Assembly (NCBI GenBank): GCA_016184315.1
Contig: JACPCU010000021.1
Span: 10,050-74,049, forward strand
Source: Nitrososphaerota archaeon
GTDB lineage: Archaea; Thermoproteota; Nitrososphaeria; Nitrososphaerales; JACQRY01
Length of the DNA stretch: 64,000 bases
Direction: 5' to 3'
Positions 1 through 64,000 of this stretch are shown in pieces; positions within the stretch are counted from its first letter, which is position 1; each line of letters begins with the position of its first letter. The notes beneath the pieces are model-generated. The model worked only from the letters and a program-made list of their open reading frames with translations, was not told the origin of the DNA and did no database searches. The translations under genes were made by a program, and so were the position numbers.

Positions 1-1178
1 CCCATTCTGCCCGGGAAGTTTCTGTTGGTGGTGCTGATGCACACTTCGTTTTTGCGTAGAACACCCATGTGGGCTCCGCAGCAGGCGCCACATGTAGGTG
101 GGCCGATTAATGCGCCAGCTTCCATGAATGTTTGGATTAGGCCTTCCTTCAAGGCTTGCATGTAGATGCTTTGAGCAGCTGGAAGTATTTCGGTTCGAAC
201 CTTGATTTTTCTTCCCTTCATGATTTTGGCGACTTCTCTTAGATCGGTGAGTTTTGCTCCTGTGCATGAGCCTACGTATGCTTTGTCTAGTTCTACGTTG
301 CTGAGCTCGCGGGCTTCAACAACGTTGGCGGGTGAATATGGCTTGGCTACTAAGGGAACAATCTTCTCTCCTTCGTATTCATGGATCTCAGCGTATTCGG
401 CGTTTGGGTCTCCTTGCATTGGGATGAAGGATGCAGAGGTTCTCTCTTTGAGGTATCCTATGGTCTTTTCATCGGGCTCGATGATGCCGTTCTTGGCGCC
501 AGCCTCAGTAGTCATGTTGGTCAGGGTGATCCGTTCATCCATCGCCATTTCTTTTACCGCTGATCCGGCGAACTGCATTGCTTTGTATGCTCCCCCGTCT
601 GTCCCGATGTCCCCAATGATCCTGAGGATAACGTCCTTGGCCATCGTGTAGTCTGGTAGGCGTCCGTTGATCTTGAAGAGCAGGGTTTCAGGAACCCTGA
701 ACCAGATTGTGCCGTTGAGAAGCACGTATGCCACATCGGTGTGCCCCATACCGACAGCGAAGGCTCCTAGCGCACCGGTGGTATTCGTATGTGAGTCCCC
801 TCCTACATAGACTTCTCCAGGGAGAACAAGGGCTTCTTCATGTGAGAGGGTGTGGCAGATGCCGTATTGGCCGAAGCCGTATTTGAAGTGCTTAGCAATA
901 TGGAACCGTTTCACAAAATCCTCTAGGGTGCCTATGTTCTGGGCTGACTGTTTATCAGAACAGGGTACAAAGTGGTCTTCAGCCACCCAGACTCTGCTCG
1001 GATCCCAAAGTCTGTCGATCTTCTTTCCCTCCTTCTCTAAGTCGTGGAATATGGTGGCGACGCCTGGTCCGGAAACATCATGGACCATGACCTTATCGAC
1101 ATCGGCGAAGACCACGTCTCCTGGCGAGACTCTGTCTCTGCCTGAGGCTCTGGCGATTATCTTCTCTGTGATGGTCAT
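1..1178 (-). CDS. Aconitase-family dehydratase large subunit (LeuC/HacA-like 3-isopropylmalate/homoaconitate dehydratase); C-terminal end lies beyond window start
   Basis: Not in ORF track because it has no stop in the window. Own translation of the minus strand from ATG (1178-1176): MTITEKIIARASGRDRVSPGDVVFADVDKVMVHDVSGP...VGGDSHTNTTGALGAFAVGMGHTD...AYVGSCTGAKLTDL...STTNRNFPGRM. These are aconitase-family Fe-S/substrate motifs. Plus-strand ORFs 202..651 and 850..1248 are antisense shadows. Confidence 0.85.
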   Translation of the reverse strand, partial: MTITEKIIARASGRDRVSPGDVVFADVDKVMVHDVSGPGVATIFHDLEKEGKKIDRLWDPSRVWVAEDHFVPCSDKQSAQNIGTLEDFVKRFHIAKHFKYGFGQYGICHTLSHEEALVLPGEVYVGGDSHTNTTGALGAFAVGMGHTDVAYVLLNGTIWFRVPETLLFKINGRLPDYTMAKDVILRIIGDIGTDGGAYKAMQFAGSAVKEMAMDERITLTNMTTEAGAKNGIIEPDEKTIGYLKERTSASFIPMQGDPNAEYAEIHEYEGEKIVPLVAKPYSPANVVEARELSNVELDKAYVGSCTGAKLTDLREVAKIMKGRKIKVRTEILPAAQSIYMQALKEGLIQTFMEAGALIGPPTCGACCGAHMGVLRKNEVCISTTNRNFPGRM

Positions 1179-1318
1179 GCTCAAACTGGGTTTCACTATT
1201 GATAATTCGCTGGTTTCCCGTGATATTAATTCCTTATCCAGCAGTTAGGGGTGGTTGTGCGGTTTGTTTCGGTGGGTTTGAAATCCTTATAATTGGTTTG
1301 GGTGGTGTTTTCGTCGCC

Positions 1319-2551
1319 TTGGATCTGGGTTTTTCTGAGGATGAGGCTATTTTTCGGAAGAACATTCACGAATTTTTTGAGAGGAGGGTTGCTCCTAGCT
1401 GGGTGTCTATAGATGAGCGGGGTGAGATACCTGTAGATTTGCTGAAGGAGTTGGGTAAATCTGGTCTCATTGCCATGCTAGTGTCTCCTGAGTATGGCGG
1501 CCCGGGTTCGTCGATGGTGAGTTCCACTATTGCCTTGGAGGAGGCGGGGTATGCCGATCCCAGTCTGGCTACTGCCGTGTATCTGTTGGTGAGCACTGCT
1601 TGGCCGTATATGGTTCAGCTTTATGGAAGTGAAGAGGCTAAGAGTGAGATTCTTCCGAAAGTGGCTTCTGGGGAGGGTTTCTTCGGGATTGCGAGCACGG
1701 AGGCCCAGGGAGGCTCCGATATAGCTGGCTTCCGAACTATGAGGGCTTCGAGGAGGAAGGATGGCGAGTGGGTCATCACGGGCGAGAAGTCTATTGTTGG
1801 CGGTATGGTTGACGTTGAGCGTCTCCCTTGGGGAGGAGGCTGGTTTCTTATCACTCGCTCAGGGGCTGTGGATGACAGACATCGCTCCCTAACTACATTC
1901 GCGTTTCTTGCGAAGAAGGACGGTAAGAAGGTCGACGGCTATGAGTATCACATCATGGAGGAGGTTGGTAGACACGGAGTGAAGACGGGGTCGATCAGGC
2001 TCTCAGACGTGGCTGTCGATGATAGGTATCGTTTGGGTGAAGTGAACGGAGGCTTCCGGGTTGCCATGCAGGGGTTTAATCTGGCTAGATGCTTGGTGGG
2101 TGCTGCGAGTGTTGGAGCTGCTAGGTGGGCTCTTGACCGTGGACTGGATTGGCTGAAGCAGCGGAATATGAGAGACAGGCCTTTGGCATCGTATCAGGGT
2201 GTAAACTTCAGGTTTGCAGATCTTTACGCGGAGCTGGATGCTGCTAGGCTCTTATGCTATAAGGCCGCATGGCTCGCGGATCGCTACTACTTCAAGAAGG
2301 ATCCCACTGTTAGCGTAAACGACATTGCTGTTGCTTCTGCTTGCGCCAAGCTGAAGGCTCCTGAAGCAGCCTTCCAAGTCTTCCAAGAAGTCATGAAGTG
2401 GCATGGAGGCATGTCTTTCTTCAAGGATCTGCCTTTCCACAGAGGTCTCCTAGGTGTACTAGCATATTTGGTAGGAGCAGAGGGAAGTCAAAACGTGATG
2501 CGCTACCTTATTGCCCGAAACATCATGGGACCGGACTACGTTCCACCGTAA
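1319..2551 (+). CDS. Acyl-CoA dehydrogenase family protein
   Basis: ORF track 1199..2551 (450 aa). The first ~40 aa look non-coding. In-frame TTG at 1319 gives (M)DLGFSEDEAIFRKNIHEFFERRVAPSW, a typical ACAD N-terminus. ACAD-like blocks: GIASTEAQGGSD, NGGFRVAMQGFNLAR, WHGGMSF. The start codon is uncertain. Confidence 0.85.
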   Translation: MDLGFSEDEAIFRKNIHEFFERRVAPSWVSIDERGEIPVDLLKELGKSGLIAMLVSPEYGGPGSSMVSSTIALEEAGYADPSLATAVYLLVSTAWPYMVQLYGSEEAKSEILPKVASGEGFFGIASTEAQGGSDIAGFRTMRASRRKDGEWVITGEKSIVGGMVDVERLPWGGGWFLITRSGAVDDRHRSLTTFAFLAKKDGKKVDGYEYHIMEEVGRHGVKTGSIRLSDVAVDDRYRLGEVNGGFRVAMQGFNLARCLVGAASVGAARWALDRGLDWLKQRNMRDRPLASYQGVNFRFADLYAELDAARLLCYKAAWLADRYYFKKDPTVSVNDIAVASACAKLKAPEAAFQVFQEVMKWHGGMSFFKDLPFHRGLLGVLAYLVGAEGSQNVMRYLIARNIMGPDYVPP

Positions 2552-2599
2552 GCTCATACCATGCTTCATCACAATGCGTTAAATATGTTTAAACGGTCT

Positions 2600-2998
2600 T
2601 CACAAAACGTGCAGGAGTCTTAGTACCCAGTCTATCAGGGTCTTATCTATTACAATGCCGACGAGATTTTCGTTTTTGACGACGGGCAGACGCCTTATCT
2701 TCTTCTCGTGCATTAGCATGAACGCTTTGAGTATTGCGGTGTCAGGTGTAACTGTTGTCACTGGGCTCGACATTAATCGTAGGACAGGCACATCAGGTAT
2801 CTGCCAGTCTGCCCTGCAGCGTGTAAGAACATCTCGTTCGGTGAATATGCCTATGGGCTTCATGCTCTTGACGACTATGAGTGCTCCGATGTTTTTCTCG
2901 GCCATGATCTTTATGGCGGAGCGGACATTCGTCTCTGGACTCACTGTTTCAGCATCTTTGATCATGATTTGACCAACGGTGCTGGGTATCTCTGACAT
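2600..2998 (-). CDS. CBS-domain pair protein
   Basis: 132 aa with two CBS repeats (VGQIMIKDAETVSPETNVRSAIKIMAEKNIGALIVV...GIFTERDV; LMSSPVTTVTPDTAILKAFMLMHEKKIRRLPVV...LVGIVIDKTL). Confidence 0.8.
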   Translation of the reverse strand: MSEIPSTVGQIMIKDAETVSPETNVRSAIKIMAEKNIGALIVVKSMKPIGIFTERDVLTRCRADWQIPDVPVLRLMSSPVTTVTPDTAILKAFMLMHEKKIRRLPVVKNENLVGIVIDKTLIDWVLRLLHVL

Positions 2999-3069
2999 TT
3001 CTTGCGGAGAGAACTCAGCTGGCTGTTTATATCGTTTGTATTGAATCTTCTTGCGCGGACTTGCAGTAG

Positions 3070-4524
3070 CTAGTTTTCCACTGTCACATTCACTGGTACT
3101 AGCCTAGTTACTCCTCCGTAGGCGGCTCCCACCATCAGGGTGTACATGCCTTCTTGCAGTGTCTGGGCGGCTGAGAGTCGTAGAATGTAGCCTGTTCGGG
3201 TGTCGCTTGAAAGGGCCTGACTGGGCTCAAAGGTGGCTGTCATGTTCCTTAGGTTGCCCGTGACCGAGAAGGTTCCTGCAATGATGGTCTGAGGCCTAGC
3301 AGACTCACCCACTGTAGACACGATGACACCTAGCTGGGCTGAACCGCCTTTAGTAAGTTTCACCGATTGTTGCTGGACCGTTATGTCAAAGGGGATTGGA
3401 GTATTAGGGTCTATGACGCCGATCTTGTTTTCGCTCCACTCTGTGAACCATATCTTTCCATCGGGTGCTAAGGCCAGTTGAAGTACGTTAGCGATGTCGC
3501 CCCACTCAGGGTTAGCAGTGGGCACATCATATTCCACCAGCTGATTCAACGAAGGGTCGAAGTATGATATTCGGTTGCCTTGATGCTGGTTGAACCATAT
3601 TCTTCCTTTCTGATCTATGTCGCCCCAGTAGGGGAGGGAAACGACGTGCTTGGTGGTGCTTACCGAAGTGGCGTAGACGTTGGTGACGTTGAGGGCGGGG
3701 TCGAATAAGGCGAAGAAGTTGCTTCCGTGATCCGTGATCAGTAACCTTCCTGACGGGTCAAGAGTGATTCCGACTGGAGACTTGATCTCGGGGGGCAGGT
3801 TGAAGCCTTGGAATCTGTTTGCAGAGGGGTCGAAGTAGCCCACTTTTCCCGCGAAGGGGAATGTAAGCATGGTGAACCAGATTCTTCCCTTCGAGTCTCC
3901 AGTCAATCCGCCCACCGTCTCAAGTCTCTCTGGAGGAGTTAGCTCGTCGATTCCCTCTGAAGTCCCTGCTTTGACTTGGGCGGGGTTGATTCTGCCCAGC
4001 TTGTTTCCCAAGGCTTCACTGAACCAGACCGCTTGATCCTCGGCGACATATATCTGGACGGGGAAGCTTTCCTTGGTGGGGATCAAATACTTCTCGAAGT
4101 CTTTGGAAGCAGGGTCGAATCTCCAAACCGCGTTGCCAGCCACATCTGTAAACCAGATTCTTCCAGTCTTGTCGAAGCTCATGCTCCAAATCTCGGTGGC
4201 CTCGTTTCCGCTGATTGGGATCTTGAACTCTGCAAAGCTCTTGTCACTAGGATTGAAGCGGGCTATCTTCCCCTCCCTAGTCAGAGCTAGCCAAATATTT
4301 CCCTGCAGATCAGCAATTATGCCAAGGGGTTGGGAGCAGGTGCTGGGGATCAGATGCTCCTGCACGAACTGGTTCGAATTGACGACACCAGAGCCGCATA
4401 CCCTCTTTTTCTCCAATTCATCCTGTTTCGGCTCTGCCGAACGGGGAGCAAACAGAAATGCCAGTGTTGAGACTGCGAGGATCGCGATGACAGCTACAAC
4501 CAGAACCTTGCGACGCTGACGCAC
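3070..4524 (-). CDS. Secreted or membrane-anchored beta-propeller protein with Vgb (streptogramin-lyase, COG4257)-like repeats and a C-terminal Ig-like domain
   Basis: N-terminal hydrophobic helix (VLVVAVIAILAVSTLAFLF). Repeated blades of type G(R/K)IWFT(D/E)...N.(I/V)(G/W)R(F/I)(D/N)P, e.g. GRIWFTDVAGNAVWRFDP, AVWFSEALGNKLGRINP, GKIWFTEWSENKIGVIDP. The C-terminal ~100 aa are beta-rich. Confidence 0.6.
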   Translation of the reverse strand: MRQRRKVLVVAVIAILAVSTLAFLFAPRSAEPKQDELEKKRVCGSGVVNSNQFVQEHLIPSTCSQPLGIIADLQGNIWLALTREGKIARFNPSDKSFAEFKIPISGNEATEIWSMSFDKTGRIWFTDVAGNAVWRFDPASKDFEKYLIPTKESFPVQIYVAEDQAVWFSEALGNKLGRINPAQVKAGTSEGIDELTPPERLETVGGLTGDSKGRIWFTMLTFPFAGKVGYFDPSANRFQGFNLPPEIKSPVGITLDPSGRLLITDHGSNFFALFDPALNVTNVYATSVSTTKHVVSLPYWGDIDQKGRIWFNQHQGNRISYFDPSLNQLVEYDVPTANPEWGDIANVLQLALAPDGKIWFTEWSENKIGVIDPNTPIPFDITVQQQSVKLTKGGSAQLGVIVSTVGESARPQTIIAGTFSVTGNLRNMTATFEPSQALSSDTRTGYILRLSAAQTLQEGMYTLMVGAAYGGVTRLVPVNVTVEN

Positions 4525-4740
4525 CTACGATCGCCTCTTATCTAAGCGCAACCGAGTTTAGGCTCGTAGATGAATCTTCCCTTATGCGTTTCCGATAGCT
4601 GTGCGGGCAACGGTCAGCATCTTGCACTTTATATTGTAAGGGGGGTTTCTACACATGCGCATCTCAAAGAGTTATCAGAACTCCCTATGGCCTAGTCCAG
4701 AACACATAAAACCATGTCAAAGAATAAGGGCTGATTAGAT

Positions 4741-5148
4741 ATGGATGCAAGTTACTCTAATCGCCCCCCGAAGACAGTGGCGTTCATATCGACTCTCTCA
4801 GTGCTATGGGGCGGATTCCTCGTCTTCATCGGAGTCTTGGGAGCGGTGTCAGCAACATTCCTCAAGACTGTGCAGCCTACTGTCCCCTACCTTATCGCGG
4901 TAGCCATAGGCACAGGAGCACTGCAGGTCACCGCGGGATTCAAGTTGAAGAGCCTCAGACCCATCGGGTTCTGGATCATGGTTTCAGCAGTAGTGGTCAA
5001 CATACTGTTTTCCACAGTAGGACTCATAACAGGGGTTCAAGAGACTTCAGGGGTAATCCTCTCTTTTCTCGTTAATGGCTTCATCGCCGTTTATCTGGCT
5101 GTGAAACGGCAGCTATTCAGAATCCGATCGAACAGGTCAGCTATCTAA
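4741..5148 (+). CDS. Small integral membrane protein (about 4 TM), unknown function
   Basis: 135 aa with four hydrophobic segments (FISTLSVLWGGFLVFIGVLGAV, YLIAVAIGTGALQVTAGF, IGFWIMVSAVVVNILFSTVGLI, VILSFLVNGFIAVYLAV). No recognisable family. Confidence 0.45.
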   Translation: MDASYSNRPPKTVAFISTLSVLWGGFLVFIGVLGAVSATFLKTVQPTVPYLIAVAIGTGALQVTAGFKLKSLRPIGFWIMVSAVVVNILFSTVGLITGVQETSGVILSFLVNGFIAVYLAVKRQLFRIRSNRSAI

Positions 5149-5154
5149 CATCGC

Positions 5155-6453
5155 CTACTGCGGTGTTTTAGCCACCCTTGCCGCTACTTCATCTATAGGC
5201 AGCGTTTCCTCTTTGCCGCTCACCATGTCTTTTAAGACGACTTTGCCCTCCTGAAACTCCCTCGGGGCAACTATGACGACATACGGAACCTTTGTTGAAG
5301 AAGCATGTTCAAGCTGGTGGCGGAGTCCCCTGCCCATCATCTCAAGTTCAGTGGAGACACCAAGCCCTCTAAGCTTAGAGGCCAGCTTTGAAGCTTCAGC
5401 GGCCATCTGCTTAGCCACATAAGCCACGAAAACCTTTACGCCGCTGTCCCCCATGGATCCGCCACGGTTCCTGATGGCAAGAATCATCCTATCCACTCCA
5501 CCTGCAGCACCAGTAGCCGCCACATCAGGTCTACCGAAGGCAGCCGGCAAACTGTCGTATCTTCCTCCGCCGCAGAGGGCTCCTAGATCAGGAGTGGCAG
5601 GGTCATAGACCTCGAAGACTATGCCAGTATAGTAATCTAGACCCCTCACGACCCCCATGTTCAAATCGACGTTCACGATTCTCCTAGACTTCAAAGAATC
5701 CAAGAGTCTGCTCAAATTGCCCTGAGTGTCCAACCCTTCCTTCTCTAGAGCAGACAAAACCTTGTCTGCTTCACCACGAATCATTCCAAAATCCATCACT
5801 CTCCGCACAACATTAGCGTCCAACCCTTTTCCAGAATACTCTCTTACGATTTCTTCTTCGCTCTTCTTAGAAGCCTTGTCCAACGCCCTCAGCAGCTCAA
5901 GTATGGCATCGGTTTCGCTTATCCCCAGCTTTTTCCTGAGAAACTCCTCCGCTACCCTTCTGTCACCGACCTGTATCTTAACGTCCCCTAGGCCGAGTCT
6001 GCTGAAGACTCTGGAGATTAACTCAATGATCTCCGCATCAGCCTCCACTCCCTGCGCGCCGAAGATCTCAGCGTCCCACTGGTAGAACCACCGGAACCTT
6101 CCGTGCTGAGGCTCATCATACCTCCACATGCTTGAAAACGCAGCTAGCTTCAGAGGCATGCTCAGATCGCGGCGGGAAGCAACGAACCTCGTCAAGCCCA
6201 CTGTAAGATCAAAGCGGAGCCCCACGTCTCTGCCGCCCTTATCAGTGAAATGGTAGATCTCTTCACGTATCCCCGCGCCGCTCTTAGCCTCCAAGGTGCT
6301 CAACAATTCAAGGGGAGAAGGCTCCATCTGTCTGAAGCCCAGGATACGACAGGTCTCAGAGAAAGCATCTCTGACCTTCTGGAGCAGGATGTAGTCGTCA
6401 GGCTCGATGTCCCGCATTCCCCTAGGGAGACCTAGATCCAAAAGATTCCGCAC
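5155..6453 (-). CDS. hisS: Histidine--tRNA ligase
   Basis: 432 aa. N-terminal PRGMRD, class II motif 2 region (MWRYDEPQHGRFRWFYQWDAEIFG), motif 3 (GGGRYD), C-terminal anticodon-binding domain. Confidence 0.92.
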   Translation of the reverse strand: MRNLLDLGLPRGMRDIEPDDYILLQKVRDAFSETCRILGFRQMEPSPLELLSTLEAKSGAGIREEIYHFTDKGGRDVGLRFDLTVGLTRFVASRRDLSMPLKLAAFSSMWRYDEPQHGRFRWFYQWDAEIFGAQGVEADAEIIELISRVFSRLGLGDVKIQVGDRRVAEEFLRKKLGISETDAILELLRALDKASKKSEEEIVREYSGKGLDANVVRRVMDFGMIRGEADKVLSALEKEGLDTQGNLSRLLDSLKSRRIVNVDLNMGVVRGLDYYTGIVFEVYDPATPDLGALCGGGRYDSLPAAFGRPDVAATGAAGGVDRMILAIRNRGGSMGDSGVKVFVAYVAKQMAAEASKLASKLRGLGVSTELEMMGRGLRHQLEHASSTKVPYVVIVAPREFQEGKVVLKDMVSGKEETLPIDEVAARVAKTPQ

Positions 6454-6458
6454 ACTCT

Positions 6459-7475
6459 CTACTGTTTCTTAGCTGTTGCTGCCCTCGTCTTCACAGCTTC
6501 AGCCTTGAAGCCCATTTCCCTGCCTATTCTGCCCAGCTCAGCGAGGAGAGCCGCCAACTGCACCTCAGCCCGAGCACCGACCGCCAGCCTGTAATCGTAT
6601 TTCGCCAACACTTCTGCCACTTCACCAACACTTGGAAGACCCAGGTTCAACAGTTCCTCAGAGCTGTACTTCAGAAAATCCTTCTCTGGCATACCATAAA
6701 CGCTGATCAGCTCAACGAGCCCGCTCCTAGACCCAGAAAAATCGCCTTCCAACGCTCTTGTAACCACTTCTTTCACCCTGGCTTTGCCCGACAAACCTAT
6801 AGCTTTCCTCACACCGTCAGCAGTAACCTCGCCGCCCATGGCCACAGCTTGAAGCAGGTTCAAAGCATGCCTCATATCCCCCCCGGTCAACTCGAAGATA
6901 GCCTCAAGAGCCTCTCTTCCTACTTTGACGCCTTCTGTCTTGCAGATCTCCTCAAGCCTCCCCGCTACATCTTCCAACCCGAGCCGGGAGAAATGGAAGA
7001 CGGCGCACCTGCTCTGAATAGGCTCAATTATCCCCGAAGAGTAATTAGCTATCAGAATAAACCTGCATATGCGCGAACTATCTTCAATAACTCTTCTCAA
7101 AGCTGTTTGAGCAGCAGAAGTCATCTCATCCGCCTCATCAAGAATGATGATGCGGAAGGGTACATCCACCCTCCTATCCACGTATCTGGCGAAGGTCTTC
7201 ACCCTTTGACGGACAGTGTCGATTCCACGTTCGTCGGAAGCATTCAAATCTAATGTGAAATCCCTCCAGTAATCACCCAGAATCACCCTGGCTGCGCATA
7301 GAGCTGCAGTGGTCTTACCTGTTCCCGGGGGCCCAGCGAAGAGCAGATGAGGCATATCCTGAGGCTTCTTAGCCATCTGGATAAGTCTCCCAACAGAGGC
7401 CTCTTGGTTCACAATATCCTCAAGTCTCTGGGGCCTATACTTCTCAACCCACATCAGACTCTCCGTTTCAGACAT
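6459..7475 (-). CDS. rfcS: Replication factor C small subunit
   Basis: 338 aa. WVEKYRP box, Walker A GPPGTGKTT, Walker B ILDEADEMT, SRC motif (QSRCAVFHF). No intein. Confidence 0.92.
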   Translation of the reverse strand: MSETESLMWVEKYRPQRLEDIVNQEASVGRLIQMAKKPQDMPHLLFAGPPGTGKTTAALCAARVILGDYWRDFTLDLNASDERGIDTVRQRVKTFARYVDRRVDVPFRIIILDEADEMTSAAQTALRRVIEDSSRICRFILIANYSSGIIEPIQSRCAVFHFSRLGLEDVAGRLEEICKTEGVKVGREALEAIFELTGGDMRHALNLLQAVAMGGEVTADGVRKAIGLSGKARVKEVVTRALEGDFSGSRSGLVELISVYGMPEKDFLKYSSEELLNLGLPSVGEVAEVLAKYDYRLAVGARAEVQLAALLAELGRIGREMGFKAEAVKTRAATAKKQ

Positions 7476-7649
7476 CCCATCTGGGCCTCCTGAACATTAC
7501 TCCAACCTTCACCGGCTCCGCTGCGTTATAATAAGTTTGAGTCTCCAACGAAGAATAATCAGTCAAAGACCAAACGATGAACAAATCAAACTATGCCTAA
7601 CGTCTCAACAAGGCTGTGCAAAGATTAAAGTCTAGGCTCATGGGATCCA

Positions 7650-8219
7650 GTGTCAGTTCAAAGTATGACCTTGGAAGACGCGGATGTAGCGAAATACCTC
7701 AAAGACCGTGAGCTAAGCTACCTACTCAGACCAGTACGGATACACTTCACCAAGACACCGGAATCTGATGCCGAGGGTGAAGAGGAACGGCCTCTACAAG
7801 GAACCAGAGACATACCTCGATGGCAAGCCGAGGTCTACGCCGAGGAAGGAGCAGCACAGATTGATGAAGAGAGTTTCGAAGTTGAGCTTTCAAAGACCGC
7901 CAGCCGAGAAAGAATACAGGGCAGGGATCAGATAGCTGCCTTAAACCCTGACTTCTACCTCAAGATGCGCCGCCACTTAGTATCTCTGAAAGCTAAGGCT
8001 GAGGGAAACGGAGCCAACATGGAGGATTACAGGCGCAACAGCATGGTCGCCTACGATCTACTTACCATTAGGCTCGGAAAGATACTGAGGTTTGCAGCTT
8101 CAAGTTCCATCCCCCAAGACCTTTTGGCTAAGATCACTCCAGAGGAGAAACTGTTCTTGGAGCATGTGCACCGGAAGGTTGACGGTTGGAGGAAAGCTGT
8201 TTTGGACGGTGCTGAGTAA
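7650..8219 (+). CDS. Putative GINS subunit (Gins23-type domain order), immediately upstream of mcm
   Basis: 189 aa whose stop abuts the mcm start (8219/8220). The C-terminal helical part (LNPDFYLKMRRHLVSLKAKA...DLLTIRLGKILRFAASS...ITPEEKLFLEHV) resembles the GINS A-domain. The beta-rich part is N-terminal. Assigned from motif resemblance and synteny only. The start may be ATG at 7665. Confidence 0.45.
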   Translation: MSVQSMTLEDADVAKYLKDRELSYLLRPVRIHFTKTPESDAEGEEERPLQGTRDIPRWQAEVYAEEGAAQIDEESFEVELSKTASRERIQGRDQIAALNPDFYLKMRRHLVSLKAKAEGNGANMEDYRRNSMVAYDLLTIRLGKILRFAASSSIPQDLLAKITPEEKLFLEHVHRKVDGWRKAVLDGAE

Positions 8220-10262
8220 ATGGCTTTGACTCAATCCAAGCTGGCAGAGCAACTGGAATCATTTCTCAAGGGCTTCAAGGAGCGGGGAGGAGCATCCAAG
8301 TACCGCAACAGGGTTTCAGAGATGCCGGCTTCAGCCACGAAGTCGGTAGTAGTGGACTACGATGATCTAGCCAAATTTGATGTAGAACTCGGAGAAATGA
8401 TCATCCAGAAGCCCGACGACATTTTTCCCGCATTCAAGTCTGCCCTCTACGAGGCTCTCCGAACAGAAAACGCGTCCTACGCTGAATCCATCAGACGCCA
8501 ACTAGCAGTGCGAGTAAGAAGCATCCCTGAAACCATCCACCTAAGACTCGTAACTTCAGAGCATCTGGATCGCCTTATCGCCGTTACAGGAATGGTAGTA
8601 CGAGCCTCAGAGCTGAAACCTATGGCTGTTAGAGCAGCCTTCGCATGCAGAAAATGCGGCAACATCAACATGGTCGAGCAGGACACCATGCTGCTGAAGA
8701 GGCCGTCCAAATGCGAGCAGTGTGACGAGGTGAAGAGACTCGAATTAGACGAGAAGAGAACCGAGTTCATCGACTACCAAGTCCTGCGCCTACAGGAGCT
8801 GCCTGAAGAGCTGCCCCCCGGCCAACTACCTCAATATTTCGACATAGATTTGGTAGGAGACACAGTGAACGCCGCTAGACCAGGTGACCGTGTCAACCTC
8901 ACAGGCATAGTTAGAGCTGAGGCGGAGTACTCTCAGAGCGCAGGCAGACTCAGAATCTTCAGGTCCCGGATAGATGCGAACTATGTGCAAGTCATTGGGC
9001 GAGAGGCAGACCAGATACAGCTCACCAGGGAAGACGAGGATCTGATAAAGAGGATAGCTCGCCGCACAGAAGCCTACCAACAGCTAATTACATCAATTTC
9101 ACCCTCCATACACGGCTTCGAAACCCAGAAAGAAGCCATACTACTCCAAATGGTCAGCGCACCCCAGAAAACCCTACCAGACGGCACCACCATTAGAGGA
9201 GACATCAACGTTCTCATGGTGGGAGACCCCGGTACAGCGAAATCAGAGCTGCTGAAGTACAGTGCTAGGATTGCTCCCCGAGGCCTCTACACTTCAGGCA
9301 GAGGATCTACTGCTGCAGGTTTGACTGCGGCGGTGGTTAGGGAGAAAAACGGAATGATGATGCTGGAGGCGGGAGCCGTGGTCTTGGCGGATCAAGGGGT
9401 AGCCTGTATAGATGAATTTGACAAGATGAGGACTGAGGATCGTAATGCACTCCACGAGTGCATGGAGCAGCAGACCTGCAGCGTAGCCAAAGGCGGAATC
9501 GTCGCAACTCTTAACGCAAGAACGTCTATCCTCGCAGCCTCCAACCCCGTCCTCGGAAAATACGATCCCTTCAGAAACATTTCTGACAACGTGAATCTCC
9601 CTATTCCACTGTTAACCAGGTTCGACTTGATCTTCGTGGTTAGAGACGTTCCCGATAGGGCCTCAGACGAAAGAGTAGCAAAACATATTCTCACTATTCA
9701 CAGGAAGGGAACCTTCGCTTCGCCTCCGCCCCTAGACTTCGACGTGCTGAGGAAATACTTGATCTACTCGAAGAAAGTTGAACCGGTGATCACAAAGGAG
9801 GCTGAAGAGAGGATACTGGAGTATTACCTGCAGATGCGTGGAGTAGGCTCAGACAACATGATCACCGTGACCCCGAGGCAGCTGGAAGCCTTGATCCGTC
9901 TGGCAACCGCTAGGGCAAGGCTCCTGCTGAGAGAGAAGGTCACCGAGGATGACGCTCTGCACGCTATAGGATTGATGAGAAGGATGCTTGAAACCGTCGG
10001 CGTAGATGTGAAAAGCGGGAAGGTGGATATGGGCGTCTTCCACGGCAAGCCCCTCAGTGAACGTAACCTGCTGGAGACTGCTTTGGACATATTCAAGACC
10101 CTTGAAGGCGCCCAGAAGAACCCTGTTGACGGTAAAGTCTTCGTGCAGGAACTTGTGAAGACAGGGAGATTCACCGAAGAGGACGCCAAACGCATGCTTA
10201 ACAGCCTATACAGAAGCGGCCAAATATACGAAGTCAAGACAGGGTTCTACAGAAAGATCTAG
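8220..10262 (+). CDS. mcm: MCM replicative helicase
   Basis: 680 aa. Zn finger CRKCGN...CEQC, Walker A GDPGTAKS, Walker B CIDEFDKM, SILAASNP, arginine-finger region LLTRFDLIFVV, C-terminal winged-helix. No intein. Confidence 0.95.
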   Translation: MALTQSKLAEQLESFLKGFKERGGASKYRNRVSEMPASATKSVVVDYDDLAKFDVELGEMIIQKPDDIFPAFKSALYEALRTENASYAESIRRQLAVRVRSIPETIHLRLVTSEHLDRLIAVTGMVVRASELKPMAVRAAFACRKCGNINMVEQDTMLLKRPSKCEQCDEVKRLELDEKRTEFIDYQVLRLQELPEELPPGQLPQYFDIDLVGDTVNAARPGDRVNLTGIVRAEAEYSQSAGRLRIFRSRIDANYVQVIGREADQIQLTREDEDLIKRIARRTEAYQQLITSISPSIHGFETQKEAILLQMVSAPQKTLPDGTTIRGDINVLMVGDPGTAKSELLKYSARIAPRGLYTSGRGSTAAGLTAAVVREKNGMMMLEAGAVVLADQGVACIDEFDKMRTEDRNALHECMEQQTCSVAKGGIVATLNARTSILAASNPVLGKYDPFRNISDNVNLPIPLLTRFDLIFVVRDVPDRASDERVAKHILTIHRKGTFASPPPLDFDVLRKYLIYSKKVEPVITKEAEERILEYYLQMRGVGSDNMITVTPRQLEALIRLATARARLLLREKVTEDDALHAIGLMRRMLETVGVDVKSGKVDMGVFHGKPLSERNLLETALDIFKTLEGAQKNPVDGKVFVQELVKTGRFTEEDAKRMLNSLYRSGQIYEVKTGFYRKI

Positions 10263-10279
10263 GTGAAATCATCTAAGCC

Positions 10280-12451
10280 TTGAAGCTGGAATCCCTTCCT
10301 CTACCTCAGCCCCTAATAACGCTCCTCAACGAGCAGGGGTACACAGATCTCTACCCTCCCCAGCAACTAGCCTATGAAGCAGGGATATTCGATGGAGCAA
10401 ACCTCCTGGTAACCACTCCCACAGCCTCAGGAAAGACACTTGTCGCCATAATGGCTACAGGGCGACTCATCTTGAAAGGGTTGGGGAAAGCAGTCTACCT
10501 GACTCCTCTAAGAGCATTAGCCAGCGAGAAATACGAGGAGTTCAAGGCTCTTGAACAACTCGAGAAGCCTGACGGAAGTAGCGTAAGAGTGGCGATTTCA
10601 ACCGGAGACTACGATTCTTCCGGCGAATCACTGGGATCTGGCGACGTAATCATTCTCACCAATGAAAGGTTCGACTCCATACTCAGACACAACGCGTCAT
10701 GGATAGAACATGTAAAGCTCTTCGTCGCAGACGAAGTTCATCTCGTAGGCGACGGACACCGCGGTCCGACCCTTGAAACTCTGCTCACCAAAATTCTTGC
10801 CTTCGCCTCAGACTCACAGATCTTGGCTTTGAGCGCCACGGTGACCAATTCTGAGACGATCGCTAAGTGGCTCGGCGCCAAGCTGGTGGATGTGAAGTGG
10901 AGACCGGTTAAGCTGCTGGAGGGAGTCTACCACTATAATCAGATAGTGTTCGCTGATGGCTCAAGCAGAAACATTGTCCCTTCAGGTAGAGGCGGACCTA
11001 TCGATGCTGCCCTAGACTCTTTGCGGAACGGTGGTCAAAGCCTAGTTTTCACAGAGACGAGAAGGCGAGCTGTAAGCTTAGCTACAAAGTCCTCTGAAGT
11101 AGTGGCGAAACTTCTGTCGCAGAAGGAGAAGCGTGAAGCCATAGGGATGTCAGAGGAGATCATGGCTGAAGGGGAGGAGACAGAGCTCAGCAGAAATCTA
11201 GCCAAGGCCGCTTCCGGGGGATCTGCTTTCCACCATGCGGGTCTGAGCTCTGAGCACCGGAGAATAGTTGAAGACGGTTTCAGGAGAGGCGTGATCAAGG
11301 TTCTATGCGCGACTCCGACTCTAGCCGCAGGGGTCAACCTCCCAGCTAGACGGGTCGTGGTCAGCAGCCTGATGAGGTATGACACGGAGTATGGGGGTCA
11401 GACTCTGCTCAGCGTCTTGGAGTATAAGCAGTTGGCGGGGCGAGCCGGTAGACCAAAGTTCGACACAGTTGGCGAAGTTGTAGTGGTTACTCCTCCCTCT
11501 ATGGAACCTCAGGACGTGATAGAGCAGTATGTGAAAGGAGAGCCTGAGCCTCTCCGTTCCCAGCTGTCGAACATCTCTGCTCTGAGAACCCATATTCTCG
11601 CTGCAATAGCGACTTACCCCGGGATGTCCAAACAAGACCTGAACAACCTGTTCTCGAAGACCCTGTTCGCAATACAATACCAGAAGGAGACAGTGGAAGC
11701 AAGGGTTTCCCGAGGATTAGACTATCTTCTAGAAGAAGGTCTAGTGGAGGCAAGAGGCATACGTTTCATAGCCACCGAGTTTGGCAGACGCGTGTCCATG
11801 CTTTACATCGATCCAGCTACGGGCGTGCTCTTCAAAAACGCTTTGAAACACGCAGCCGATGGCGCTGACAAAACGGTAGGCATCCTTCACTTGGTAGCCT
11901 CTTGCCCTGACTTCACGCCCAAGTTCTATTTCAGGAACCATGACTGGGAGGAAGCCATAGAATTCCTCGAAGAGCATAAGGACGAATTCATTCTTCCTAT
12001 GGCCAAGGAGAGAAGCCTTAGCTTCGGAGATGCTTTGAAGGATTTCCGAACCCTGATGGCTATGCACGGATGGATCAACGAGCTGCATGAAGACAAGCTG
12101 CTCAACAGATACGGCGTCGAACCCGGGGACCTGCACAGGGCTGTGGAGAACGGGGACTGGCTTCTCTACTCTTTGGGCGAAATCGCCAAGCTCGTGGGGA
12201 AGAACGCTCTTCTCAGGGAGATCGGGGAAGTCCGAGAGAGGAACCGCTACGGAATCAAGAAGGAACTCATTCCTCTGACCACTCTTAAGGGAGTGGGCAG
12301 AGTCAGGGCAAGGACTCTTTACAATGCTGGCTACACCAGTCTCGAAAAGGTTTCAGCGGCGAATGTCGATGCAATTGCAACTCTTCCAAAGATAGGTGTG
12401 AAGACGGCTAAGCTGATCAAACAACAGCTCCAAAAGAGGAGAAGCCGATAG
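10280..12451 (+). CDS. hel308: Hel308/Hjm-type Ski2-like DNA helicase
   Basis: 723 aa with a TTG start. Walker A TPTASGKT, DEVH box (ADEVHLVGD), SAT, motif VI QLAGRAGRP, C-terminal helix-hairpin-helix (LKGVGRVRARTLYNAGY). Confidence 0.88.
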   Translation: MKLESLPLPQPLITLLNEQGYTDLYPPQQLAYEAGIFDGANLLVTTPTASGKTLVAIMATGRLILKGLGKAVYLTPLRALASEKYEEFKALEQLEKPDGSSVRVAISTGDYDSSGESLGSGDVIILTNERFDSILRHNASWIEHVKLFVADEVHLVGDGHRGPTLETLLTKILAFASDSQILALSATVTNSETIAKWLGAKLVDVKWRPVKLLEGVYHYNQIVFADGSSRNIVPSGRGGPIDAALDSLRNGGQSLVFTETRRRAVSLATKSSEVVAKLLSQKEKREAIGMSEEIMAEGEETELSRNLAKAASGGSAFHHAGLSSEHRRIVEDGFRRGVIKVLCATPTLAAGVNLPARRVVVSSLMRYDTEYGGQTLLSVLEYKQLAGRAGRPKFDTVGEVVVVTPPSMEPQDVIEQYVKGEPEPLRSQLSNISALRTHILAAIATYPGMSKQDLNNLFSKTLFAIQYQKETVEARVSRGLDYLLEEGLVEARGIRFIATEFGRRVSMLYIDPATGVLFKNALKHAADGADKTVGILHLVASCPDFTPKFYFRNHDWEEAIEFLEEHKDEFILPMAKERSLSFGDALKDFRTLMAMHGWINELHEDKLLNRYGVEPGDLHRAVENGDWLLYSLGEIAKLVGKNALLREIGEVRERNRYGIKKELIPLTTLKGVGRVRARTLYNAGYTSLEKVSAANVDAIATLPKIGVKTAKLIKQQLQKRRSR

Positions 12452-12517
12452 CAGTCGAATTGCACTTAGCCGCCAGATTTGAACTATGTCGCAGATGATA
12501 TAGAGTTGAGGTAAACT

Positions 12518-13843
12518 ATGGGGTTCAGCGGTCTGGCAGCCTATTTGTCTGAAGGCTACGCGTCAAACCGACTCTCCCGCTATTTGGTCGCGATGCGCCA
12601 CAGAGCCCCCGCTGGCTACCGTGTGTGGAGCAATAATTCTGTGCTAAGACTGCCACAGGGAGACACCAGACTTCCAGAAGCACCGATGATCCTTGCAGGC
12701 TTTCTCCGCCGATCTCTGGAAAAACACGATGCTCCTCTTGTTCACGGAGTCATGTACAATGCTCAGCCTTTCCCATCCACAGACAAGTCACCGGACAAAG
12801 CTCTACGAACCATGTCAGAATACCTTGCAGACTGCGACGGCTCTTACGCGTTGATTGCACCCTGTGGAGAAGGTCTGATCTTCGCCAGAGACCCCATGGG
12901 GCAGAAACCGCTATGCTTTGAGCGGAGCGCAAAGGGTTTGGGGCTTGCAAGCGACTCTTACGCCTTGTCCGAACAGGGTTCAGCGGTATCTGTTGAGCCC
13001 GGCAAGGTCTATTACATGGATCTCAATAGAGACCAGCGCATCCAGATACCTCCGCCAAAACCAAGTTTCCCTGTTCCCGCTTCATTGCAGGAAGCTGCTG
13101 TCAACACGTTAACCCTTCTTTCGGAGTCCTTGGATCATAGAGCAATTAGTGGAAGCAAGGTTGCGGTGGCATCTTCAGGAGGAATCGACAGCGCTTTGAT
13201 CGCCCATCTTCTCTCCAAGAGATGTAACGTGACGGTCTTTTCTGTTTCCGCCGAGGGTTCGAAGGACGCTGTTGAAGCGAAGAGGTTTGTCAAAGCTTTG
13301 GATGCGGAGCACAAGGAGATTTCTGTGTCCGCAGAGGCCGTAACAGAAATTATTCCGTCTGTTTCCAAGCTGATTGGTGGCGGTAGCCCTATGGATTTGG
13401 GCATAGGAACAGCTATTCATCTAGCTGCTAAAGCTGCTTGCGAAGACGGGTTTGAAGTTCTCTTCTTGGGGCAGCTGGCTGATGAGCTATTCGGAGGCTA
13501 CTCACGCTACCTGCATGTTTTGAAAAGTAGAGGCGAGGCGGCTGTTACGCAAACCATGCATAGCGACGTTCACTACGCTTATAGGAGCAACTTCGAGAGA
13601 GATGAAAGAGCAGCTTCGCCTTTCCTCGACCTAGTGCTTCCATACGCATACTTGCCCCTAGTGCAATACGCCCTAAACATTCCTTTGACATACAAGCTCG
13701 ACTCTAAGAGCGGTGAACGGAAGATCGTACTCAAGCGGGCCGCGGCTGAAGCCGGTGTACCCGAAGAGATATGGTCGAAGCCCAAGAAAGCAGTCCAGTA
13801 CAGCTCGGGGCTCCAGAAGATAGTGGAGAAGTTCCTAAGCTGA
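12518..13843 (+). CDS. Asparagine synthase (AsnB)-like PP-loop ATP pyrophosphatase with a degenerate glutaminase domain
   Basis: 441 aa. PP-loop VAVASSGGIDSALIA. The N-terminal domain resembles the class II amidotransferase fold (RHRAPAGY aligns with RHRGPDG) but starts MGFSG instead of MCG. Confidence 0.65.
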   Translation: MGFSGLAAYLSEGYASNRLSRYLVAMRHRAPAGYRVWSNNSVLRLPQGDTRLPEAPMILAGFLRRSLEKHDAPLVHGVMYNAQPFPSTDKSPDKALRTMSEYLADCDGSYALIAPCGEGLIFARDPMGQKPLCFERSAKGLGLASDSYALSEQGSAVSVEPGKVYYMDLNRDQRIQIPPPKPSFPVPASLQEAAVNTLTLLSESLDHRAISGSKVAVASSGGIDSALIAHLLSKRCNVTVFSVSAEGSKDAVEAKRFVKALDAEHKEISVSAEAVTEIIPSVSKLIGGGSPMDLGIGTAIHLAAKAACEDGFEVLFLGQLADELFGGYSRYLHVLKSRGEAAVTQTMHSDVHYAYRSNFERDERAASPFLDLVLPYAYLPLVQYALNIPLTYKLDSKSGERKIVLKRAAAEAGVPEEIWSKPKKAVQYSSGLQKIVEKFLS

Positions 13844-13861
13844 GCTTTACATCAGCTGCCC

Positions 13862-14293
13862 CTAGATGTCGAGGACTACCGTCGCTTGCCAGCCGTCAGC
13901 AGTCTGCCGCACTTCGAACCGGTGCATCGTGACTGCTTTCACATCTGCAATCAAGTTATGCTTCTTCATATCGATCTCTTCTCCATAGACATTCGCCTCC
14001 AACCTAAACTTCTCATCCACGTGCTCTATTGAAACATCGTATTTGCTGAAGAGGAGTAGCTCAGCATCCTTGTAGAAGACAAGCTCTTGAAGAAAATCGA
14101 AGAGCAGCCGCTCCACGTCGCCTGCTTCAAGAACAATCTTCCGCTCAACCTTCCTTTCCACCTTGTCAATATTGCGCACCATTACGACCTCTGTAGCCTC
14201 AGCAGCAGAGCCGAAGAGCTCAGAAAGTGTCCTTCCCTCCGCCCGGAAAGCTACGTCCGCCAGCGCAATGTCTTCGATGAAGATGTAGGGCAT
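13862..14293 (-). CDS. Archease (RtcB activator)
   Basis: 143 aa. MPYIFIEDIALADVAFRAEGRTLSELF...VKAVTMHRFEV is typical archease. Its ATG overlaps the rtcB TGA by 1 nt (TGATG at 14293). Confidence 0.88.
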   Translation of the reverse strand: MPYIFIEDIALADVAFRAEGRTLSELFGSAAEATEVVMVRNIDKVERKVERKIVLEAGDVERLLFDFLQELVFYKDAELLLFSKYDVSIEHVDEKFRLEANVYGEEIDMKKHNLIADVKAVTMHRFEVRQTADGWQATVVLDI

Positions 14294-15759
14294 CAGCCCT
14301 TCACGTTGCCAATAGGTATGAATCTGACCACAGGCTTAGAGATCCCGGCTACTCGAACAGCTTCAATCACGTCGTCAATATCCTTGTAGGCCGGCCCAGC
14401 CTCCTCTGCAACACCCTCATAGGAAACGGAGCGCACATAGATCCCTCTCTGCTCCATGTCTCTCAGCAGACGGTCGCCGCGAAATAACTTCTTCGCCTTG
14501 GTTCGACTCATAGTCCTCCCAGAACCATGACAGGTGCTGAAGAAGGTCTCCCTTCCACCAGGTGTTCCCACTAGCAGATAGGATCCTGTCTCCATGCTGC
14601 CCCCTATGATAATAGGCTGCCCAAGAGGACGGTATTCTTCAGGCATGTCTCCCATCCCCGGCCCGAAGGCTCTTGTCGCTCCCTTACGGTGCACCAGCAC
14701 GTCGCGGTTCACCTTGTCAACCTCATATCTTTCCAGCTTGGCTGTGTTGTGAGCAACATCGTAGACTTGGTGTAAGCCGAGGCTCTCCGCGTCCTTCTTG
14801 AACACGTTTGCGAAGACCTCTCTGATTCTGTGCAGGATCACCTGTCTGTTGACGAAGCTCATGTTTATGCCGCATTTCATTCCAGCGAAATAGTCTTGGC
14901 CTTCAGGCGAATGGAACGGTGCGCATGCCAGCTCGCGGTCAAGGATCTTGATGCCGTATTTGCGCTCCATTACGTTGAGGAAGACTTGGAGGTAGTCGCT
15001 GGCTACCTGGTGTCCGAAGCCTCTGGAGCCGCAGTGGAACATCACGACAATCTGGTTAGGCAGAGTTATCCCAAAGGCTTTTGCAAGTTCCTTGTCATAT
15101 ACGAATTCAGGCTTCACGACCTGCACTTCGAGATAGTGGTTCCCCGACCCTAAGGTGCCGATCTGATTCAGCCCACGGGTAACCGCTCTATTACTGATCT
15201 TGGATGTGTCAGCGCCCTCAACGCATCCACTTTCCTCAGTCTTCTCCAGATCTTCCTCCCATCCGTATCCCTTCTCGATGCACCAGCGGCCTCCCTTCTC
15301 AACCGCGGCGCGAAACTCGCTTGCGGACAGCTTGACGAACCCTGATGAGCCTACTCCAGCGGGAACACGGTGAAACAGTTGATCAACAAGCTCCTTCAGC
15401 TTGGGGCGAACATCATCATAGGTGAGATTAGTCAGAACCAGACGCATCCCGCAGTTGATGTCGAAGCCGATCCCTCCCGGAGAGATGACCCCCTCCTCAG
15501 CATCCATAGGGGCAACCCCACCGATAGGAAACCCGTAGCCAGAATGCCCATCAGGCATACAGTAAGCATACTGCAAAATGCCCGGGAGAGTAGCTACATT
15601 GGTGATCTGGTCAAACACCTGCTCATCCATGGTCTGCATAATCTTCTCAGTCGCATAGAGCCTAGCGGGAACACGCATTCCCTGCTTGAAGCTGGGAGGA
15701 ATCTCCCAGACCACATCACTGACGCGTCGAACCTGTTGGGGGAAGGTCAATTCTAACAC
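14293..15759 (-). CDS. rtcB: RNA-splicing ligase RtcB
   Basis: 488 aa. Motifs MPDGHSGYGFPIGG, DINCGMR, GSGNHYLEVQ, HCGSRGFGHQ, HGSGR. Confidence 0.95.
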   Translation of the reverse strand: MLELTFPQQVRRVSDVVWEIPPSFKQGMRVPARLYATEKIMQTMDEQVFDQITNVATLPGILQYAYCMPDGHSGYGFPIGGVAPMDAEEGVISPGGIGFDINCGMRLVLTNLTYDDVRPKLKELVDQLFHRVPAGVGSSGFVKLSASEFRAAVEKGGRWCIEKGYGWEEDLEKTEESGCVEGADTSKISNRAVTRGLNQIGTLGSGNHYLEVQVVKPEFVYDKELAKAFGITLPNQIVVMFHCGSRGFGHQVASDYLQVFLNVMERKYGIKILDRELACAPFHSPEGQDYFAGMKCGINMSFVNRQVILHRIREVFANVFKKDAESLGLHQVYDVAHNTAKLERYEVDKVNRDVLVHRKGATRAFGPGMGDMPEEYRPLGQPIIIGGSMETGSYLLVGTPGGRETFFSTCHGSGRTMSRTKAKKLFRGDRLLRDMEQRGIYVRSVSYEGVAEEAGPAYKDIDDVIEAVRVAGISKPVVRFIPIGNVKG

Positions 15760-15961
15760 CTAATTCTAAGAATAGATATCCGCAAGACAGTGGCCAAGAA
15801 GCACGCTTTTAAGATTTGGGCTCTGAAATCACGTTGTTTCACAATCACCCCTTTTGGTTGGCGGTCACTCCAATGGGTGTTCTTGTAAGTTCTCTGATTT
15901 ATCCGCATGGCGTTAATGCAAAGGAATAAATTTCGGCTAGAAGGAATAGTTAGACGAATCA

Positions 15962-16114
15962 ATGCCCATTTGTCCTCGGTGCGGGAAATTTGTCAAGGAT
16001 CTTCGAAAACATAGAAGTAGGAACAGGTGTAGAGTAAAGGGGAAACGCAAGGCGGAGGCACTACCCTTACCAAGCAGTCTTCAAGAAAAACTGACAAATC
16101 CTATGGTCTATTAG
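15962..16114 (+). CDS. Hypothetical small basic protein with a C-x2-C...H-x4-C zinc-knuckle-like pattern
   Basis: Below the ORF-track size cutoff. Own translation: MPICPRCGKFVKDLRKHRSRNRCRVKGKRKAEALPLPSSLQEKLTNPMVY (50 aa). It sits at the left edge of the Rhs island. No other support. Confidence 0.25.
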   Translation: MPICPRCGKFVKDLRKHRSRNRCRVKGKRKAEALPLPSSLQEKLTNPMVY

Positions 16115-16150
16115 GGAATTTGATGGTTCAAGACGTAAACAAGGTGAGGG

Positions 16151-16462
16151 ACCTCTTCAACAAGGCCACGGTGCACCATCAGCTACACGTATGATCAGGT
16201 GGGAAACAGGTTGACGAAGAAAGAAGGCACCACAACTGTAGCCTACACCTATGGAGCCTACAACAGGCTCACCTCCACAAACAGCTCTCTCACATTCACC
16301 TATGATAACAACGGGAACACGCTCAGCAAGATTGAGGGTGGAGACACTTGGAACTACACTTACAACTACAACAACATGATGACGAAAGCAGTCAAGAACA
16401 GCGTTACTCAAGGACAGTATTTCTACGATGGGGAGAATAAGAGGGTGAAAGTCATCGAAGGT
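16151..16462 (+). repeat. YD-repeat block, copy A (paralogous to 21031..21350 and the degraded copy at 22125..22345)
   Basis: Encodes TSSTRPRCTISYTYDQVGNRLTKKEGTTTVAYTYGAYNRL...YNYNNMMTKAVKNSVTQGQYFYDGENKRVKVIEG, against copy B TSSTGPWGTISYTYDQVGNRLTKTEGSTTSYTYGTYNRL...YDYNNMMTKAVKNSVTQGQYFYDCDNRRVKTIES. 16373-16416 and 21247-21290 match at 43 of 44 nt. Confidence 0.9.
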
Positions 16463-17557
16463 TCCACTCTGATCAACATGTTCAACGGTTTAAACATCAT
16501 CTACCAGAAGAACATGACGAGTGGAAGCATATCTAAATTCTTCTTCGCCAACGGTCTGGTGATAGCTAAGAACAATGGTTCGTCGACCTATTATCATCAG
16601 GACTCTCTTGGAAGCACAAGGTTGACCACCAGCTCATCGAAGCTCCAGATATTCGCTTCGAACTACAAGCCTTTCGGACCCTTGTACAACCAATCGGGAA
16701 CAGAGAAGGTGAAGTACACGGGGAAATGGGAGGACTCACCTACCAAGCTATACTACTTCGGAGCTCGTTACTATGACCCGGAGATAGGCAGATTCACAAC
16801 TCAGGACACAGTTGTGACCATCAACCAATATATCTACGCCAATAACAATCCGTACAAATATATCGGCCCCACGGGAAGAGAACCGGTGAGAAAGGAAATT
16901 GGTTCGTATGAGTTGATAGTCGATTACATAAGAGGACTCGAAGCGTCTCATCCTGGTGCTAAACCAACAGAAATATTGAATATGATAGTCAACAGAGAAG
17001 GCCCAGGCTTTGGGCAACCTAAATTTGGTGACGGATATCCAAAAGATGCTCGCTATATTTACTCGGAAAGCGCAGGCTTTGTGGATATGCTTCATTTCTT
17101 TGATAACGCTAAGTTGGGTGCCAATTACGGGATCGGGCCCTTCGACCCTGCCGGCATTGCACTCGACTATGGCGTGGAGATTGGACAGGCCGCGACGAGA
17201 GATAGACCGAGTGCGTTCAGCTACGAGGACATCACTTCGAATCGACTAGGACGAGCGTTCGGAGTGAATGTCCTGACTTCTAGCATCCTTGTGACTGTTG
17301 GCATCTCTGACGATAAACCTTTGTCACAACAATTCTCTGATTACATGAAGAATATAGGTGCCTCAACAAATCCAGAAGAAACCATCAAGAAACAGCATCC
17401 TGGGTTGTGGGAAACCATCCCGGAAAACCGGGACGCCGTACAGAAGACAGGTTTCCTACCGGCTTCAAGGACATGTGTCATCTGTTATGGGCCTGCTATT
17501 CCAGATTCTTTGGGATCAATACCAATAGTCGGTGGAATTCTGTCATGGGCGTTTTAG
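16199..17557 (+). CDS. Orphan Rhs/YD-repeat C-terminal module 1: YD repeats, Rhs core end, and an unassigned ~230-aa C-terminal (toxin-like) domain
   Basis: ORF track 452 aa. The frame is open from 16148 (after TGA at 16145-16147) with no ATG; the first candidate start is GTG at 16199. YD repeats, then the Rhs-associated core signature YYFGARYYDPEIGRFTTQD, then a degenerate tip motif YANNNPYKYIGPTGRE (canonical form NNPxxxxDPxG). An unrelated domain follows, ending in a hydrophobic tail (GSIPIVGGILSWAF). Confidence 0.78.
   Translation: MGNRLTKKEGTTTVAYTYGAYNRLTSTNSSLTFTYDNNGNTLSKIEGGDTWNYTYNYNNMMTKAVKNSVTQGQYFYDGENKRVKVIEGSTLINMFNGLNIIYQKNMTSGSISKFFFANGLVIAKNNGSSTYYHQDSLGSTRLTTSSSKLQIFASNYKPFGPLYNQSGTEKVKYTGKWEDSPTKLYYFGARYYDPEIGRFTTQDTVVTINQYIYANNNPYKYIGPTGREPVRKEIGSYELIVDYIRGLEASHPGAKPTEILNMIVNREGPGFGQPKFGDGYPKDARYIYSESAGFVDMLHFFDNAKLGANYGIGPFDPAGIALDYGVEIGQAATRDRPSAFSYEDITSNRLGRAFGVNVLTSSILVTVGISDDKPLSQQFSDYMKNIGASTNPEETIKKQHPGLWETIPENRDAVQKTGFLPASRTCVICYGPAIPDSLGSIPIVGGILSWAF
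16538..16807 (+). repeat. Rhs core-end block, copy 1 (paralogous to 18065..18340)
   Basis: FFFANGLVIAKNNGSSTYYHQDSLGSTRLTTSSSKLQIFASNYKPFGPLYNQSGTEKVKYTGKWEDSPTKLYYFGARYYDPEIGRFTTQD, against KYFYANGLMIARVNPFATTYFHQDSLGSTRLTTSASKLQLFASNYKPFGPVYNQSGTEKVKYTGKWEDSATKLYYFGARYYDPEIGRFTTQDP. Confidence 0.9.
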
Positions 17558-17574
17558 GCATCATAAGGAGGTCG

Positions 17575-17985
17575 ATGCTACTCAGAACCTATCTGGCGTT
17601 GGTAACGGCTTCTTCTTTGCTAGGTATCTATTCGGGCATTTATGTCGAAAATGTGAAAGCGTCGAATCCTGGGGTAGATCCAGAGCTGTTATTGGAATTT
17701 GATCCGGTTTTCCCCATAAATGGACTGTTCATCATATGCATAATGATTTTCAGTGTCTATATCCTAGCAGCGTCCATCGACAAGACGTATCCGACCTTTA
17801 TTCTGCTTTTGCCTTTAGCCGAACTGGCATTAATTGCGATAAGGATTTTCGGAGACGAAAGCCTGTTTTACCCAGTGTTATCCGCCCAGATACTGTTGTC
17901 GTCGCTCCTACTTCTTGCGTCCTATGTTTCGCCTTCAAACCCATCTAGACTAGAGATAAGAAGACGGGAAGGTAAGGCAGATTAA
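17575..17985 (+). CDS. Four-TM membrane protein; candidate immunity protein for Rhs module 1
   Basis: ORF track 17407..17985 overlaps the Rhs ORF. Plausible starts are ATG at 17545 or ATG at 17575, which is preceded by AGGAGG (17566-17571). Hydrophobic segments: LLRTYLALVTASSLLGIYSGIYV, INGLFIICIMIFSVYILAASI, TFILLLPLAELALIAIRIF, VLSAQILLSSLLLLASYV. The role is inferred from position only. Confidence 0.5.
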   Translation: MLLRTYLALVTASSLLGIYSGIYVENVKASNPGVDPELLLEFDPVFPINGLFIICIMIFSVYILAASIDKTYPTFILLLPLAELALIAIRIFGDESLFYPVLSAQILLSSLLLLASYVSPSNPSRLEIRRREGKAD

Positions 17986-17989
17986 GTGG

Positions 17990-18959
17990 TTGAAACTAAT
18001 ACCAGAGTCTTCACATGCCTTGGCTTACATAATTCAGGAGAGGGATGTCAACGTCGTCAGCAAATACTTCTATGCTAACGGTTTGATGATTGCTAGGGTT
18101 AATCCTTTCGCTACGACGTACTTCCATCAGGACTCATTGGGCTCAACGAGGCTGACGACTAGCGCATCTAAGCTCCAGTTATTCGCTTCCAACTACAAGC
18201 CTTTTGGGCCAGTGTATAACCAGTCGGGAACGGAGAAGGTGAAGTATACGGGGAAATGGGAGGACTCAGCAACCAAACTATACTACTTCGGGGCTAGATA
18301 CTACGACCCTGAGATAGGGAGGTTCACCACGCAGGATCCCGTGCTGGGAACATCTGACGATCCGCAGACGCTGAACCGTTACCCGTATGCTAAGAATAAT
18401 CCGTTGAAGTATGTTGATCCTGATGGCAGGTTCATAGACACTATCTTCGATGCCTTTGGTATCCTCAATTCCTTTCATACCGACCTTCGGAGTTATCAGG
18501 AAGACTGTTCGTCATATTGACGATGCAATCCGCGGCGTTAGGAAGGTAGATCTCGACGATCTTACTGCGGCGACTAAGAAGATAGGCGGGTTGATGGATG
18601 ATACGCTAAGTCACCGAGGACATTTTGAAGACATGAAAGCGAACGGGCTTGTCGAGGCTCAGACCTTTGAGGCTTTTCAGCAAGAGGCTAAAGATTTTGT
18701 TCATAAGGGTGTGACTGCAGCCAAGAGTGGTGATAGCAACTATAAGATCTATGCCCAGAACGACGGAGCCTATGCAATCGTTGACACTAAGAGGCAGATA
18801 TTTGCTATCTATGATCCCGAACAGGACAAGGTTAGGACATTCTTCTCACCCCTACAAGGTGATGCCGAACATCGTTCGATAACGATGCAACAATACATCG
18901 AAATGAAGCTGGAAGCTGGACGGCAAGGAAAAACAGAAGGCTGGAGGCCCACTGGTTAA
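17990..18959 (+). pseudogene. Orphan Rhs C-terminal module 2: Rhs core end with a canonical DPxG tip and an unassigned toxin-like domain, split by a +1 frame shift near 18465-18480
   Basis: ORF 17990..18520 has YYFGARYYDPEIGRFTTQDP...YAKNNPLKYVDPDGRFIDTIFDAFGILNS and then stops. ORF 18450..18959 in the next frame continues sensibly (IPFIPTFGVIRKTVRHIDDAIRG...SHRGHFEDM...YKIYAQNDGAYAIVDTKRQIFAIYDPEQDKVRTFFSP). Skipping one nt near 18471 joins them into about 320 aa. Confidence 0.65.
18065..18340 (+). repeat. Rhs core-end block, copy 2 (paralogous to 16538..16807)
   Basis: See 16538..16807. Roughly four-fifths nt identity by eye, with near-identical stretches (gagaaggtgaagta[c/t]acggggaaatgggaggactca). 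Confidence 0.9.
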
Positions 18960-19661
18960 ATGGCTGTCAGAAAGAATCTTCTTGAGCATGACCCTTACTT
19001 TGACTCACTAATACGTCGTAAGTCGGAAGGCGTGATAGAAGCCCTAGGGAGAGTCGAAAAGGGTCTAAAGGAAGATCGGAATTCAAGAGACTTTCCTTGG
19101 GATGAACCATTTAGTTTCTTGGGCATGCTTGTCTACGATCTGGAAGAGGCGGAGGAGAACGGATACGATATCTCCCCCTATGAGCGAATTAGAGTGGAAT
19201 GCGTTGAAAATGTGAAGGCGTTCTGCCAAAAATGGGGAAAGAAATACCTTGATAAGGTTAGGGATTTCATGAAATTCTGGTATGCGGATTCATATGCAGT
19301 GTGGATCAGGAAATTAGAGGAGATGATTAAGAGCGGAGAGCTCGTCAAAGAATCCCCTATACATATGAAGATTTCATGCTTCGAATCTCGCGTGATAAAA
19401 GCTTACGGGCTTGCGGGGCTAAGAGCTGTATCAATAGCAAAAGAAATAGACATGCACGAAATTGAGCGTATAGTAGCTGAGTGTGATGAACGCTTTCGAA
19501 AATTACTTCCTGCGATAGCCAAGACCTACGCCAATGTTCCTAACCTATTCAAGGGAAATTCCCCTAGGACTTGGTGGTGGCACCATGAAGCGCGCCGCCT
19601 GCATGAGATGTATAGAGCCCAGTTGTCACCTGGAACCCCTGACAGAGATTACTACACATAA
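18960..19661 (+). CDS. Hypothetical helical cytoplasmic protein; candidate immunity protein for Rhs module 2
   Basis: 233 aa. Its ATG directly follows the stop of the toxin-domain ORF (18957-18959). W/K/E-rich helical sequence (WGKKYLDKVRDFMKFWYADSYAVWIRKLEEMIKSGE) with no TM segment or signal. No family recognised; the role is inferred from position. Confidence 0.5.
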   Translation: MAVRKNLLEHDPYFDSLIRRKSEGVIEALGRVEKGLKEDRNSRDFPWDEPFSFLGMLVYDLEEAEENGYDISPYERIRVECVENVKAFCQKWGKKYLDKVRDFMKFWYADSYAVWIRKLEEMIKSGELVKESPIHMKISCFESRVIKAYGLAGLRAVSIAKEIDMHEIERIVAECDERFRKLLPAIAKTYANVPNLFKGNSPRTWWWHHEARRLHEMYRAQLSPGTPDRDYYT

Positions 19662-21435
19662 AGATGATCTAACGGATCAGACCTACGATAAGGCTGGGAA
19701 TCTTCTTACAGTTAAGGATGCTAAGGGCCAGTTGACGAGGTTCTACTATGATGACTTGAATAGGAATATCAAGACCACGTTTCCGGACAACAAGAATCAG
19801 ACTGGGTTCTACGATGTGTTGGGGAATGTGGTGGGTGTGAAGGATTCTAATGGTAACTCTACGAGCTTTGCGTATGATGAGGGGGGTAGGCTGTTCTATG
19901 CTGGGAGCGGCGCGGGGAGGGATAATCTTGTCGCTTGGTGGCTCTTTGACGAAGGCTTGGGCGGCTCTGTTAGGGATAGTAGTGATAACAAGAATTCGGG
20001 GGTCTTGGTGAACGGCCCCGTGTGGGTTGAGGGGAAGCAGGGTAGGGCCTTGAGTTTTGATGGGGTGGATGATTCCGCGGACTTTGGGGATAAGGCTGGT
20101 TTCCGTTTCGGGGGCGGGAGCTTCAGTTTGAGCGCGTGGGTGAAGACTTCGTCGGCCTCTAATCAGGGTATTATTGACAAGAAGTTCGGCTTCGGCGCCG
20201 GGGTGGCTGGTTACTCGCTTTTCGTGAATACGAACGGTAATCTGCGTTACCAGATTTCGGATGGGGCGAGTCAGAATGATAATAATGCTGGTGTGGTGAG
20301 GGATGGGAACTGGCATCATGTGGCGATGGTGAGGAATGCGTCTAGCTCTAGGGTCAATCTGTATGTTGATGGTGTGCAGGTGTTAAGTGACTCTACTACT
20401 GTAGGCAATTTGGACAATGCTCAAAGCCTGTACGTTGGCTACGGTGCCGGTGGGGGAAACTTTTTCCCTGGGTCAATCGATGATGTTAAGGTGTTTTCGA
20501 GGGCTTTGGGTGCGGCGGAGGTTTTGGCTGAGTATCGTTCCCAAGGCGTGTCAGTCATCTATGATAAGATGAGTAACAGGGTGTCTATGAGCGACTCCGC
20601 TTCCGCTGCCACGTATGGTTATGATGCTTTGAACAGGCTGCTCAGCGAAGCCAAGACTGTTGACGGTTCACAGTACACTACATCCTTTACCTATGATGCT
20701 GGGAGCCGTGTGACGAAACTGACTTATCCTGATGCTTACCAGTTGAGCTACCAGTATGATGATTTGGATAGGGTGAAGAGCCTCGGGGGCTTTGCTAACT
20801 TCACTTACACGAAGGACAATAAGGTTAAGACGATTACTTATGGTAATGGTATTCAGACGACGTATACCTATGATTTGAGGAGCAGAGCAACGAGAATACT
20901 TGTCCAGGACGGTTCAACCACTAAGCTGGATTTGAACTATGCTTACAAAGGTAACGGGGATGTAGAAAGCATTGATGATGGGTATGCTCCTACAGATGAG
21001 ACCTACAGCTACGATGGCTTGGACAGGTTGACCTCTTCCACTGGGCCTTGGGGCACCATAAGCTACACTTATGATCAAGTAGGGAACAGGTTGACCAAGA
21101 CTGAGGGCTCCACGACAAGTTACACCTATGGAACATACAATAGGCTTACCCAAGCAGGCTCAACCAACTACACATACGATAATAACGGCAACATGATTAC
21201 GAAGAACGATGGCACAGACTCATGGACATACACCTACGATTACAACAACATGATGACCAAAGCAGTCAAGAACAGCGTTACTCAAGGACAATACTTCTAC
21301 GACTGTGATAATAGACGCGTCAAGACTATTGAGTCTGGGAGCACGACGATATTATGGTTACACTCAAAAAGTAGCTGGTGGATCCTAAGGTTCGTCCGTG
21401 ATGGCTACTGTACCATTTCTCTTATCGTAGATTAG
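19534..21435 (+). CDS. Rhs/YD-repeat core fragment with an embedded LamG/concanavalin-A-like lectin domain; lacks an N-terminal secretion region and the Rhs core end/toxin tip
   Basis: 633-aa ORF. Recognisable YD repeats begin at 19663, 2 nt after the stop of the previous gene (DDLTDQTYDKAGNLLTVKDAKGQLTRFYYDDLNRN). The LamG_3-like block is about 19921-20548 (LVAWWLFDEG...GRALSFDGVDD...FSLSAWVK...WHHVAMV...LYVDGV...IDDVKVFSRAL). More YD repeats follow. Homology to copy A ends near 21350 and the last ~28 codons are out-of-context sequence. Confidence 0.8.
   Translation: MFLTYSREIPLGLGGGTMKRAACMRCIEPSCHLEPLTEITTHKDDLTDQTYDKAGNLLTVKDAKGQLTRFYYDDLNRNIKTTFPDNKNQTGFYDVLGNVVGVKDSNGNSTSFAYDEGGRLFYAGSGAGRDNLVAWWLFDEGLGGSVRDSSDNKNSGVLVNGPVWVEGKQGRALSFDGVDDSADFGDKAGFRFGGGSFSLSAWVKTSSASNQGIIDKKFGFGAGVAGYSLFVNTNGNLRYQISDGASQNDNNAGVVRDGNWHHVAMVRNASSSRVNLYVDGVQVLSDSTTVGNLDNAQSLYVGYGAGGGNFFPGSIDDVKVFSRALGAAEVLAEYRSQGVSVIYDKMSNRVSMSDSASAATYGYDALNRLLSEAKTVDGSQYTTSFTYDAGSRVTKLTYPDAYQLSYQYDDLDRVKSLGGFANFTYTKDNKVKTITYGNGIQTTYTYDLRSRATRILVQDGSTTKLDLNYAYKGNGDVESIDDGYAPTDETYSYDGLDRLTSSTGPWGTISYTYDQVGNRLTKTEGSTTSYTYGTYNRLTQAGSTNYTYDNNGNMITKNDGTDSWTYTYDYNNMMTKAVKNSVTQGQYFYDCDNRRVKTIESGSTTILWLHSKSSWWILRFVRDGYCTISLIVD
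21031..21350 (+). repeat. YD-repeat block, copy B (within the core fragment)
   Basis: See 16151..16462. Confidence 0.9.
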
Positions 21436-21822
21436 GCGAAGCTTGTTCAGAATATCTCTTCCAAGGACACTTGGAATCCTCAGTATGTTCTCATCAATCT
21501 TATCGTGTCTCACTACTAACAGCTCTGTAAGTGACTCTCTATGCTCAGCCCCCTCATCGGTTCTGAAGTAGAGCTCCGCATCCCTTGCAACAAATGTTCC
21601 CACAACACCTCCTAAGCCTAGTAGGGGCTGTTTCGATTCCCCGAGCCTAGCGTATGAAATGCCCATCGATAAAACGTCCTTATCCAGAATGGCGGTCTTT
21701 GTGGCGCCGGTATCGATCAGTAACTCTATGCTCTGCCTTATGTTGAGCTTAGGCACCGCGACTACAGCAGTAAGATAGGCTCCTTCTAAGGGCCCGGCTC
21801 TAAAGTAGCCTTTCAGACGCAC
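21385..21822 (-). CDS. Retropepsin-like (clan AA) aspartic protease, small single-domain prokaryotic type
   Basis: 145 aa with a GTG start at 21822. Catalytic signature LIDTGATKTAIL (D-T-G-A) and later SVLGRDILNKL (flap/dimer-interface-like). Resembles the archaeal AF_0612-type clan AA proteases (family name from memory). Confidence 0.75.
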   Translation of the reverse strand: MRLKGYFRAGPLEGAYLTAVVAVPKLNIRQSIELLIDTGATKTAILDKDVLSMGISYARLGESKQPLLGLGGVVGTFVARDAELYFRTDEGAEHRESLTELLVVRHDKIDENILRIPSVLGRDILNKLRLIYDKRNGTVAITDEP

Positions 21823-22083
21823 CTATACCACAAGAACCATATTAATCGGTTTCTTGGTCACGTATTCTATCGCTACCTCTGAGTATCTCCCAGCCAGTTT
21901 CTTTCTCAACCGTGCCGCGAGCCTCTTCAGGTCCCCGTCGTAGTCGATCACGCTTTTGTCGAGAACAGCTACCCATTTGTCGTCGTATCTTTTGGTCAGC
22001 TGTTTGTAGCTTAAATTAAGCCACTTTCGGTTCTCCTCCGCTCTAGAAATAAGTTCAGCGATGGACATAGTACCCTGACTCAA
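21823..22083 (-). CDS. Small DUF5678-like protein, translationally coupled to the aspartic protease
   Basis: 86 aa. Its stop TAG (21825-21823) abuts the protease GTG (21822). The pattern W..LSYKQL...Y.DKWVAVLDKSVIDYDGDLKRL resembles small antitoxin-like beta-proteins annotated DUF5678 (family name from memory, unverified). Confidence 0.45.
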   Translation of the reverse strand: MSQGTMSIAELISRAEENRKWLNLSYKQLTKRYDDKWVAVLDKSVIDYDGDLKRLAARLRKKLAGRYSEVAIEYVTKKPINMVLVV

Positions 22084-22124
22084 CTTATTGTAAAGAGCTT
22101 AAATTCTTATCTACCGCATATAGT

Positions 22125-22345
22125 TATGACGGCTTGGATAGACTGATATCTTCGACAGGCACGTGGGGCACCATCAGCCACACTTACGGAACTTACAACA
22201 GGCTTAGGCAGGTTCGACCAACTATACTTACGATAACAATGGGAACATGATCAGCAAGATAGCTGGGGGAGACACTTGAAACTACACCTACAACTACAAC
22301 AACAGGAAGAGCAAAGCTGTGAAGAACAGCGTTACACAAAGAAAA
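22125..22345 (+). pseudogene. Degraded third copy of the YD-repeat block (Rhs fragment C)
   Basis: Reads YDGLDRLISSTGTWGTISHTY-GTYNRL..(frame break)..YTYDNNGNMISKIAGGDT*NYTYNYNN..KAVKNSVTQ. An internal deletion removes the DQVGNRLTK.. segment. There is an indel frame break, and TGG has become TGA at 22277-22279. Confidence 0.75.
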
Positions 22346-22404
22346 CACCTCGTGACCGTGCCGGCTACGCCTTCGAACAGACAACCAATTCTCTATTTAT
22401 AGAG

Positions 22405-22506
22405 AGGTCTCTCTGTCTCCGTCTCTCCCCCCCTCCCTCCCCCCCAACCACACACCGCGAGAAAGACAACCCCACAACACCCAACTACCCACCAAAAGAC
22501 CAACCC
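22405..22506. repeat. Pyrimidine/C-rich low-complexity tract (plus strand) with a C7-T-C3-T-C7 core; G-quadruplex/i-motif-capable
   Basis: 22427-22445 reads ccccccctccctccccccc, which is G7-A-G3-A-G7 on the minus strand. The flanks are CT/CA-rich. It lies between Rhs fragment C and the 3' end of the minus-strand gene that stops at 22507. Confidence 0.7.
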
Positions 22507-22884
22507 CTACTCTTCAGCAGACTTCAACTTATCCTGCAAAGAAACAAGCCTACCACTATCCTCAACCGCAATCCTAGTCTCCACCCTAACATTCAACCCC
22601 AAATTCCTGAAAAGCGACAGAAGCTCTCCACCAGAAACATACTCCTTCAAAGTACCCTCCTTGATCAGAGCCGCAAGCCTCTTCACAATAACCTGAGTCT
22701 CCCTAGGATAGAATGTTTCCGCAGCCTCCAACACCTCCACTCCCCTATCCACCAAATATCCGACAACGATCTCCCTGTCAGTCCTCTCCTTGGTCTTCTC
22801 TTTGGACTGTTCTTGAGCAAGCTTCTTCCTAAGCTGCATCATCTTCTTCCTAGTGATAAGATCGAGTTCTCTGTCGCTCTCCAT
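22507..22884 (-). CDS. PDCD5/TFAR19-like double-stranded DNA-binding protein (COG2118-like)
   Basis: 125 aa. N-terminal ELDLITRKKMMQLRKKLAQEQ and the central helical part (LVDRGVEVLEAAETFYPRETQVIVKRLAALIKEGTLKEYVSGGELLSLFRNL) parallel the MTH1615-type family as I recall it. Confidence 0.55.
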   Translation of the reverse strand: MESDRELDLITRKKMMQLRKKLAQEQSKEKTKERTDREIVVGYLVDRGVEVLEAAETFYPRETQVIVKRLAALIKEGTLKEYVSGGELLSLFRNLGLNVRVETRIAVEDSGRLVSLQDKLKSAEE

Positions 22885-22972
22885 AAAGTAAGAAAAGCTT
22901 CTCCTTAAGGCAGTATTTTAACAGTTTCCACCCCACTCAGGCTTAAATCAATCCATCTAAGCTCTAAACCAT

Positions 22973-23842
22973 GTGCACACTCCGCGAGTTTGGATAGCCA
23001 TCCCAGACAGCATCCTAACCGACACTCCGAGCCTAAGGGAAAAAACCGTCAAGATGGGGACGATCGCAAGAGCAGCAGCCATATTCAAAGTCACGCAAAT
23101 ATACCTCTACCACCATCGCAAACACGCACAACCTCAAGACTCTAATCTAATACACGACATCTTGGAATACCTCAACACACCCCAATACCTACGGAAAACA
23201 CTCTACCCAATGAAAAAAGAATTCGCCTACACAGGACTACTCCCACCCCTCAGAACACCCGCCCACACAGTTCCTACCAAACCCGAAGCCGTCAAAACAG
23301 GAGACTACAGACAAGGCACGCCAGTACCCACCAGCAAAGGACTTCAAATCGACGCAGGGTTACCCCATCTGATGCCATTCCAAGGAAGAGCCAAAAAAGG
23401 GGAAAGAATCACCGTGCGCATAACTTCAACAGCGCCATTTGAATGTGAAATCTCTGATCCTCCACCCACCACATACTGGGGCTACAAAGTAGTCGCAGAA
23501 CCATCTCTCACCGTCCTACTCAACGAAAATAAAGCCGACGCAACCCTACTAACATCAAGAAAAGGACAGAACATCACCCACGTCTGGCCGAAACTAATCC
23601 AAACACTTGCCTCAGCATCAACCCTACTAGTCATATTCGGCTCAACCAAACAAGGCATCTTCGAAATCATGAGTGAGGAAGGCATGGAACCCAGCTCAGT
23701 AAAAGCCATGTCCCTGAATACCTTTCCGCAGCAAGGCACAGCAACAGTCAGAGTAGAAGAAGCCCTCCTAGGATCACTGGCCATACTCAACACCGCTGCC
23801 GAAATCGCCAGACCAAAGACCATCGATGTGCACACCCCATAG
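22973..23842 (+). CDS. SPOUT-superfamily RNA methyltransferase, DUF171/Methyltrn_RNA_3 (COG2106) type
   Basis: 289 aa with a GTG start. The N-terminus VWIAIPDSILTDTPSLREKTVKMGTIARAAAIFKVTQIYLY is characteristic. There is a central inserted OB-like region and a C-terminal knot region (LLVIFGSTKQGIFEI). Confidence 0.7.
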   Translation: MHTPRVWIAIPDSILTDTPSLREKTVKMGTIARAAAIFKVTQIYLYHHRKHAQPQDSNLIHDILEYLNTPQYLRKTLYPMKKEFAYTGLLPPLRTPAHTVPTKPEAVKTGDYRQGTPVPTSKGLQIDAGLPHLMPFQGRAKKGERITVRITSTAPFECEISDPPPTTYWGYKVVAEPSLTVLLNENKADATLLTSRKGQNITHVWPKLIQTLASASTLLVIFGSTKQGIFEIMSEEGMEPSSVKAMSLNTFPQQGTATVRVEEALLGSLAILNTAAEIARPKTIDVHTP

Positions 23843-23930
23843 ATGCCAATAGAAATCATCGGGAAAAGCCTGCCACGATAAGCGAAAACTTGAAGACAAA
23901 GAGTCTACCAAGAAAGAAGCGTCGAGAGAA

Positions 23931-24901
23931 ATGGTTGACCCTATTCTGACAGCATCAATCATAGTTCCACTATTAGTGTTGCTCTACATTTTCACGCTAG
24001 GTTTCAGGATCGTCATACCAACCGAAAGAGGCCTAGTTGAGAGACTCGGAAAACATGAGCGTTTCGTGGAGCCCGGATTCCACTGGATCATCCCCGTTGT
24101 CCACAGAATGTTTAAAGTGAACATAACAGAAAAGATGGTCACCGTTGCACAGCAAGCAATCATCACTAAGGACAAACTGAACGCCCAGGTGAGCGCCCAA
24201 ATCTACTTCAAAGTGAAGCCAGAGGAGGGCACGGTAAAGGCGAGCCAGTACAACGTCAACAAAGTAGATGAACAGATAGTAGCCTTGGCTCAAACTACTC
24301 TCCGAAACATTATCGGCACCAACACTGACGGAGGCCAACAGTGAGAGGAGCAGGATCAACAGCGACCTCATGAAGACCTTGAGCGAAGAAACAAAGCACT
24401 GGGGAATGCAAGTCGTCAGAGCCGAGCTCAGGGAGATAGATCCGCCTCCAGACGTGCAGGAGACCATGAACAAGGTCGTCAAAGCTGAAAACGAGAAGAC
24501 TGCTGCAAGAGACTTCTCAGAAGCAAAAAGAGACCCAGGCAGACGGCGAGCGCAGAGTAGCCATCAAGATCGCCGAGGGCAGGAAACAAGCGGAGATCCT
24601 CGAAGTAGAAGGAAGGAGGCAAGCTCTCATACTTGAAGGAGAAGGCAAGGCCAAAGCACTGGAAACAGTGTTCACCGCCTCTGAGCAATGCTTCAAAGGA
24701 GGCGCAATAACACTGCGCCAAATAGAAGTAGTGGAGAACTCTCTAAAAGAGAACAGCGTCTTCATAGTCCCAGAAGACCAGCAGCTAGTGAACCTCATCA
24801 GTGGAATCGCAGGAGCAGGCACCGTCATGATCCCGATGGGCAAGAAGACCAATACTGGCGAAGAGCAATCCAAAGAATCAGCTGCCAAATCTAGAAAGTA
24901 G
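23931..24901 (+). pseudogene. SPFH/stomatin-prohibitin (band 7) family gene interrupted by two +1 frame shifts
   Basis: Three consecutive ORFs in frames 0, 1 and 2 (23931..24344, 24370..24636, 24668..24901) together read as one SPFH protein: TM helix, IVIPTERGLVERLGKHERFVEPGFHWIIP...LRNIIGT | TLTEANSERSRINSDLMKTLSEETKHWGMQVVRAELREIDPPPDVQETMNKVVKAENEKTAARDFSEAK | ETQADGERRVAIKIAEGRKQAEILEVEGRRQALILEGEGKAKALE... Breaks are near 24318-24323 and at the A5 run 24525-24529. Confidence 0.8.
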
Positions 24902-25009
24902 CAGTCAGAGCTACCGCTCTGATTACCACATAACTCAAGGTTCCATATGACAAACCAGCAAAGATTTAAAAGCAGTCAACGGATCGGCGTTTGAAGCAGC
25001 TGATTAACG

Positions 25010-26017
25010 ATGGGCCATCGAAAGTACAACGCACCTAGACGAGGTTCCCTAGCCTACAGGCCAAGAGGCAGAGCGGCCAGCCCCATACCATGGTTTCGCA
25101 ACTGGCCCCAGATTGAAGGCGACAAGCCTGCTCTACTTGGACACGCAGGATTCAAAGCAGGCTCCCTACACGTAATCACTGTAGATGACAGGGAGAAGAC
25201 ACCCAACTACGGCAAACCCCTGTTCAACCACGCAACAATAATAGCAACACCACCAATCCTAATATCTGGACTCAGAGCATACACCAAAACAAATACAGGA
25301 CTACAAACCCTAGCCGACGCCTACATCAAAGATCTGCCCAAAGAAGCTACTAAGAAGACCACCATCAAACCCAAGCCCATCGAAGAAACGATAAAAAAAA
25401 TTGAAAACAGCATAGAGAAGATAGAATGCTTCTCCGTCCACGGATATCTTTCTCCCAAAGACGCACGTCTACCCCAGAGGACACCTGTAATCTTTGAAAT
25501 CGGGGTGGGAGGAGGAAATAAGAAGACCCAACTGCAATACATTACTTCAATCTTAGGTAAAAAGATCCCTATCTCAGAATTTACGACGCCTGGCACATAT
25601 GTTGATGTCGCAGCCGTAAGCAAGGGCAAAGGATTCGAAGGCCCCATCACCCGATTCGGAGTAAAAACCAAGCAAGCGAAGTCACGCAAAAGTGTTCGCG
25701 CCGTGGCAGTCATAGGCCCATGGCATCCTGCTGCAGTAACCTATACTGTGCCAAGAGGAGGTCAGATGGGCTACCACCACCGAACAGAGTTCAACAAGAA
25801 GGTTCTCGCAGTAGGCAACGGAAAGGAGCATCCCCTCACCCCTAAAGGAGGCTTCCCGCATTACGGAGTAGTGGACGGCGACTACATTATTCTGAAAGGG
25901 TCAGTGCCAGGTCCAGCGAAGAGACCTATAAGGTTCAGGAGACCAATAAGGAAAGATTCAGCAAAAGTCCAGACTCCGAAGATCCTTGAAGTTAGCACAG
26001 TAGGAGCAGTGGCGTAA
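25010..26017 (+). CDS. rpl3: Ribosomal protein uL3
   Basis: 335 aa. MGHRKYNAPRRGSLAYRPRGRA. First gene of the canonical archaeal L3-L4-L23-L2-S19-L22-S3 order. Confidence 0.95.
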   Translation: MGHRKYNAPRRGSLAYRPRGRAASPIPWFRNWPQIEGDKPALLGHAGFKAGSLHVITVDDREKTPNYGKPLFNHATIIATPPILISGLRAYTKTNTGLQTLADAYIKDLPKEATKKTTIKPKPIEETIKKIENSIEKIECFSVHGYLSPKDARLPQRTPVIFEIGVGGGNKKTQLQYITSILGKKIPISEFTTPGTYVDVAAVSKGKGFEGPITRFGVKTKQAKSRKSVRAVAVIGPWHPAAVTYTVPRGGQMGYHHRTEFNKKVLAVGNGKEHPLTPKGGFPHYGVVDGDYIILKGSVPGPAKRPIRFRRPIRKDSAKVQTPKILEVSTVGAVA

Positions 26018-26019
26018 GA

Positions 26020-26823
26020 ATGAATGTACCACTCTTAAACCTAGACGGCTCCAAAACTGGAGAAGTCTCTCTTCCACCGGTATTCTCAACCCCCATCAGA
26101 CCTGACTTAATTCATAGAGTATACGTCTCACAGCGTTCGCACAGCAAACAGCCCCAAGGAACTGACTTGGAAGCTGGAGAAAAGACAAGTGCCCAGTCAT
26201 GGGGAGTAGGAAGAGGAGTAGCAAGAATACCTAGGGTGAAAGGTGAACGCCATCCGAAAGCCGGTCAAGCAGCAGGAGCGGCCAGCATAGTGGGCGGAAG
26301 AATCCCTCACCCCCCTAGAGCTGAAAAAAACATCTATCAGCGAGTCAACAAGAAGGAAAGACTTCTAGCAACTGCATCTGCCATAGCAGCCTCATCTAAG
26401 AAAGAACTGGTTGTGAAAAGAGGCCATAGGCTTTCAGCAGATACATCTTATCCACTGATAATTTCAGATGAAGTCGAAGAATTGGTCAAAGCAAAAGATC
26501 TACGCTCCACTCTTTTAAAACTAGGATTCGAAGGAGAGTTAAAACGCATATCCAAGGGCCGCAAAACCGCCTCTGGAACTACAGCTCTCAGAGGAAGAGT
26601 GACCAGAACACCGCTAGGCCCACTGATAGTTGTTGCAGAAGATAAAGGGATCAGCAAAGCTGCAGACGGTCTTCCAGGAGTAGAATGGACACTAGCAAGA
26701 GATCTCTCAATTCTCCAACTTGCACCTGGCGGCCACCTAAGTCGGCTGACAATATGGTCTAAAAGTTCCTTGGATCATCTGTCACCAATTCTTGTAAGGA
26801 GGGTTACACCTATTGCGATCTGA
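26020..26823 (+). CDS. rpl4: Ribosomal protein uL4
   Basis: 267 aa. SQRSHSKQPQGTDLEAGEKTSAQSWGVGRGVARIPRVKG. Operon position. Confidence 0.93.
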   Translation: MNVPLLNLDGSKTGEVSLPPVFSTPIRPDLIHRVYVSQRSHSKQPQGTDLEAGEKTSAQSWGVGRGVARIPRVKGERHPKAGQAAGAASIVGGRIPHPPRAEKNIYQRVNKKERLLATASAIAASSKKELVVKRGHRLSADTSYPLIISDEVEELVKAKDLRSTLLKLGFEGELKRISKGRKTASGTTALRGRVTRTPLGPLIVVAEDKGISKAADGLPGVEWTLARDLSILQLAPGGHLSRLTIWSKSSLDHLSPILVRRVTPIAI

Positions 26824-27079
26824 AGCCGCGTTGAAGATTGTCGTCAGGCCCTATATGACTGAGAAGACTTTCGATCTGCTTGAGAAGCAGAACAAACTGG
26901 TCTTCATAATAGATGATAATGCCAACAAGAGCTCAGTGAAGCAGGCTGTAGAAACCCTATACAAAGTCAAAGTAGAATCAGTGAACACAGTTAGGACAAC
27001 GATTGGAAAGAAAGCTTATGTAAGGCTCACCAAGGAAAGCTCCGCATCAGAGATAGCCTCAAGACTAGGGTTGATGTAG
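26813..27079 (+). CDS. rpl23: Ribosomal protein uL23
   Basis: 88 aa. VVRPYMTEKTFDLLEKQNKLVFIIDDNANKSSVKQAVETLYKVKV. The start may be a few codons downstream. Confidence 0.92.
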   Translation: MRSEAALKIVVRPYMTEKTFDLLEKQNKLVFIIDDNANKSSVKQAVETLYKVKVESVNTVRTTIGKKAYVRLTKESSASEIASRLGLM

Positions 27080-27083
27080 ACAC

Positions 27084-27824
27084 ATGGGTAAACGAATCCT
27101 TATACAGCACCGTGGCAAAGCAGGAATGCAGTACCGAGCCCCACCGAAGGGAAGAATCGCCCCCGCCAAATACCCGTTTTTCCGAGAAGAGATCACGACA
27201 TCCGGGCGAGTCATGGGTCTCTCGCATGAGCAGGGAAGAGGTGTTCCTTTGGCCAGAGTAGAGTATGACAATGGGCTTACCGGCTATCTTCCAGCTGTAG
27301 AAGGCTTGGCAGTAGGCTCTTCGATCACTCTTGGAAAGAACGCTGAAATGAGTCTTGGAAACATTCTTCCCCTAGCAAACATACCTGAAGGCAGCAGCAT
27401 CTGCAACATTGAACGCCTCTTCGGAGACGGCGGCAAGCTAGTCAGAACTGGAGGAGGATCAGCCATCCTCTTCACCCATACCCCCTCAGGATCAGTGATC
27501 AGGCTTCCCTCAGGCAAATCCATCACTCTAAACCAGAACTGCAGGGCCACTATCGGAAAGATAGCTGGAGGAGGCCGACTGGAAAAGCCACTCCTAAGGG
27601 CAGGCGAAAACTTCAGGAAGCACATGGCAAAGAACCAGATGTATCCAAGAGTAAGAGGAATCGCCATGATCTCCGCTTACCATCCGTTCGGAGGAGGCCG
27701 ACACCAGCATCCAGGCAAATCCACTTCAACATCAAGAAACGCTCCTCCTGGAAGAAAAGTAGGCCACATCGCTCCAAGAAAGACTGGTCGGAAGAGGATA
27801 CCTAGGGTGCAGGCAGGTAGCTAG
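27084..27824 (+). CDS. rpl2: Ribosomal protein uL2
   Basis: 246 aa. MGKRILIQHRGKAG...YHPFGGGRHQHPGKSTS. Confidence 0.95.
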   Translation: MGKRILIQHRGKAGMQYRAPPKGRIAPAKYPFFREEITTSGRVMGLSHEQGRGVPLARVEYDNGLTGYLPAVEGLAVGSSITLGKNAEMSLGNILPLANIPEGSSICNIERLFGDGGKLVRTGGGSAILFTHTPSGSVIRLPSGKSITLNQNCRATIGKIAGGGRLEKPLLRAGENFRKHMAKNQMYPRVRGIAMISAYHPFGGGRHQHPGKSTSTSRNAPPGRKVGHIAPRKTGRKRIPRVQAGS

Positions 27825-27826
27825 CC

Positions 27827-28222
27827 ATGGTCAGAGAATTCAAGTACAGAGGCTATACTCTACAACAGCTTCAAAGCCTATCCTTAGAGAACTTCCTCGC
27901 CTTGCTCCCGTCTAGGCAGAGACGCTCACTCAACAGAAGCATCTCCAACGAGAAGAGGAAGCTGCTAGAGGATATTCGGACCGCCAAGGAAAGCTCCGCC
28001 GCCAAACCTATCAAGACTCATGCTCGGGACATGGTCATCTTACCCTACATGGTCGGAGTATCAGTCCAGATTCACAACGGAAAAGATTTCATCGCCCTAG
28101 AAATCAAACCTGAGATGATCGGACACTACTTAGGTGAGTACGTGAGCACAATAAAGAAGGTTACACATGGCACACCCGGCATAGGCGCATCAAGATCAAG
28201 CCTCTACGTGCCTCTCAAATAG
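27827..28222 (+). CDS. rps19: Ribosomal protein uS19
   Basis: 131 aa. HARDMVILPYMVGVSVQIHNGKDFIALEIKPEMIGHYLGEYVSTIKKVTHGTPG. Confidence 0.95.
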   Translation: MVREFKYRGYTLQQLQSLSLENFLALLPSRQRRSLNRSISNEKRKLLEDIRTAKESSAAKPIKTHARDMVILPYMVGVSVQIHNGKDFIALEIKPEMIGHYLGEYVSTIKKVTHGTPGIGASRSSLYVPLK

Positions 28223-28288
28223 CATTAATGGCAGCGAAGGGTTTTTATCTACAATGAATAAGGGTTCTCCCTGCTTTGGGGAAGCGAA

Positions 28289-28750
28289 GTGCCGGTTTTC
28301 AAGTACAGCTTCAAAGGATACGATCCCATCACTCATGTCCGGGCGAGCGGGAGAGAAGTCGACTTTAGCCCCAAGGCTGCAAGAGAAGCTTGTACCACAA
28401 TCAAAGGCAAGCTGCTTCCTGATGCAAAGTCTTATCTTGAGAGGGTATCAGAGATGAAGGAAGCCCTTCCACTCAGACGCTACAACAAAGAGGTGGGTCA
28501 CCGACGCCAGCTGCAAGGCTTCCACTCAGGAGCCTACCCTGTTAAGACTGTAAAGGGGATATTAGAGATCTTGAATAACCTTGAGGCGAACGCAGGCTTC
28601 AAGGGGATGAACACCGACAGATTACAGATAATTCACGCAGCAGCTCACAGAGGTTTGAAGGTTAAGAATTATACTCCAAGGGCGCAGGGCAGATCTTCAC
28701 CTTCATATAACATTCTGACTCATATCGAGCTGGTTGCTAAGGAGGTCTAG
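28289..28750 (+). CDS. rpl22: Ribosomal protein uL22
   Basis: 153 aa with a GTG start. HVRASGREVDFSPKAAREACTTIKG...RAQGRSSPSYNILTHIELV. Confidence 0.93.
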   Translation: MPVFKYSFKGYDPITHVRASGREVDFSPKAAREACTTIKGKLLPDAKSYLERVSEMKEALPLRRYNKEVGHRRQLQGFHSGAYPVKTVKGILEILNNLEANAGFKGMNTDRLQIIHAAAHRGLKVKNYTPRAQGRSSPSYNILTHIELVAKEV

Positions 28751-28753
28751 TGA

Positions 28754-29479
28754 TTGTCTGGGTACGAAGAGCAATACGCAATTAAGAGCGTCATGAAAAG
28801 GCAGATTCGGAACAGCGAACTGGACGAATTTCTCACCAAGCAGCTGGCTGATGCAGGTTATGGGGGCGCCGACATTCAGAGGACCCCGCTCGGTACTAGG
28901 ATAACCGTCTACGTTACTAGGCCGGGTCTTGTGATCGGCCGAGGCGGTGTTGGAATAAAAGCCTTGACTGAAAAAGTGGAGCATCAATTCGGTTTGGCAA
29001 GTCCACAGATATCAGTCATGGAGGTTGAAATTCCTGAGCTTAACCCACGAATTATGGCTGGGAGAATAGCTCACACAGTTTCAAGGGGAACAGCGTTCCG
29101 AAGGGCAGCCCTGTGGGCTATGAATTCGATTATGAACGCGGGGGCTATGGGCGTTGAAATTAAGATAGCTGGCAAACTAAGAAGTGAAAGGTCTCACTTT
29201 GAGAAGTATCGGGCAGGAGTGATCCCGAAGAGCGGTTTTACCGTTGAAAGAGTTGTAAGGCAGGCAACTGCTGATGTTCTGCTGAAAATGGGTTTGTATG
29301 GAATCAATGTTAAGATATCTTTGAAGGATGCTTTTCCGCCAGAAGTTCAGTTCTTAGAGCCGGTGAAAGACCAGCAGGCCGAGCAGACAACTGAGAATGC
29401 ACCTGAGCAGACAACCGAGCAGCAAGTTGAAGCAAAGGAGGCTTCAAACGATGAACAGGCTAAAGGCGAAGACGCTTAG
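28754..29479 (+). CDS. rps3: Ribosomal protein uS3
   Basis: 241 aa. KH domain (VIGRGGVGIKALTEKVE), S3 C-terminal domain, acidic/Q-rich tail. Confidence 0.95.
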   Translation: MSGYEEQYAIKSVMKRQIRNSELDEFLTKQLADAGYGGADIQRTPLGTRITVYVTRPGLVIGRGGVGIKALTEKVEHQFGLASPQISVMEVEIPELNPRIMAGRIAHTVSRGTAFRRAALWAMNSIMNAGAMGVEIKIAGKLRSERSHFEKYRAGVIPKSGFTVERVVRQATADVLLKMGLYGINVKISLKDAFPPEVQFLEPVKDQQAEQTTENAPEQTTEQQVEAKEASNDEQAKGEDA

Positions 29480-29675
29480 AGAACAAACTGAAGAAGATCT
29501 TCAGAAGAAGCTCTCCGAGCTGGGTGTAGAGCTATCTAAGCTTAGAAACAGCTCAGCAAGGGGGACAATAAAGAAAGATTCAGGCAAGGTCAGAGCTGCT
29601 AGACGCAACGTGGCCCGCATACTGACTGTCCTTAACGAGAAGAAACGCGGAGCAGAGGTGAAAACACAGTCTTGA
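29451..29675 (+). CDS. rpl29: Ribosomal protein uL29
   Basis: ORF track 29397..29675. The likely start is ATG at 29451 (MNRLKAKTLREQTEEDLQKKLSELGVELSKLR), overlapping the uS3 3' end. Confidence 0.9.
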   Translation: MNRLKAKTLREQTEEDLQKKLSELGVELSKLRNSSARGTIKKDSGKVRAARRNVARILTVLNEKKRGAEVKTQS

Positions 29676-29944
29676 AGATGTCTCCAGCAAACATTCTGAG
29701 ACACGAGTTAATCGGCTTGCACTGCAACATCTTGGATTCAGAGGACGATTCTTTGAAAGGACTAAGCGGAATCATCGTAGATGAAACCAGAAACACCCTG
29801 AGGATAGACATAGAAGGCCGTGTCAAGATCATTCCAAAGGAAACGGTAAGTCTGAATCTGAAGTTACCCGCTGGGATTAACGTCATGGTCGACGGCAGCG
29901 CATTCCACGGCCGGCCTGAAGAAAGACTTGTGAGGAGAGCATAG
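29672..29944 (+). CDS. rnp1: RNase P protein component 1 (Rpp29/Pop4)
   Basis: 90 aa. ILRHELIGLHCNILDSEDDSLKGLSGIIVDETRNTLRID. Conserved archaeal position between L29 and S17. Confidence 0.88.
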   Translation: MKMSPANILRHELIGLHCNILDSEDDSLKGLSGIIVDETRNTLRIDIEGRVKIIPKETVSLNLKLPAGINVMVDGSAFHGRPEERLVRRA

Positions 29945-29946
29945 CT

Positions 29947-30267
29947 ATGAAGAGCATAGGTCTAGACGTGAAACCCCCTTCAAAATCTTGCGACGACCCT
30001 GTTTGCCCATTCCATGGCTCGCTATCTGTTAGAGGAAGAGTGCTCAGAGGAAGAGCTGCCAGCGTCAAGGCCAGAAACCTAGCTGTAGTTGAGCGAGAGT
30101 ACTTGCACTATGTGTCCAAGTATATGCGATATGAAAAGCGTTCAAGCAGGATAAGTGCCCATCTGCCTCCCTGCCTAGATGTTAAGGAAGGTGACGAGGT
30201 CACTGTCGCTGAATGCAGACCTCTAGCCAAATCGATAGCATTCGTAATAGTTGAGAAGGTGAGCTGA
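29947..30267 (+). CDS. rps17: Ribosomal protein uS17
   Basis: 106 aa. CDDPVCPFHGSLSVRGRVLRG...YEKRSSRISAHLPPCLDVKEGDEVTVAECRPLAKS. Confidence 0.95.
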   Translation: MKSIGLDVKPPSKSCDDPVCPFHGSLSVRGRVLRGRAASVKARNLAVVEREYLHYVSKYMRYEKRSSRISAHLPPCLDVKEGDEVTVAECRPLAKSIAFVIVEKVS

Positions 30268-30271
30268 ATCC

Positions 30272-30706
30272 ATGTCGACGAAGTCTAGAGCAGTATCCGC
30301 GAAGGGTGTACAAGAATTCAAGCTATACATTACCAGATCCATCCCTGTCAGCGCGGTGATCGTCTGCGCCGACAATACGGGTGCCAAGACTCTAAAAGTC
30401 GTTCAGGTAACTGGCTACAAAGGCAGGCTGCGAAGGGTTCCTGCAGCATCCGTGGGTGATCATATCACTGTAGTTGTAAAGAAAGGTCCCCCTGATCTGA
30501 GGAACCAGACCTTCGGAGCAGTGATCGTCAGACAGAAGTATCCGGTAAGAAGGATCAGCGGGACACGCGTATCATTCGAGGATAATGCTGCTGTCATAAT
30601 AACTCCTGAAGGAGAATTGAAGGGTACCGACATCAAAGGTCCTGTGGCAACAGAAGCAGCTGAAAGATGGCCTAGGATAGCAAACCTCGCCACAATAATA
30701 GTGTAG
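30272..30706 (+). CDS. rpl14: Ribosomal protein uL14
   Basis: 144 aa. VIVCADNTGAKTLKVVQV...FEDNAAVIITPEGELKGT. Confidence 0.95.
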   Translation: MSTKSRAVSAKGVQEFKLYITRSIPVSAVIVCADNTGAKTLKVVQVTGYKGRLRRVPAASVGDHITVVVKKGPPDLRNQTFGAVIVRQKYPVRRISGTRVSFEDNAAVIITPEGELKGTDIKGPVATEAAERWPRIANLATIIV

Positions 30707-30708
30707 AA

Positions 30709-31077
30709 GTGATAATAGATATGTCATCGAAGCCTTCAAAAGTTCGCCGCAGCTTATTCAACGCCCCTATACATCAGAGGTCAGGTAGAGTTTCCGCAAC
30801 TCTCTCAGAGGATCTGAGGACCAAACACGGTCTTCGTTCCATAAGAGTTGTTAAAGGTGACTCGGTGAAGGTGCTTAGAGGTGAATACAAGGGTATTGAG
30901 GGAAAAGTTATCAGGGTTTACACCAAAGCCGGTAGGCTTTCATTGGAAGGTGTAACCAGAGAGAAGATTGCTGGAGGTACTGTGCCTGTGAGAATTCATG
31001 CTTCAAAGGTCGCTGTAACAACCCTTAATCTTGATGACAAGCTGCGGAAAAGCAGACTAGAAGGGTCCAAAAAGTAG
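30709..31077 (+). CDS. rpl24: Ribosomal protein uL24
   Basis: 122 aa. KOW motif (VVKGDSVKVLRGEYKGIEGKVIRV). The likely true start is ATG at 30721 (MSSKPSKVRR). Confidence 0.93.
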   Translation: MIIDMSSKPSKVRRSLFNAPIHQRSGRVSATLSEDLRTKHGLRSIRVVKGDSVKVLRGEYKGIEGKVIRVYTKAGRLSLEGVTREKIAGGTVPVRIHASKVAVTTLNLDDKLRKSRLEGSKK

Positions 31078-31089
31078 AGAGGATAAGAT

Positions 31090-31821
31090 ATGGCTCGCAT
31101 GGGTCCAGCTACAAAGGTCAAGAGGTCAACGGTACCCGGCTTCTGGAGACTTCCCAGAAAGACCTTTGAGTTCAGCATCAGGACTTCTTCTGGTCCTCAT
31201 CCTATTGATCGGTCCTATCCGCTTCTTGTTCTGCTCAGAGACGTGCTCCAAGTGGTGAAGACAGCCAGGGAATCTGACGCAGTGCTCAGAGAAGGAAAGG
31301 TGCTTGTTGACGGTGTCCCCAGGGCTAGAGGCAACTTTCCCGCCGGTCTTATGGACGTGGTTGAGATACCATCTATAGGAAAGGTTTACAGGCTTCTGCC
31401 CCACAGACGTTACTCTCTCTACCCGGTGTCTGTGAAGGAGTCTGAGAAGTCTCTGAAACTCTGTCTGGTTAAAACGAAACAGACTGTCGCTAAAGGCAAG
31501 ATTCAGCTAGGGCTTCATGATGGAAAGAGCGTTCTGCTCGATGATGGTTCAACGATAAAACGGGGAGATGCATGTCTCCTAGATCTTTCCACCGGTAAAA
31601 TCACTGGTTCTTTCAGACTAGAGAAGGGCAGCCAAGCTCTAGCAATTAGAGGCGAAAAAGCAGGCTTGATAGGCACCGTGGAGGAGATCAAGGCTGGCAC
31701 AGCTACTCGCCCCGCTATGGCAACCCTTTCCATAGAGGGTTCAACAACTGAACTGCCCGTTCATCTAGTAATGCCCCTAGGCAAAGAGAGGCTTCCATTA
31801 ACTGTAACATCGGAGGAGTAG
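31090..31821 (+). CDS. rps4e: Ribosomal protein eS4
   Basis: 243 aa. MARMGPATKVKRSTVPGFWRLPRKTFEF, S4 and KOW-like domains. Confidence 0.93.
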   Translation: MARMGPATKVKRSTVPGFWRLPRKTFEFSIRTSSGPHPIDRSYPLLVLLRDVLQVVKTARESDAVLREGKVLVDGVPRARGNFPAGLMDVVEIPSIGKVYRLLPHRRYSLYPVSVKESEKSLKLCLVKTKQTVAKGKIQLGLHDGKSVLLDDGSTIKRGDACLLDLSTGKITGSFRLEKGSQALAIRGEKAGLIGTVEEIKAGTATRPAMATLSIEGSTTELPVHLVMPLGKERLPLTVTSEE

Positions 31822-31825
31822 ACCT

Positions 31826-32362
31826 ATGGCTGTGTCACCCACTACAACAGTTCTGGAAAACCCGATGCGAAGAGTCAAGCTTGCAAAGGTGGTCCTGAAC
31901 ATAGGTGTAGGTAAGTCTGGTGAAGCAGTGGAAAGAGCCAAGGTGGTTCTGGAAGAAGTATCATCGCAGTCTCCTACTACTACAAGGGCCAGACGGACCA
32001 TTCGTGAATTCGGTATTCACAAAGGTGAACCAATAGGTGTAGTGACCACTCTAAGAGGCCGATTGGCATCTGAAGCTTTGAAACGTTTACTGCAGGCCAA
32101 GACGTCCCGTATCCCTTCATCATCGTTTGATGTAGGAGGAAACTGTAGTTTCGGTATCAAGGAACACATTGATATTCCCGGTGCTTCCTACAAGCCTGAG
32201 ATAGGTATCTTTGGAATGGACGTGACTGTTGTTCTCGGGAGACCTGGCTACAGGGTTGCTCGCCGTAGACGCGGTCGGAGCCGTGTTGGAAAACGCCATG
32301 TAGTTACCAAAGAGGATGCTGTAGAGTTCTTCAAGAGAGATCTGGGTGTAGAGGTGTATTAG
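31826..32362 (+). CDS. rpl5: Ribosomal protein uL5
   Basis: 178 aa. [22 protein letters not shown]...[11 protein letters not shown]...GMDVTVVL. Confidence 0.95.
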
Positions 32363-32364
32363 TT

Positions 32365-32526
32365 TTGAAGATTAGACATGGTAAACCTAGGAAGTATGGG
32401 AAGGGCTCCAGATGGTGCAGACGCTGTGGCCAATACAATGCTCTGATACAGATGTATGGTCTCAACCTGTGCAGACAGTGCTTCAGAGAAGTAGCCCCTA
32501 AGATAGGCTTCAAGAAATACGAGTAA
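32365..32526 (+). CDS. rps14: Ribosomal protein uS14 (zinc-binding type)
   Basis: Below the ORF-track cutoff. Own translation from TTG at 32365: (M)[52 protein letters not shown] (53 aa) with CxxC...CxxC. Expected slot between uL5 and uS8. Confidence 0.9.
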
Positions 32527-32546
32527 ACATATGGAGACATGAAGAA

Positions 32547-32939
32547 ATGCCTGCTCAAAACATTCTGGCCAACCTCTTCTCAACCATCTACAACAATGAG
32601 TTGAGGAACAAGAAGGAATGCATGGTAATCCCTGCATCCAAACTAGCAAGCGAAGTGTTACGGACGATGCAGCGACAGAAGTATCTAGGTGAATTCGAGC
32701 TGATCGACGACGGAATCTCTGGGAAATTCAGGATACAGTTGCTGGGCCGAATCAACAAGTGTGGAGTCATTACCCCTAGATTCGCAGTTACACTGGATGA
32801 CTTCATCAGGTGGGAGAGGCAATACCTACCTGCCGTAGGAGTCGGTGTGCTTATCGTTTCTACGTCTCAGGGAGTCATGTCCCACGCAGAGGCTGTTGAG
32901 AAAGGAGTAGGAGGGAGGCTGCTCGGATATGTCTTCTGA
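32547..32939 (+). CDS. rps8: Ribosomal protein uS8
   Basis: 130 aa. LANLFSTIYNNELRNKKECMVIPASKLASEVLRTMQRQKYLGEFELIDDG. Confidence 0.95.
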   Translation: MPAQNILANLFSTIYNNELRNKKECMVIPASKLASEVLRTMQRQKYLGEFELIDDGISGKFRIQLLGRINKCGVITPRFAVTLDDFIRWERQYLPAVGVGVLIVSTSQGVMSHAEAVEKGVGGRLLGYVF

Positions 32940-33477
32940 GAAGAAATTAGATGAAGTGGTCATGACGATGCCTGAAGGTGTTAAGCAGTCGCTTCAAGGC
33001 CGTGTCCTTACTATTCAAGGTCCTCTCGGGAAAATCTCCAAGGACTTCTCCAAGGTATACGTCTCCTTGGAGAGCAGGGACGGTTCAGTTGTCATCAAGT
33101 CGTATGGCGCCAGACGGAGGGATGCGGCTGCGTTAAACACTGTTCGTTCCCATTTGAGGAACATGATTGATGGAGTAACAAAAGGCTATGTCTACCGCCT
33201 TAAGGTTGTTTACGCCCATTTCCCCTCATCTGTGAAAACTAAGGGTAATACTGTGCTGGTCGAGAACTTCTACGGCGAGCGTTCTCCCCGAGTTGCAGAG
33301 ATAATTGGAACATGCAAGGTTTCAGTTGAAGGAGACGATGTCATAATCAAAGGAGTTTCAAAAGAGGATGTCGGTCAGACTGCAGCTAATATTGAGCAGG
33401 CTACAAGAGTTAAGCGTAAGGATCAAAGGGTCTTCCTAGACGGTGTATACGTATATGAGCGAACCAAAGGTCAGTAA
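32929..33477 (+). CDS. rpl6: Ribosomal protein uL6
   Basis: 182 aa. GPLGKISKDFSKVYVSLESRDGSVVIKS...YRLKVVYAHFP. Confidence 0.93.
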   Translation: MSSEKKLDEVVMTMPEGVKQSLQGRVLTIQGPLGKISKDFSKVYVSLESRDGSVVIKSYGARRRDAAALNTVRSHLRNMIDGVTKGYVYRLKVVYAHFPSSVKTKGNTVLVENFYGERSPRVAEIIGTCKVSVEGDDVIIKGVSKEDVGQTAANIEQATRVKRKDQRVFLDGVYVYERTKGQ

Positions 33478-34102
33478 ACCAAGAAAAAAGACTGCGGCTA
33501 AAGCCAAGAAGACAAAGGCAGCCGCAAAGGCGGCTAAACCGGCGAAAAAGGCAGCCCCGAGAAGGAAAATGACGAAACTAGATGCGAAGGCTAAGGCGCC
33601 TGTAACTCCACCTGAAATGCTTGAGCAGCAGCCAAAGGAAATCGAGGAGCAACAGGTCGTAAAGCAGCCTACACAAGTAGAGAAAAAACCCCCTATGGAC
33701 TTGAAGCAGCTACTAGCTCTAAGAGCCCAGATCAGCAGCAAGCGTCCACGGTTCATACGGCAGGAGTCTTGGAGATACGGCAGGATCAAGGAAAACTGGA
33801 GGAAGCCAAAAGGCATAGACAGCAAAATGCGGAAGATGGTAAAAGGATGGCCCAAAATAGTAAAAGTAGGCTACCGGGGACCCAAAATTGTAAGGGGTCT
33901 GCATCCATCTGGACTAAGAGATGTCTTGGTCAGCAACGCGGGTGACTTGGAGAAGCTCAACCCCAAGACTGATGCAGCGAGGTTTGCGTCAACCCTTGGA
34001 AGAAGAAAGAGGATTGCTCTGTTCGCAAAGGCTAAGAACATGGGCATACGGGTGTTGAACCCCGCTCGTGTAACTCCGATTAAAACCAGAGAGGAGACTT
34101 AG
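33443..34102 (+). CDS. rpl32e: Ribosomal protein eL32 with a ~90-aa K/A/P-rich N-terminal extension
   Basis: 219 aa. The eL32 core is RPRFIRQESWRYGRIKENWRKPKGIDSKMRKMVKGWPKIVKVGYRGPKIVRGLHPSG. It is preceded by KKTAAKAKKTKAAAKAAKPAKKAAPRRK...EQQPKEIEEQQVVKQPTQVEKK. Internal Met starts (MTKLDAK, MDLKQLL) cannot be excluded. Confidence 0.88.
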   Translation: MYTYMSEPKVSKPRKKTAAKAKKTKAAAKAAKPAKKAAPRRKMTKLDAKAKAPVTPPEMLEQQPKEIEEQQVVKQPTQVEKKPPMDLKQLLALRAQISSKRPRFIRQESWRYGRIKENWRKPKGIDSKMRKMVKGWPKIVKVGYRGPKIVRGLHPSGLRDVLVSNAGDLEKLNPKTDAARFASTLGRRKRIALFAKAKNMGIRVLNPARVTPIKTREET

Positions 34103-34105
34103 ACT

Positions 34106-34549
34106 TTGGATGTAAAGGGAAAGAAGCGTTTGGCTGCCGACGTGTTAGACGTAGGCGTCAGCAGAATCAGATTCGACCCTACTCAACTAGAATTGATTGA
34201 AGACGCTATTACCAGGGGTTCCATAAGGGGGCTTGCTAAAGACGGAGTAATCTGGGTCACGCCTGCCAAAGGAGTCTCAAAGGGCAGGCACCGTATTAGA
34301 AAGATAGCTCTGAGAAAGCGCGGTCGAAGCCCAGGGTCTAAGGAAGGCGCAGAAGGGGCTCGGGTGGGCAAAAAGGAGGTTTGGGTGAGGAAGGTCAGAG
34401 CCCTCAGAAATCAATTGAAATCTATGAAGAAGAAGGGCTCCATCACGCATGGAACTTTCAACAAGCTCTATGTGCAGGTAAAAGGCGGTCAGGTGAGAAA
34501 CGTTAAGCACCTTAAGGAGCTAATCCGTGCAACAGGTAAAGGAGCGTGA
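34106..34549 (+). CDS. rpl19e: Ribosomal protein eL19
   Basis: 147 aa. KRLAADVLDVGVSRIRFDP...GRHRIRKIALRKRGRSPGSKEG. Confidence 0.93.
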   Translation: MDVKGKKRLAADVLDVGVSRIRFDPTQLELIEDAITRGSIRGLAKDGVIWVTPAKGVSKGRHRIRKIALRKRGRSPGSKEGAEGARVGKKEVWVRKVRALRNQLKSMKKKGSITHGTFNKLYVQVKGGQVRNVKHLKELIRATGKGA

Positions 34550-35160
34550 CGACGAGTTTGCAGCAGGCGCGTTATATCCCGGTCTTCAGGCGCAGCAGGT
34601 TGAACTACACTAACTACGGAGTGCGCCGCACCTTGGCGGTGTCAAGGATTCCTCTGTTAGTAGTCAGGATCAGCGGCCGCAACGTTAGCGTTCAGGTTAC
34701 GGAAATGGCTACAGGAGGCGACATAGTGTTGGTGTCAGCCTCATCGAGGGAACTGATCAAACTGGGTTGGAAGGGTTCACGGAAGTCTCTGCCAGCAGCT
34801 TATCTGACCGGTCTCTTAGCGGGAACAAAGGCTGTCAAGAAAGGGGTCAAGAAGGCCACTCTTTACATCGGCCTTGAGAGCTTCGTGCCTAAGTCTAGGA
34901 TTATGGCTGTTGTAAAAGGTGCAAAGGACGTTGGGTTGGAGGTTCCTGCTGATCCTGAGACTCTTCCTGCAGAGGAGCGCATAAGAGGTGAGCATGTATC
35001 TGCTTACGCTCAGAGTCTGCGTGAGAAGGATAAAGAGGAGTATTCGAACCGGTTTTCAGGCCTCGTCAACGCAGGCTTTAAGGCAGAGGACTATCCCAGC
35101 AAATTTGACGCTGTCAAGGATAAGATCTTGGAGAGGCGTAAGGTGAAGAAAAATGAGTAG
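34546..35160 (+). CDS. rpl18: Ribosomal protein uL18
   Basis: 204 aa. PVFRRSRLNYTNYGVRRTLAVSRIPLLVVRISGRNVSVQV...AAYLTGLLAG. Confidence 0.92.
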   Translation: MTTSLQQARYIPVFRRSRLNYTNYGVRRTLAVSRIPLLVVRISGRNVSVQVTEMATGGDIVLVSASSRELIKLGWKGSRKSLPAAYLTGLLAGTKAVKKGVKKATLYIGLESFVPKSRIMAVVKGAKDVGLEVPADPETLPAEERIRGEHVSAYAQSLREKDKEEYSNRFSGLVNAGFKAEDYPSKFDAVKDKILERRKVKKNE

Positions 35161-35791
35161 AGCAGTTCAGAGGGAACGGGAAGAGGAGCAGCAACCTTGG
35201 CTACCGAAGACAAGGCTAGGGTCAATGGTGCAGAAAGGTGAAGTTACTTCTCTAGAAGAAATCTTCCAGAGCGGATGGAAGATCAAAGAACCAGAGATAG
35301 TTAAGACTCTCCTCCCCGACATTAGAAACATAGTTGTCAACGTTGCTGTCGTTCAGAAGCAAACCGATGCCGGAGAAATGACTCGCTTCGCTGCCTTGGT
35401 TGCGGTGGGCAACGGAAATGGTTGGCTGGGATTAGGCCGAGGTAAGACTACTCCGATGCGCCTTGCCATCGACAAGGCTACGATCGATGCATTGCTCAAC
35501 GTAATACCTGTCAGATTGGGATGCGGCAGCTGGGAGTGCAGATGTGGTCGTCCACATTCACTGCCCTTCAAAATCGATGGCAAGGGGGGAAGCGTCCGCA
35601 TCGAAATAATCCCCGGCCCCAGAGGTCTAGGACTTGTCGCAGGAGCCACTGTGAAAAACCTTCTTGAGCTCGCAGGTGTAAAAGACGCTTGGACCAGAAC
35701 GTTCGGCTCAACAAGCACCGCATCCTCCATAGCCAATGCGGTCTACGATGCTTTGAAGAAGGTTCACAGCTTAACTTCGGTGCCAAGGTGA
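35153..35791 (+). CDS. rps5: Ribosomal protein uS5
   Basis: 212 aa. VVQKQTDAGEMTRFAALVAVGNGNGWLGLGRGK...IIPGPRGLGLVAG. Confidence 0.95.
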   Translation: MSRAVQREREEEQQPWLPKTRLGSMVQKGEVTSLEEIFQSGWKIKEPEIVKTLLPDIRNIVVNVAVVQKQTDAGEMTRFAALVAVGNGNGWLGLGRGKTTPMRLAIDKATIDALLNVIPVRLGCGSWECRCGRPHSLPFKIDGKGGSVRIEIIPGPRGLGLVAGATVKNLLELAGVKDAWTRTFGSTSTASSIANAVYDALKKVHSLTSVPR

Positions 35792-35798
35792 ACACTAA

Positions 35799-36275
35799 AT
35801 GCCTGACGACAACAAGAGTCTCATTGTGGTGAACATTAGGGGCACCATCAACATCCCCGCGCCTATCAAGGACACTTTAGCTAAACTGAGGTTGGATCGC
35901 CGATACACTGCTACAATAGTAGCTGACACGCCAGTCATAAGAGGTATGTTGAACAAGGCGAAGAACTACGTGGCTTGGTGCCACGCAGATCCAGCTCTGG
36001 TCGAAAAAGTCGTGGAGAAAAGGGGTAGATCCGCTGAGAAGAAGACTTCGCAAGATGAAGCTCTCTCCGCTCTGGGTTTTGAAAATGTGAAGGCTTTCGC
36101 TAAGGCTATTAGCGACGGGAATGTTGTCTTAGGCAAGGCTGAAGGTGTTAAACCAGTGTTCAGGCTTGCTCCTCCCAGAGGGGGTTTCCGCCGGTCCACT
36201 AAGCGGATGCGTTCCGAAGGTGGAGTCTTGGGTGAGAATCCGGATCTGCCTAAGCTTATCGAGGCGATGATTTAG
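35799..36275 (+). CDS. rpl30: Ribosomal protein uL30
   Basis: 158 aa. LIVVNIRGTINIPAPIKDTLAKLRLDRRYTATIV. Confidence 0.93.
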   Translation: MPDDNKSLIVVNIRGTINIPAPIKDTLAKLRLDRRYTATIVADTPVIRGMLNKAKNYVAWCHADPALVEKVVEKRGRSAEKKTSQDEALSALGFENVKAFAKAISDGNVVLGKAEGVKPVFRLAPPRGGFRRSTKRMRSEGGVLGENPDLPKLIEAMI

Positions 36276-36278
36276 AAG

Positions 36279-36710
36279 ATGCCTACTAGACTTAGAAAGA
36301 GCAGAAGATATAGAGGCTCTAGGCAGTGCGGCTTTGGTCAGGTCGCCCAGCACCGCGGATCAGGTTCTAGGGGAGGTTTCGGGCAGGCTGGCTTGATGAA
36401 GCATAAGTGGACTTGGACTGTGAAGTACGACCCCGATCATTTTGGCCATGACGCTTTTAAGCCGCCTCAGCATAAGGGTCCTTCAAAATGGCTCAACGTG
36501 GGGCAGCTTGACGGTCTTGCACGGAGTCTAAACCTTGGCGATAAGAAGGGTATGCAGGAATTAGACCTGACTCATCTCGGATACAGGAAGCTATTAGGTG
36601 AAGGAGCGGTGAAGGGCTCCTACCAGATCGTTGTACCCTCATCCAGCAAATCTGCCCAAGAAAAAGTCGTTGAAGCAGGTGGAGAAATAGTCTCAGGGTC
36701 GAAGAAATGA
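36279..36710 (+). CDS. rpl15: Ribosomal protein uL15
   Basis: 143 aa. MPTRLRKSRRYRGSRQCGFGQVAQHRGSGSRGGFGQAG. Confidence 0.93.
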   Translation: MPTRLRKSRRYRGSRQCGFGQVAQHRGSGSRGGFGQAGLMKHKWTWTVKYDPDHFGHDAFKPPQHKGPSKWLNVGQLDGLARSLNLGDKKGMQELDLTHLGYRKLLGEGAVKGSYQIVVPSSSKSAQEKVVEAGGEIVSGSKK

Positions 36711-38119
36711 GCGCTGTTTCGAAGCTAGTGAGGAACGCAGCCACAGTCCTCCCCGAAGTCGCCAAACCAGTCCGTAAGCCTTCATTCAACGAGAAGCTTG
36801 TATGGACTGGCGTAGCTCTGATTATATATTTCGTAATGGCACAGACCCCTCTCTTTGGGGTTCCCACTGGGCTGCAGGATCAGCTTGCCTACACCAGAGT
36901 GATCTTTGCCTCTAACCAAGGCACCTTGATGGAGCTAGGGATAGGCCCCATCGTGACTGCAGGTATCATCGTTCAGCTCCTGAAAGGGGCTCAAATAATC
37001 AAGCTTGATTTGAAGAAGCCAGAGGACAGAGCTCTATACACCTCAGCAACCAAACTGCTCACAATCATAGTTACACTCTTCGAAGCAGCAGCCTTCATGG
37101 CCGGAGGACTTTTTGGACGAAACGTCACTTTGACCGTTACTGCAGTAATTCTAGGGCAATTGGTGGTAACAGGCATAATCGTTATGCTGCTCGATGAGCT
37201 AGTCCAGAAAGGTTGGGGCTTGGGAAGCGGTATCAGCCTCTTCATTATGGCGGGTGTAGCGCAGAAGATGCTTTGGGATACTTTCAGTATCTTTGAGACT
37301 GGTCAAGGTCCATTTGGAATAATTCCGTATGCGATTGCTGCCGCGACGAGGGGCGACGCAGGTTCTGCTATCTTTAGGGCAGGTGGTCTCCCAAGTATCT
37401 TTGGGCTTGTTTCCACCATACTGCTAATACTTGCGATAACCTTTATCGAGGGAGTAAGAATAGAGATACCTATCACTTCAACCAAGTACCGAGGCTTCTC
37501 GGGCGTATACCCGATCAAGCTCATGTACGTGTCAGTACTTCCGGTAATACTTGTTTCTGCGCTTATAGCAAACATAAACTTCTTCTCCCAAATAATCTCG
37601 CAACGTCTGAATCCAGATAACAGCAACATGCTCATGAACTGGTTCGCCACCTTTAATCCTGCAAATCCAGGTGCGGGACCTACCGGCGGATTACTCTATT
37701 TTCTGACATCTCCCCGTGATATTGGGGCCGCTGCAAGTGAACCTATTAGAACCATAATGTTCATCGCGTTTTACGTTGTCTTCTCAATTATCTTCGCAAA
37801 GATCTGGGTTGAAATAGGCGGTCTCTCACCTAAAGAGGCGGCTAAAGGTCTCATCGACGCCAATGTGATGGTGCCAGGATTCAGGAGAGCAAACATTTCA
37901 ATTGAATCTATCTTGGAGCGACACATACCTGCACTGACGATAATCAGCGGAGCTTTGATAGGTCTTCTGGGTTCGGCAGCAAACCTTCTGGGCGTCTTCG
38001 GTTCGGGTACTGGAATCTTGCTTGCAGTAGGCATCATCATGAACTACTACCAGATACTTGTGAAAGAGCATTTGGAGACTACTATGCCAAAGCTTGCAGG
38101 TCTGCTTGGACGCGCATAG
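36707..38119 (+). CDS. secY: Protein translocase subunit SecY
   Basis: 470 aa, 10 TM pattern. GTLMELGIGPIVTAGIIVQLL, GWGLGSGISLFI. Follows uL15 as usual. Confidence 0.95.
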   Translation: MSAVSKLVRNAATVLPEVAKPVRKPSFNEKLVWTGVALIIYFVMAQTPLFGVPTGLQDQLAYTRVIFASNQGTLMELGIGPIVTAGIIVQLLKGAQIIKLDLKKPEDRALYTSATKLLTIIVTLFEAAAFMAGGLFGRNVTLTVTAVILGQLVVTGIIVMLLDELVQKGWGLGSGISLFIMAGVAQKMLWDTFSIFETGQGPFGIIPYAIAAATRGDAGSAIFRAGGLPSIFGLVSTILLILAITFIEGVRIEIPITSTKYRGFSGVYPIKLMYVSVLPVILVSALIANINFFSQIISQRLNPDNSNMLMNWFATFNPANPGAGPTGGLLYFLTSPRDIGAAASEPIRTIMFIAFYVVFSIIFAKIWVEIGGLSPKEAAKGLIDANVMVPGFRRANISIESILERHIPALTIISGALIGLLGSAANLLGVFGSGTGILLAVGIIMNYYQILVKEHLETTMPKLAGLLGRA

Positions 38120-38195
38120 TTGGCTAAGAGCAGTGGGCAAAACCTTTTTACAAGTAAAGGAACTTTCGTTACCTTCAGTTTGAGGCTGGTCTTAG

Positions 38196-38777
38196 GTGTC
38201 TGGTCAGAAGAGGCTCATAGTGGTAGGCATACCTGGCGTGGGAAAGACTACAGTGATAGATAGGATGATGAGGATTTCGAAGAAGAAGCAGCTCCGGGCA
38301 GAGCATGTTGTCTTCGGAACAGTGATGATGCAGGAGGCTGGGAAGCTGGGTGTTAGCGATAGAGACCAGATGCGTAGATTGCCTGTTGGAGAGCAGAAGA
38401 GGCTTCAATCGTTGGCTGCAGAACGCATTGGGAAGATGACAACTGATCTGTTGGTCATTGATACTCACCTGTTCATCAAGACAGGCGAGGGGTATATGCC
38501 AGGGCTCCCAATTGATTTGCTTAAGCCACTTGCTCCTACCAACATGGTGTTGGTAGATGCCTCTGTACCAGAAGTGTTGGCTAGGCGGGCTAAAGACTCA
38601 ACTAGACAGAGAGATGTTGGGAGCAAAGAGGATGTTCAGCTGGATAAGCAGATGGCTGTAAGCATGTTAGGCGCCACTGGAGTGGCTTTGGGGGTTCCTT
38701 CTTTGATAGTTGAGAATAAGGATGGTGAAGCTGATAAGGCTGCTGAAACGGTTTTACGTGCAGTAGGAGTTGGCTGA
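38196..38777 (+). CDS. adkA: Adenylate kinase, archaeal type
   Basis: 193 aa. P-loop VVGIPGVGKTTV. Conserved position after secY. Confidence 0.85.
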   Translation: MSGQKRLIVVGIPGVGKTTVIDRMMRISKKKQLRAEHVVFGTVMMQEAGKLGVSDRDQMRRLPVGEQKRLQSLAAERIGKMTTDLLVIDTHLFIKTGEGYMPGLPIDLLKPLAPTNMVLVDASVPEVLARRAKDSTRQRDVGSKEDVQLDKQMAVSMLGATGVALGVPSLIVENKDGEADKAAETVLRAVGVG

Positions 38778-38780
38778 AGT

Positions 38781-39269
38781 ATGCTGCAAATATTGGGCGA
38801 CATATCCACGATACCTACCTCGACCCTAATCGTAATCTTGATGGCTGCAGGTGTAAACCTGCTTTTTGCTGTAGGAAGAAGGTTCCTTACAAACGTGGAG
38901 TGGTCTAAGAGGGCTCAAGCTGAGCTTAGAGAGTTCAACAAGGAGTTACGGCAATCCTTGAAGGCTAAAGATAAGTCTAAGGAGGATAAGATGATGAAGA
39001 AGAAGAAGCAGATGGACGCTATGCAAGCCAAACTCATGATGGAGAATACGCGCGTAACCTTTCTGTTCTTTCTACCCATGATAGGTCTCTGGTGGCTCAT
39101 GTCAGGTATCATTGGTGCTAACGCTGTTGTAGCCATGTCCCCCATCCCCTTTGATCTCATCTTCATCAAAATTGATCCGCATCTGAACTTCTTTTGGTGG
39201 TACTTCATCTGCAGCTTAGCTCTTAGCGGAGTCATCACAAAGGCCACCGGGACAAGTCTCACTGACTAA
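38781..39269 (+). CDS. DUF106/EMC3-TMCO1-like membrane protein (archaeal Oxa1/YidC-superfamily homologue)
   Basis: 162 aa. TM helix, then a basic coiled stretch (KAKDKSKEDKMMKKKKQMDAMQAKLMMEN), then two TM helices. Conserved adk-DUF106-cmk synteny. Confidence 0.7.
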   Translation: MLQILGDISTIPTSTLIVILMAAGVNLLFAVGRRFLTNVEWSKRAQAELREFNKELRQSLKAKDKSKEDKMMKKKKQMDAMQAKLMMENTRVTFLFFLPMIGLWWLMSGIIGANAVVAMSPIPFDLIFIKIDPHLNFFWWYFICSLALSGVITKATGTSLTD

Positions 39270-39857
39270 TTGTTTCTGGAGGGGTTTCACTTCACCATGG
39301 TTGCCGTAATAATCATCTCAGGTTATCCTTCCGTGGGTAAGACTACTGTAGCTAAGGTTGTGGCTCAGCATCTGAAGCTCGGATACATGGGTGGCGGAGA
39401 AGCGTTGATGGCCATGGCAATCAGAAAAGGGTACAAGCCTTCGGGGGAAGACTGGTGGGACACAGCTGAGGGTATGGCCTTCCTTCGTGAAAGATCTGGC
39501 AACTCACAGTTCGATAAAGACGTTGACAATGAGCTCCTAGAAGCTGTAGACAAAGGGAATATGGTCGTCACGAGCTATACTCTGCCATGGCTCGCCAAAA
39601 AGGGCTGGAAGTTTTGGCTCTCCGCTAGCGCCGAGAACAGAGCTAGAAGGATGTCTGGAAGAGACAGAATCAGCTATGAAGACGCCGTCAAGGTTGTGAG
39701 AACAAGAGATGAGGAGAACAGGAATCTCTACAGCAAGCTTTACGGCTTCGAATTCGGCTACGACCTGTCAGTATTCGATTTCGTGGTCTCCACGGACAGG
39801 CTTTCCAAGGAGCAGACCGTTGAGTCGGTGTTGTGCATAGCCAAGAGATTAGTGTGA
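39270..39857 (+). CDS. cmk: Cytidylate kinase, archaeal type
   Basis: 195 aa. P-loop ISGYPSVGKTTVAK. The start may be ATG at 39297. Synteny. Confidence 0.8.
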   Translation: MFLEGFHFTMVAVIIISGYPSVGKTTVAKVVAQHLKLGYMGGGEALMAMAIRKGYKPSGEDWWDTAEGMAFLRERSGNSQFDKDVDNELLEAVDKGNMVVTSYTLPWLAKKGWKFWLSASAENRARRMSGRDRISYEDAVKVVRTRDEENRNLYSKLYGFEFGYDLSVFDFVVSTDRLSKEQTVESVLCIAKRLV

Positions 39858-40885
39858 TCCCAAAGTTGTCCTATGAACCATCTAAGAGTCATGTGGCCCT
39901 AGCGGAAGAGCAGACTGATCCACAATTCGGTTGCCCCTATGACCAAAGACCGATAGAAGTCCTACTGGACTACGGTCTGATTCCTCTTGACAAGACTCCT
40001 GGGCCGACTAGCCACGAAGTGGTCGCATGGGTGAAGAGGGTCTTGGGGGTCAAGAAGGCCGGCCACAGTGGAACCCTAGATCCAATGGTAACGGGTCTTC
40101 TGCCTGTGGGTATAGGTGAGGCTACGAAGGCCCTGTCGATTCTCCTGATGGGACCCAAGGAATATTATGCCGTTGCCAGACTTCACGCTTCCGTAAGCGA
40201 AGAGAGCCTTAGAAGGGTTCTCGAGGAGTTTACTGGTGAGATATATCAGCGTCCGCCTCAGCGGTCTAGTGTGAAACGTGTAACACGTACCAGGTTCATT
40301 TACAGTCTTGAGTTGGTTGAACAGCAAGGGAACCTTCTTCTCCTAAGAGTGCTCTGTCAAGCAGGAACCTATGTGAGGAAACTGGTTTACGATATGGGAG
40401 AGGTCTTGGGTACGGGTGCAACGATGGTAGATCTGAGGAGAAGTAAGGTGTGTCATCTGGAGGAGAAGGATGGGTTTGTGAGGCTGCACGACTTGGCTGA
40501 TGCTTATCACTCTTGGAGGAGTAACGGGGAAGAAAAGAGGCTTAGACAGATGATCTTTCCCGTTGAGAAGGTTGTTGAAGGGTTGAAGAGCGTTGTGGTA
40601 CGGGATTCAGCTGTCAACGCGCTTTGCCATGGGGCTCAGCTGGCTGTCCCAGGGATTCTTACGCTATCATCAGATATCAGGAGAGGTGAGTTGGTTGCAG
40701 TTTACACTTTGAAGAGGGAGCTGGTCTCTGTGGCTGAGGCTGAGATGACTACGGAGGAGATTGCTGAGGCAGGGAAAGGCATCGCGCTTCTAACTAAGAG
40801 GGTGATAATGAAGGCCGATACATATCCTAGGCTTTGGAAGACGAAGACTGCAGCTGAAGCGGGTAAAGTTGAGGGGCACACCTAG
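39833..40885 (+). CDS. cbf5: tRNA/rRNA pseudouridine synthase Cbf5 (TruB family, H/ACA RNP catalytic subunit)
   Basis: 350 aa. Catalytic-Asp motif GHSGTLDPMVTGLLPV. C-terminal PUA domain (VVRDSAVNALCHGAQLAVPGI). Confidence 0.92.
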   Translation: MHSQEISVIPKLSYEPSKSHVALAEEQTDPQFGCPYDQRPIEVLLDYGLIPLDKTPGPTSHEVVAWVKRVLGVKKAGHSGTLDPMVTGLLPVGIGEATKALSILLMGPKEYYAVARLHASVSEESLRRVLEEFTGEIYQRPPQRSSVKRVTRTRFIYSLELVEQQGNLLLLRVLCQAGTYVRKLVYDMGEVLGTGATMVDLRRSKVCHLEEKDGFVRLHDLADAYHSWRSNGEEKRLRQMIFPVEKVVEGLKSVVVRDSAVNALCHGAQLAVPGILTLSSDIRRGELVAVYTLKRELVSVAEAEMTTEEIAEAGKGIALLTKRVIMKADTYPRLWKTKTAAEAGKVEGHT

Positions 40886-40970
40886 TCTGCCTGTTGTCAT
40901 GCCTTGAAAATTGCATATGTCAGTTAGAAACTAAGAGAATATTAAGGACAAAAGCTGTTCTATCAGGTAA

Positions 40971-41510
40971 ATGTACGAGATCAGATGGCATGGAAGAGGA
41001 GGGCAGGGTGTTGTAACTGCCGCTGAACTTTTGGCCGATGCCGTAGTGGAGGAGGGTCGCTTTGCTCAAGCCTTCCCTTTCTTTGGCCCTGAGAGACGTG
41101 GCTCCCCAGTCTCTGCTTTTACTCGGGTTGATCAAGAGCCGATAGAGCTTGTTTCAAGGGTCTATGAGCCTGACGCTGTGGTTGTTCTTGACCATAGGTT
41201 GCTGCATCAGGAGAATGTGGTCGAAGGTCTGAAGCCAGGTGGCGCTTTGATTCTAAATGCTCCGGAGGGCTTCAGTGTCTTAGATAAGACTATAGGAGAG
41301 TGTACCATCACCTCCGTCGACGCCACCGCTATTGCAGTCAAGAGAATTGGGGTGCCTTTGGCTAACACAACGATTCTGGGTGCCGTGGTGAAGGCTACTG
41401 GAACGGTTGGGCTTGAGAGTGTTGAAAGAGTAGTGTTGAGGAAGTTTGATGCTCAAAACGCTGAAGCGGTAAGGGAGGGTTTTCATCTAGCTTACCGTGT
41501 GGAGAATTGA
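40971..41510 (+). CDS. porG: Pyruvate/2-oxoacid:ferredoxin oxidoreductase gamma subunit
   Basis: 179 aa. IRWHGRGGQGVVTAAELLADA. First gene of the gamma-delta-alpha-beta order. Confidence 0.88.
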   Translation: MYEIRWHGRGGQGVVTAAELLADAVVEEGRFAQAFPFFGPERRGSPVSAFTRVDQEPIELVSRVYEPDAVVVLDHRLLHQENVVEGLKPGGALILNAPEGFSVLDKTIGECTITSVDATAIAVKRIGVPLANTTILGAVVKATGTVGLESVERVVLRKFDAQNAEAVREGFHLAYRVEN

Positions 41511-41794
41511 TCTGTTTGTCTGAACATCTGCGGGCTTGGACTGAAATGGACATCGGCACTGTGGTGAGGGACAGTGGCTCCACAATACACGCCAAGAAGT
41601 CAGGGTGGAGAAGTACTCAACCGCTCATAGATTACAAGCGTTGCACTTCATGTGGATGGTGCTGGGCGTATTGCCCTGAACCAGCCATAAGACTGGAAGG
41701 AGGAAAATACATTATCGACTACTCATTCTGCAAGGGTTGCGGCATATGCGCAGTTGAATGCCCGCTGCACTGCATATCCATGGTTATGGAGTAG
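41507..41794 (+). CDS. porD: Pyruvate/2-oxoacid:ferredoxin oxidoreductase delta subunit (2x[4Fe-4S])
   Basis: 95 aa with a TTG start overlapping the porG stop. CTSCGWCWAYCP and CKGCGICAVECP. Confidence 0.88.
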   Translation: MICLSEHLRAWTEMDIGTVVRDSGSTIHAKKSGWRSTQPLIDYKRCTSCGWCWAYCPEPAIRLEGGKYIIDYSFCKGCGICAVECPLHCISMVME

Positions 41795-41803
41795 AACAAA
41801 AGA

Positions 41804-42991
41804 TTGCAGAAATTGACAAGCAGACTTGGGCTTTCAGGGAACACAGCTGCGGCGTACGCTGTCAGACAGCTTGACGTAGACGTAGTCCCTGTGTATCCGA
41901 TAACTCCTTCAACAACAATCATGGAGACTCTGGCTCAATATGCAGCTGATGGAAGAATGGATGCTGAGATCATCACCGTTGAGTCTGAACATTCAGCTAT
42001 CTCTGCTGCTGCCGCAGCATCAGCAGCTGGGGCGAGAACCTTCACCTCTACTAGTTCACAAGGTCTCCTCTACATGCATGAAGTTTTGTACGTAACTTCG
42101 GGTCTCAGGCTTCCAGTGGTCATGGCTGTGGCCAACAGGGCGATATCTGCACCCATAAACATATGGAACGATCAGTCAGATGTTTTCGCTGAGAGAGACA
42201 CAGGTTGGATTCAGATTCATGCTGAGAGCGTTCAGGATGTCTACGATAGGATGGTTCAGGCCTATCGTATAGCCGAAGATTCAAGGGTTAGGCTTCCTGT
42301 GATGGTGAATTATGATGGCTTCGTTCTGAGCCATGCTCATGGTCCTGTCACCATCGTCGCTGATGAAGAGGTTGCCCATTTTGCTCGTAGAGTCGCTTCG
42401 CCGTTTAGGCTCGACCCTGATTCGCCTATCAGTTTGGGCGCCATTGTTTGGCCCGATCATTACTTTGAAGTCAAGTATCAAGCAGCTCGTGCCCTTGAAG
42501 ATTCGAGGCGTGTTATCGATGAGGTGCAGAACGACTTTAGAGGGATGACCGGCAGAAAGTATGAGTTACTTCGACCATATATGGCTGAAGACGCTGACTT
42601 CCTGCTATTAGCTATCGGCTCGGTGTGCGGCACCATCAAGACGGCGGCTAGGAAAATGAGGAGTGAAGGCTTGAAAGTGGGGCTCATTGGCCTCGATGTT
42701 TACAGGCCTTTCCCGGGGAAGGAGCTTATGCGTCTTATTGGGGGCGCCAAGGCGGTAGGCGTGTTGGACAAGGCTTTCCTGCCTGGATCTATGGCTGGAC
42801 CAGCCTATACTGATGTAACCTCAGCCTTATGCCGCTACGGTGTCAATGTTCCTGTTCACGATTTTGTTGCTGGTATTGGAGGAAGAGATATCAAAGTCGA
42901 GGATGTTCAGACCATGTACCGTGTTCTGGAAAAGGCCAAGGACAATGCCAGATTTGACCGTGAAATCCATTATGTGGGTTTGAGGAGGTAA
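41804..42991 (+). CDS. porA: Pyruvate/2-oxoacid:ferredoxin oxidoreductase alpha subunit
   Basis: 395 aa. GNTAAAYAVRQLDVDVVPVYPITPST...VESEHSAISAAAAASAAGARTFTSTSSQGL. Confidence 0.9.
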   Translation: MQKLTSRLGLSGNTAAAYAVRQLDVDVVPVYPITPSTTIMETLAQYAADGRMDAEIITVESEHSAISAAAAASAAGARTFTSTSSQGLLYMHEVLYVTSGLRLPVVMAVANRAISAPINIWNDQSDVFAERDTGWIQIHAESVQDVYDRMVQAYRIAEDSRVRLPVMVNYDGFVLSHAHGPVTIVADEEVAHFARRVASPFRLDPDSPISLGAIVWPDHYFEVKYQAARALEDSRRVIDEVQNDFRGMTGRKYELLRPYMAEDADFLLLAIGSVCGTIKTAARKMRSEGLKVGLIGLDVYRPFPGKELMRLIGGAKAVGVLDKAFLPGSMAGPAYTDVTSALCRYGVNVPVHDFVAGIGGRDIKVEDVQTMYRVLEKAKDNARFDREIHYVGLRR

Positions 42992-42997
42992 AGTGGC

Positions 42998-43927
42998 ATG
43001 CCTTACAGAGCTATTAAGCAGCTCCCGGCGGAAGAGTATCTTGCTCCCGGCCACGACATGTGCGCAGGATGCACCGTGCCCATAACTGTCCGTCTGCTAA
43101 CGAGAATTGCCGGTAAGAACACTGTGGTTGTCAACGCTACTGGCTGCCTTGAGGTTTCAACAACGCCTTATCCGCGTTCTGCGTGGAAGATTCCTTGGCT
43201 GCACTTGGCTTTTGAGAATGCTGCTGCAGCGGGGAGCGGTGTGTCTGCGGCCTTCAAAGTGTTGAAGAGGAAGGGTTTGACTGATAAGGATGTGAAGGTT
43301 GTTGTATTGGGCGGTGACGGGGGAACCGCTGATATTGGTCTGCAGTCTTTGAGCGGTGCTTTTGAGCGTGGGGACGACATAACTTACGTCTGCTACGATA
43401 ACGAGGCATACATGAACACCGGGATACAGCGAAGCGGTACCACGCCTTTTGGAGCATGGACGACCACAACTCCGCCGGGGCTGCTGTCAGCAGGTCAGAG
43501 GACGTGGAAGAAGGATCTTATGGGCATAGTCATTGCTCACCGAGTGAAATATGCGGCTACTGCCTCTCCTTCACATATCATTGACGCTGCCAATAAGATT
43601 GAGAAAGCCTTTTCCAAAGGGGGTCCAGCCTTCATACATTTTCTTCAACCCTGTGTGCCTGGCTGGAAGATAGATCCGAGCTTGGGTGTTAAGATCGCGA
43701 GGCTTGCAGTTCAGAGCGGGTTGTGGCCTCTTTACGAGTATGAGGATGGTTCGGTTAGGACGACGGTGCAAGTAGCGAAACGGGTTCCGGTAGTGGAGTA
43801 CTTTAAGCTTCAAGGGCGGTTTAAGCATCTTATGAACCGGCCTGAGGAGCTCACATTGATTCAGAACTATGCAGACGGGTTGGCTGCCAAGCATGGATAT
43901 GGGCCATTAGTTCCTGCTTCCCAGTGA
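42998..43927 (+). CDS. porB: Pyruvate/2-oxoacid:ferredoxin oxidoreductase beta subunit (TPP-binding)
   Basis: 309 aa. CAGCT..., TPP motif VVLGGDGGTADIGLQSLSGA...YVCYDNEAYMNTG. Confidence 0.9.
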   Translation: MPYRAIKQLPAEEYLAPGHDMCAGCTVPITVRLLTRIAGKNTVVVNATGCLEVSTTPYPRSAWKIPWLHLAFENAAAAGSGVSAAFKVLKRKGLTDKDVKVVVLGGDGGTADIGLQSLSGAFERGDDITYVCYDNEAYMNTGIQRSGTTPFGAWTTTTPPGLLSAGQRTWKKDLMGIVIAHRVKYAATASPSHIIDAANKIEKAFSKGGPAFIHFLQPCVPGWKIDPSLGVKIARLAVQSGLWPLYEYEDGSVRTTVQVAKRVPVVEYFKLQGRFKHLMNRPEELTLIQNYADGLAAKHGYGPLVPASQ

Positions 43928-44276
43928 GAAGTCGATGCTTCTTCGCTGTGTAGGGGTTCTTCTGCGTTGATTGTGCAGGTGCTGTTCGTTCATCGGGGCT
44001 TGCCGGATGCCGAGCGCTGGTGTAGAACCGGTCTAGGGGGGTTATATAAAGGGGGTAAGGCGAACACGCCTCGAAGTTTGAACAGAAGTCTATCTGCACC
44101 ACCATGAATCTTCTAGGCCACATCTCACTGGACGCAACATTTTGGACGACTGTCGAGTTATGCACAATAGACGCATGGAACCCCCCAGTTAGGCGACATC
44201 GTGCGTGTTGTGAAGTTTACCACCTCGGTGGCATTGATAAGGTAGAAATGGGGCCGTTGGACGGTGCTTTTCGATC

Positions 44277-45512
44277 ATGAGGGTTGGTCGTAGTTACAGT
44301 TGGGTTATTCTCAGTGTAGCGTTCGCGGCTATATTCATATCCAGTGGAGCCAATCGGTCAATTGGGCTCTTCTTCGGGCCGCTGCAAAGAGACTTCGGGT
44401 GGGACATAGCTACGCTGTCACTGGCGGTGGCGCTGTCGACTCTGGTCAACGGCGTATCTAACCCTGTGGTGGGGAAGCTGACGGACCGTCATGGTCCAAG
44501 GATAGTGATGTTTTTCAGTGGAATTTCGATGGGCGCGGGGCTTGTGGCTCTGTTCAGTCTTTCGGCTCTATGGCAGTTCTATGTGATGCTGGCTTTGATC
44601 GGTTTTGGTTACACGGGGCTGTCGAACGTTACCGGCACTGCGCTGGTTGTGCACTGGTTCCAGAGACGGAAGGGAACCGCCCTCTCCATGTTTCAGGCGG
44701 GTTTCTCAGCCGGCCAATTGTTCCTGATACCTTTGACAGGTCTGCTGATGTTGGTCAGCGGCTGGCAATCTGCCTTCCTAGCCTTGGGGCTGATGGTTTT
44801 AGCTCTTCTGCCAGTGATCGCGGTTTTGGTCAAGGATAGGCCATTGGAATCGTCTTCCTTCGTTGAAGGGCGGATTTCTAATCCAGGCGATCCCACGCGG
44901 GTGCAGCTGAAAGCTCAAGGTGACAAACCTTTCTCTTTCGCGGCGAAGACAAGACCGTTCTGGCTCATCACGTTTGGCTACTTTATCTGTGGGTTCACCT
45001 CGATCTCCATCGCCACCCACTTTCCAGTCATTGCCGAGCACCACGGTTTCAGTCCTACTGTGGCGGCTGCCAACCTGGGCGTAATGGGAGGAGTGAATGT
45101 GCTGGGCACACTGTTCATGGGCAGTGCTTCAGACAAGGTGGGGAGAAAAAACCTCTTGGCCCTTACGTATCTGATCAGGGGTCTTACTCTGGTGATGTTG
45201 TTCTTCACTCTGGACGGGACTCTCCTAACAGTCTTCGCTGCTGTCTTCGGCTTCGCCTATTATGCGACTGTCCCTCTTACATCAGGCCTGTGCAGCGACT
45301 TTTATGGGCGGAGGCATATGGGCACAATCTATGGAGTGGTGATGCTTGTACACCAGATAGGTGGGGCCGTCGGCACCTATCTGGCTGGATACGTGTTCTC
45401 TTCCACAGGAACCTATGCTTCCATACTCTTGGCCATGATAGCATCTTCAGCGCTAGCAGCCTTGATGAGCTACGGCATCGGCGAAGGAAAATGGAGAACA
45501 GGGAGCCTGTGA
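44277..45512 (+). CDS. MFS transporter (oxalate/formate antiporter-like subfamily; substrate unknown)
   Basis: 411 aa, about 12 TM. MFS loop motif GKLTDRHGPR and second-half SDKVGRK. Confidence 0.8.
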   Translation: MRVGRSYSWVILSVAFAAIFISSGANRSIGLFFGPLQRDFGWDIATLSLAVALSTLVNGVSNPVVGKLTDRHGPRIVMFFSGISMGAGLVALFSLSALWQFYVMLALIGFGYTGLSNVTGTALVVHWFQRRKGTALSMFQAGFSAGQLFLIPLTGLLMLVSGWQSAFLALGLMVLALLPVIAVLVKDRPLESSSFVEGRISNPGDPTRVQLKAQGDKPFSFAAKTRPFWLITFGYFICGFTSISIATHFPVIAEHHGFSPTVAAANLGVMGGVNVLGTLFMGSASDKVGRKNLLALTYLIRGLTLVMLFFTLDGTLLTVFAAVFGFAYYATVPLTSGLCSDFYGRRHMGTIYGVVMLVHQIGGAVGTYLAGYVFSSTGTYASILLAMIASSALAALMSYGIGEGKWRTGSL

Positions 45513-45766
45513 GTAGCGACAGGGAGATTTAGACTGGAATATGTTCCTAAATTCATTACTAGGCTAGACACATTTAGGAAAACAGGCAAAAAAGGGTTCT
45601 GGCAACTATTTGTCGCACGGGTATGTATCTCCCCTCTTCCAATATAATCCTAAGATGTTGGTCACCACTCGGTAGAGTTATCAGAACAACGTGAGAAACC
45701 GATAAAAACCAAGGGGAACAGACTGAGCGCTGATACAAGGATACACCACTTAGCCGATGTACCCGC

Positions 45767-45872
45767 GCCGGGGTCGCCTAGCTCGGTAGGGCGCAGGCCT
45801 GGAATCCATGTTAACCGGCTTGTAAGCCTGTGACCCCTCGGGGTCTCGTGGGTTCAAATCCCACCCCCGGCG
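45767..45872 (+). tRNA. tRNA-Ser (anticodon GGA) with a 20-nt canonical-position intron
   Basis: Hand-folded. Acceptor GCCGGGG/CCCCGGC. D-arm GCCT-AGCTCGGTA-GGGC. Anticodon stem CAGGC/GCCTG with loop CU-GGA-A[intron]A. 17-nt variable arm (GACCCC-TCG-GGGGTC stem-loop, i.e. class II). T-arm GTGGG-TTCAAAT-CCCAC. Discriminator G. CCA is not encoded. Mature length 86 nt. Confidence 0.85.
45805..45824 (+). other. tRNA intron (between positions 37 and 38)
   Basis: tccatgttaaccggcttgta. It starts with TCC, complementary to the GGA anticodon, as is usual for bulge-helix-bulge substrates. The exact boundaries were inferred by folding only. Confidence 0.7.
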
Positions 45873-45949
45873 CCTAATCATGATTCAATTTGCTATACGG
45901 CATCAAATAGCTCTGAACAAAGCGAAACTGAAGTGGCTTCTACGGAGTG

Positions 45950-46702
45950 TCATTGCTTCCTCGAACGTCTTGGAATAATTCTTTGCAAAAGTAGAGCTGT
46001 TGCCATAGTGCCTAAGACGACTGTGGATACTCCGAGGAGATATGTTAGAGTACTCATCGTATTGAGATGCGTTCGGAGTTCTGTTAACTCTTGGTCTAGG
46101 GCCGCGGTTTGATTGTTGCTCTGCGATAATTGCTGCTCTAGACTGGAGACTTGCCGCTGGAGGCTGCTGATCTTGTCCAGCAACGATTTTGTCTGATCGG
46201 CTGGTTCCTTTTCCTCTCCTCGGGACACCATTTGTCCCTTCACATGGATGGTGGTTGAGATGATTCTGGAGTGTGTCCCAGCTAGGCCTGACATGTTATA
46301 TGTGACTAGGATTTCTGCAGGTGCAGCGTAGAGGTCGATGGGACTAGATGTTACTTGGAAGTTGATCTTTGTGGTTGCTGTTGCTCCTTGCGGAAGATCT
46401 ATCGGCAAATCGGTTGCCCTGTAGGTGTAATCGTAGGGTGCTCCATCCTCGGTGTAGAAGATGAATGTGACCTGTGCTTGCGTGAACGTGATGCGGGTCG
46501 TATTGTTGTTTTGCACGATAAGTGTCAGGGTGCCGCTGTCGGAGGACGAGTAGAACGTAGTCTTGTCGAAACGGTAGTCTACGATCTGGGCATATGAGTG
46601 TGGTATTAGGTGAGCTGCTAGGAAGAAGCATAGGACAGCTGACGCTACAATGGCCCAGCGCCTGATGACTCGGTGCAACAAGTTCGTTGTGCGCACTTGC
46701 AC
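45950..46702 (-). CDS. Hypothetical surface protein: N-terminal signal/anchor, beta-rich domain, coiled coil, C-terminal TM anchor
   Basis: 250 aa. WAIVASAVLCFFLAAHLIP (signal-like). The T/N-rich beta region has N-x-T sequons. Coiled coil LLDKISSLQRQVSSLEQQLSQSNNQTAALDQELTELRTHL. C-terminal TM LLGVSTVVLGTMATALLL followed by a basic tail. Confidence 0.5.
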   Translation of the reverse strand: MQVRTTNLLHRVIRRWAIVASAVLCFFLAAHLIPHSYAQIVDYRFDKTTFYSSSDSGTLTLIVQNNNTTRITFTQAQVTFIFYTEDGAPYDYTYRATDLPIDLPQGATATTKINFQVTSSPIDLYAAPAEILVTYNMSGLAGTHSRIISTTIHVKGQMVSRGEEKEPADQTKSLLDKISSLQRQVSSLEQQLSQSNNQTAALDQELTELRTHLNTMSTLTYLLGVSTVVLGTMATALLLQRIIPRRSRKQ

Positions 46703-46777
46703 ATAAAAAACAGTTCTAGTGCCCGAAATGCAAGAGCTAGAATGCGGTGTTCATAGATGTTCTTTGGTTGTGGCCGA

Positions 46778-47542
46778 TTATTTGCTGAGTATCTCTCTAA
46801 TATTGACGAATATCTTTGCAAAGGCTTCCTTGGTCAGCAGGCCTGTGTTAGTGTTCCTAGGCGTCGGATGGTAAGATGCGAAGAGAATTGGCAAGCCTCG
46901 TCCAGGCTTGTAGACTGCTCCGTGGTGGAACTTCAGATTACGGATATCGATCTTGTGGCTATCTTTGATATGCCTTACATAGCCATCGAAGGCGAACCTG
47001 CCGAGTGCGAGAACAGCTTGCACAGACCCTAACAGTCTGATCTCTTCCGCGAGATACTGGGCGCAGTTAGACGTTTCCGCAGCAGACGGCTTGTTATCAG
47101 GAGGCGCGCACTTAACAGCCGCCGTCATAAACGCGTCTCTCAACACCAATCCGTCATTTTTACTCTCAGAGGTAGGCTGGTTAGCGAATCCTGCCTCATA
47201 CATGGCTCTCATTAGGAAGCGGGCTGTTGCGTCTCCTGTGAAAACTCTGCCAGTTCTGTTGCCTCCGTGGGCCGCAGGAGCCAACCCTATGATCAGGAGT
47301 CTGGCATAAGCGTCACCGAAGCCTGAAACCGGTCTCCCCCAATACTGTCCTCCTTTGAAGCCTCTGATCTCTCCTCTTGCTACTTTCTCGCGGTATTCGA
47401 CAAGTCTAGGACAGCGTCTGCACTGATGTATCTCCTCAGATAATGTCTGTAGCTCGGATTCACGAATCAGCCCTTGTCCTTTCCCGCTTCCGTCGTCACG
47501 CATAATTGCATCGCCTCTGTCCGCCGAACAACTTAAATCCAC
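46778..47542 (-). CDS. udg: Uracil-DNA glycosylase, Fe-S-containing family 4/5 (motif A GLAPA indicates family 5/UDGb-like)
   Basis: 254 aa. CRRCPRLVEYRE, IIGLAPAAHGGNRTGRVFTGD, VKCAPP...C, SYHPTPRN. Confidence 0.75.
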   Translation of the reverse strand: MDLSCSADRGDAIMRDDGSGKGQGLIRESELQTLSEEIHQCRRCPRLVEYREKVARGEIRGFKGGQYWGRPVSGFGDAYARLLIIGLAPAAHGGNRTGRVFTGDATARFLMRAMYEAGFANQPTSESKNDGLVLRDAFMTAAVKCAPPDNKPSAAETSNCAQYLAEEIRLLGSVQAVLALGRFAFDGYVRHIKDSHKIDIRNLKFHHGAVYKPGRGLPILFASYHPTPRNTNTGLLTKEAFAKIFVNIREILSK

Positions 47543-47692
47543 ATAGTTTCAGAACTAGATCTAGACATCGTCATGGAAGACAAACCCAAGACCAAGCTCG
47601 CAAAGGAACAGCAAGAGCAAAAAGAACAGTACGAGCATGAGCCGATATCATACTCTTTCGACTATGAGTCCTGTGGTTGCGAATAGACATAT

Positions 47693-48934
47693 TCAACCAG
47701 CTTTTACAAGCACGTAAACAGAGCGAAGCACTTTCTGTTCGGAAGACGATCCTGGACGCAGAGGGTATTCTACGTGCATATTCTCCGGCATGTAGATCTG
47801 GAAGGCAGTCTCCGACAGGGTTCTTTTGAAGGGAAGCGTAATTGTTCCACCTTCCCGTACCCTTATCTGTGGAACCACTATTGCTGATCGACCATGCTTC
47901 TTCAAGACCTTCTCCATGTCTACTAGGGCATCCCGGTAAGTCGGAAGGGCTTCGGCCAGCATATGTTCAGCCTCAGAGCGGCTTGGGGTCTTCTTAAGAA
48001 GAGGCAGCAGAATCGGTTCAGTGGCTATTGCGTCAACGCTTTCATGGCCCACTATCTTGGATAGGTGTCTTGCATCACCTTTGATGATCCTCCTGCTTCC
48101 TTTGCCTCCGAATGAGTCTGCAGTCCACTTAAGGTTCTTTTCAGCGGCTCTGACCATGTTTGAGTCGATATCTGCGCCTAATACGTTCAGCCCCATTACA
48201 AGCGCCTCTTGAAGTATCGTCCCTGTGCCGCAGAACGGATCAAGAAGGGTCATTCCCTTGCCGACGCCGGTGAGATTCACAAGCATCCTTGCAAGCCTAG
48301 GCGCAAGGCTGATCTTAGAAACCTTGATCGGCCTCTCCATGTCCCTCTTATGGAAACCTTCGTTGTCAGACACTCCCACTGTACATCCTACGTAGACCTC
48401 GCCACCTATGCGCGCGGCCACAATCTCCAAAACTGACCTAGAGTCTCTTTTCTTAATGTAGTCTGTAGACAAGAGTTCCACGCCTCTCGCAGCTGACTCG
48501 GTTGTCTTAGTTTCAAGGAACTTGGCCTTAGAGGCGCCGTCTTCTTTGAGGCGTTCCGCGAAGTACTGTCGAAGTTTCTCAGCTATAGCTTTACTTTGGT
48601 TGGGCTGGGGGTCGTAGACGCTGATGGCCCATGGGACTTTCTCGTCGAGCCAGTCGTAGAAGACCTTATCTCTCAGCCGAGATCTGAGAAGTTCGGTGCC
48701 GGAGAAGTCTTCGAGTCTGAGCTTAGTGGTGTGGGCGCAGACTTTGAAGCATCCTCCCAGTTCCTTTATCGCTCTGGAAGACTCCAATCCTTCTGCGGCC
48801 AGTATTGCTGCATTAGGCGATACGCTGACTACTTTATGGTTGATTCTCCTAGCGTGCAGGTATGAGTGGATTTCAAGTAGGGATAGTTCAGAATGGATCA
48901 GTATGAAGATGTATTCGGGGCTCATGGTGTTCAT
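47693..48934 (-). CDS. THUMP-like domain plus class I SAM methyltransferase, Trm11/COG1041-like, with an atypical motif IV
   Basis: 413 aa. LAPRLARMLVNLTGVGKGMTLLDPFCGTGTILQEALVMGLNVLGADID (motifs X/I/II of COG1041-type RNA methylases). Where (D/N)PPY is expected the sequence reads VDAIATEPILLP. Confidence 0.55.
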   Translation of the reverse strand: MNTMSPEYIFILIHSELSLLEIHSYLHARRINHKVVSVSPNAAILAAEGLESSRAIKELGGCFKVCAHTTKLRLEDFSGTELLRSRLRDKVFYDWLDEKVPWAISVYDPQPNQSKAIAEKLRQYFAERLKEDGASKAKFLETKTTESAARGVELLSTDYIKKRDSRSVLEIVAARIGGEVYVGCTVGVSDNEGFHKRDMERPIKVSKISLAPRLARMLVNLTGVGKGMTLLDPFCGTGTILQEALVMGLNVLGADIDSNMVRAAEKNLKWTADSFGGKGSRRIIKGDARHLSKIVGHESVDAIATEPILLPLLKKTPSRSEAEHMLAEALPTYRDALVDMEKVLKKHGRSAIVVPQIRVREGGTITLPFKRTLSETAFQIYMPENMHVEYPLRPGSSSEQKVLRSVYVLVKAG

Positions 48935-49038
48935 GTGAAGAACCTTCTTTCAAACCTACGCTGGAACAACTGGGAGTATGGGTTAACTTAATTATTACCT
49001 TCTTTGCAGGTCTGAGTTACACGGAAGGATGTTTAGAC

Positions 49039-49551
49039 ATGAAGGGGAGAAACTACAGGATTCCAAGCGGGATGCCACTTACTCAGAAGAGGTTCAAGCC
49101 TGGCGCACCTAACCCTAAGATTGCTAGGTTCACCTTGGGGAAGTCTAGGCCAGACTATGACGTCAAAGTCCAACTCGTATCAACGGAGAGAACCCAGATA
49201 AGGCATAACGCCCTTGAAGCTGCTAGGGTAGCGGCGAACAAGAAGCTGATCACCGTAGGTGAAGAGAATTACTTCTTGATGGTCAAGGTGTATCCTCATG
49301 TAATACTTAGGGAGAACAAGATGATCGCCACTGCAGGCGCAGATAGGCTTCAGGAGGGCATGCGGAAGGCCTTCGGAAAAGCCGTGGGCTTGGCTGCAAG
49401 AGTGAAGCCAGGGTCGGTGATCTTGGAGATAAGCACCAGCCAACAGCACGCAACCAAAGCTAGAGAATCCCTTAAGACCGCTTCAACAAAACTTCCTATG
49501 CCTACTTACGTAGTGCAAGTGCCTCTGACGCCAGCTGCTCCTCAAGCGTGA
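49039..49551 (+). CDS. rpl10e: Ribosomal protein uL16 (L10e)
   Basis: 170 aa. MKGRNYRIPSGMPLTQKRF...IRHNALEAARVAANKKL...GADRLQEGMRKAFGK. Confidence 0.92.
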   Translation: MKGRNYRIPSGMPLTQKRFKPGAPNPKIARFTLGKSRPDYDVKVQLVSTERTQIRHNALEAARVAANKKLITVGEENYFLMVKVYPHVILRENKMIATAGADRLQEGMRKAFGKAVGLAARVKPGSVILEISTSQQHATKARESLKTASTKLPMPTYVVQVPLTPAAPQA

Positions 49552-49592
49552 GTAGCGAATAGAACCGCGGTTTGCGATGTAGTTCACTGGTC

Positions 49593-50630
49593 TTATCCGC
49601 CGATGGTGTGCATCGGTCTGATATGGATCATCTGAACATTTGTCTTCATCATGGTTTCTACTCCTGGAGACTTGCTCCAGAAGTTTTTCCGTATTGATCG
49701 GGCTATTTCGCTGTCTGAAGCTCCTTCTCGTAGCAGCGATTTCACGTCGTATTCGTCTAGGCTGAACATGCAGGGCACTATCTTGCCGTCAGCCTTGAGT
49801 CTGATCCTGTCGCAGTCGCCGCAGAAGGGTTCCGTCATGGATGTTATAGTGCCTATTTCTCCTTTGGATGAATCCTTGAATTTGTAGACTTTGGACGTAC
49901 TGCCATATTCTTTGGGTAGTTCGAGTAGGTCGTAGGCTGTCTGAATCTTCTGTATGATTTCTCTTCCGCTTACTACTCTTTCTACGTCCCAGATCTTTGT
50001 TCCGTCGAAGGGCATGTATTCGATGAATCTGACGATGGCGTTTGAGTCGTGGGCTAGCTTGGCGAAGTCGAGGATTTCGTTGTCGTTGCATCCTCTTGTT
50101 ACTACGCAGTTTATCTTCAGCTTGAGACCTGCTTTCTTGGATTCCTCAATGCCTGCCAGGACTCTTTCAAACATGTTTTTGGTGCCTGTTATGGTGTGGT
50201 AGAGTTCAGGTTTGAGGCTGTGGAGGCTCACCGTGACTCCTTTCAGCCCGTTTTCCTTCAATATGGCTGCTTTCTCTTTTAAGAGGGCTCCGTTGCTAGT
50301 CATGCTCACACTCTCTATCCCTTTGACCTTGGTGAGCATTATGACAAGTTTCTCGATGTCTTTTCTGACTAGGGGTTCGCCTCCGCTCAGCCTGATGGTG
50401 TTTATGCCCATCGATGCTAGGATTGACGCTACTCTCGTTATTTCTTCAAAGGTGAGGACTTCTTTGTGATCCAGCCAGATGGGGTGTGTGGGCATGCAGA
50501 AGTCGCAGCGGAAGTTACATCTGTCTGTCACTGATATTCTCAGTTTAGCTGCTTTTCGCCCGAAGGAGTCTACTAGGGATCCTTCTGTTGGATATGCGTG
50601 TTCACTGGATTTGCGGTACACGTCGGGCAA
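49593..50630 (-). CDS. moaA: GTP 3',8-cyclase MoaA (radical SAM, molybdenum cofactor biosynthesis)
   Basis: 345 aa. Radical-SAM CNFRCDFC, LSGGEPL, C-terminal cluster CGDCDRIRL, terminal GG. Confidence 0.9.
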   Translation of the reverse strand: MPDVYRKSSEHAYPTEGSLVDSFGRKAAKLRISVTDRCNFRCDFCMPTHPIWLDHKEVLTFEEITRVASILASMGINTIRLSGGEPLVRKDIEKLVIMLTKVKGIESVSMTSNGALLKEKAAILKENGLKGVTVSLHSLKPELYHTITGTKNMFERVLAGIEESKKAGLKLKINCVVTRGCNDNEILDFAKLAHDSNAIVRFIEYMPFDGTKIWDVERVVSGREIIQKIQTAYDLLELPKEYGSTSKVYKFKDSSKGEIGTITSMTEPFCGDCDRIRLKADGKIVPCMFSLDEYDVKSLLREGASDSEIARSIRKNFWSKSPGVETMMKTNVQMIHIRPMHTIGG

Positions 50631-50722
50631 AGTGTACCTTGTCCTCTAATGTAATAACTGCTCGGTGCATGCTATTAAGCGTGGTGCTGACCGGTTGAGT
50701 GAGGATTAGAGTGTTTGGTCGG

Positions 50723-50759
50723 CATGTTTCTGCGGGTTACCCTAGCGGGAAGAAACATG
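50723..50759. promoter_or_regulatory. Perfect 9-bp inverted repeat with a 19-nt spacer in the divergent moaA / glycosyltransferase intergenic region
   Basis: catgtttct (50723-50731) ... agaaacatg (50751-50759). The spacer gcgggttaccctagcggga contains a small ggg-tta-ccc hairpin. Function unknown (operator or RNA hairpin). Confidence 0.3.
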
Positions 50760-50849
50760 GAGCGAGATGGGATAGGTGGCTCATTGTTCTGATCGTGTTC
50801 AAGTTTCTTTAGGCTTAAATCGACGTAGACCAGTAGGTAGATGGCTTAG

Positions 50850-51860
50850 TTGTCTAGTTCACCGTTTGACTCTCAATTTCTTGTACTCGTTGCTGGGTTT
50901 GCAGTGCTACTTTCCGCTGGTGCCACTTATGTCGCGTCTAGTCTTTTGATAGGATTATTGGGTAAGAAGGGTCGCGTTGTGATGGATTACCACAAGAAAG
51001 GCAAGCCGATGGTTCCTAAACCCGGTGGACCCGCGATTATTCTGGGGCTTGTAGTGGGGGAGGCCGTGCTCTACCTGTTCACTCAGCAGGCTTCCCTGCT
51101 TGCTTTGATGGCTACTCTAATAATAGCGGGTGTGATAGGTCTGCTTGACGATGTTGTAACTTTGAGTGGCGCTGTTAAGCCTGCTCTTCTCCTGTTCGCC
51201 TCTCTTCCTATCCTCTTGCTTGGAGCCTATGATTTTCACCTTGCCCTCCCCTTCTTCGGGGCTGTTCGCCTCTCCATCATCTATCCTATTCTCCTGCTCT
51301 TGGCGATACCTGTGACGTCGAACACTGTTAACACGATCGATGTTCTGAACGGCGTTGTCTCAGGCTTCATGCTGATAGCTTCTATTCCACTGATCTTCGC
51401 GCTGCTTTTGTTCGGAAATTATGTTGTTGCTGCAGCAGCAACAGTATTCGCTGCTACAGCAGCTGCTTTCTACCTTGTTCACAGATATCCTTCGAAGATC
51501 TTCCCCGGAGACTCGGGGAGCCTTACTTTAGGTGCAGGTTACGGTGCCCTAGCCATCATAGGTAGAGCAGAGATGGTTGGAGTAGTAGCTTTACTCCCAG
51601 CGATATTGAACTCATTCTTCTTCCTCTCAACAGTGAAGAGGCTCGTAGAGCATAGGAAGGTGAAGGAGAGGCCCATAGTTGTAAGCGAAGACGGTCTGCT
51701 GACTGCATCCCGTAAGCCAGAGGCGCCCATCAGTCTGGTTAGGCTCATAGTAGCAAGAAGCCCGATGTTTGAGCACCAAGTCGCCGGGGAAATACTGAGG
51801 CTCGCAGCGTTTTCAGCCATACTCGCAGCATTAACAGCATTGACCGTCAGAGGATTCTAG
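50850..51860 (+). CDS. Glycosyltransferase family 4 (MraY/WecA/AglH-like polyprenyl-phosphate HexNAc-1-phosphate transferase)
   Basis: 336 aa, about 10 TM. GLLDDV, NTVNTIDVLNG, FPGDSGS motifs. Confidence 0.78.
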   Translation: MSSSPFDSQFLVLVAGFAVLLSAGATYVASSLLIGLLGKKGRVVMDYHKKGKPMVPKPGGPAIILGLVVGEAVLYLFTQQASLLALMATLIIAGVIGLLDDVVTLSGAVKPALLLFASLPILLLGAYDFHLALPFFGAVRLSIIYPILLLLAIPVTSNTVNTIDVLNGVVSGFMLIASIPLIFALLLFGNYVVAAAATVFAATAAAFYLVHRYPSKIFPGDSGSLTLGAGYGALAIIGRAEMVGVVALLPAILNSFFFLSTVKRLVEHRKVKERPIVVSEDGLLTASRKPEAPISLVRLIVARSPMFEHQVAGEILRLAAFSAILAALTALTVRGF

Positions 51861-51861
51861 G

Positions 51862-52113
51862 ATGGCTTCCACTCTCCGCCCCTTAATGATGATCCTATTC
51901 GCCACTTGGCTCCTGATACTAGGCGGCTCGGTAATCGTCTTCAAACTCATAGTCCCCATCCCCGACTTGTACGAAGGCAGAATAGGCTTGATTGTGACAG
52001 CGATTCTGAAGGCTGGAGCCTCAGTTGCACTGGTTTTGGTCTGGGTTTGGATTATGGTAAATCTTAGGAACCTCTATGTGAAGCGTATATTGAAGCCAGT
52101 AAGTTCAGACTAG
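51862..52113 (+). CDS. Small 2-TM membrane protein, unknown function
   Basis: 83 aa. It starts 2 nt after the GT4 stop. Two hydrophobic helices. Confidence 0.4.
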   Translation: MASTLRPLMMILFATWLLILGGSVIVFKLIVPIPDLYEGRIGLIVTAILKAGASVALVLVWVWIMVNLRNLYVKRILKPVSSD

Positions 52114-52583
52114 TTTGTCGCTTTGACAGCCTTAGTGACTTCTTCGTACGGAGGCTCTTTTCCTGGGTCGTCGGAGACCCATCTGTAGCGCACTGTTCCT
52201 TGAGCATCTAATACGAAGACTGAACGCTTAGCTGTGTCGTATCCCTGTATGCCAGCGAAGTTCTTCAACACTATTCCATACCTGCTGATTGTCTCACGAT
52301 TATAGTCGCTGAGCAACGGGAAGTTCAGCCCGTTCTTTTCTGCGAAACCCTTGTTTGCGAAGGGGCTGTCAACGCTGATAGCTACGATGTTTGCGCCTAG
52401 CTGACTCAGGTTTTGAAGAGAGTCTCTGAATGTGCACAACTCCTTGGTGCAGACACCGGTGAAAGCACCAGGGAAGAAGGCGACGATCAGCTTCTTTCCT
52501 GACAAATCCTTTAGACTTATAGGCTTCCTCTCCGTATTAAGCAAGGTGAAATCTGGGGCCTTCTGACCAACTTCAACAGACAT
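52110..52583 (-). CDS. Peroxiredoxin (AhpC/TSA-Bcp type)
   Basis: 157 aa. FFPGAFTGVCTKELC peroxidatic-Cys motif. Confidence 0.85.
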   Translation of the reverse strand: MSVEVGQKAPDFTLLNTERKPISLKDLSGKKLIVAFFPGAFTGVCTKELCTFRDSLQNLSQLGANIVAISVDSPFANKGFAEKNGLNFPLLSDYNRETISRYGIVLKNFAGIQGYDTAKRSVFVLDAQGTVRYRWVSDDPGKEPPYEEVTKAVKATN

Positions 52584-52701
52584 GTTTTATCCTCTATCAA
52601 AATCCTTCAAACCAACCCTATTTATCTTATCTGCTTAACATATTTCGCTTATAGGAAAGAAACTCGGCCGGACAAAATCTCTTAAGGAGACCAAGTTAGA
52701 C

Positions 52702-53205
52702 ATGTCTGAAGCGAAGGAATCGTTGACAAACAAGACCGTCAACCACATAGGTAAGAACGTCAAGATAGGCAGGAACGTGAAGATCTGGCATTTCACCTAC
52801 ATCGGCGAAAACACCAGGATAGGACACGACGTGAAGATAGGCTCCTTAGCCCATATCGACTACAACGTGAAGATAGGAGACAACACAAAGATCGAGGCAA
52901 TGGTCTACATTCCTCCTAGAACAGTGATAGGGCGAAACGTCTTCATAGGCCCAGGCGCCATATTCACCAATGACCCTTACCCCCCCAGTAAGAAGATGGT
53001 CGGTGTCACAGTAGAAGACGGGGCAGTGATTTGCGCCGGTGCCCTAGTAAAAGCAGGTGTCACAATAGGCAGGAACAGCGTGGTCGCCATGGGAGCAGTT
53101 GTAGTAAAGGATGTTCCTCCAAATACAGTGGTTATGGGTGTGCCTGCTGTGAAGAAAGGTAACAGAGAAGAATATGACAAAAAGCGATTCAAATGGGAAA
53201 CATAG
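52702..53205 (+). CDS. Left-handed beta-helix (hexapeptide-repeat) acyl/acetyltransferase, WbpD/WbbJ-like
   Basis: 167 aa. Repeated [IV]G.N..I hexapeptides (KIGRNVKIW, RIGHDVKIG, KIGDNTKIE, VIGRNVFIG, TIGRNSVVA). Confidence 0.78.
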   Translation: MSEAKESLTNKTVNHIGKNVKIGRNVKIWHFTYIGENTRIGHDVKIGSLAHIDYNVKIGDNTKIEAMVYIPPRTVIGRNVFIGPGAIFTNDPYPPSKKMVGVTVEDGAVICAGALVKAGVTIGRNSVVAMGAVVVKDVPPNTVVMGVPAVKKGNREEYDKKRFKWET

Positions 53206-53332
53206 TTCAAGCTAAAGTGCAGCTGACTCCGACCAGACTAGGTGCAACACTGTTCTGATCAGGTCAGGCACATAGGTTTACCGTGGTGGACGATTTTTTC
53301 GGGAAGCTTGCTTGCCCACCTACTCGGAACGC

Positions 53333-53518
53333 CTAGTCGTCCCCTCTTTTTCTGAACTCGTCCGGAAACATAATCGGGTTCTATTAGATGATAAGATAGA
53401 ACCTTTCACATAGGGAGCAGAAGAGGACGCCTTCAACTATTCTTTCGCCCACAGCTTCGCACCCATACAGATCTAGCGAATAACACTTGTCGATGGGACA
53501 TGCGAGTATGTCTATGGT
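53333..53518 (-). pseudogene. Trm112-like zinc-ribbon relic: no canonical start and tandem in-frame stops (TAA TAG) before the conserved C-terminal motif
   Basis: Not in the ORF track. Own minus-strand translation: TIDILACPIDKCYSLDLYGCEAVGERIVEGVLFCSLCERFYLII**NPIMFPDEFRKRGDD*. It matches the Trm112/DUF343 pattern LxCPxxKxxL...L.C..C...YPI.dGIP.mLpdE with CPxxxC...CxxC. The stops at 53386-53381 align to the usual D-G. An upstream in-frame TAG leaves no ATG/GTG/TTG start. Confidence 0.5.
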
Positions 53519-54447
53519 CTAATGACGATTTTCTCCTCTGTCTGGGCTGATTTCAGGGCTGCTTCCGCCACTTTTGTGGTTTGAACAGCGTCATACCCCT
53601 CTACTACCGGCTTAGTTCTGCCTTCAACAGAGTCTATGAAGTTCCTGAGCTCCAGCGTCAAAGGCTCCTGTTTCTCAATCCTAGGTATCCTTGTTCCGCT
53701 GGCATCGTCTAGCCGAAGCTCCTGCGAGATGAAGTCGACTGTCGCGGTTCCATTGGTGCAGACCGCGCTGAGCTGCCTGACCCTCTTGGGGGTAACCCAG
53801 TTCGACGCAATGAAAGCCGTCTTCTTACCGCTGAACGAGAGTATCATGGTAGCGAAGTCTTCGTGGTTGCCCATTACTCGGCCTGTTCGGGCGAAGACCT
53901 CCTTAGGCTCCTCCTTGAAGAGCCACCTTGCCGTATCAATGTCATGCACAGAGGTGTCTAGTATTATTCCGACATCCTTGATGTGCGGCGGCCACCGGTT
54001 CTCCCTGTGGAACTCTAGTAGGAGGGTTTGCCCCAATTCACCCTTCTCTAATACCTTGGCTAGCTCTGAAACCGCTGGGTTGAAGCGTTCAATGTATCCT
54101 ACTACAAGATGCACCCTTTTCGACTTGGCGAGACTTACGAGCTTGTCTCCTTCCGAAGAGCTGTATGTCAAGGGTTTCTCGACGAATGCGGCTAGGCCCT
54201 TCTCCATCGCCTTGGAGGCTATCTGATGATGAGTAGATGTGGGTGTGCAGATGACGACGCCGTCGAGCTTCTCTTCAGAGACCATTTGATCCACATTGGA
54301 GTAGCCTTTGGCCTGATACCTCTTGGTGTAGAATGCGAGTTTCTGCTTGTCGATCTCACAGATCGCCGCTAATGCTTCCAGCTCATAGAGGACTCTGAGA
54401 TGATTCTTTCCCCAGCCGCCAGTGCCGATTACACCTATCCTCGCCAT
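53512..54447 (-). CDS. Gfo/Idh/MocA-family NAD(P)-dependent oxidoreductase (WbpB-like sugar-nucleotide dehydrogenase candidate)
   Basis: 311 aa. MARIGVIGTGGWGKNH Rossmann start, EKPL motif (FVEKPLT), C-terminal alpha/beta domain. Confidence 0.8.
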   Translation of the reverse strand: MARIGVIGTGGWGKNHLRVLYELEALAAICEIDKQKLAFYTKRYQAKGYSNVDQMVSEEKLDGVVICTPTSTHHQIASKAMEKGLAAFVEKPLTYSSSEGDKLVSLAKSKRVHLVVGYIERFNPAVSELAKVLEKGELGQTLLLEFHRENRWPPHIKDVGIILDTSVHDIDTARWLFKEEPKEVFARTGRVMGNHEDFATMILSFSGKKTAFIASNWVTPKRVRQLSAVCTNGTATVDFISQELRLDDASGTRIPRIEKQEPLTLELRNFIDSVEGRTKPVVEGYDAVQTTKVAEAALKSAQTEEKIVIRP

Positions 54448-54450
54448 TTA

Positions 54451-55656
54451 CTATGACACTTCCACAAGCTCAACGATCAAGTTGGCTTTCACAATGTAGG
54501 CTGCTTCACTGATGCGCCTCTCCGAAACCGTTTTCCCAATGGCATCTGCGTCTCTCTTTGAACATGTGAGGAAGATATTGCTTCTCCCCTCTTGGAACCG
54601 GCTTGCCTTGACGTGGCTGTCCGAAGCGTACTCCTCTATTCCAGATGCACGCACGTCGCTGGCGAACTCGCTCAGCCTCTCAACTACGCCTTCCCTGCTA
54701 GCCAACCTGTCCCCCCTCATCTCAAATCTATCCGCGCTCCACACTACGTGCAGAGTAGACCGACTGGCCCTCAAAGCCTTCTCCTTCATCAAATCCTTAA
54801 CCCGCCCCACCAGAATCCTAGGATACGCCTCTACGCTCCTCAACACGCCTGTAACAAGGTAGAGCACTGGCTCACCAGTCTTGAAAGACGAGGAAGCAGC
54901 TTTGAGGTCAAAGAGGTATTCGCAGAGCTCATCGATGAAAGTGTTGACAGCTATGCTTCCCTTAGAGTAAGCAGAGCCACCAGTTTGCCCATACATCTTT
55001 GCAAACTCCAGCTCTGCGATCAGACCAGTAGCCTTACCGACAACATGCTTAAAGTGGGCAACTTCAGCTGATGACAGAGAACCCTGAGGTTGCGAGCCCC
55101 AGCTCTTCAAGCCCAGCGCCTTGATCTCTCCTAAACCACTTGGAGTGGAGCCTACTGCAACAGGTGTGCCGCTACCCGGCTGCAGAGGAGCGAAGACATA
55201 CTTGATATCTTGATCTACCGTCAGACCTGATTGCTTCTCTACCAAGAGAATGTTGTCTTGGTTGCCCCCCAGCCTGGTGGGAAGAGAGTAGACGAAAGTA
55301 GAACCTTTCGATATATGTTTAGCCACTTCCCTTAGCTTCACGTTGATGTCACCCATGGCTTCCTCTCCCTGCTTCCTGATTCTAGGGGCGAAGAATACTG
55401 TGCTGGCCTTCGCCACCGCTCTATCCATCGGCTCCAAACCGAGGAGGGTTTCTTCTCCGACTAGGGACGCTAAGGAAGGATGGCTGGAGACGGTTTGAGC
55501 CTTCAGCTCCATGGCCATCTGCAGAGTTTCATCTACAATGGTGGTCCTGATCCCGTTAGATGCCAGAGCTGAAGCTATGGCGTAGCCCTCTGAGCTTAAA
55601 CCGTAGACAGTTGCAGACTTCATTTTCTCCGGCAATCTTATCCTGCTCCTTCGCAC
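54451..55656 (-). CDS. Divergent nucleotide-sugar dehydrogenase-like protein (UDP-Glc/ManNAc dehydrogenase architecture) with degenerate dinucleotide-binding and catalytic motifs
   Basis: 401 aa. Length and layout recall the UGDH family (N-terminal Rossmann-like ATVYGLSSEGYAIASALASNGIRTTIVD, central SSAEVAHFKHVVGKATGLIAELEFAKM, C-terminal domain). I see neither GxGxxG nor the GGxCxxKD catalytic Cys. It is 4 nt upstream of the Gfo/Idh/MocA gene. Weak call. Confidence 0.3.
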   Translation of the reverse strand: MRRSRIRLPEKMKSATVYGLSSEGYAIASALASNGIRTTIVDETLQMAMELKAQTVSSHPSLASLVGEETLLGLEPMDRAVAKASTVFFAPRIRKQGEEAMGDINVKLREVAKHISKGSTFVYSLPTRLGGNQDNILLVEKQSGLTVDQDIKYVFAPLQPGSGTPVAVGSTPSGLGEIKALGLKSWGSQPQGSLSSAEVAHFKHVVGKATGLIAELEFAKMYGQTGGSAYSKGSIAVNTFIDELCEYLFDLKAASSSFKTGEPVLYLVTGVLRSVEAYPRILVGRVKDLMKEKALRASRSTLHVVWSADRFEMRGDRLASREGVVERLSEFASDVRASGIEEYASDSHVKASRFQEGRSNIFLTCSKRDADAIGKTVSERRISEAAYIVKANLIVELVEVS

Positions 55657-55699
55657 ATCTGAATCACAGATCTACAGCGCCAGACTCCTCTTTCTGTAA

Positions 55700-56119
55700 T
55701 CACCGTGTCTTGGAATTATCCCAAGTAATAGTTCTTGTAGGGTGCACCACTATCAGCACCCTAGGCTCGTTCAGCCAGCGCTGCAAATATCTCTGCCTTT
55801 CCTCATCACCCTCAATATATTTCCAGATCGCTTTCTTCATCTGGTCGCGGAGGTTTCTGTCAGTTAACTCAGCTTTTCCTTCAACTATGACGCCTTTGTA
55901 AGGTTTATCGTTGGTGTCAATGCATAACGCCACCCTGTCATCAGCTTTGATGTTACGATACTTCACCCTGTCACTTCTCGTCACCACTGTGAATTTTCTT
56001 CCGTCCCAGTCGTACCAAACCGGTGTTATTTGGGGAGAACCGTTCTTCCTCAAAGTCACTAGGCGCGCCAGCCAATTGTCTTTCAAAAACGAATTCATCT
56101 CCCGCGTGGTCATCGACAA
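55700..56119 (-). CDS. Pyridoxamine 5'-phosphate oxidase (PPOX)-family flavin/F420-binding protein
   Basis: 139 aa. NWLARLVTLRKNGSPQITPVWYDWDGRKFTVVT...GVIVEGKAEL, typical split-barrel PPOX class. Confidence 0.72.
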   Translation of the reverse strand: MSMTTREMNSFLKDNWLARLVTLRKNGSPQITPVWYDWDGRKFTVVTRSDRVKYRNIKADDRVALCIDTNDKPYKGVIVEGKAELTDRNLRDQMKKAIWKYIEGDEERQRYLQRWLNEPRVLIVVHPTRTITWDNSKTR

Positions 56120-56305
56120 TAGCAGCCATCAGCCTCTGATGCGTAGTCATCTCTGAGCTGGCTGCTTATAAGGCCTAAGGGAATAGTTACAGCGTAACTA
56201 TTCCTATTGGTCCCGGCGAAACAAGATCGACCACAATATGTTTTGCAATTATTTGGCTATATAGACATAATCCTTAATTTGATGTGGATTAGCTCAGCTA
56301 ATTCC

Positions 56306-57400
56306 ATGAGTAAAGTTAGGTTCGGCGCAAGAATTCCTACATCTGGTCCTGCAAGCAGCGTGAAGAGGGTCATAGAGTCCTCTCAGGAAGCAGAATCCTT
56401 AGGCTATGACAGTGCTTGGATCATGGATCATATCCACAACTCGTTTGAGAGACACAAGCAGTACCCCGTAGGAATGGGTTCACACAAAGAGCCTAGTAAT
56501 ACGTCGGATCCAAATCAATTCGAAACCATATCTGCCTTCTCCTTTCTAGCAGGGAAAACCAGAAAGCTGAGATTCGGAGTCGGCGTGATGCCGGTTCTGC
56601 TCCGGGACCCTGTTATTCTTGGAAAGGAGATTGCTACAATGGACGCCCTCTCCGGAAGCAGATTCATCTTCGGCGTTGGCGTAAGCAATGTTTCAGACAG
56701 GCCAGAGTTCAAGGCTTTGGGGACGCCGTTCTTGAGTTACGCTGAGAGATACGAGATGCTAGGCGAATACATCGCTGCGATGAAGGCCATCTGGACGAAG
56801 CCTACGGCCTCCTTCCACGGGAAATATGTTAATTTTGACGACCTGTGCATCTACCCGAAGCCTGCTAAGCCCAGGGTGCCTATCTGGGTAGGATGCTATA
56901 CTCTTGCTGGGGGATTAGAGCGGCCAGCAGTGAAGTTCGCTGTTGAACATGCGGACGGGTGGATCTATGGTTTCCTTTTCAGACCTGACACTCTGCGCGC
57001 AATGATCCGTGAATTCAAGGCTACTGCGAAGAAAGCCGGCAGGGATCTATCCAAGTTCGAGTGGTGTTTCCAGCTCCGTATGAGTATGGGCAAGACCGAC
57101 GCAGAGGCAAGGAGGAACTGTGAATGGATACCCAGAGATCAGCCGAAGATGTCGCGTTACGCTGGCTACATGTGGAAGAAGAAGGAGGATTGGAGAAAGG
57201 TCGAAGGAGCAGAAAAGGCGCCTAGGTCGAATATCGAGACTGCTGCTGTTGGGACACCGTCAAAGCTCCTAAAGGAGGTTGAAGCGTTCGTTGATGCTGG
57301 TGCAACCTACTTCGACCTGTGGTTCATGTATCCCCGTTACGAGTCCTTGATGAGCCAGATGAAGCTCTTCGCGAAGGAAGTCATGCCCTTGTTCAACTAG
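56306..57400 (+). CDS. Luciferase-like monooxygenase (LLM) class flavin/F420-dependent oxidoreductase
   Basis: ORF track 56207..57400. The probable start is ATG at 56306 (MSKVRFGARIPTSGP). LGYDSAWIMDH, LRFGVGVMPVLLRDPVILGKEIATMDALSGSRFIFGVG. Confidence 0.8.
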   Translation: MSKVRFGARIPTSGPASSVKRVIESSQEAESLGYDSAWIMDHIHNSFERHKQYPVGMGSHKEPSNTSDPNQFETISAFSFLAGKTRKLRFGVGVMPVLLRDPVILGKEIATMDALSGSRFIFGVGVSNVSDRPEFKALGTPFLSYAERYEMLGEYIAAMKAIWTKPTASFHGKYVNFDDLCIYPKPAKPRVPIWVGCYTLAGGLERPAVKFAVEHADGWIYGFLFRPDTLRAMIREFKATAKKAGRDLSKFEWCFQLRMSMGKTDAEARRNCEWIPRDQPKMSRYAGYMWKKKEDWRKVEGAEKAPRSNIETAAVGTPSKLLKEVEAFVDAGATYFDLWFMYPRYESLMSQMKLFAKEVMPLFN

Positions 57401-57524
57401 TGAACCCTTTAGTCGTTCTTCATTTGACCGACGGAGCACAGCTGCTGTACGTCGCGAAATTCAGAGTGATGCGGATAAATAACACGTTTAGAGTCCTCTA
57501 AGGCGAAATCAGAGGATTGATAGC

Positions 57525-58529
57525 TTGAAGTTTGCATTAGCCTACGACATGATGTCCAAAGTCTCCCCGAACCCTATGTCCCGAGGAGACATTACTCGGC
57601 ATGCCCTTTTGGCGGAGAAACTGGGGTTTGACTCTATTTGGGCAGGTGAAACACATGGCGCAGCTCCTAGACATGGACATCTACCCTCCCCCCTACAGGC
57701 ATTGGCAGCCATCAGCTTCGCAACCAAAAAGCTCAGGTTGGGGACAGGTGTTCTCCTGCTGCCCGTCTACGATCCTCTTAGACTTGCTGAGGATGTTGCG
57801 ACAATAGACTGCCTGTCAAATGGGCGGATGGTGCTGGGAGTTGCCTTAGGATCTAATGTTAACCGGGAGTACTTCAATGTGCCAAAGGATGATCTTGGAG
57901 GCCGCTTCGAGGAAGCCGTTTCCTTAGTCAAGGAGTTTTGGACACGCCCAGAGGTATCTCACGAGGGAACGCATTTCGCTTACCGAAGGGTTGCTGTGAT
58001 ACCGAAGCCTGTTCAGAAGCCTCATCCTCCAGTCCTGATCGGCGGCGGCACTTTGACAGGAGCTGAGAGAGCAGCTAGGCTTGGAGATGGTTGGATAGGT
58101 GCTAGTAACCATGCTTTTGACAGGTTGAACAGTTTTGTGTCGCATTATAGGGGGGCATTGCCGAAGGGCAGGAAGGGGTTTGTGGCATCCAACAGAGTTC
58201 TTTGGGTTGCGAAGACTGATGCTGGAGCGTTGAAGAGTTTCACCCCCCATTTCACTGAGTTCGCTAAATGGTATTCTGATCGGCACGCCCTCAAGGACGC
58301 TAGTGGAAAGGACGTAGATTACGTTAGAGATGTGGAGAGAGCTATGGAGCTCTTCGCTATTGTAGGTTCGTCTGACACTTGCATCGAGACCATTGAGCAG
58401 TATGATAAGCTCGGGGTTGATCAGCTGAACCTGAGGATCAGGCTTTCCGGTGTCAAGAGCAGTGAGTTTGAAAGCATGATTAGACTCTTGTCTGCGAAAG
58501 TGTTCCCATCTTTCGCTAAGAGAGATTAG
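57525..58529 (+). CDS. LLM class flavin/F420-dependent oxidoreductase (paralogue 2)
   Basis: 334 aa. AEKLGFDSIWAGETH, LRLGTGVLLLPVYDPLRLAEDVATIDCLSNGRMVLGVALG. Confidence 0.8.
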   Translation: MKFALAYDMMSKVSPNPMSRGDITRHALLAEKLGFDSIWAGETHGAAPRHGHLPSPLQALAAISFATKKLRLGTGVLLLPVYDPLRLAEDVATIDCLSNGRMVLGVALGSNVNREYFNVPKDDLGGRFEEAVSLVKEFWTRPEVSHEGTHFAYRRVAVIPKPVQKPHPPVLIGGGTLTGAERAARLGDGWIGASNHAFDRLNSFVSHYRGALPKGRKGFVASNRVLWVAKTDAGALKSFTPHFTEFAKWYSDRHALKDASGKDVDYVRDVERAMELFAIVGSSDTCIETIEQYDKLGVDQLNLRIRLSGVKSSEFESMIRLLSAKVFPSFAKRD

Positions 58530-58963
58530 CGTCTGGGCCTGAACTTGAAGATTGAGGCTCCTCCGATGTCTTCGAAGAAGGCTTCAACCTCCATGCCTAT
58601 CTTGACGTCCTCTGGCTTGCACTCCACTACTTGACCGACTACCCTGACGCCGTCGTCGAGGTCTATGAGGGCGAGGGCGTAGGGGATTTCTTTTTCGAAG
58701 GCCATACTGTTCATGACTACGTGCCTTATGATGGAGTAAGAGTAGACTTTGCCTTTCCCACCGCTTTTGATCCATGAGAGATCTATGCTTCCGCATTCTT
58801 CGCAGGCTGCCTTGGGTATCCACTGCTTGTGGCTACAAGCGTTACATTTCTGTATTCTGAGTTCTCCTGCTTTGGTGCCCTCCCAGAAGCCTTGTGAGTA
58901 ATTGGTGATGTAGGGGAGAGGTTTGCGGGCTTCTCCGCCTTCTTTGACTCCGAATCGCGACAT
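58526..58963 (-). CDS. DUF35 OB-fold/zinc-ribbon protein (thiolase-associated)
   Basis: 145 aa. Zn-ribbon CNACSHKQWIPKAACEECGS, then an OB fold. Its start overlaps the thiolase stop by 1 nt. Confidence 0.82.
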   Translation of the reverse strand: MSRFGVKEGGEARKPLPYITNYSQGFWEGTKAGELRIQKCNACSHKQWIPKAACEECGSIDLSWIKSGGKGKVYSYSIIRHVVMNSMAFEKEIPYALALIDLDDGVRVVGQVVECKPEDVKIGMEVEAFFEDIGGASIFKFRPRR

Positions 58964-60156
58964 TAGAGTTCACTCCCTAGGACTGCTACGGAGTTGTACC
59001 CCACGTTTCTACCGTATTGAACGGCCCCTATTCCCGTAACCATGCCGGCCTTGGCGCCTTGGATCTGTCTGCCTTCTCCTTCTCCTCTCAGCTGCCTTAC
59101 TCCTTCCACCAGATTCAAGTTGCCTCCTGCTAAGCCTGGTTGCCCAGCGGATATTTGGCCGCCCCCTGTGTTGAGGGGGATGCTTCCTCGGTACGATAGG
59201 TCTGTCTCTTCGATGAACTTGCCTCCTTTGCCTACTTCGCAGAAGCCTGCAGCCTCTATCTGCATCAGGACAGCTATGGTGAAGTCATCGTAGGGCTGGA
59301 AGAAGTTCATGTCTCTAGGCTCCAAGCCTGCCATGCTTAGGGCTTCCCGGGAGGCTTGGCCTATGCCCATTAGTGTAGCGTCGGAGAGAGCCTTGGAGCC
59401 ATGGTGATAGTTGTTGCATTCCCCGTAGCCCAGCAGATAGACGGGTTTGTCGGTCCACCGTTTGGCTTCCTCAGTTTTGGTGACTATGAATGCTGATCCT
59501 CCGTTGACCCTCATCACTGTGTCTAGGAGGCGTATGGGCTCAGCTATCATTCGGGAGTTCAGGTAGTCCTCCATGGTGAATCTTTCTTTGAAGACGGCGT
59601 CAGGGTTCAGGACTGCGTGTTCCCTCTGCGTTACAGCGATCTTTCCTGTGTGCTCCACTTTGGTTCCGTACTGCTCCATGTGGCGCCTCATGACCAGCGC
59701 GAAGAGGCTTGTCGGACCCATGACTCCAAAGGGTTTCTCAAAGTCCCTCCTGTGCTCAGTGAGCATCATGGTGTCACCATAGGTCATGGGAGCGTCGCCG
59801 ATGACGCATAGAACTCTGTCCACTATGCCTGAGCTGACTGCGAGAGCTGCCTGCGCCAAACCTACGCAGCCGCTGGCTCCTCCGTGAGAAGGGGTTATGA
59901 TCCACTTCGATGTGACTCCGAGCATTTCGGCAACCTCAACTCCCAAGAACAGCGAGTGGTCAACCTCGGGATGCATCACCGCAAGCCCTTGGCCGTCAAG
60001 ATCCTTTGTCGTCATGCCTGCCTTCTTCAACGCGAGGCTAGTCGCCCAAGCGAAATACTCCCAGTAGCTTAGACGCGGCTCACCCTTATCCTTCCTTGCC
60101 CTTGTAACAGGGGTTTCGCCGTAGCTTACTATGGCCGCCTTGCCGCGAAGAGTCAT
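58963..60156 (-). CDS. Thiolase-fold protein (SCP-x/archaeal acetyl-CoA acetyltransferase-like)
   Basis: 397 aa. GGASGCVGLAQAALAV (active-site Cys region), C-terminal NTGGGQISAGQPGLAGG. Paired with DUF35 as in archaeal thiolase complexes. Confidence 0.82.
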   Translation of the reverse strand: MTLRGKAAIVSYGETPVTRARKDKGEPRLSYWEYFAWATSLALKKAGMTTKDLDGQGLAVMHPEVDHSLFLGVEVAEMLGVTSKWIITPSHGGASGCVGLAQAALAVSSGIVDRVLCVIGDAPMTYGDTMMLTEHRRDFEKPFGVMGPTSLFALVMRRHMEQYGTKVEHTGKIAVTQREHAVLNPDAVFKERFTMEDYLNSRMIAEPIRLLDTVMRVNGGSAFIVTKTEEAKRWTDKPVYLLGYGECNNYHHGSKALSDATLMGIGQASREALSMAGLEPRDMNFFQPYDDFTIAVLMQIEAAGFCEVGKGGKFIEETDLSYRGSIPLNTGGGQISAGQPGLAGGNLNLVEGVRQLRGEGEGRQIQGAKAGMVTGIGAVQYGRNVGYNSVAVLGSEL

Positions 60157-60187
60157 GTTGAGGCGTATTGGCGAGGCGAGTTAAAAA

Positions 60188-62302
60188 CTATCCTAGGGTT
60201 CTGCTCTGTAGAAACCTAGAGTATCTGACCATGGCGTCTATAGCCTTCATGGCTTTCAAAGGGGTGCCGTAGACAGGAACCTTGTTCTCCAACAGTAGGC
60301 GACGGGACTCTTCTGCGTACTGCTTTGAGGTCATCCAGCACGCCACGATAGTCTTGCCCTTAGATCTGAACATCTCAGCTGACTTCACAATGGACTTCGC
60401 GGCCTTCACTGCTCCTCCTACTCTCAGCATCAGGAATATGTCTCCTTCCTCGATGACTTCATCCATCACTCTCTCAAAGATAGTCGGGTCGCCTAGGGCT
60501 TGACCAGTCAGATCCATAGGGTTTCTCAGAGCCGCGAACTCTGGTAGAATCTTGCTGAGCCTCTCTACGCACCCCTTTGACAGCTCCGGAAGCACTATGC
60601 CTCTCTCATGACACCAGTCAGCCAACATGGTGTTTGCGCCACCTGAAGAGGAAATGACGACTAGCCTCTCACCTTTGGGCACAGGTTGAAGAGTGAAGGC
60701 TTGGAGGTAATCCATGATTTCTTCCAGGTCCTCGGCTTCGACGACTCCGAGCTGGTTGAAGAGGGCGCGGTAAGCTTCATAGGAGCCTGTCATGGCCCCC
60801 GTGTGGAACCTTGCAGCCATGGCTCCTTTCTCCGATCTGCCTGCCTTGACGACGATCAACGGCTTCTTCGCTTCGATCAGTGACTCGATGGCTCTTGCAA
60901 GCTTCGGCCCGTGTTTCACTCCCTCCAAGAAGGCGCCGACTGCCTTTGTCTTAGAATCTGATGCGAAGAAACGCAGGTAGTCTGATAAGCCTAGGTCTGC
61001 TTCGTTAGCAGATGACACAGCCCGGCTTACGCCGTATCCCTGATCCGCTAGGTTGCTGAGAAGATAGATCATTATGCCCCCGCTTTGAGTTACGATTGCT
61101 CCTTCTCCACTGGGGAGACGCTGGAAGAAGTCGAGGGTAGGGCTGAAGGTGGCGCAGCTGTTGTTTGAGGGGGAAACCGCGCCCTCGGTATTGGGGCCGC
61201 ATAGACGCATCCCGTGTCTTCTGGCAATCTCCCTTAGCTTCTCTTGGGCTTCGCGTTTACCTGCCTCTTCAAACCCTGATGAGAAGATGATGGCTGCTCT
61301 GACGCCCTTCTCTCCAGCCTCCTCCAAAACCTTCTCCACTAGTTGAGGAGGAACCACTATGCAAGCCAAGTCGACGCGTGTCGTTATTTCGCCGATGCTT
61401 CGATAGCAGGGTAGGCCAATGATGTTGCTTCGATTGGGGTTGACGGGGTAGATCTTTTCCCGCGGGAAGCCGAATTTTAGGAGCCTAGGGATCACCATTC
61501 CAGCTATCTTCTCAGTGTTCTCGGATGCCCCGATGACAGCTATGCTCTCAGGCTCAAACAGAGGTGTGACTTCCTCGGGCTTGGCTAGAGGCTCATCTCT
61601 TACTTCCACGGGTTTTCCGACGAGGATCCTAGCATCCACTGCGGCAAGCCCCTGCGAAGAATCAGGGATTACAGGGTTGAGATCGACGCCCAGTATAGAC
61701 GGGTTTTCCAGCATCATTTGGCCCAAGTTCTTCAGCATCTGTATCAACGCCTGCTTGTCTACCAGGGCTCCTCCTCGGTAGCCGTCTAGGAGTCTGTTGC
61801 CCTTTATCCTGCTTAACATAGCTTCGAGGTCCCGGTCTCTCCAGGGATGAACACACATAGAGACATCCTTGTAGATCTCAGTCCAGATGCCTCCTAGGCC
61901 GAAGAGAAGCACGGGTCCGAAGGTTTCATCCCGCTTAGCACCCAAGATGAGCTCAGGGGATCCTCTCAACATCTTCTGAACTAGGACACCGGTCAGTTTT
62001 GCTGAAGGAAGATGGGTGGTAATGGATTGGAATTCTCCGAAGATTTTCTTGGCGTCTTCTTCGCTTACTACTCCTAGCTTTACTCCTCCGGCGTCAGACT
62101 TGTGTGATATCTCCTCGCTGACCAGTTTCAGGGCCACTGGGGGACCGATTTCCCGTGTCAGCTTTGAGGCTTCATCTGGACTATGGGCTAGGCCTTGTGG
62201 AGGAACCTTTACGCCGTATTTCGAGAGGAGTTGCTCTGCTTCGACGGGGTTGAGGAGACTTCTGCCTGACTCTGCGGCTGCCCTAACCGGGTCCTGTGTC
62301 AA
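60188..62302 (-). CDS. ADP-forming acyl/acetyl-CoA synthetase, fused, with the ATP-grasp (beta) domain N-terminal to the CoA-binding/ligase (alpha) domains
   Basis: 704 aa. The N-terminal ~230 aa are ATP-grasp (LNPVEAEQLLSKYGVKVPP...KSDAGGVKLGV). Then PESIAVIGASENTEKIAG (CoA_binding), GMRLCGPNTEG, and the phosphohistidine-loop-like AARFHTGAMTGS. Confidence 0.8.
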   Translation of the reverse strand: MTQDPVRAAAESGRSLLNPVEAEQLLSKYGVKVPPQGLAHSPDEASKLTREIGPPVALKLVSEEISHKSDAGGVKLGVVSEEDAKKIFGEFQSITTHLPSAKLTGVLVQKMLRGSPELILGAKRDETFGPVLLFGLGGIWTEIYKDVSMCVHPWRDRDLEAMLSRIKGNRLLDGYRGGALVDKQALIQMLKNLGQMMLENPSILGVDLNPVIPDSSQGLAAVDARILVGKPVEVRDEPLAKPEEVTPLFEPESIAVIGASENTEKIAGMVIPRLLKFGFPREKIYPVNPNRSNIIGLPCYRSIGEITTRVDLACIVVPPQLVEKVLEEAGEKGVRAAIIFSSGFEEAGKREAQEKLREIARRHGMRLCGPNTEGAVSPSNNSCATFSPTLDFFQRLPSGEGAIVTQSGGIMIYLLSNLADQGYGVSRAVSSANEADLGLSDYLRFFASDSKTKAVGAFLEGVKHGPKLARAIESLIEAKKPLIVVKAGRSEKGAMAARFHTGAMTGSYEAYRALFNQLGVVEAEDLEEIMDYLQAFTLQPVPKGERLVVISSSGGANTMLADWCHERGIVLPELSKGCVERLSKILPEFAALRNPMDLTGQALGDPTIFERVMDEVIEEGDIFLMLRVGGAVKAAKSIVKSAEMFRSKGKTIVACWMTSKQYAEESRRLLLENKVPVYGTPLKAMKAIDAMVRYSRFLQSRTLG

Positions 62303-62304
62303 GC

Positions 62305-63087
62305 CTATCTGCCCTTGAACTTAGGCTCACGTTTCTCTAGGAAGGCTGCTGTGCCTTCCTGCTTATCATCAGTGTAGTGGATTATGGTGCTGGCCTCCTT
62401 CTCATAGGCTAATCCAGTGGTGATGTCTGAGTCGAGGCCTCTGTCTATGGCAGCCTTGGATAACATTAGTGCGACAGGGCCGTTCTTCGCAATGGTTATT
62501 GCTAGATCCTCCGCTGCCTTCATAAGTTCTTCAGCAGAATAGACATGGTTGACTAGGCCGATGCGTTCCGCCTCCTTGGCTTCAACCATCTTGCCTGTGA
62601 AGATCAATTCTTTGGCGAGCCCCGGTCCTACGAGTCGTGGTAATCGCTGTGTCCCGCCTGCGCCTGGAATCAACCCTCTCAAGACTTCAGGTTGTCCCAG
62701 CTTGGCGTTCTCAGAGGCAAGTCTAATGTCGCAGGCCAAAGCCAGTTCGCATCCGCCTCCGACAGCGTATCCGTTTATCGCTGCGATGGTAGGTTTCGGG
62801 TACTGGGCGATGGTGTTGAATGGTTCTGTGCCGCCGAGCTTCACTGTTCTCCTTGCTTCTAGAGGTGTCCTAGATTTTAGCTCTTTCACGTCGACGCCTG
62901 AGCAGAATGCTCTGCCTGTTCCCGCGAAGATGACTACTCTGATCTCGTCATTGTTTAATGCTTCGTCTAGGGCGGATAGAATCTCCTGCCTCATCTGAAT
63001 GTTGATAGCGTTAAGCACATCAGGTCTATTCAATGTTATGACTGCGAAATTCTGTTCCTTGCGGAACTCTATGAATTGAAAAGACAT
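62305..63087 (-). CDS. Enoyl-CoA hydratase/isomerase (crotonase family)
   Basis: 260 aa. FAGTGRAFCSGVDVKEL, INGYAVGGGCELALACDIRLA, GLIPGAGGTQRLPRLVG. Confidence 0.9.
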   Translation of the reverse strand: MSFQFIEFRKEQNFAVITLNRPDVLNAINIQMRQEILSALDEALNNDEIRVVIFAGTGRAFCSGVDVKELKSRTPLEARRTVKLGGTEPFNTIAQYPKPTIAAINGYAVGGGCELALACDIRLASENAKLGQPEVLRGLIPGAGGTQRLPRLVGPGLAKELIFTGKMVEAKEAERIGLVNHVYSAEELMKAAEDLAITIAKNGPVALMLSKAAIDRGLDSDITTGLAYEKEASTIIHYTDDKQEGTAAFLEKREPKFKGR

Positions 63088-63180
63088 GCTGTTATGAAAC
63101 CTTTTCCAGTATTTACCTCTTTTCTAAGGCGATTCTGCTGCGTTGACTCGGGATAGTTTGGAGTCAACGCAACCGTATCT

Positions 63181-64000
63181 CTAAAGATTGATGATTGAAT
63201 GAATCTTGTCCAATTGGTCTAGATCAAAGCTTATGGGGGCCAACACTAGGACATTCACGCCTGCGTCCCGATACCTGTTGATCAAATCGGAGCATTGTTC
63301 AGGTGCACCAACTGCGTTGAATCCTTCGAGTGTTTCCCGTTTTCTGTTGAAGAACTTGGTAAGGAAGCTTTCAGATTCGTGCCAAGCTTGGTCTTCGTTG
63401 TCAGCGATATGGGAGAAGATTACGTTGGCGAAGCTGAAGTCTTCTAATCTACTTTTGTAGTGCAGTATTACTTCCCGCCTCAACCTGAATTCTTCTGGTG
63501 TTGTGAAGCAGGCTACGTAGCCCTGACTGGTTTCTGCCGCTCTCTTCAAAGAGCTCGTTGAGCGACCGCCCAGCCAGAGAGGTGGATGTGGTTTTTGAAC
63601 TGGTTTCGGGTCCATGCTGACATCTTTGAAACTGTAGTATCTTCCGTGGAAACTCGCTTTGGGCTTAGTCCACGCCGCCTTCAATACGTTTACCGTTTCT
63701 TCCAGTCGCCCTGTTCGCTCAGAGTAGGATTGACTCCAAGCTGACAGCTGCTCTAGTCCTCCTCCTGTTCCCAGTCCTAGGATAAGGCGTCCCGATGATA
63801 GGTAGTCAAGTGTGGATGCTTCCTTAGCCAATACTAAGGGGTTTCTGATTGGTGCTATGAGGATCGATGTGCCGAGTTTGATCCTGTTGGTTGCTGATGC
63901 TACTGCTGAAAGAGTGGTCAAAGACTCAAGCATTCTGTGGGGGAACGCTACGTGGTCAAAGACCCATAGTGAATGGAAGCCTAGTTCATCGGCTTTCCTT
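63181..64000 (-). CDS. LLM class flavin/F420-dependent oxidoreductase (paralogue 3); N-terminus beyond window end
   Basis: ORF track 63181..63933 starts at an internal Met. The frame stays open to 64000 and reads ...KADELGFHSLWVFDHVAFPHRMLESLTTLSAVASATNRIKLGTSILIAPIRNPLVLAKEASTLDYLSSGRLILGLGTGG. Confidence 0.8.
   Translation of the reverse strand, partial: RKADELGFHSLWVFDHVAFPHRMLESLTTLSAVASATNRIKLGTSILIAPIRNPLVLAKEASTLDYLSSGRLILGLGTGGGLEQLSAWSQSYSERTGRLEETVNVLKAAWTKPKASFHGRYYSFKDVSMDPKPVQKPHPPLWLGGRSTSSLKRAAETSQGYVACFTTPEEFRLRREVILHYKSRLEDFSFANVIFSHIADNEDQAWHESESFLTKFFNRKRETLEGFNAVGAPEQCSDLINRYRDAGVNVLVLAPISFDLDQLDKIHSIINL

Follow-up and report, generated by a model that had tools for sequence, protein, structure and literature searches.

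A small gene of the DUF5678 family and a gene for a retropepsin-like aspartic protease, adjacent on the minus strand of a 64,000-nucleotide stretch of DNA from a Nitrososphaerota archaeon (contig JACPCU010000021.1; the whole stretch is called the window below), were found to be a conserved, tightly coupled pair that recurs across archaea and bacteria. The partnership between DUF5678 proteins and these proteases is established by the present analysis, and the pair is a self-contained two-gene unit scattered in unrelated genomic contexts. As to what the unit does, the reading put forward here, for which the case is about evenly balanced, is that it is an autonomous operon working in the manner of type II toxin-antitoxin or abortive-defence systems, in which the protease would be the effector and the small protein its inhibitor.

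The cassette extends from about 21354 to 22118 (Table 1), and its base composition is no different from that of its flanks. Two abutting minus-strand ORFs had been called originally, and both genes are real, with the TAG of the small gene (21823-21825) directly abutting the GTG of the protease gene (21820-21822); the small ORF, however, had been read from a TTG start (21823..22083, 86 aa), and because its homologues are 81 aa long and begin MSI, the start was placed instead at the ATG at 22066-22068. Comparison of related cassettes shows that the conserved unit consists of the putative promoter and the two genes: the match between them stops at the protease stop codon, and the sole flanking sequence common to the cassette of the window and those of its relatives (loci L085 and L001) is a TATA-like box, AATTTAAG, lying 30-37 nt 5' of the small-gene ATG. 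This box is probably an archaeal promoter, from which a near-leaderless mRNA would be made, and the T5 run past the protease stop codon is probably an archaeal oligo-T terminator. As the TAG-GTG junction is in frame in the window, a read-through fusion of the two genes was considered as well; it was rejected, given that relatives use TGA, TAA or TAG, other frames and 4-nt overlaps.

Table 1. Features of the two-gene cassette and of the Rhs sequences beside it (coordinates of the window)
Feature	Coordinates	Strand	Basis
Small gene, DUF5678 protein, 81 aa	21823..22068	-	PF18929 match, homologue length, conserved C-terminal tail, dN/dS
Retropepsin-like (clan AA) aspartic protease, 145 aa	21385..21822	-	Motifs, profile matches, predicted fold
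Cassette 5' region with TATA-like box (22098-22105 on the + strand), candidate promoter	22069..22118	-	Box common to relatives' cassettes
3' spacer past the protease stop codon, with T5 run on the minus strand (A-run 21366-21370 on the + strand), candidate terminator	21354..21384	-	
Truncated Rhs gene (Rhs2), RHS repeats and Laminin_G_3 domain; context, outside the module	19534..21435	+	
Rhs fragment C, pseudogene remnant; context, outside the module	22119..22367	+	

The downstream gene had been taken for a retropepsin-like protease, an assignment borne out by motif, profile and predicted fold. It carries LIDTGATKTAIL, with the D-T-G-A retropepsin signature, and its motifs are D37-T-G-A40, the flap glycines G71-G72 and P117-S-x-L-G-R-D-I-L125. 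Among 58 homologues D37 is invariant and the T, G and A that follow are conserved in at least 90%; DTGA, GG and PSxLGRDIL are invariant or nearly so in 28-58 homologues, and the conserved G71-G72 and G121-R-D123 align with GiGG and LLGRD of the FIV protease. A profile of the protease family matched the FIV protease at 6.6e-7 and ApRick at 2.5e-6, and the EIAV and RSV proteases were also matched. The AF2 model of the protease (pLDDT 91.8, pTM 0.86), when searched with Foldseek, returned 5c9f (APRc) and the FIV, RSV and HIV proteases at probability 1.0, with target TM-scores of 0.6-0.68. The protein has all the sequence and predicted fold hallmarks of an active homodimeric retropepsin. Its scores lie below the cut-offs of the curated families PF13975, PF00077, PF13650, TIGR02281 and TIGR03698 (17-21 bits against 20.7-58), which places it as a clan AA member outside those families; many of its homologues bear precomputed PF13650, PF13975 or PF00077 hits.

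The DUF5678 label given to the upstream gene was likewise confirmed. The small protein of the window matches the Pfam family (PF18929) over all 49 profile positions (1-49) at 36.0 bits (cut-off 23.2; E 6e-9) and is, on this profile match, a bona fide member of a group for which a DUF5678-like profile gathers about 2,500 cluster representatives at 50% identity. Conservation spans the whole length of the small protein, which in the window ends in a hydrophobic tail, ...PINMVLVV. Three hydrophobic residues at the C-terminal end were found in 122 of 141 database proteins and in 60 of the 83 small proteins derived from loci; the commonest tails are TMIL, TLIL and KLIL, of the general form x-M/L-I-L-COOH, and some tails extend 2-5 residues beyond ...MIL (TMILSIEC; NMVL-VV in the window). 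Even in long forms the DUF5678 domain reaches the C-terminus of the protein. Such long proteins were considered as informative fusions and rejected, as their extra length comes from wrongly called starts or from DUF5678 domains repeated in tandem. Pfam found no DNA-binding domain (HTH, RHH, AbrB, Phd) among 40 family members, and no HTH, RHH or AbrB was found in a further 55 members or in the longer forms. The AF2 model of the small protein (17 sequences; pLDDT 59.6, falling below 50 at residues 64-81) has a helical region at the N-terminus and is too poor for a fold search or a judgement of fold, and no solved structure similar by sequence to the family profile was found.

The pairing of the two genes was assessed in 80 loci retrieved by the protease motif alone, in 78 of which a DUF5678-like ORF lies directly upstream on the same strand; of the two exceptions one has an IS3 element between the genes (L079) and the other only a remnant (L071). 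The junctions run from about -14 to +15 nt, typically with gaps of 0, +1 or +3 nt or with 4-nt overlaps, and a Pfam DUF5678 match was obtained for 37 of 40 ORFs upstream of related proteases. Reciprocally, inspection of what lies downstream of six DUF5678 genes on long contigs found a protease at four of them and the remnant of one at the other two. The conserved co-occurrence about which the original prediction had asked is thus found in both directions.

Carriers of the pair include Thaumarchaeota, Bathyarchaeia, Brockarchaeota and Geothermarchaeales among the archaea, and many Chloroflexota as well as Binatia, Zixibacteria and Alphaproteobacteria among the bacteria. Six genomes hold two or three copies, and tandem pairs occur at some loci. 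The neighbours vary from locus to locus, with housekeeping genes predominating: 126 immediate neighbours belong to 93 Pfam families, no family occurs in more than six loci, and no third conserved gene (transporter, modification enzyme or target) was found among them. A preference for defence islands, about which the original prediction had asked, is weak: defence-like genes make up only about 5-7 of the 126 immediate neighbours (~5%). These few include DpnI-like enzymes, methyltransferases and TIR-domain proteins, and at some loci the pair adjoins IS1595 transposases, AbiEii or HicB. Beside the pair of the window there are no defence genes except Rhs debris, the other neighbours being housekeeping genes. 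Relatives of the pair were not found in viral contigs, phage genomes, plasmids or PHROGs, and the conserved cassette contains neither integrase nor transposase.

Both genes are under purifying selection, dN/dS against relatives being 0.05-0.15 over both genes and 0.05-0.08 for the small gene, with dS saturated. The two do not decay alike. Six loci have a damaged protease gene beside an undamaged small gene (L017, L033, L065, L091, L096, and L079 by the IS3 insertion), and L091, with its truncated protease, is syntenic with L095, in which the pair is intact; the reverse, a broken small gene beside an intact protease, occurs in none of the loci examined. This asymmetry comprises six cases, some of them in long-read MAGs, where errors of sequencing may pass for frameshifts; the protease gene also offers mutation a larger target than does the small gene.

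The original prediction had spoken of a mobile, toxin-antitoxin-like or defence-related pair. A toxin-antitoxin or defence reading fits what was found: the pair is conserved, self-contained, scattered, multi-copy and shared between domains of life, its decay is asymmetric, and homologues of its protease match component B of a candidate phage-defence cassette, PDC-M08 (see below). No transposon ends were recognized at the cassette. The cassette is read as an operon of promoter, DUF5678 small protein, stop-start coupled protease and oligo-T terminator, in which the small protein, as cognate inhibitor, would precede the protease in synthesis and keep pace with it. The strictly C-terminal hydrophobic tail (x-M/L-I-L-COOH; NMVLVV in the window) would dock on the protease, either lodging in the substrate cleft much as a cleavage product does or contributing a strand to the dimer interface; of the conceivable modes of inhibition, such docking would be the likeliest. 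Loss or titration of the small protein, during stress or infection, would then release the protease, whose targets would be proteins of the cell or of a virus. Several observations speak against the toxin-antitoxin reading: the small protein bears no recognisable DNA-binding domain, housekeeping genes predominate around the pair, plasmids, phages and viral contigs gave no hits, and the proteins of the window match PDC-M08 weakly (component B) or not at all (component A). Within the archaeal clade, moreover, identity is higher for the small protein (81%) than for the protease (67%), a pattern opposite to that of many toxin-antitoxin pairs.

The best of the alternatives, itself somewhat unlikely, is a non-toxic pair of enzyme and partner that would serve regulation or housekeeping. 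The protease would have the small protein as its dedicated substrate or precursor, or as an adaptor for its specificity, and might for example mature or inactivate it by cutting close to the C-terminus. Obligate adjacency and strong purifying selection on both genes are what such a pair would show, the small protein is conserved over its full length, housekeeping genes predominate among the neighbours, and the extra 2-5 residues of some tails could be those cleaved off. However, no conserved third gene accompanies the pair, and unrelated contexts, multiple and tandem copies and a patchy spread across domains are unusual for a housekeeping function; moreover the small gene is kept after loss of the protease, whereas a substrate would be expected to disappear once its enzyme had gone.

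Rather unlikely as well is a sensor-effector anti-phage system of the PDC-M08 type, in which a phage component would trigger the protease and so bring about abortive infection, in place of classical addiction. Its attraction lies in the component B profile, matched by 35 of 58 homologues of the window protease (best 1.4e-8), in the occurrence of PDC-M08 as a two-gene cassette inside BREX, DISARM or type I RM loci (381 RefSeq occurrences), and in the few DpnI-like, methyltransferase or TIR-domain neighbours noted above. Yet PDC-M08 is itself only a candidate system, and the match does not extend to the small protein, whose family hits component A in none of 55 members and in 2 of 40 at only 2e-3. 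Nor is the pair enriched in defence islands, either in the neighbour census or in the window.

The Rhs sequences on either side of the cassette had suggested that its arrival may have split an intact Rhs gene, leaving the core on the left and fragment C as its continuation on the right. Rhs-like sequence is indeed present on both sides, within about 30-50 nt of the cassette ends: homology in Rhs2 stops at about 21350-21353, the last ~27 codons of its frame being read-through antisense to the protease gene, and Rhs-like homology restarts at about 22113-22119. Fragment C, however, is paralogous to 21004-21313 and to 16150-16439 (72-78% identity), and the first of these segments lies upstream of the Rhs2 break. 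Fragment C also has lesions of its own, namely a deletion of 60 nt, a frameshift and an in-frame stop codon, and is therefore the relic of an older paralogue and not the missing end of the core. The target-site duplications or terminal inverted repeats that an insertion might have left were sought at the cassette ends, where only chance-level repeats of 8-13 nt occur (for example an 11-nt imperfect inverted repeat at 21329/22073, one among ten similar pairs), and the conserved cassette brings no integrase or transposase of its own. From 15760 to 22500 the DNA between RtcB and a PDCD5-like gene is a mosaic of Rhs pieces; none of 80 metagenome RtcB loci shares the neighbours found in this islet, and no Rhs sequence lies near the pair in about 90 other loci. 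Simple insertion of the cassette into an intact Rhs gene is thus very improbable, and the position of the cassette beside Rhs is incidental and without functional meaning, the product of a scrambled variable islet and not of a clean insertion. Least probable of all is a repressor with its anti-repressor protease (ImmR/ImmA-like logic), under which cleavage of the small protein, as a transcription regulator, would switch a programme on: the order of the genes in one operon and the helical N-terminal region would suit it, but HTH, RHH and AbrB are missing from the 40 and 55 family members and the longer forms, no mobile-element or regulon genes are associated with the pair, and the small-protein model in which the helices are seen is of low confidence.

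If the toxin-antitoxin reading is true, an aspartic protease would be a new enzymatic class among toxin-antitoxin and defence effectors, the orphan Pfam family DUF5678 would gain a function, as a family of protease inhibitors, and free-standing prokaryotic retropepsins would gain a cellular role. The pair would also offer a simple two-protein system in which to study control of a retropepsin by a trans-acting inhibitor, and would bear on the origin of retroviral-type proteases. A bolder form of the proposal, offered tentatively and as unlikely in its entirety, is that this is the first toxin-antitoxin or abortive-defence family with a retropepsin-type effector, silenced by a partner whose free hydrophobic C-terminus (x-M/L-I-L-COOH) plugs the active-site cleft as a cleavage product would, and hence a counterpart, spread through archaea and bacteria, of the restraint placed on retroviral proteases by a peptide whose coding sequence immediately precedes theirs.

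Among known systems, type II toxin-antitoxin modules (VapBC, RelBE, HicAB) resemble the pair in that a small upstream gene is, to judge from the junctions, translationally coupled to a downstream enzyme, in the autonomy of the two-gene unit, in its scattered, multi-copy and patchy cross-domain distribution, in its occasional position beside other toxin-antitoxin genes and IS elements, and in the decay of the effector while the small gene is kept. They differ in that type II antitoxins usually bear a recognisable DNA-binding domain, of which none was found in the small protein, and to our knowledge no established toxin of such a system is an aspartic protease; the literature searched held none either, and nothing on a retropepsin with a toxin-antitoxin system. 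Pfam assigns no function to PF18929, and nothing in the same literature ties DUF5678 to a protease or to toxin-antitoxin.

The closest defence cassette, PDC-M08, is a PADLOC phage-defence candidate (cassette CAS_00054, FAM_03167>>FAM_00414) defined by its embedding in BREX, DISARM or type I RM loci of RefSeq genomes (Payne et al., bioRxiv 10.1101/2024.01.29.577857); by name it was met in the searched literature in a supplementary table only. It likewise has two genes, and its component B is a retropepsin-like protein of ~127 aa, to which the window protease itself is weakly similar (E 5e-4, 18 bits). The window small protein, by contrast, has no match to component A, and the present pair lies mostly among housekeeping genes and not within defence systems.

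With the free-standing prokaryotic retropepsins, represented by Rickettsia APRc/ApRick (PDB 5c9b/5c9f), the window protease shares its predicted fold and its catalytic motifs, APRc being its top Foldseek match and one of its top profile matches; APRc, a membrane-anchored protein, is not known to have a DUF5678 partner. The clan AA families TIGR02281 and TIGR03698 are matched only weakly (21 and 18 bits against an NCBIfam cut-off of ~58), scores so far under the cut-offs that the window protease is assigned to a separate clade. A parallel for the proposed inhibition is offered by the HIV-1 transframe peptide p6*, which is encoded directly upstream of the protease and whose C-terminal end is a competitive, product-like protease inhibitor. 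The likeness is by analogy only: here too the product of the upstream gene ends in a conserved hydrophobic C-terminus, whereas the two proteins of the present pair are separate polypeptides, as their junctions lie in different frames and use all three stop codons.

The window contains the two minus-strand reading frames of the original prediction, with the TAG of the small gene directly abutting the GTG of the protease gene, and the start codon of the small gene is corrected: because database homologues are 81 aa long with an MSI... N-terminus, and a relative has a TTG start at the matching codon, translation is assigned to an ATG. The original DUF5678 label holds: PF18929 matches at E 6e-9 and scores 36 bits, where the cut-off is 23.2. 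Out of 1.84 billion, a DUF5678-like profile picks up 482 cluster representatives (50% identity) at E<=1e-10, rising to 2,483 at E<=1e-3; no solved structure similar by sequence to the small-protein family profile was found. Five database proteins (P0197, P0275, P0247, P0268, P0322) carry two or three tandem DUF5678 repeats per polypeptide and have tails without the ...IL end; they may belong to a separate subfamily whose partner or function differs.

Coordinates of features in the window and at two other loci carrying the pair (own coordinates for L079 and L085)
Feature	Position	Strand	Remarks
RtcB	14293-15759		one border of Rhs stretch
C-terminal Rhs core plus tip	16130-17557		
Small ORF after Rhs tip	17407-17985		hydrophobic, 192 aa
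Orphan C-terminal Rhs piece	17990-18520		
Small ORF after Rhs tip	18450-18959		
Small ORF after Rhs tip	18960-19661		
Truncated N-terminal/core Rhs gene	19534-21435	+	Laminin_G_3 domain
Protease ORF	21385-21822	-	145 aa, GTG start, carries LIDTGATKTAIL
Small gene as first called	21823-22083	-	86 aa, TTG start, TAG stop
Small gene, corrected start	ATG 22066-22068	-	81 aa
PDCD5-like dsDNA-binding gene	22507-22884		other border of Rhs stretch
L079 IS3-family OrfA	4812-5102		alphaproteobacterial MAG (L079:4383-6345); in 5' part of protease gene
L079 IS3-family OrfB	5099-5965		same element
L085 small-like ORF	6964-7182		decayed copy
L085 protease fragment	7187-7351		decayed copy, 54 aa

The window derives from a Thaumarchaeota MAG, and its protease, 100% identical to NCBI protein HYU39_07515, alone falls below every curated cut-off (17-21 bits in Pfam; 18-21 bits against TIGR02281 and TIGR03698, with cut-offs of about 58). 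Despite these scores, the retropepsin assignment is clear from profiles and predicted structure of the family. D37-T-G-A40, G71-G72 and P117-S-x-L-G-R-D-I-L125 are invariant or nearly so in sets of 28 and 58 homologues and constitute the retropepsin signatures (catalytic, flap and GRD/N); a profile of the family hits Rickettsia ApRick as well as the proteases of FIV (6.6e-7), EIAV and RSV; and a Foldseek search with the confident AF2 model (pLDDT 91.8, pTM 0.86) retrieves, each at probability 1.0, APRc, Ddi1 and the FIV, RSV, HIV and HTLV proteases.

That the two genes co-occur is borne out well beyond the window. When one genome per species was scanned using only the protease motif PS[VLI]LGRDIL as query, and partners were sought with a small-protein HMM iterated within the resulting 80 loci, a small-gene homologue lay directly upstream on the same strand in 78; the exceptions are a bare protease remnant (L071) and L079, where an IS3 element separates an N-terminal protease stub (4666-~4750) from the remainder (5986-6345) and the upstream DUF5678 gene is intact. 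Pfam independently assigns 37 of 40 upstream ORFs to DUF5678. In the reciprocal test with six DUF5678 proteins on long contigs, all are followed by the protease, four by an intact gene and two by a remnant. Junctions across loci show gaps of 0, +1 or +3 nt or 4-nt overlaps, and those of the window's cassette are identical in four other assemblies from the same study. Relatives in the window's clade retain the stop|GTG adjacency whichever stop codon (TAG, TGA or TAA) they use, which favors termination-reinitiation coupling and disfavors read-through across the junction.

The pair occurs in archaea (Thaumarchaeota, Bathyarchaeia, Brockarchaeota, Geothermarchaeales, Crenarchaeota) and bacteria (many Chloroflexota, comprising Dehalococcoidia, SAR202 and Tepidiformaceae, and Binatia, Zixibacteria and Alphaproteobacteria), and some bacterial copies resemble archaeal copies (about 40% identity) more closely than they resemble other bacterial copies. 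At least six genomes hold two to three copies, with tandem pairs at several loci. Immediate neighbors (n=126) are spread over 93 Pfam families, with no family recurring at more than 6 loci; housekeeping genes (tRNA synthetases, NAD synthase, ABC transporters) predominate, DpnI-like enzymes, methyltransferases and TIR proteins are few, and PADLOC rates only about 5-7 of the 126 as truly defence-like. IS1595 transposases adjoin individual loci, and searches of viral contigs, phage genomes, plasmids and PHROGs turned up no relatives. The module is a self-contained two-gene unit without a third partner or mobility genes, dispersed as toxin-antitoxin modules are and not concentrated in defence islands. 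At one related archaeal locus (L085:5715-7351, GCA_030157145.1) a second, decayed copy precedes the intact pair, and an AbiEii/nucleotidyltransferase gene (5715-6434), itself preceded by a partner of 310 aa, lies there too, forming a small cluster of toxin-antitoxin-like genes that adjoins a ribosomal protein gene.

Decay of the pair is asymmetric. Among 92 pairs 75 retain both genes whole; at L017, L033, L065, L079, L091 and L096 a clearly disrupted protease accompanies an intact small gene, both genes are lost in three copies, and a broken small gene with an intact protease is never seen. Two syntenic Dehalococcoidia loci, both bordered by a 2-hydroxyacid dehydrogenase and by ~833-aa proteins without a known family, illustrate this: L095 (5001-5989) has an intact pair followed by a HicB-like gene, and in L091 (5001-5473) the protease is cut to 66 aa and the genes after it differ. 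Protease-only decay is expected from a toxin/antidote relation, with the caveats that the cases are few, that the protease gene offers mutation a larger target, and that long-read sequencing errors may account for some frameshifts. Two further Dehalococcoidia proteases (L066:5983-6732, L078:5995-6756) run past ...LGRDILN into ~100 aa of unrelated sequence, which could reflect a frameshift or long-read assembly error removing the last beta-strands; part of the apparent decay may therefore be artefactual.

The small protein ends in three hydrophobic residues in 122 of 141 sequences from databases and in 60 of 83 taken from the loci, mostly as x-M/L-I-L-COOH (NMVLVV in the window), and the DUF5678 domain runs to the last residue even in long forms. 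Because nucleotide junctions differ between clades, the constraint on this tail acts at the protein level. The AF2 model of the small protein is poor (pLDDT 59.6, tail <50, from a shallow alignment), and the low-confidence tail would be consistent with a stretch that becomes ordered on binding a partner. Strong purifying selection acts on both genes (dN/dS 0.05-0.15). From the asymmetric decay, the fixed and flexible C-terminal tail and this selection we infer roles for the two proteins and a mechanism: the small protein would be the cognate inhibitor of the protease, its free hydrophobic C-terminus docking on the enzyme, where it would bind in the cleft as a product-like ligand or contribute a strand to the dimer sheet.

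The Rhs surroundings are a separate matter. The stretch that holds the cassette (15760-22500) is an islet scrambled by recombination and made up of assorted Rhs pieces, within a region of core genes (MCM, GINS, Hel308, RFC, HisRS, a ribosomal protein operon). Among 80 metagenomic RtcB loci compared for synteny, none has the neighbors seen in the window. Rhs sequence does flank it on both sides, as originally noted: homology of the truncated gene stops at ~21350-21353, 31 nt before the protease stop codon, across a spacer with a T5 run on the cassette strand, and the Rhs remnant called fragment C begins at ~22113-22119, separated from the ATG of the small gene by a spacer of about 50 nt with a AATTTAAG box common to related cassettes. 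However, fragment C is not the resumed core. It aligns to 21004-21313, which is core sequence upstream of the break, and to 16150-16439 (72-78% identity), and carries its own 60-nt deletion, frameshift and stop, which marks it as a paralogous remnant of greater age. At the cassette ends neither target-site duplications nor terminal repeats rise above chance, base composition is unremarkable, and none of about 90 other loci has Rhs near the pair; the earlier idea that the cassette's arrival destroyed the Rhs gene is thus unsupported as a clean insertion into an intact copy. Within 16199-19661 two C-terminal Rhs tips, the first with a weak DUF4056-like match, are each followed by small ORFs without a Pfam match, possibly toxin/immunity pairs. 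A C-rich low-complexity tract (22385-22420, …CCCCCCCTCCCTCCCCCCC…) directly after fragment C, before the PDCD5-like gene, may be a recombination or deletion scar. Downstream, a Band_7 (stomatin-like) gene appears as two ORFs of 137 and 88 aa (23931-24344, 24370-24636), likewise called as two genes in a Logan assembly (L081), and may be frameshifted or genuinely split.

A toxin-antitoxin-like or defence function is the best available reading of the pair, substantially supported by comparative genomics. Two observations speak against a classical toxin-antitoxin system: searches of the small protein and of longer members of its family revealed no DNA-binding domain, and within the archaeal clade conservation is higher for the small protein than for the protease. 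If true, the reading would add a new effector class to such modules. The literature searched held nothing relevant on DUF5678 or on a retropepsin with toxin-antitoxin systems; the DUF5678-protease link and any function for it are previously undescribed, and a related cassette is already on record as a candidate. This is PADLOC's PDC-M08, which the entries for it in 10.1101/2024.01.29.577857 give as a two-gene cassette (CAS_00054, FAM_03167>>FAM_00414; 381 RefSeq occurrences) found via 'guilt by embedding' in BREX, DISARM or type I RM loci. DUF5678 is not recognizable in its A component (2 of 40 small proteins match at 2e-3, and 0 of 55 in a second set). Its B component is homologous to the present protease family (35 of 58 members match, best 1.4e-8; window protease 5e-4), and the pair is a distant relative of this candidate defence cassette.
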